Shown here one piece after another: positions 1-33,430 of a stretch of DNA of 33,430 nt; position 1 is the first letter of the stretch; the number at the start of each line of letters is the position of its first letter. The DNA is taken from positions 1-33,430 of the forward strand of contig NW_005434391.1 of assembly GCF_000315625.1 (NCBI RefSeq). Direction: 5' to 3'. This stretch comes from Guillardia theta CCMP2712. Taxonomy: Eukaryota; Protista; Cryptophyta. A program made the translations under genes and the position numbers. The notes under the pieces are model-generated. The model worked only from the letters and a program-made list of their open reading frames with translations. It was not told where the DNA came from and did no database searches.

Positions 1-38
1 ATGCACACTCTTTCTCTACACTCACTCCTCTTGTACGA

Positions 39-83
<45 letters not shown>

Positions 84-3000
84 CCGTGGCAGTATCTACT
101 TTCTTCCCTGGTCTCCCCTTGCTCGCCTCGCTACTCCACTTCCTCCTCCTCTCACCTCAGGGTTCTTGAATCCCAGGAAGAACAGCGGGTGCTTGGGGAT
201 GCCATGCCCGGAGTCAAGCACCTGAGAGGTGGCGCGAGATGAGAAGCGGCCAACGGGGAGTGGAGAGGAAGGAGAACGTGGAGGCGAGAAGTTGAGAACA
301 TTGACAACAAGCAGACAAGTCGTCTTGTTGTCGTCGGTAGCAGACAGAAGGCGAGGATGGCGATCGTGCCGTCGAAATCATGATGATGAGAAGAACAGGA
401 TGGCAAGATGGAACGAAAACAACAAACATGAAGAAAGACGATTTTGTTGTTGATGGGGATGATGTGGACGGACGACGACAAGGTGATGGCAATGACTTCA
501 CCACGTCGATCACGTGAAATAAGGATGGCAACAGAACGAATGGCAGATATCACGATCATGACATCAACAAGCAGAGAGAAACAACGAAGATGTTATGGAG
601 TTGGACGCAATCGAGAGTGAGAGGAAACAAGAAACTTTCGAGACCTGGTCGAGGTAGTAGGTGAAGATCAGGAAAACAACCCACTCCACGGCGAGGATGA
701 TCAAGACAGCCGGCATGCCGCACCTGAGAGACAAGTCAGAGGAGACAGAGAGAGAAAGTGAAGAACAACTATCCAGTGAGATCAAACAAGATAGCCTTCT
801 TCATCGACTCCTCCACATCATCATCGTCATCGTCATCATCATCATCACCATGATCATGATCATCATCATCGTCATCTCCTCCTCCTCCTCCTCCCCTACC
901 TTGGATCATTCGCCATCTTAGCCCACGTCAGCCCCGTCCCTCCGCTCCTCGACGCCGCGTACGCGTACTCGTAGTACTCCGACAGCCCCCGGTAGAAGTT
1001 CCAGAGGGGGAAGATGGTGATGAACGTCCGTAGCGAGTCCGCCACCGTAAGGGAGTTGAAGAAGTTTCCGAAACCCCAGCAGAGCCAGGCGATGAGGGAG
1101 AAGCCCAGGACGAAGAGGGTCGCGCAAATGGAGGAGGTGCGAGCCGAGCGGAGGACTGTCGTCCAGAGGAAGGCGTGCGCGATGGTGTGGTGGATGAAGA
1201 GGAAGAAGAAGACAAAGTGAACGCTCGGCTCCTGCTTGGTGAAGAGGCCGATCCTGTAGCCCGAGGGCAGTTGAGCGAGGGAGGCGATGAGTAGCATGAG
1301 GAAGCAGAAGAGAACGTAGATCAGGAACCAAAAGATGTAGTTGATCACCCAGTATGGCCCGTTCTCTAAGCCCATCATCCTCATTATCACCTGGCAGAAA
1401 AAGTGAGCTAAGGAGGACATGGGAAACTCAAGAGAGGGCTGCACAGGTTCCAGAGATATCATCATCATCTTCACAATCATCATCATCATCATCATAGACA
1501 ACAACAAATCATCATCATCATCATCGTCAACAAGAACCACAACAACATCCTTTCCATCTCATCTCACCCGCAGCTTCATCTCCTTCTCATACACGATCGA
1601 AACCACGATGGTCGGGAACAGCAACGAGAACGCGAGGGTGAAGAAGAAGGGACCCAGCGAGGAGGCGAGGTCAAGGTTCAGCTTCCATGCTGACTGCGGC
1701 ATCTCCTTCACTCCCATCGAACTCCCCGCGTACTGCATCCCCTCCGGCTTCAACTTTGCATTCAGAAACGCGTCGATGGCAGCGCTGACCGACGCCAGGA
1801 TGCGCACCAGGTTCTTAGGACCTCCGCCCCCGGAGCTGGAGGGGAAGGTGGTGTCGTTGTACTGGATCGAGATGTTCAGCAGCTGCTCGTCGGAGTTCCG
1901 GAAGTCGAACGCGCTGATGTACTCCGTGATCGTCTGCTGCTTGGAGGAGAAGCGGTCGAAGAACCCGTTGTACAGCTGGGAGTTGAGCTGGGAGAGGCTC
2001 GCGACCTTGCTGGGCCTTGATGAGATGCACTCGGTCTTGATCCCGCTCATGTTCGCCACCTGGAAGAAGAAGCAGTACCTGGAGGAGGAGGCCGAGCAGT
2101 CGTCGGCGAGCATGTTCAGCAGCCCGCTCGACGTCCCGTTCTTCTCCCAGCAGTTCTGGGTGCACTTGTTGACAACCGGTTTCCAGCTCGCCTTCTGCTC
2201 GGCAGTGAGCACGTGCTGCTGGTTCCACCAGAACTTGGGGTTCGAGCCCAGAGCGTTCTCGATGAAGAAGCTTGTGTCCGGCCATATGGGCGTCGCCCAT
2301 CGCATGCTGGGGTTGTTGAAGAAGCCGATGGGAGAGTCAGGGCGGCAAGTTTGCGGGTCGGAGCAGGTGGTGGAGGCCGGAAGGTCCATCAGGATGCCCC
2401 CCAGGTTGATGTTTGCGGGAAGGAGGAGAGCTGGGATTACAAGCTTGACCAGCTGGAGACCAACACAGAGGCAGGGGATATCGTTGAGCAGGGCAAGGCT
2501 GCGGTGGATGTCAGCTTGGGAGGAAAGGAGAGAAGATGCGAGGAGAGAAGATGAGAGGAGAGAAGATGAGAGGAGAGGAGAGGAGAGGGGAGGAGAGGAA
2601 AGGAGAGGAGAGGAGAGGGGAGGGGGAGGGGAGGAGAGGAGAGGAGAGGAGAGGAGAGGAGAGGAGAGGAGAGGAGAGGAGAGGAGAGGAGAGGAGAGGA
2701 AAAACTTCAAGAGGAGGCAAGTGCAGTGGGGGGGTCAACTGAGGTCCAAGGAAGAATCTATTGCGATCTCATCTCCTCACCTCCCGAGCCCCAAGTTCTT
2801 CTCAGTCTTGAGCATCGACATCAGGGGCTGAGTGTAGAAGTCGCACTGCTGTGCCCACCGACTGCAACAAGTCAGAGTGCCGGCATCGACCTCACAGGAC
2901 CGCTGACGACATGGGAAGAGGAAGGAAAGTAGAGAGTGGAGAAGTAGTGGAAGTAGAGAAGTCGAGAGGAGGGGGAGGAGAGGAGGGGAGCGCAGGAAGG

Positions 3001-4163
3001 GAAGAAGTACTGACAAGACTGGAGCAGAGCAGCGCAGCAATACGGAGAAGGAAGGGGAAGGGGAAGGAGAAGGCGGACGAGGAGGAGAACGAGGAGGAGT
3101 ACTGTAGCTCACCCTTCCACGTCTGAGTAGTATTCCACGTTGTTGACCTTCACAGGGAACGAGGTGATCGAGGGGTACAAGCTCCCGCCCATCCCCGTCA
3201 GCTTCGCCATCACTGCCAGCCCGGCGTCCACCGACACGCACGTGTCGGCCTGCCTCAGCTTCGCCAGCTCTGCCCCCAGCTGTCTCCCCACCTCCTCCCC
3301 AGCAGGAATCGGCCTCGCACAGCGGAACCCGGTCATGCCCTGACTGAGCAAGAGGATGTACTGCGAGAGGGGCCCCATGAGCTTCCCGACAGAGTCCGAG
3401 CTGAGGGCCAGCAGGAACGAGGCCTTGCCCTTGCCATCGGCGAAGATGGCACCCTGCTGCTTCCAGAGCTGGCGGATGTCGGCGATGGCCTGCGAGGAGG
3501 TCTTGCCCTCGGACATGAGGGTGCTGAGGGAGGAGTTGAAGGAGGCGTCCGTGTGGTTCACATTGTCGCTCCAGTAGTTGACACCGAACCGCAAACTGCC
3601 CGAGATGTCAGCCGGGGTGGTAAAGTCGAGGCAGCAGGGCTCGTCGGTGCCCTGGGCCTGCTGGACTATGCGGCAGAGCGCGCTCCTCTGTTGGGGAGAG
3701 AGGTCGTCGAAGGAGCAGCCGACCTTGAGCGGCGGCTTGCCCATGAGGAAGAGGGAGAACATGAGGCTGCTGGTGAGGCTCTCGATGGAGCTCATGTAGG
3801 CGCTAGTGTCCTCTTCCTTGGGGATCAGCTTGCTCGCGACCTTGCTAGCAAAGTCGGTCGTCCCCGTGTACAGGATCGGGTTCTTGGACCGAAACACGTC
3901 GGGGGTGCTGTATCCCAAGTTGGGCTGCTTGATGCCAATGTCGACTGGGCAGAAGGCAAACTGAGTGTTCTCAGCGTACTGGGGGAGGAAACATGTCGGG
4001 TCTCCCTTGCCCGGACAAGTCTTGCTCACTGCGACGCACTGTGCATTGACGTCGACACCGAACTTCTTGATGTAGTCCTGGAGAACACATCAGCTGCGAA
4101 GTTATCATTTTCATCATCATCTCCATCATCATTACTTGTTATCTCTATCATCATCATCATCAC

Positions 4164-4225
<62 letters not shown>

Positions 4226-7200
4226 CAATCAGAAGCAGCAAGATCATCTCAATGATCATTCATCAACACTTCTACGTCTCACGTTCTTAGATGATGCAGG
4301 GAAGAAATAATCAGCACAGTTCTTGCCGTTACCTGCCAGACAAAGTCAACGACCTCACGCCTCCTCCCCCTCCTCCCTCTTCCTCCTCGTCCTCGTCCTT
4401 GTCCTCGTCCTAGTCCTCCCTCCCACTCCTCCTCCTCTCACAATAAGATTTCCCAAAGGAATCGTCGGAAGGGCCGCAGTACGGGCACCGCACCGTCGGC
4501 TGACCGAGGAACACGATCTCCAGGAGGAGCTGGAGGAGGAGGATGATGGCGATGAAGAAGATAGGTACAAGCAGAAGGCAGCAGTTAGTCACCCACTTCC
4601 TGCTCTGCAGCGACAAGTTCTTCTTGAACAGAGCGTTGGCCTGCTGCGCGAAGGGAGTCTGGAGCTTCTCAACCCTCTCCTGGAGTTCCTCCTCTGTCAG
4701 CTTCACCAGCGCAGTCTCCGAGGAAGTGGACGTGAGCCCGGGCGCTGTATCCACCATCACCTGAGCCTGGAACGTGCTGCCAGGAGCTGCTCCCTCCGGT
4801 ACCGTCACGTTGAAGGCCTGTCCCTCAACTTGCACCTCCACCTGCTCTCCTCCTCGCACGCCCTCGGGTACTGTGACCATGATGGACTTGCTCTGCCCTC
4901 CCTTCTCCTCCGTGTCGACCGCGATCAAGTTCCCGTCCTCGTCCGTCCCCCACTTGACCTTGAAGGTGACCCCGGCCGGCGACACCAGCTCGTCCTCATT
5001 GCCCAGCAGGACTCCAACTACCTCCCCTGTCTTGAGGGTCACGTTGGCGGTTCTGTTCATCGACAGCGCCTCCTCCTTCTCGCTCTGCTTCGCGATGTTC
5101 AGGAACACATCCTCTAGAGTCGACATGCTCAGCTGCACGTCCACGATGCAGAGAGACTCTCTGCTGGACTCTAGCTGCTCGAAGAAGCTCTGCAAGGTGG
5201 CATCGTCGGTGTTGGGGACGTTGAAGTGCATATAAGTCTTGGACTCCTCCACCACCTCCACCTTGAACGTCTTCCTGAACATCTCCTTGATCTTAATGCA
5301 GTGCGGGAGGGACTTTGTCATGTTGTCCCCGCAGCTGACGCTGATCCGGTACCCTCCTCCGAAGCGAGACTTGAGTCGCACGCTGCTCCCGATGCACCTG
5401 CCTCAGCCCTCAGGCTACGCCAGCACACGCTTCCTCTCTCACCTCAGTCGACCCTTGGCCATGATGCCGATGCGATCGCCGAGGATGTCCGCCTCCTCCA
5501 TGCTGTGCGTGGTGAGGACGACGCACCTGTCCTGCTTGGCCGCCTCGATCACGTCCCAGACGTGACGTCGGTTGATGGGGTCCATGCCGGTCGTCGGCTC
5601 GTCCAGGTAGACGACGCTGGGATTGCCGATGAGGGAGACGGCGACGGACAGGCGTCGCTTCATCCCTCCTGAGAACGACCCGGCGATCTGATTGGCGGCG
5701 TCGTTGAGCCGAACCTCCTCGATCCGCTTGTCGGCCTCGTGGTACACGGAGTCCGGCTTGATCCCCTTGATGATCGCGAAGATGATCAGGTGCTCCCGAG
5801 CCGTCAGCCTCTCCCACAAGATGTCAAACTGCGGGCAGATACCAATGACGCGCTTGACTCGGTTCATGCCGCTGGGATGGGCGACTGTGTTTCCAAACAC
5901 CAGGGCGTTTCCAGCCGTCGGGGGGAGGAAGCCTGTGAGCATGTTGATAGTCGTAGTCTTCCCAGCTCCGTTGGGCCCCAGCAGGGCGAAGAGCTGGTTC
6001 TTGGCGACCGCAAACCAGGGGGCTTTGACGGCATGGAACGGCTTCCCTCCTCGCTTGAAAGTCTGCTTCAGCCCTCGGATCTCGATCGCCGCCTCCTCCT
6101 TCATCTCTTCGTTTGCCCTCGCCTTCACGCTCGCTTCCTCCGCCAGCACGTCCTCGTCAGTGCTCTCCTCGATCACAAACGTGGGGTCGTCATGGATGTG
6201 TGCTTCTGTGAAGCCCCAGTACGCAGGCGTCAGGAAGTACCAGGGCGCTTTCTTCACGCCCATGGCGTCAGGGAGAACGTTCTCGAGGTAGAGGCCGACG
6301 AGCGAGTACAGCACGTAAAGGCCGATGTACCAGCTCCAGGAGGTGCCGACGGAGTAAGAAGGGTTACACTGGTTGGGGTTGATGGTGCAGTAGGAGTAGG
6401 CCTCGCTGAAGCGGATCCCGAGGTCCTTGTCCGTCGCCGTTAGTGCCCCGAGGTCTGCCAGGTTCTTGACGAAGAGGGAGGGGGGGAAGAAGGAGAACAG
6501 AGGCTCTGCCGCCCGGTCCCCTCCGCTCGACTTGACTGTATAGGCTCCTTGGGTGATGTTGTACTGGTAGGAGAAGGGAGCTTGCCCCTTGTACAGCCCG
6601 TAAGGGAAGCCGAAGACGACGACGAAGTAGAAGATGAAGGCTATCAGGAAGACAGCAAACCCCACAGTGACAGCCTGCGCAGCTCGTCGGAGGAAAGAGC
6701 CGAGGAGGAAGGCCAGGCCGATCATGGACTGGCCGAACATCCAGAAGGTGATGAGGAGAATCCCAAAGTCGTTCTTGAGGAACAGGCGAAACTGGAAGGC
6801 CATGCCGAACAGGACGAGGAGGAAGGAGTAGAGGAGCGCCATGAAGGACTGCAACGACAGGTGAAAGTCAGAGGATGGTGGGGAGGTGGTGGGGAGGAGC
6901 GCACAGACCTGGAACAAGTGCCAAGACATCCAGTAGGAGAAATCTTTCAGCCCCATTGCGGAGAGCACTTGCCGCAGCTTCAGCTCCTTCTCAGCCACGA
7001 TCTCGTTCATCTGGATGACAAAGGGGAACATGGAGCAGGCCAGGAGAAAGAGAGGAGCGATCTGACCCTCGAACGTCGACACGACGAAAGCGGGGTGAGC
7101 AAACTCTTGGATTGCGATCTGTACTTTGAAGTTTTCATCTTTCAAGAACACATTCTTGGCGATCTCTCTGTGCGCGACGAGCTGCATGGGAACCGTGTAC

Positions 7201-8257
7201 TCCATGTATGGACTCGTCCACTCTCCCCTTACCACGTCCGCTGACGTTCCGTTCTGCTGCACGAGCTGCGAAAATAGCCATGGATCAATATCGGTATTTA
7301 GCAGGGAGGGAGGAAAGGAGAGAGGGAGGGAGGAGGGAGGGAGGGAGGGAGGGAGGGGTAAGGAAGCCTACGCACAAAGGTGAAGGTGTTGTTGTTCGGC
7401 GAGTAGAAGACATAACTCCCCTGCACGTAGTTCATGTTCTTGAGGATGAATCTGGAAACCAGGTGAGTGACGGAGAGGGGTTCAGGCGTATAGTCACTCA
7501 CTTGTCCATCTCTGTCTCGTTCAGGAACCCAACGACCTGACAGCACTCTCAGCCAGATCTGCGAGAGGAAGACGCTCGGACCTTTTCGGGAAGGATCGGG
7601 TAGACGTCCTTGGAGGACACCGACGACCCGTTGTGCTTCATCAGCCCACGAACCACCTTGGTACCCATCAGCACAGCTCGACACCAGCTGAACAGACCTT
7701 GTGCACTCGGAACATCTCGCAGCATGTCTGACAACTCGGTACCTGGTGCCCCTGGTCAACGATACCGCAAACACGCTCGCGGGGTTCGAATCGATATCAC
7801 ATTGTCCGTCAGGCAGTTGGCTGACTGGCACGCAGGGCAGGCATCCTTCAAGCTGGTATACGGACAACCTTTAGCTCACCTGCTTCCCCTTCTCAGCCTC
7901 AGCTCACCTCTGCGGCAGATCGGTGAAGAAATCGCTGAAAGCGGCGTAATCCTTGGAAGGGTTGAACTCGTTGTTCGGGGCAGGGGCGTAACTGAAAGTC
8001 ACACAGCCCTTCTCGACCTTGGGGATGCAGTCAGGGATCCCATGCTTCTCGGTAGGAACAGGGTCGGGGACATCCTTGACCGAGGACTCCTGAGAGAAAC
8101 GGGCCTTGATCCCCTCATTACACAGGTAGATAAGGAGGATGAAGAAGAGGGACGCGAAGATCCTGAGGAAAGTGGAGGTGTAGTTCCTCTTGGCGAGCAC
8201 GAGGTTCTTGTAAGTGAGGGCAGAGATCTGCCTTGCGATGGTTACCAGACCGTCCAT
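1..8257 (-). CDS. ABCA: ABC transporter subfamily A (ABCA), full-size multi-exon gene; 3' end (expected NBD2) lies beyond the left window edge
   Basis: ATG at 8257 (MDGLVTIARQISALTYKNLVLAKRN...). NBD1 in 5443-6080 has Walker A GPNGAGKTT, CPQFDILW, signature FSGGMKRRLS, Walker B VVYLDEPTTGMDP and TTHSMEEAD. ABCA TMD motifs: EIVAEKELKLRQVLSAMGL and SIVYEKEMKLR|VIMRMMGL. GT-AG-bounded exons read by eye: 7908-8257, several small uncertain exons in 7376-7868, 6909-7265, 5443-6848, 4442-5397, 4283-4332, 3113-4077, ~2781-2902, 1568-~2452, 900-1390, 645-723, 156-221, and a probable polyQ exon at ~26-118. Confidence 0.93.
40..80. repeat. (CTG)n/(CAG)n microsatellite, probably polyQ in an ABCA linker exon
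   Basis: About 13 CTG units. The minus frame reads ...KKVDTATEEQQQQ...LVQE. Confidence 0.7.
2517..2700. repeat. (GAGAG)n pentanucleotide tract in an ABCA intron
   Basis: Visible gagag/gagga tandem repeats, which generate the spurious SSPLL and EERRG ORFs. Confidence 0.9.
4146..4225. repeat. (CAT)n intronic microsatellite (similar tracts at ~817-870 and ~1457-1525)
   Basis: Tandem cat units inside ABCA introns. Confidence 0.9.
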
Positions 8258-9164
8258 CGTTGCTTGGCGCCACAAAGCTTCAAAGTGACATGGGAATACT
8301 GAAAGCAATCCGTCACAAACTGGACGTTTGATCAAGAGCACATGCTAAAAGATTCTGCTCAAGTATGCGTGCCCACCCTCTTATCCCCTTCCTGTGATCT
8401 CCTTCATCCCTTGTTTGCATATTTTCCATTACATTTGACTGCTTCTATGATTGTCTTTCTCTTTGTTCGCAGACTATTCTTCAACACTCTTCGGCACAAG
8501 TTTGTTTTCGTTCCTCCTCATTTCACCCCGCAGGTCTGCACATCAAATCTCAGCTCTGGAATGCTTTCCTACATGGATAACCGTCCTCTTTTTCCCTCCT
8601 CCCTTCCCTCCTCCCTCTCCCCTCCCTCTCCCCTCCCCCTCCCCTCCCTCTCCCTTCCACCTCTCTCTCGCATCCCGTTCGATCTTTTATTATGGTTATA
8701 ATGTATAATTCAAGGGAGCTGATCTGGTACTGAAAAGGAGGGGTAGTAGACTACGTTATGAGGGGGTGGGGGTATATTGGTCAAGAAAAACAAAACTTTT
8801 TTTTTGAATTCCCCTCATACATCCCACCCCCTCACTAATACCACCCTACCCTACCTATCTAGATCCATTTGCGGTACAAAATGCCTTCATTTGACCCCTC
8901 CATGGCATTTCAACACCCCTGGTAACTACGTCGTATTTTAAAAAGTCGTCCTCGTACTGATTTTAAAAAGTCTGTGGTCAGTGGAGGAGCAAAGGAGAGG
9001 GGGAGTGAGGAGGGGTAGGTGGTCCTGATTTTAATGTGAAGAAGGGGGTGGGGTCATCCATAAAAGGATGCGGAGGAGATCCGCCCATATGAGGGTGGGG
9101 TTATTTTCATGCTCTCAAGGGGGGGTAGAGGTTGCCTTGTCATTCCCTGGAGGGGTTCTCCGCT

Positions 9165-9560
9165 CCCCGAGCTGGCCCCGGCGGGCCGGGCCGGGCCCCG
9201 GGCTCGGCCGGATCACTAATCATCGCGCGCCGGCCGGGCCCCGGGTACGCCGCCGCCGGCCGGGCCTTCCGAAAGTTCCCCAGACTGCGGGGGGGCGGCG
9301 CTCTCAGTCGCCGTACGGTCGAAAGTTCGACTGGACTTCCGAGTCCTGTTCCGAGTCACTTTCGTCAGCTCAACTTCAAGGCCTCCCTGGCCTCATTCCG
9401 AGTCGGCTTCCGATCGTTCGTCGGCGCCGGGGCACACTGCAGTGCCCAACGTCAACCGAGTCGGACTTCTTGACGTTGCAACGGTGACTCAAGCCTCCTC
9501 GACTCTCCTCATTTTCCTCGTAAAGGGCCGCGCCACTGCGAGTGACGAGTCCTGGCAACT
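9165..9560. other. GC-rich intergenic island with CCGG/GGCC palindromic runs and repeated GAGTC/GACTC words
   Basis: Contains gccgggccgggccccgggctcggccgg, ccggccgggcccgggtacg and cgagtc words (9352, 9399, 9457). No credible ORF. Confidence 0.55.
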
Positions 9561-9904
9561 TATGCTTGGCACCCGTGAACGGTGAGGGGAGTTCGGCGAG
9601 TAACTGGCCGGGCTGCCGCAAGTCACTGAGTTATGGCTCGAATTCTGCGGCTCCGGCGCACAGGACGTGAATCGCAACTTGGTTGACAAGTTAGTAACTA
9701 GCAGTGCCGTGCAGTGACTGGTAGTCGAACTGCAGGCGGCCGGGTGACTGCAGTGCAGTGGTGGTAGTCTGATCATCAAAGTCGTTGATCTCCGGGACAA
9801 TCTTCTGGTCAACTCAGTGCTTCTCCTTCCTCCCCTTTCTCTTCTCTACCTCCATGTGCTTCTCTTTCTGCTCCTCCTCCGTCGCCCAGGCTCCACCAAC
9901 ACCT

Positions 9905-11264
9905 TCATCGCTTCACAACGATGTCTACTATCAAGTGCTCCTCCTTCCTCCCCCTCCATCTTCCCTCGTTAACTCCAGGTGTACGCCAGGTCCCATTCCG
10001 TCCACAGCATGTAGCCGAAGAGTTGCGTCGTTGACTCGTCTCCGTAGCTGCGAGCACATACTTCAAACGCCGAGGAGGAGCAGGAGCAGGAGCAGGACGA
10101 GTAGCAGGGGAAGGAGGAGGAAGAGGAGGAGAAAGAGAAGGAGGAGAAAGAGGAGGAGGAGGAGGAGGAGGAGGAGGAGGTAGTGGTGGTGGAGGGTATA
10201 AGTCACCTCTCGACGCAGCTGCGTAGAAAGGTTTCCAGTTGCTTCTGCAATCAAGAAGAATCAGAGGAGGAGGAGGGGAGTTCGAGGTGTTCATAAGGAA
10301 ATTATGGAGGAAGGGGAAAGTGGTGGTGGAGGAGGCGGAGAAGTTGGATGGTGGACGAAGTAGCGGCAAGGAGAGAAGGAGGAGGAGGAGGAGGAGAAGG
10401 AGGAGAAGGAGAAGGAGAAGGAGGAGAAGGAGGAGAAGGAGAAGGAGAAGGAGAAGGAGGAGGAGAAGGAGAAGGAGGAAGGGGAGGAAGTGTGGAAGAG
10501 GTAAGGAAAGAGGAGGGGGGGAGGGATTTTACCTTGTTAGTGCAGNNNNNNNNNNNNNNNNNNNNNNNNNNNNNNNNNNNNNNNNNNNNNNNNNNNNNNN
10601 NNNNNNNNNNNNNNNNNNNNNNNNNNNNNNNNNNNNNNNNNNNNNTCATCAAACTCGACGAACGTGTTCCTCCCGAGAGTTAAAAATTTCCAAAGCGTCC
10701 TCCGCCAGTGGGTATGACTTCCCATGAGGAGGAGGGAGGAGGATGTAGAAAATAGGACGAAAGGAGGGGGGTGGGGGGGAAGGGAGGAAGGAGAGAGGGG
10801 ATAGGAGGAGGTGGGAGGTAGCAGGTAGGAGGAGGAGGGAGGGATGGGGTAGGAGGGAATGAGGTAGGGAGGAAGAGGGAGGAAGGAGGAGGGAGGAAAA
10901 CAAGAGAGGAGGAGCCGAGCATAGTTGCAAAAGGGACGTGAACAGGAAGAGGGCGATTGAGCTCGAGCAATGGAGCAGGGGACGGGAGCACGAGGGTCAG
11001 TAGAGATCATGAGATTGGAGGGAAAAGAGGAGGAAACCGGTGGGTTTTTCTCATAGATGTTCAACTCCAACTGCTCAAAGTCAGGAGGAGAGGGTAATGG
11101 ATGCAACTAAAACTTCACCTTGTCGAGGACTTCGGCGAGCATGGAGCTGTTAGTGGGCCGGGCAGGCAGGGGCTTCCTGCAATCGAAGGGGAAGCAGTCA
11201 GGTGAACAAGAGACAGAAAGACAGGAGGAGGGCATGCATAACGATAGAAGTCGAGAGCGAGGGA

Positions 11265-11335
<71 letters not shown>

Positions 11336-13756
11336 CGACGACGACGACGACGACGACGATGTCCGGCCGGCCAGTTGAAAGNNNNNNNNNNNNNNNNNNN
11401 NNNNNNNNNNNNNNNNNNNNNNNNNNNNNNNNNNNNNNNNNNNNNNNNNNNNNNNNNNNNNNNNNNNNNNNNNNNNNNNNNNNNNNNNNNNNNNNNNNNN
11501 NNNNNNNNNNNNNNNNNNNNNNNNNNNNNNNNNNNNNNNNNNNNNNNNNNNNNNNNNNNNNNNNNNNNNNNNNNNNNNNNNNNNNNNNNNNNNNNNNNNN
11601 NNNNNNNNNNNNNNNNNNNNNNNNNNNNNNNNNNNNNNNNNNNNNNNNNNNNNNNNNNNNNNNNNNNNNNNNNNNNNNNNNNNNNNNNNNNNNNNNNNNN
11701 NNNNNNNNNNNNNNNNNNNNNNNNNNNNNNNNNNNNNNNNNNNNNNNNNNNNNNNNNNNNNNNNNNNNNNNNNNNNNNNNNNNNNNNNNNNNNNNNNNNN
11801 NNNNNNNNNNNNNNNNNNNNNNNNNNNNNNNNNNNNNNNNNNNNNNNNNNNNNNNNNNNNNNNNNNNNNNNNNGATGATGATGATGATGAAGAAGAAGAA
11901 GAAGAAGAAGAAGATGATGATGATGATGATGATGATGAGCAGTAGTGGGAACCCAAATAAGCTCACCAGAATTGAGAAGTTTTTGGCAGGTTGGATAGGA
12001 AGACGTCTTTCCGATTGTATCTGCTGTGAAACTGAATCGACCACCTGTAGTAACTCCATCAAGGACTGCTGCTTTCTCCTCCTCCCCTCCTCTGACACCT
12101 GTGCCCGTAATACCACTCTCGGCATTTCAGGAACTCTTCCCATGCTTCTTCTGGAATGTGATCTACATGGAGTGAGCCCTCTACCTCGCGTGAGGGGGAG
12201 AGAGATGGAGAGAAGGAGGGAGGGAGAAGGAGGGAGGGAGAAGGAGGGAGGGAGAAGGAGGGAGGGAGAAGGAGGAGGAGAGAGGGAGGAAGAGGAGGAG
12301 GAGGAGAGAGGGAGGAGGAGGAGGAGGAGGAGGAGGAGGAGGGGGGAAGTGACGAGAGAAAGGGGCTGAGGGAAGAGGAGAAGGGAAGGCGACCTGTGCG
12401 GATGGGGCTGAAGAGGAGGGAGAGCACTGCTTCCTTTGCCTCCCTCGCAGCCTTCAAGGGTCCCTGGAGCCTGAAGTTCAGCGGAGCATGGCAGCAGGGG
12501 AGGGCAGCAAGGTATGGCAGCAAGGCGGAGGAGGAGGATGAGCAGGAGGAGGAGGAGGAGGAGGAGGTACAGGAGGAGGAGGAGGTACAGGAGGAGGAGG
12601 AGGAGGAGGAGGAGGAGGAGGAGGAGGAGGAGGAAGTACAGAAGCAGGAGGAGGAGCAGCAAGACTACCTTGATACGGACCCTCCAGAAGAACAAGGGAT
12701 GTGGGGATCCCTCCTGGACGTCGTATGCTTCATCAGCCGCAAGGGTCATGGTAGATGTTTGAGACGCACCAGCATCAGGAAGTTCGCGGGTCAGGTTGAC
12801 CTCCATCAGGCCCCTCCCCTTGACAAGCTTGCCCTTGTGGGGACGAGCTGGGAAGGACTCGGATCAGCCCCCCGCAGAGCGAGGCAGCACATACCGTCCA
12901 GCTCCACTTGCACGTCGAACTTCTCGAAGAATTGAGATCCGACTATGTCAAACTAGACAAGCTGTCAACTCAAGCAGCCAGCAGGAGCACAGCTGACCGG
13001 CAGCAGGTGCTTCTCGACTCCAACGGCAGGCAGCCACAAACATTTCTCAGCTTCTTCCTCCTGGAGGGGGGAAGGGGTGAGCCACGGCCAGTCAACCCGC
13101 AAGCTTCTGAGATCTCACCGTCCAGTCGTCGAAGAAAATTTGCTCGGAGGTGGCTGGGAAGATCCTCCAGCTGATGTCTAGCATGGGAGGGAGACGTGTC
13201 AGGGAGCTGGGAAACTCTCCGTCTCTTTAGTCACCATCGTCGTCCTCCAGGCGGTGCTGCTGGCATGGAAGGGTATCGCCAGGAGGTAGGGAGAGGGATT
13301 TGGCGTCCGCAATAGAGTCGAAGTACTCAGCCATGGCCGCCATGATCTGCCGCAGGTTCTCACAACCAGTTGCCCTGCCTACTCCTCCTCCTCTTCTCCC
13401 GACCTTCTCAGCTTCCGCTCTGAATTTCCTGATCCTGATCGTGATGATTTTCCTCTCCAGCTTGCCGAGGCTCTGGAGGGGACAGGGTATGATGTCAGTT
13501 ACGGACGGGATTCAATGACCATGAGAATCGAATCGTAGGTCATCAAAATTGTTTGAGCCGATGGATAGAAACGACAATCGAACGAAAGGATAGAAAGATG
13601 ATGAAAACTACGAGACTGCGAGTGAGGGGAACATGAAATCACAAGATTTTGTCAAGTGTTGTTTCAGTCCACCAGCAGAGCCAACACGACACGCGAGAGA
13701 GGAGGAGGAGGAGGAGGAGGAGGAGGAGGAGAAGGAGAAGGCGGAGGAAGAGGAGT

Positions 13757-13809
<53 letters not shown>

Positions 13810-16800
13810 GCGCTGGAGGAGGAGGAGAAGGAGGAGGAGGAGAAGGAGGAGGAGAAGGAGGAGGAGGAGGAGGAGCAGCAGCAGCAGCAGGAAAACACGA
13901 GGATCCAAGAGCTCACACCATTTTGAAGCGCTTCTTCCTCTTGAGATCTGCAAGAGACCTCTTGACGTGCCGCAACCTCCCCTTCATCTTCTCAACTTCC
14001 CTGGCGTCCAACTTGTTGGCCAGCTGCAAGATCGCAGTCAGGGAGGCAGCAGGCGAGACGCGCGCATGTATCGACTTCATCCTTGTCCGCAGCTGAAGGC
14101 TTCAACCTGGATGACGTCAGCAAAGACTTGCAGGACGGGCAGCAGACCACTGCTCTTGGATCTTCGACTTCAGCTCCTCAGGGCAGTTTCCTGGCAGATG
14201 GCAGTCAGCAGACCACTAGACGCCTCTACTGAGAGATCTGCAGACTTGAGCTCGCTAGCTTTTGGAAGATGTAACGGATCTTGGCCTTGACCTGCGAGCT
14301 CCGACGGTCAAGGCCAGGCAAGGGGAAGGAGGTCAGGAAATGGTCACTTCAGAATCGTCGGTGCTGTTGGCCGTAAACCAAATGCAGAAGTCGTCCATGG
14401 TAACCTGGTCCCTGAGCGCCTCTGTAGCGAGCAGGCAGCCGTTATGATCACTTGCTGCAAGCATGTCCACAGGATTAGCAAACCTCGTATCTTGGTCGTG
14501 CACTTGTCATCCGTCAACACATCAAGTGCCTGCTCGTCACCATTTTCCAGCAGCATCTCGAGCAGATCTCCCAGCTCCGGTGAGACCAGATGGCGGAGTG
14601 GAAACTTGGAGTCGAAGGAGTTTGGCGGCTGCGCCTGCAAATTGCGAGGCCTGCTGTACAGGTATCGGATGAGGGCCTTGAGATCTTCAGCGGCCTCAGC
14701 AGCAGGCTTCTGGTTGCCGTCTTGCTTCTGCGATCTTCGTCGCTGCCGCGGTTGTCCTGACGATGGTTTGAGCATCATCTCCTCTGTCAGAGGAGGAGGA
14801 GGACAAGAGAAGAACGATCTGCAGAACGGTGTGAGGAAGCGAGCAAGATTCATGCACCTCTCACCTTGCGACGTAGTCCAGACAGAACATGGCAGAGTTC
14901 AGCTCCGTCTCATCGTACTGGGCAAGATTGTCCGAGGCCAGGTCTCTCAGCCATTCGTAGCTCACACCTACGACCGGGCTCGCCTTTTTGACTCGCTCCC
15001 TGGGCGGGAAGTGGTACACCAGGTCAGTGATCGTCTTCTCGCTGTTCCGATCGGACGCACTGAGTGTTATTTCCTCCACATGCAAGCCCCTCTGCTCCAC
15101 TTCCCTCGACCTCCTCGTCTTCACTCCTTGCCAGCTGTTCCGCCACAGCTCGGGGATGGCGAAGGCTGTCCAGTCGATCTTCTGCTCCGACAGGTCCTGA
15201 ATCCAATCCAACACCTTGAGAGCAGTGGACCCGTTGTATCCAAGTTCCATCAGGCGGTCAAGCTTCTCCTTTGGGATCCCTCTCTCCTCTGCCTGCTCAT
15301 GGGCATGATCAGCCTCCTGCTCCTCGTCTAATCTCCGGATATCCTCCTCCTTCAGCTCCTCCTCCACCACATCCTGCATCTCAGCCTCTGTCTGACGCAA
15401 GTCCGGCTTCGGTATCTTCCCCGCATGCACCAGGTCCCAGAAGTGCTTCAGCCCTTTCTGCATCTTTTCGCTGTACTGCTCCTGCAAAGCCCACATTTCC
15501 TGGAGGAGAAGGACGAGGAAGGAATCAGCAAATCAGTCCAACCACACAGGGACAGAGGAGGGGAACTCTCCCTGTCCTCCACTCACCTCTTGGTTGTTCT
15601 CCATGCTCACACCAGCAGGCATCGGGATGTATCCATCTCGGAGGTAGCGAACGCAGTCTCTGGGCGGGACCCACTCATCTTCCGGCACATCCATCGGCCT
15701 TGCTTCGGGGATGAGAATGTCCAGCCTCCGGATCTCCCGCTTGATGAACTCCCTGTACCGCGGGAACCGCTGCGCCCACCGATACCCCAGCTTCTTCTCG
15801 AAGTGATACTTCTGATCCTCTAGCTTCTCGCGGGGGATGATACACCCCTCCTCCAGAGGGTCGAACACTAACGGCCGGTCCATATCCAAGGAGGTCTGAC
15901 TTGCTACCTCAGCCCCTATGCTCTCCAGGAACTTCTTCCCCCACTCTGCTCCCTCCCTGTGCGGATTATTCTTGTCTCCCTCCGGGTTCTCGAAGATAGA
16001 ACGGTCGAAGTAGATGGCCTGGTCAAAGTCCGGCGCCGAGACCTCCTCTGAACTGTCCTCGTCTACCATCGCTTCCAACTGGCTCCTGGGCTGCTGCGGT
16101 TCAAAGCACAACCCCATGTGCTTGCTGATGTTGTACTTTCTCCGATACTCCCTCCTCGCCTCTCTGTTCTCCGGCGTGTCCTCAAAATCACACGGGAGAG
16201 CAACCAGGGACTCCGATGCCCCCGAAGCCTCCCTGACCCTCGGCGGAATCCAAAGCGCTCGCTCGAACTCTTCGATCGCTGCCGTCTCGTTGACCAAGAG
16301 ATCTCTCAGGCACTTTTTCCCTGCTTTGTTCAGTCGCCGCAGGTCTGCCAGCGTGTCCTCGTCCTGTAGCCTGGCACTCAACGCAATTGCGGTGAGTACC
16401 CCAATCTCTTTGCGTTCCTGCTTCGTCCTCAGTATCTCCTCCCTCTCCTGACGCTGCTTCCTCCGAACTTGTTTCAGCCGCTTCCGCTTCTTGTACTCCA
16501 GCAAGTCGCCCTTGTTGCCCACCTTGATGCTGCCATGACGTGTTCCTATCTGCATGCCCGAACGAACGCGCAACCCGGGCTTTGCGAGCTGCTTGGTATT
16601 CCTAGCTCCTCGCAATGCCATACATCTGCACATGGACTGAAGCTCGAGCTCCATCCTCAGAAGAGCGACTTCCCTACCGCACTCTCTCTTCATACAACAC
16701 AACATGGTCCTCCATGCACCAATGCGCTGAAACGCCCTCAAGGATCCTTGCCCAAGACTTTGTCCGCTCCCTACTCGCATCATGCACGAACTCCACGACT

Positions 16801-16909
16801 GCTCCCGACATCCTCCTCCTCCTCCTCCTCCTCCTCCTCCCAATCCTCCTTCCATCGTCAGAGCCGCCACGACCCCCAACATCCCCATGATGCGCCCGCC
16901 GATCCGCAT
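9905..16909 (-). CDS. Long multi-exon protein of unknown function (could be more than one gene; 3' end uncertain)
   Basis: Large first exon 15587-16909 (hydrophobic N-terminus, poly-G, basic KKRKRLKQVRRK stretch, acidic region). Then GT-AG exons 14865-15499 and ~14450-14783. Many short exons follow that read as plausible protein: LANKLDAREVEKMKGRLRHVKR, SLGKLERKIITIRIRKFRAEAEK, WRIFPATSEQIFFDDWT, FGSQFFEKFDVQVELD, HPLFFWRVRIK, LQGPLKAAREAKEAVLSLL, HIPEEAWEEFLKCREWYYG, PDFEQLELNIYEKNPP. Interrupted by microsatellite introns and two N gaps. Confidence 0.6.
10075..10500. repeat. (GAG/GAA)n purine-rich simple repeats
   Basis: gaggag/ggagaa tandem tracts at ~10075-10180 and ~10370-10490. Confidence 0.85.
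10546..10645. other. Assembly gap (100 N)
   Basis: Run of N. Confidence 1.
11266..11938. repeat. (GAT)n/(GAC)n/(GAA)n microsatellites flanking an assembly gap (N 11382-11873)
   Basis: Tandem gat/gac units before the N run and gat/gaa units after it. Confidence 0.9.
12190..12660. repeat. Intronic (GAG)n purine tracts
   Basis: Tracts at ~12190-12345 and ~12525-12660, separated by a short exon. Confidence 0.85.
13697..13891. repeat. Compound (GAG)n-(CAG)n intronic microsatellite
   Basis: Visible tandem units that generate poly-R/S/C/L/A ORFs. Confidence 0.9.
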
Positions 16910-16979
16910 GGGGTGAAAATAAAGCGATTAGCTATTGCTTTTTAAGATGAACCACCGAAAACTTGATTAGCTTGACTGA

Positions 16980-17430
16980 TCACTGAGTCGGCGCCGGAGA
17001 GCCTTAACGGTCTGATGAGTCGGAGTCGATCAGTGTAGTAACTCACTGTGGCACTGCGCCAGGGTACGGTCTGGCGGCGCGGCCCGGCGGCGGCTCCGCG
17101 CCCGGCGCCCGGCCCCGGGCCTCCGGACTCGGCCCGGCGGTGTCCGGGACTCACTCTCGGGGGCCCACCGGTGCCGGGGCGGCCGGCACGATGGTGCGGC
17201 CATGCCAGCGCCGGGGCAAAGGCTTGAAAAGTTGCCTTGCCAGTTGAAGAAGGGCCGGCCGCCCCGGATCATCCGGTCCCGGGTGCCCGCGACTGCCGCA
17301 GTGCCACCGTGCGTGACTCCCTGAGTCCGACGAACTTCAAAGGTTCGGACTCACCCTCATCACCGCCAAGCCGGGCCCGGCCGGGCTGTGGACCGTACCG
17401 CCGGTACTGTTACTCAATGTTACTTAGTTA
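16980..17430. other. GC-rich intergenic island immediately upstream of the unknown gene; same word composition as 9165-9560
   Basis: tgagtcgg x2, ggactc x3, ccgggcccggccggg, cggtac, aacttcaa. Confidence 0.55.
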
Positions 17431-17511
17431 AGTCAAAATTCAGTACGACAAGTAGAACTCGGAAAGTTTCAAGGGGGCCGACGGGGATTTCCGAGTTCAC
17501 GTGGCCCTTTT

Positions 17512-17711
17512 AAACCTTCTGGGATGAATTATTATTTTTCTTGAGTAAAGATTTGTATGAAATACTTAGTACATTGAAAGCTTAAACCTTCTTGAGATGG
17601 GATCAATTATTGAATTCCAGTCAAATGCTGATATAGTTGCAGCCTTAAAATAGATAAGAAAAAGATGGATAAGAGGGTTACAAACCTTCTTGAGATGGGA
17701 TCAATTATTGA
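17512..17711 (+). repeat. 30-bp direct repeat AAACCTTCTTGAGATGGGATCAATTATTGA (two perfect copies plus one degenerate)
   Basis: Perfect copies at 17584-17613 and 17682-17711. Internally deleted copy AAACCTTCTGGGATGAATTATT at 17512-17533. Confidence 0.85.
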
Positions 17712-18066
17712 TGCACGAGCCGCTGCGCTCAGGCTGTTCAAGTCATCGCTGCCTTCCGATGTTCAGGCAGTGAAGGCTATTGAAGCTCGTTAGCGCTGAG
17801 CAGATGCAGTTCGGTATGGCAGCCTCTGACCTGCTATGCCGAATTTACTGTAACAGTCTATTTGCAATGAAGCTTCAAACAACATCTGAAACAACAAAAT
17901 GGCAAACTCGCAGTCACGACCCGCTAAGGCTAACATCGGACTATGAGAGGCTGGGAATTGTTTGGAATATTTTCATACAACACACATAAAGGATGCACAA
18001 AACTCTTGATTTATGCCAATCTTCTCATTTTCGTGTTCTACATTTGCACGGCTGCCATTCATGTCG

Positions 18067-18735
18067 CTAGATCTCAACATCCCTGTCGCTCTTCTGCACA
18101 TACGACGCAATCCATTCTGCAGTGTACACCCAATCCAACCCCACGCTATTATTTTCATCCCGCTCCTCAAGAAATCCTTCGTCCGATGTCGTATCTGAGC
18201 CCGCAAGTATAAATTGACGCACGTCCTCCTCCTGACTATCCATGCACGTGGTGTCCTCATTCTCTCTCCCTGGGTCCTCCTCGGATGCCCTGGGTTGGAC
18301 TCTGTCACCCTGGTGACCTACAGTCACCTCCACTCCCATGCTGCTGGCTGCACGATGCTCGCTGTCTGAACCTGATCCTTCCTTTCCTTCTCGTTTCGAC
18401 CGACCTGCATTGTCTTGACTGTCGTACGTCCTCCTCGTGTATGGCCATCGGGTGATGCCGATACGCCTGCAAGCGCTCTTAAGGCTCGTAAGAGACACAC
18501 CCTGATCGCATCGCGCAGTCAGCCAGTGCTCAGCACAAGCATGGTGGGGCCTCACCAGGAAGGCGGCGGCGTCCTCTTGGCTACGGGAGAAGAGAGGCTG
18601 CAAGGTTTCGAGGGAGACGGTGACGGGGGAAAGGAAGTCTCCAGGAGCAGAGCGAAAGGTGGTGCGAGGGCGAGGGTTGATGGTGACGACTAGAGGCGGA
18701 GTTGGATGGTCGGGAGGGGGAGGAAGCAGCGCCAT
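18067..18735 (-). CDS. RWP-RK domain transcription factor (small, RKD/MID-like architecture)
   Basis: After removing the in-frame 54-nt GT-AG intron 18502-18555 the protein reads VSLETLQPLFSRSQEDAAAFL|GVSLTSLKSACRRIGITRWPY, matching the RWP-RK consensus (F..P...AA..LG...T.LK..CR..GI.RWP). Likely ATG at 18735; acidic C-terminal tail. Confidence 0.9.
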   Translation of the reverse strand: MALLPPPPDHPTPPLVVTINPRPRTTFRSAPGDFLSPVTVSLETLQPLFSRSQEDAAAFLVRPHHACAEHWLTARCDQGVSLTSLKSACRRIGITRWPYTRRTYDSQDNAGRSKREGKEGSGSDSEHRAASSMGVEVTVGHQGDRVQPRASEEDPGRENEDTTCMDSQEEDVRQFILAGSDTTSDEGFLEERDENNSVGLDWVYTAEWIASYVQKSDRDVEI

Positions 18736-19283
18736 GGCCTGACTCACGGGGATCTGAAGGGCGTCAGGACAGGTTCTACGCTGATCTCGTTTATTGACTG
18801 AGTGAATCTCAGTTTGCAACGGTTGGCTATAAACCTATTGCAAGGGTTTTATGAAAGGTTGCATGTTGATGGATCTCTGGTGACGAGTTTTAGCTGAAAC
18901 GTCGCGTAGTGAGCGGAGGAATGCCTCACTTTCATCGGTCAAAACTTTCTTTTTTGTTTGACCACGGGCCAGCCCGGTTTCAATGACTGTGTCCTCATCT
19001 ATAAAATTCAGCAATTGTTTTCAGTGAAGCACCAGGCGCAACCATGGTCAGAAGGCTTCCGGATCACATTCAATATGTATCCGATTTTCAGGTTGTACCG
19101 GATTTTATACTAAGTTTATGTTGGACAACGAATATCCTACAAATTCTAATTGCAAGAAAGATCTCAGACGGAAAAAAAATGATCGACAAGATACAAGACC
19201 ATCAGACCAAAAACCAGTCGACCAAGTAAAACAGCAATGAAGTGAAAATCGAATTGAGGTAGAGTCTACATCCGATCCACATC

Positions 19284-21152
19284 CTACAAGCCTCTAGCCC
19301 AGTCCCCCCCCGGCAGCACATACGGTGAGTTCGCCCATGACGCCGGCACCCGCTGGTGCTTGCACATGTACTTGAGTAGCTGCGCCGGTAGCTCCCCTAG
19401 CACCTTGCTCGCCAGGTCCTCCTTGCTCTTGGCTGATACGAAGGGTACAAACTGCACGATGTCCCGGTCGCTCGCCTTGCCGCTCTCGTCCACCAGCCTC
19501 CCGTTGTCCCCGTCCAGCATCACCATCTCCTCGAAGGTCTCCTCCCCTACCCCCACGATGATGACGCTCATCGGCTCCTGCCACACCTCCTGTCAGCTTC
19601 CCAAGCCCCTCCACTCCAGACCTCTTCCCTCCTCCCTCTCCCCCTCGTCTCTCCTCCCTGCACTCACGTGAGAGGCCTGGACGATGGCCTTGATCGTCTC
19701 CTGCTTGTCCGTGATGTCGCCGTCTGTGAGGATCAGGAGCACGTGGTACGCCTGCTTCTTGCACTCTCTGGCATGCATGATAGTCTGCTGGATGACCGGG
19801 GCGAAGTTGGTGGGTCCGTAGAGCTTGGTGGAGGAGATGGCGCTGCGGTAAGCCGCAAGAAGTCCTGCACGATCATGTCAAGCACGGCTCAGGCATGTTC
19901 CCCTCCCTTCTCTCGAGCGTACCGTCGACCCCCAACACCTCAGGGTCTTTCATGTTGCCGTTGAGGGGGAAGCAGTGGGATGCCTCCGAGTGCCCCGCCA
20001 CGATCCCTCCGAAGCCGTACACCGCGATCTTCTTGTCCTGGTCGTACTCGACAAGGATCTCTCCTACTCCGATCATCGCCTGCTCGTACTGGTTCAGCGA
20101 CCCGTCCGGCCGGATGTAGTGCAGCGAGTTCGGGTCCGCGGGGTCTCCGTTGGACATGGTGAAGTCGATGGCCACCGAGACCGTGAGCTCGCAGCCGTTG
20201 GAGATGTAGTCGTACAGCGTGGGGTAGCGGATGATGTGGATCCTGTCTACAGTGATGGAGCCTGGCTCTTTGGTGTTTCCTCCCGGGCGATCGTTGAGGC
20301 CAACAGTCTTCTTCTGCGCCAGCTCGTTGAACGTGGTCTCTATCCACCCGATCATGTCGTCCTTGGTTGCCGTGTCCTCGTCCCAGCACTCGAGCTTAAA
20401 CTTCTCGTCTTGCTTCCCGTTGCACAAGTCCTTCATCGACACCTGCTCGCTGCTCTCAGCTCTATCCGCCTCCCTGCTCACCCGGCATGCACGCAGGCGA
20501 TCCTAGACTCACCGTGAAGGGCTTCCACTTGGGGTTCAGGTCGTTGTCGATCGTCTCCGTTCTGTGCACGTCAGTCATCTGCCCGTCCTTGCGAAGCTTG
20601 ATGAGCTTCACGTATGGGTCCGACTTCCCCATGAAGCCGTCCTTGTTCGCCAGCTTCACCCCCCGCATCTCCACATACATCAAGTCCTTGTCTCTCCCGC
20701 CCTGCTCCTCCGACATGATCGTGATGCTCCCGGTCTCCTTCCCGTTGGAGTGCTTGAGCTTGTCCGTCAGCTTGCCCTTGACCGAGCCGATGATCTTGGA
20801 CAGCGTGCACTCTATGCTCCCGATCTCATCTCCGTCCAGCACCTTCTTGGGATCGTCAACATCGCGGACGTCAAACACAAGCCTCTGCTTCTTCTCGAAA
20901 AGGTACTGGATGTCGATCCTGGTCTGGAAGACAGGGTCCTTGCAGTCCTTGATCCACTCAGTCCGGCCGACCTCCTGCTTGGCGCCGTCGGCAGCTCGCT
21001 CGTACACGATGCAGATGGGGTCGCTCTTGCTGGTGTAGTCCTTGCTGACCAGATCTTTGCACTGGCAGGAGGGAGTCAGGGCGGAAGGCAGCACGGGAAG
21101 GAGGGATACTTACGGAGATAGTGAGGAGGATATGTGAAGTGAGTCCGGGCAT
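19284..21152 (-). CDS. CPNE: Copine (C2A-C2B-vWA), copy A, ~532 aa
   Basis: Exons 21114-21152, 20513-21061, 19923-20442, 19668-19864, 19284-19577, all GT-AG and in frame. Motifs: SKSDP, KLANKDGFMGKSDPY, VAIDFTMSNGDP..SLHY, YGFGG, SHCFPLNGN, LYGPTNFAPVI, LLILTDG, PMSVIIVGVG, RDIVQFVPF, VLGELPAQL. Confidence 0.96.
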
Positions 21153-21989
21153 AGTGACTAGACCTGCATCAAGGGATTAAGGGGTGTGACGCATTGCTGT
21201 CGGGCTGTGTTTGCGGGATAATGGACGAACATGTTGTCTCGTTTTGGGCTTACGCACATCATTTGTCATGTTCTTAGTTTGAGAAAATAATTTTCAAGTG
21301 ATTATCGCAATTCTTTTTGTCATGCTTCTGCATTTTGTTCCAATCAGTCATTGAGAGCGTTTTGGCTTTTCGTGGGAATGAGTTTTTGCGTCTTTGTATA
21401 CTCTAGCGTAATTCTGTATCCTGACCTCTCTTCATCCTCTTCTCCTATCCATGTCGTTCTTCTTGTTTCTAGAATGAATCTAGAAGCATGCTCCTGCTCT
21501 ATTCTCCTCTGATACATCCTCCCATTCCGTACACGAATAAATCGCATTTTGTCCAGGGTGGGGAAGGATTTCATTGGGGTAGTCTAAAATTTGAGGTGGG
21601 GGTACATGAACTGCGAACCTCAATATCAGGGGTCATGGGAATATCAGGTACTAATAGGGGGTGTGTGATGAAAAATGTTAACATGTAGGGGTCATCAGGA
21701 TTGGGGTGGGGTGGGGTGGGTGATCTGTAGGAGACCTTTGGCTAGCGCCAGAGGATCTTGTAGTGACTACAAGAGGTAGGGGTCAAAAGACACCTAAATT
21801 GGGGGGTACTAGGGTACTCTTGGTGCAGCACCGGTCCTTAACTATGACTAATGGTGGGTGTTGAGCTTCGACTGCTATCATCCCCCTCATACCCCCTTTT
21901 GAGTTTGTCCTGCTGTAAGTTTGAGTAAAAACTAGGAGGCGCAAATGTAGCAGGCGTAATGCATGGAAGGGACGGCGGCGATGGCGACA

Positions 21990-22260
21990 AGGGAATAGAG
22001 ATAGAGGAGAATAGAAGGAGTTAAAGGAGAAGATAAGGAGATAGAGGAGAATAGAATGAGCTAGAGGAGAATAGAATGAGCTAGAGGAGAATAGAAGGAG
22101 AAGAGGAGAATAGAAGGAGAAGAGGAGAATAGAAGGAGAAAGAGGAGAATAGAAGGAGATAGAGGAGAAAATAAGGAGAAGAGGAGAATAGAAGGAGATA
22201 GAGGTCAACAGAAGGAGATAGAGGAGAATAGAAAGGAATAAAGGAAAAGGAGACAGACGA
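21990..22260. repeat. AG-rich minisatellite (core GAGGAGAATAGAAGGAG, ~18-21-nt units) just upstream of the ORP gene
   Basis: About 10 imperfect tandem copies of aggagaatagaa, with no unique spacers. Confidence 0.85.
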
Positions 22261-22361
22261 GAAGAAAATACAGGAGGAGAGTAGGGAAGACAGAGTTCAA
22301 GAAAGGACCTAGGCAAGAAGGAAGCAGTAATGGCTCAACAGACCTGGAAGTACGTGCATAC

Positions 22362-33430: not shown

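What the first reader, a model, noticed from the sequence alone, without database searches (positions are those of the whole stretch)
4442..5397. Natural in-frame fusion of the two plant-type ABCA half-transporter clades (Rosetta-stone hint of heterodimers)
Seen: one uninterrupted exon runs from the end of NBD1 (CIGSSVRLKSRFGGGY...STLEDVFLNIAKQSEKEE...VTFKVKWGTDEDGNL) into a new TMD start (TPFAQQANALFKKNLSLQSRKW...LLVPIFF) with no stop or intron. Recalled family knowledge: the N-half resembles Arabidopsis ABCA2/ABCA9-type half transporters (KNL.L..RN...TFL..FAS.FFILLI start; NQLF.LLGPNGAGKTTTIN; C-tail V.W..DE.G.L). The C-half resembles the ABCA3-8/12 type (QANAL..KNL..Q.R; VKEMP...L.LD.AS..GP.FFT; VYEK...LR.IM.M.GL..GPYW). 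In land plants these are separate half-size genes. Inference: a fused gene would suggest the two classes act as heterodimers, or that the plant halves arose by fission of such a full-size ABCA.
Basis: partly seen in the sequence, partly recalled or inferred. Interest (0 to 1): 0.72.

Follow-up and report, generated by a model that had tools for sequence, protein, structure and literature searches.

The report
Unsplit form of plant half-size ABCA transporters
This cryptophyte alga makes one full-size ABCA (lipid-type) transporter whose front half is the closest relative of one class of plant half-size ABCA proteins and whose back half is the closest relative of the other class. This suggests the plant halves came from splitting such a gene and may work as mixed pairs.

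Summary
On the minus strand, exon 5397-4442 is one open frame. It runs from the end of NBD1, through a regulatory domain and a linker of about 80 residues, into the first helix of TMD2. Spliced RNA contigs from two studies cross it. A second gene copy (contig C233) keeps it gap-free with dN/dS 0.25. At least six other protist mRNAs of 2017-2617 aa have the same junction.

The N half is 42-46% identical over its full length to plant ABCA2/11-type half transporters (Pfam ABCA11_C). The C half matches the ABCA7/12 type (Pfam ABCA12_C), with 60-64% identity in the NBD2 tail. A mixture-model ML tree of 56 half-units gives:
- N-type versus C-type split: 100/96.
- Fused N halves plus green clade I: 100/99.
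- Fused C halves plus green clade II: 100/100.

Both groups are nested among ordinary full-size ABCA halves. AU tests reject a single green half-size clade (p 0.002) and reject non-nesting (p 0.0003).

The most parsimonious reading is that the plant halves arose by fission and the cryptophyte keeps the unsplit gene. Heterodimers in plants remain a prediction. NBD2 of this copy lies beyond the contig start. The paralogue's full protein is already in UniProt (A0A7S4NY30).

The parts
7908..8257 (-). First coding exon: ATG at 8257-8255, N-terminus and TM1 (KNLVLAKRNY..FASLFFILLI), start of extracellular domain 1.
   Evidence: ORF. ATG and GT donor read. tblastn match to the Hanusia phi homologue P0001 residues 61-173.
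7373..7435 (-). Small exon of extracellular domain 1. Limits are approximate and further small exons between 7435 and 7907 were not resolved.
   Evidence: tblastn to P0001 residues 226-246.
6909..7265 (-). Exon: end of extracellular domain 1 and TM2 region (IVAEKELKLRQVLSAMGL).
   Evidence: RNA contigs X1 record 6 and X2 record 16, and the joint 6848|6909. Frame open.
6849..6908 (-). 60-nt in-frame GT..AG intron with no stop codon. It lies hidden inside the 607-aa ORF.
   Evidence: Joint 'skips 60' in X1 and X2.
5443..6848 (-). Exon with TM3-TM6 of TMD1 and NBD1 (Walker A GPNGAGKTT, signature SGGMKRR, Walker B LDEPTTG, H-loop TTHSMEE).
   Evidence: Pfam ABC2_membrane_3 and ABC_tran. 44-46% identity to plant ABCA2 over 468-490 aa. 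Best solved relatives are NBD1 of human ABCA3, ABCA4, ABCA1 and ABCA7.
5398..5442 (-). 45-nt GT..AG intron between GRLR and CIGSS.
   Evidence: Sequence. Joint 'skips 45' in X1, depth 1113.
4442..5397 (-). Junction exon (the finding). It holds the NBD1 tail, an R1-like/ABCA11_C regulatory domain, the V.W..D..G.L motif, a linker of about 80 aa with a doubled VxVPEG..G motif, and then the TMD2 start (F..QANALFKKNL.LQ) with TM7.
   Evidence: 318 open codons. Pfam ABCA11_C 28.1 bits and R1_ABCA1 20.5 bits. RNA contigs span it. Gap-free alignment to the C233 copy with dN/dS 0.25, linker 0.26. Colinear with plant clade I C-termini and clade II N-termini.
4283..4332 (-). 50-nt exon (NGKNCADYFFPASSKN), start of extracellular domain 2.
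   Evidence: Joints 4330|4440 and 4076|4282, each with a 1-2 nt ambiguity. Frame open.
3113..4076 (-). Exon of the large Cys-rich extracellular domain 2.
   Evidence: X2 record 15 and X1 record 2. 30-35% identity to the same region of fused homologues P0405, P0407 and P0406.
2781..2861 (-). 81-nt exon of extracellular domain 2.
   Evidence: X2 record 15 and the joint 2498|2781.
1568..2498 (-). Exon: end of extracellular domain 2 and TM8 (VKEMP..LDLASSLGPFFFT..VYEKEMKLR).
   Evidence: RNA contigs. Donor site read. 33-40% identity to plant ABCA7-like halves.
900..1390 (-). Exon with TM9-TM12 of TMD2 (IMRMMGLENGPYW...).
   Evidence: Loose end of X1 at 1564 carries this exon's sequence. Splice sites read. 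77% identity to P0406, 52% to P0285 and about 30% to plant clade II.
645..723 (-). Exon (CGMPAVLIILAVEWVVF..YLDQ), end of TMD2.
   Evidence: tblastn to P0406 residues 1546-1573. AG/GT sites.
156..221 (-). Last exon held by the contig (VLDSGHGIPKHPLFFLGFKNPE), the TMD2-NBD2 connector. The gene then runs off the contig start, so NBD2 is missing here.
   Evidence: tblastn to P0406 residues 1572-1594. Splice sites. The window is C283:1-33430. No other NBD2 of this type is in the assembly.

Best explanation
The window holds the first roughly 1,600 codons of an expressed, multi-exon, minus-strand gene of the cryptophyte Guillardia theta. It encodes a full-size ABCA-type ABC transporter: TMD1-NBD1-R1-linker-TMD2, with NBD2-R2 lying beyond the contig start. 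The junction exon is ordinary coding sequence that links the two halves in one polypeptide. The gene belongs to a distinct full-size ABCA lineage found in G. theta (two old paralogues), Hanusia phi and several uncultured marine protists. Its N half is the sister group of the green-lineage half-size ABCA clade that contains AtABCA2 and ABCA11-like proteins. Its C half is the sister group of the clade that contains the ABCA7/8/12-like proteins. Both pairs of groups sit inside the N-type and C-type halves of ordinary full-size ABCAs, and the same amoebozoan full-size proteins are next out on both sides. The simplest history is therefore one ancestral full-size gene that was cut in the linker in the green lineage and kept whole in the cryptophyte-type lineage (inferred). 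By homology, the protein should work as a single-chain ATP-driven lipid or fatty-acyl transporter. NBD1 has every catalytic motif, and so does NBD2 of the paralogue. The wider consequence is that a plant clade I half and a clade II half together would rebuild the ancestral transporter, so they are predicted to pair as heterodimers (inferred, not tested).
For: The gene and junction are real:
- The frame is open.
- Spliced RNA contigs from two studies cross NBD1 into TMD2, and every intron is GT..AG.
- The C233 paralogue aligns over all 318 codons without a gap, with dN/dS 0.25 overall and 0.26 in the linker at dS about 0.9-1.4.
- The paralogue's transcript-derived protein P0406 (UniRef A0A7S4NY30, 1950 aa) carries TMD1-NBD1-linker-TMD2-NBD2.
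- P0403-P0409, P0455 and P0461 (2017-2617 aa, on roughly 8-kb intron-less contigs) have the same junction.

The family is ABCA: Pfam ABC2_membrane_3 and ABC_tran, and the best solved relatives are human ABCA3, ABCA4, ABCA1 and ABCA7.

Relationship of the halves:
- The N-half exon is 42-46% identical at 100% coverage to plant ABCA2 and ABCA11-like proteins, all of which carry PF25158. The junction exon also hits PF25158.
- The NBD2 tail of the lineage is 60-64% identical to green ABCA7/8-like halves carrying PF24526, against 38-52% to full-size ABCAs.
- The window's own TMD2 exons score 80-100 bits against clade II, against 40-60 bits for other C halves.
- Careful IQ-TREE (LG+C20 PMSF, 56 half-units): N|C split 100/96, fused N plus clade I 100/99, fused C plus clade II 100/100, amoebozoan full-size next out on both sides.
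- The 75-row tree with full-length fused proteins shows the same pattern with mirrored inner topology.
- NBD-only and TMD-only trees agree.
- AU tests: one green half-size clade is rejected (delta lnL 337, p 0.002). Monophyly of ordinary full-size N halves is rejected (delta lnL 49, p 0.0003).

Break point: clade I proteins end 30-60 aa after the V.W..D..G.L motif, and clade II proteins begin 10-25 aa before F..QANAL.KNL.FQ. These positions are exactly the two sides of the fused linker.

Hints of functional coupling:
- Arabidopsis ABCA2 lies head-to-head with a clade II gene, and a second such pair exists in A. suecica.
- The Chlamydomonas inventory reports similar induction of a clade I gene and two clade II genes under N and S starvation. 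It also states that AtABCA9 and AtABCA10 are both ER-located and both affect seed oil (PMC9605142).
Against: - NBD2 of this very copy is not in the assembly. Its existence is inferred from the paralogue and from transcripts that run on past the last exon.
- The direction of change (fission, not fusion) rests on parsimony over an unrooted paralogue tree.
- On the C side the nesting nodes are only moderately supported (91/71 and 90/78).
- The group used in the second AU test was chosen after I had seen the tree.
- Many full-size rows come from unnamed metagenomic organisms. No named AtABCA1 or animal ABCA sequence could be placed in the tree.
- The plant I/II gene pairs are head-to-head rather than tandem, so they are not simple fission relics. 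No adjacency was found within 10 kb in Marchantia, Nymphaea or a pedinophyte.
- Published single-gene phenotypes of AtABCA9 and AtABCA10 do not show pairing.
- Substrate and membrane location of the cryptophyte protein are unknown.
Confidence: 0.8

Rival explanations
1. Secondary fusion. The ancestor of green algae and the cryptophyte-type lineage already had two separate half-size genes, one N-type and one C-type. These were joined into one gene in the cryptophyte-type lineage, so the gene is a true Rosetta-stone fusion as the reader first put it.
For: The fused N and fused C groups are each sister to the green clades, not paraphyletic around them. The tree alone therefore cannot say which state is older at that node. 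The fused lineage has its own linker of about 80 aa with no counterpart in plants or in Pfam.
Against: The next outgroup on both sides is the same set of full-size amoebozoan proteins. The whole group is nested among full-size halves (AU test). This history therefore needs a fission followed by a re-fusion in the correct N-to-C order, against a single fission.
Confidence: 0.17
2. Ordinary full-size ABCA with no special tie to the plant half transporters. On this view the motif resemblances are general ABCA features.
For: The overall architecture is the standard ABCA one.
Against: Full-length identity of 42-46% to plant ABCA2-type proteins, and 60-64% to the ABCA7-type in the NBD2 tail, is clearly above the values for other full-size ABCAs. 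Clade supports are 100/99 and 100/100. Separate NBD and TMD trees agree. The clade-specific Pfam tails ABCA11_C and ABCA12_C are present.
Confidence: 0.02
3. Artefact. Two neighbouring half-size genes are read together because of read-through transcription, mis-assembly or chance absence of a stop codon.
For: The public gene model of the paralogue (GUITHDRAFT_82405, P0002, 1046 aa) is wrong at this spot. It reads the junction exon and then runs into the intron. One MMETSP 'complete' ORF of 1031 aa (P0004) looks half-size.
Against: The 318 codons are conserved without gaps at dN/dS 0.25 between paralogues whose dS is near 1. Spliced contigs from two studies span the junction. The same junction occurs in six or more other species' long mRNAs. 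P0004 has a hybrid NBD, NBD1-like before and NBD2-like after the shared SGGMKRRLSVA signature. It also shares a 90% cluster with a 2615-aa protein, so it looks like a collapsed assembly.
Confidence: 0.01

Closest known systems
Plant and green-algal half-size ABCA 'clade I' (AtABCA2, ABCA11-like, and per PMC9605142 also AtABCA9 and CrABCA4; Pfam tail PF25158 ABCA11_C)
   Same: The N half aligns end to end (TMD1, NBD1, regulatory domain, V.W..D..G.L motif) at 42-46% identity. It shares the ABCA11_C tail and is the sister group in all trees.
   Different: The plant proteins stop 30-60 residues after the tail motif. Here the chain goes on through a linker of about 80 aa into a second TMD.
Plant and green-algal half-size ABCA 'clade II' (ABCA7/8/12-like; the remaining Arabidopsis halves per PMC9605142; Pfam tail PF24526 ABCA12_C)
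   Same: The C half starts with the same F..QANAL.KNL.FQ...TNCCL N-terminal motif. Its TMD2 exons are 30-40% identical and the lineage's NBD2 tail is 60-64% identical. The paralogue and homologues carry ABCA12_C. It is the sister group in all trees.
   Different: The plant proteins begin with their own start codon 10-25 residues before that motif. Here there is no start codon, and the extracellular domain 2 is longer. NBD2 of this copy cannot be seen.
G. theta proteins already in databases: GUITHDRAFT_82405 (P0002) and UniRef A0A7S4NY30 / A0A7S4L3Y2 (P0406, 1950 aa)
   Same: They are products of the paralogous gene on contig C233, 70-84% identical exon by exon with the same architecture and junction.
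   Different: They come from a different locus (dS about 1). P0002 is a truncated model that ends in an intron. P0406 lacks the N-terminus. None carries a functional or evolutionary annotation.
Solved human full-size ABCAs (ABCA3 7w01, ABCA4 7lkp, ABCA1 5xjy/7tby, ABCA7 8edw)
   Same: They share the domain order, the large extracellular domains after TM1 and TM7, and the regulatory domain after each NBD. The N-half exon hits their NBD1 region at E 1e-90 to 1e-110.
   Different: They are much more distant. No sequence of theirs could be put into the tree, and the linker and the plant-type tails are not shared.
Amoebozoan full-size ABCAs (Cavostelium apophysatum P0121 and P0277; Planoprotostelium fungivorum P0280)
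   Same: They are the nearest ordinary full-size relatives of both halves. N groups with N and C groups with C.
   Different: They lack the ABCA11_C hit, and ABCA12_C scores below its cut-off in P0121. They have a shorter linker and lie outside the fused-plus-green clades.

Membership tests
ABCA subfamily, full-size (TMD-NBD)2 type | Forward order TMD1-NBD1-TMD2-NBD2 in one polypeptide | tested here: inconclusive
   TMD1-NBD1-linker-TMD2 is shown in the window and in RNA. NBD2 lies beyond the contig start. It is present in the paralogue's transcript protein P0406.
ABCA subfamily, full-size (TMD-NBD)2 type | ABC-2 type membrane domain with a large extracellular domain between the first two helices of each TMD | tested here: met
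   Pfam ABC2_membrane_3 at 44.7 bits. Exons 4332-1568 encode roughly 500-550 residues between TM7 and the VKEMP/TM8 region.
ABCA subfamily, full-size (TMD-NBD)2 type | Canonical NBD motifs and ABCA-type regulatory domain after the NBD | tested here: met
   ABC_tran at 95.3 bits. Walker A, signature, Walker B and H-loop were read in the translation. R1_ABCA1 scores 20.5 bits (below its cut-off of 27) and ABCA11_C scores 28.1 bits (above its cut-off of 27).
ABCA subfamily, full-size (TMD-NBD)2 type | Closest solved relatives are ABCA proteins | tested here: met
   ABCA3, ABCA4, ABCA1 and ABCA7 at E 4.5e-110 to 7e-90. The next hits are 60 or more orders of magnitude weaker.
Green-lineage half-size ABCA clade I (ABCA2/9/11 type) | Phylogenetic grouping and PF25158 ABCA11_C tail | tested here: met
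   Clade support 100/99. 99 in the 75-row tree. PF25158 hit on junction-exon residues 92-127.
Green-lineage half-size ABCA clade I (ABCA2/9/11 type) | Half-size architecture: one TMD, one NBD, and a stop after the tail | tested here: not met
   There is no stop. The frame continues into TMD2. The N half is therefore a relative of this family, and the protein is not a member.
Green-lineage half-size ABCA clade II (ABCA3-8/10/12 type) | Phylogenetic grouping of TMD2 (and of NBD2 in homologues) and the N-terminal F..QANAL.KNL.FQ motif | tested here: met
   The window's TMD2 exons fall in the 100/100 clade. The motif is aligned.
Green-lineage half-size ABCA clade II (ABCA3-8/10/12 type) | PF24526 ABCA12_C tail after the NBD | not testable with these tools
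   This part of the copy is off the contig. The tail is present in paralogue P0406 (precomputed Pfam list) and in lineage members P0284 and P0004.
Green-lineage half-size ABCA clade II (ABCA3-8/10/12 type) | Half-size architecture with its own start codon | tested here: not met
   TMD2 is preceded in frame by NBD1 and the linker within one exon.

The most novel reading that the evidence does not exclude
Plant and green-algal half-size ABCA transporters are the two pieces of one ancestral full-size ABCA that was cut in its inter-half linker. They still work as obligate clade I / clade II heterodimers (for example ABCA9 with ABCA10, ABCA2 with ABCA3, ABCA11 with ABCA12). The cryptophyte gene is the living unsplit form. 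It could serve as a single-chain stand-in for structure and transport studies.
Probability: 0.4. Interest if true: 0.75.

Novelty: new variant of a known kind. Interest (0 to 1): 0.6.

Why it matters
Half-size ABC transporters must dimerise, and the partners of the plant ABCA halves are unknown. Work on AtABCA9, AtABCA10 and the Chlamydomonas homologue, which are targets for raising seed and algal oil, treats them one gene at a time.

The papers I could read give a different picture. One places ABCA halves nearer to the C-terminal halves and proposes that full-size ABCAs arose by 'heterofusion' (PMC4649718, PMC2984421). An older study that I recall but could not read here placed them as a third clade.

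The result here assigns one plant clade to the N-type and the other to the C-type halves. A natural single-chain version exists whose linker marks the break point. This gives a concrete, cheap test: co-express or co-purify clade I with clade II partners, and compare double with single mutants. It also gives a candidate single-polypeptide protein for structural work.

In 8 literature searches I found no paper stating this. Several key papers are in subscription journals and could not be read.

Tried and rejected
1. Whole-library HMMER search with the N-half ORF. The top 150 were mostly ordinary full-size ABCAs ranked by their two NBDs. None had a matching C half, so it gave outgroups and no orthologues. 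The 607-aa query also contained the 20 residues of the in-frame 60-nt intron, which did no harm.
2. Raw-read RNA run X18. Only 46 reads were laid, almost all on the GA-rich simple repeat at about 4379-4424. It gave no information on starts, ends or strand. The huge depth there in all runs is a repeat artefact.
3. Pfam scan of the linker in three lineage members. Nothing scored below E 0.01.
4. Gene adjacency as a fission relic. Arabidopsis and A. suecica have I/II pairs, but they are head-to-head. Marchantia, a pedinophyte and Nymphaea show no clade II neighbour within 10 kb, and Cryptomeria was not on record. I kept this only as a hint of co-regulation.
5. Literature. Eight searches and six papers read. 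One id (PMC9070825, the ABCA10 paper) is not held.
6. Complex prediction was not sent. With a 1000-residue limit only NBD-tail modules fit. The controls replace the partner with unrelated proteins, so a pass could not tell hetero- from homodimers and would hardly change my odds.
Exons were used one by one by reference, and database proteins (P0406, P0284, P0403-P0409) stood in for the full length.
Full report
**What is in the window**

The window is contig C283 of an 87.1-Mb, 669-contig assembly, from its first base. The organism is the cryptophyte Guillardia theta. The closest database proteins are GUITHDRAFT_82405, which lies on a 58,463-nt contig (the length of C233), and a Hanusia phi transcript. 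Earlier notes of this scan say the same.

The finding lies in a minus-strand gene with many short GT..AG introns. I fixed the exons from open frames, from splice sites read in the sequence and from spliced RNA contigs:
- CDS start at ATG 8257.
- Exons 8257-7908, a few small unresolved exons, then 7265-6909, 6848-5443, 5397-4442, 4332-4283, 4076-3113, 2861-2781, 2498-1568, 1390-900, 723-645 and 221-156.
- After exon 221-156 the contig ends.

Pfam finds ABC2_membrane_3 and ABC_tran in exon 6848-5443. In the junction exon it finds ABCA11_C, plus R1_ABCA1 below its cut-off.

Exon 5397-4442 is 318 open codons. It runs from CIGSS (the strand after the NBD1 H-loop region) through a regulatory domain and the motif V.W..DEDGNL. 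A linker of about 80 residues with a doubled VxVPEG..G motif follows, and then F..QANALFKKNLSLQ and a hydrophobic helix.

In run X2 one 2626-nt spliced contig covers 5106-4440 and continues through four more exons to 1634. Run X1, from another study, shows the same joints and bridges the 45-nt intron at 5442-5398. Depths are level across the junction, at about 740-1100 in X1. The raw-read run gave no usable coverage, so starts, ends and strand cannot be read directly.

**A second copy and other species**

Contig C233 carries a paralogue with the same single junction exon and, further on, nine small NBD2 exons. The two junction exons align over all 318 codons without a gap. dN/dS is 0.25 overall and 0.26 in the linker, with dS of about 0.9-1.4. 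These are therefore old paralogues under purifying selection and not alleles.

The paralogue's transcript-derived protein is in UniProt (A0A7S4NY30, 1950 aa, N-terminally incomplete). It has TMD1-NBD1-linker-TMD2-NBD2. The genome annotation of that gene (P0002, 1046 aa) reads the junction exon and then runs into the intron.

The same junction is present in P0033 and P0284. It is also present in the full-length proteins P0403, P0404, P0405, P0407, P0408 and P0409. P0455 and P0461 share 90% clusters with lineage members. These proteins are 2017-2617 aa and lie on roughly 8-kb contigs without introns, which look like mRNA assemblies.

**What the halves resemble**

- The N-half exon is 42-46% identical over its full length to plant half-size proteins named ABCA2 or ABCA11-like, all carrying PF25158.
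- For the C half I could not use a long reference from the window. I used the NBD2 tail of a lineage member (P0004:852-1031), which is nearly identical to the C233 NBD2 exons. It is 60-64% identical to green-lineage half-size proteins named ABCA7, ABCA8 or ABC2-like, all carrying PF24526. It is 38-52% identical to full-size ABCAs.
- The window's own TMD2 exons then hit these clade II proteins at 30-40% identity and 80-100 bits. Other full-size C halves score 40-60 bits.
- The two green clades match the two half-size branches described for Chlamydomonas and Arabidopsis (PMC9605142).

**Trees**

I cut every protein into half-units, each made of 340 residues upstream of an NBD plus the NBD. The window's exons entered as separate rows and were never joined.

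- A FastTree of 125 units, a careful IQ-TREE under LG+C20 PMSF of 56 units and a quick IQ-TREE of 75 units including the full-length fused proteins all agree.
- In the careful tree the N-type versus C-type split has support 100/96.
- Fused N halves plus green clade I (including Mesostigma, Neomeris and a pedinophyte) have 100/99.
- Fused C halves plus green clade II have 100/100.
- On both sides the next relatives are the same full-size amoebozoan proteins (Cavostelium, Planoprotostelium), followed by two further full-size groups in the same order.
- Within the fused lineage the N and C subtrees mirror each other.
- NBD-only and TMD-only trees recover the same groups with supports of 89-99.
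- Holding all green half-size proteins together costs 337 log-likelihood units (p-AU 0.002).
- Holding the ordinary full-size N halves together, so that the half-size/fused group is not nested, costs 49 units (p-AU 0.0003). I chose this group after seeing the tree.

**Where the break lies**

In an alignment of the junction, plant clade I proteins follow the fused proteins up to the V.W..D..G.L motif and end 30-60 residues later. Clade II proteins start 10-25 residues before F..QANAL.KNL.FQ and then follow the fused TMD2. The region between is the lineage-specific linker, which has no Pfam match.

**Reading**

The gene is a standard-architecture, expressed ABCA transporter, so the object itself is a known kind. 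What is new is its position. It is the unsplit counterpart of both green half-size clades, which are N-type and C-type respectively.

One fission in the green lineage explains the data with the fewest events. A fission followed by re-fusion in the cryptophyte-type lineage cannot be excluded.

This differs from the papers I could read, which place ABCA halves nearer the C-terminal halves and derive full-size ABCAs by 'heterofusion' (PMC2984421; PMC4649718). From memory, Peelman et al. 2003 placed the halves in a clade of their own, but I could not read that paper here.

Function is inferred from relatives. According to PMC9605142, the clade I members AtABCA9 and CrABCA4 and the clade II member AtABCA10 all act in ER lipid supply for storage oil.

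**Heterodimer corollary**

If the two green clades are the two halves of one ancestral transporter, a mixed pair is the default expectation. There are three supporting hints:
- Head-to-head I/II gene pairs in Arabidopsis and A. suecica.
- Parallel induction of CrABCA4, CrABCA5 and CrABCA7.
- Matching location and phenotype of AtABCA9 and AtABCA10.

Against it:
- The pairs are not conserved in Marchantia, Nymphaea or a pedinophyte.
- In the PMC9605142 grouping, Arabidopsis has 3 clade I genes against 8 clade II genes.

No binding test was run.

**Limits**

- NBD2 of this copy is unassembled.
- Many outgroup rows are unnamed, and no named AtABCA1 or animal ABCA is in the tree.
- C-side nesting nodes have moderate support.
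- The spliced protein was not joined or searched as a whole, by instruction.

Noticed in passing
window 6849-6908 and 5398-5442: Two very short introns of 60 nt and 45 nt, both multiples of three. The 60-nt one has no stop codon, so it hides inside an apparently continuous 607-aa ORF and adds 20 false residues to any ORF-based translation.
   Followed up: yes
L001:2956-6711 (G000:C233), protein P0002: The public model GUITHDRAFT_82405 (1046 aa) of the paralogue is truncated. It reads the junction exon, misses the donor site and ends at a stop inside the intron. It also skips part of TMD1. The real product is about 2,100 aa.
   Followed up: yes
window 1-221 and L002 (G000:C233:54001-58463): Both paralogues sit at contig ends with their 3' (NBD2) ends pointing outward. 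C283 starts inside the gene, and C233 ends about 30 codons before the stop. They may be tail-to-tail neighbours whose NBD2 regions broke the assembly. The NBD2 of the C283 copy is nowhere in the assembly.
   Followed up: partly
protein P0004 (MMETSP, 1031 aa) and P0455 (2615 aa): A 'complete' half-size-looking transcript ORF has a hybrid NBD. It is NBD1-like up to the SGGMKRRLSVA signature and NBD2-like after it, and it ends with the ABCA12_C tail. It clusters at 90% with a 2615-aa fused protein, so it is probably an assembly collapse across the repeated signature. A real recombinant isoform was not excluded.
   Followed up: partly
L003:3864-14487 (A. thaliana chr 3) and L006:5481-14072 (A. 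suecica): Clade I and clade II half-size ABCA genes lie head-to-head, about 1.8 kb and 0.4 kb apart. This fits a shared bidirectional promoter. No such neighbour was seen within 10 kb in Marchantia (L005), a pedinophyte (L007) or Nymphaea (L008), where there are two tandem clade I genes.
   Followed up: partly
window 4379-4424 (inside intron 4333-4441): A GA/CT-rich simple repeat draws enormous depth (up to about 32,000 summed contig depth) and many loose ends in all four runs. This is a repeat artefact and not expression of the intron.
   Followed up: partly
window 4647-4949 (minus strand), and the same region of P0405, P0407, P0403: The inter-half linker holds a doubled short motif (VxVPEG..G..V.V...G..F.VxVPEG..PG..F). 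It is conserved across the fused lineage, matches no Pfam family and is absent from plant halves. Its role is unknown.
   Followed up: partly
G000:C15:662815-666162 (-) and G000:C8:892478-896503 (+): Two further two-NBD ABCA-like loci in the same genome, with about 40% NBD identity to this gene. C15 has very long open frames (783 and 966 aa). They were not examined further.
   Followed up: no
window 10500-11900: Runs of N (assembly gaps) flanked by long trinucleotide and poly-codon microsatellites. Composition drops to 24% GC in the 11-12 kb bin because of the Ns.
   Followed up: no
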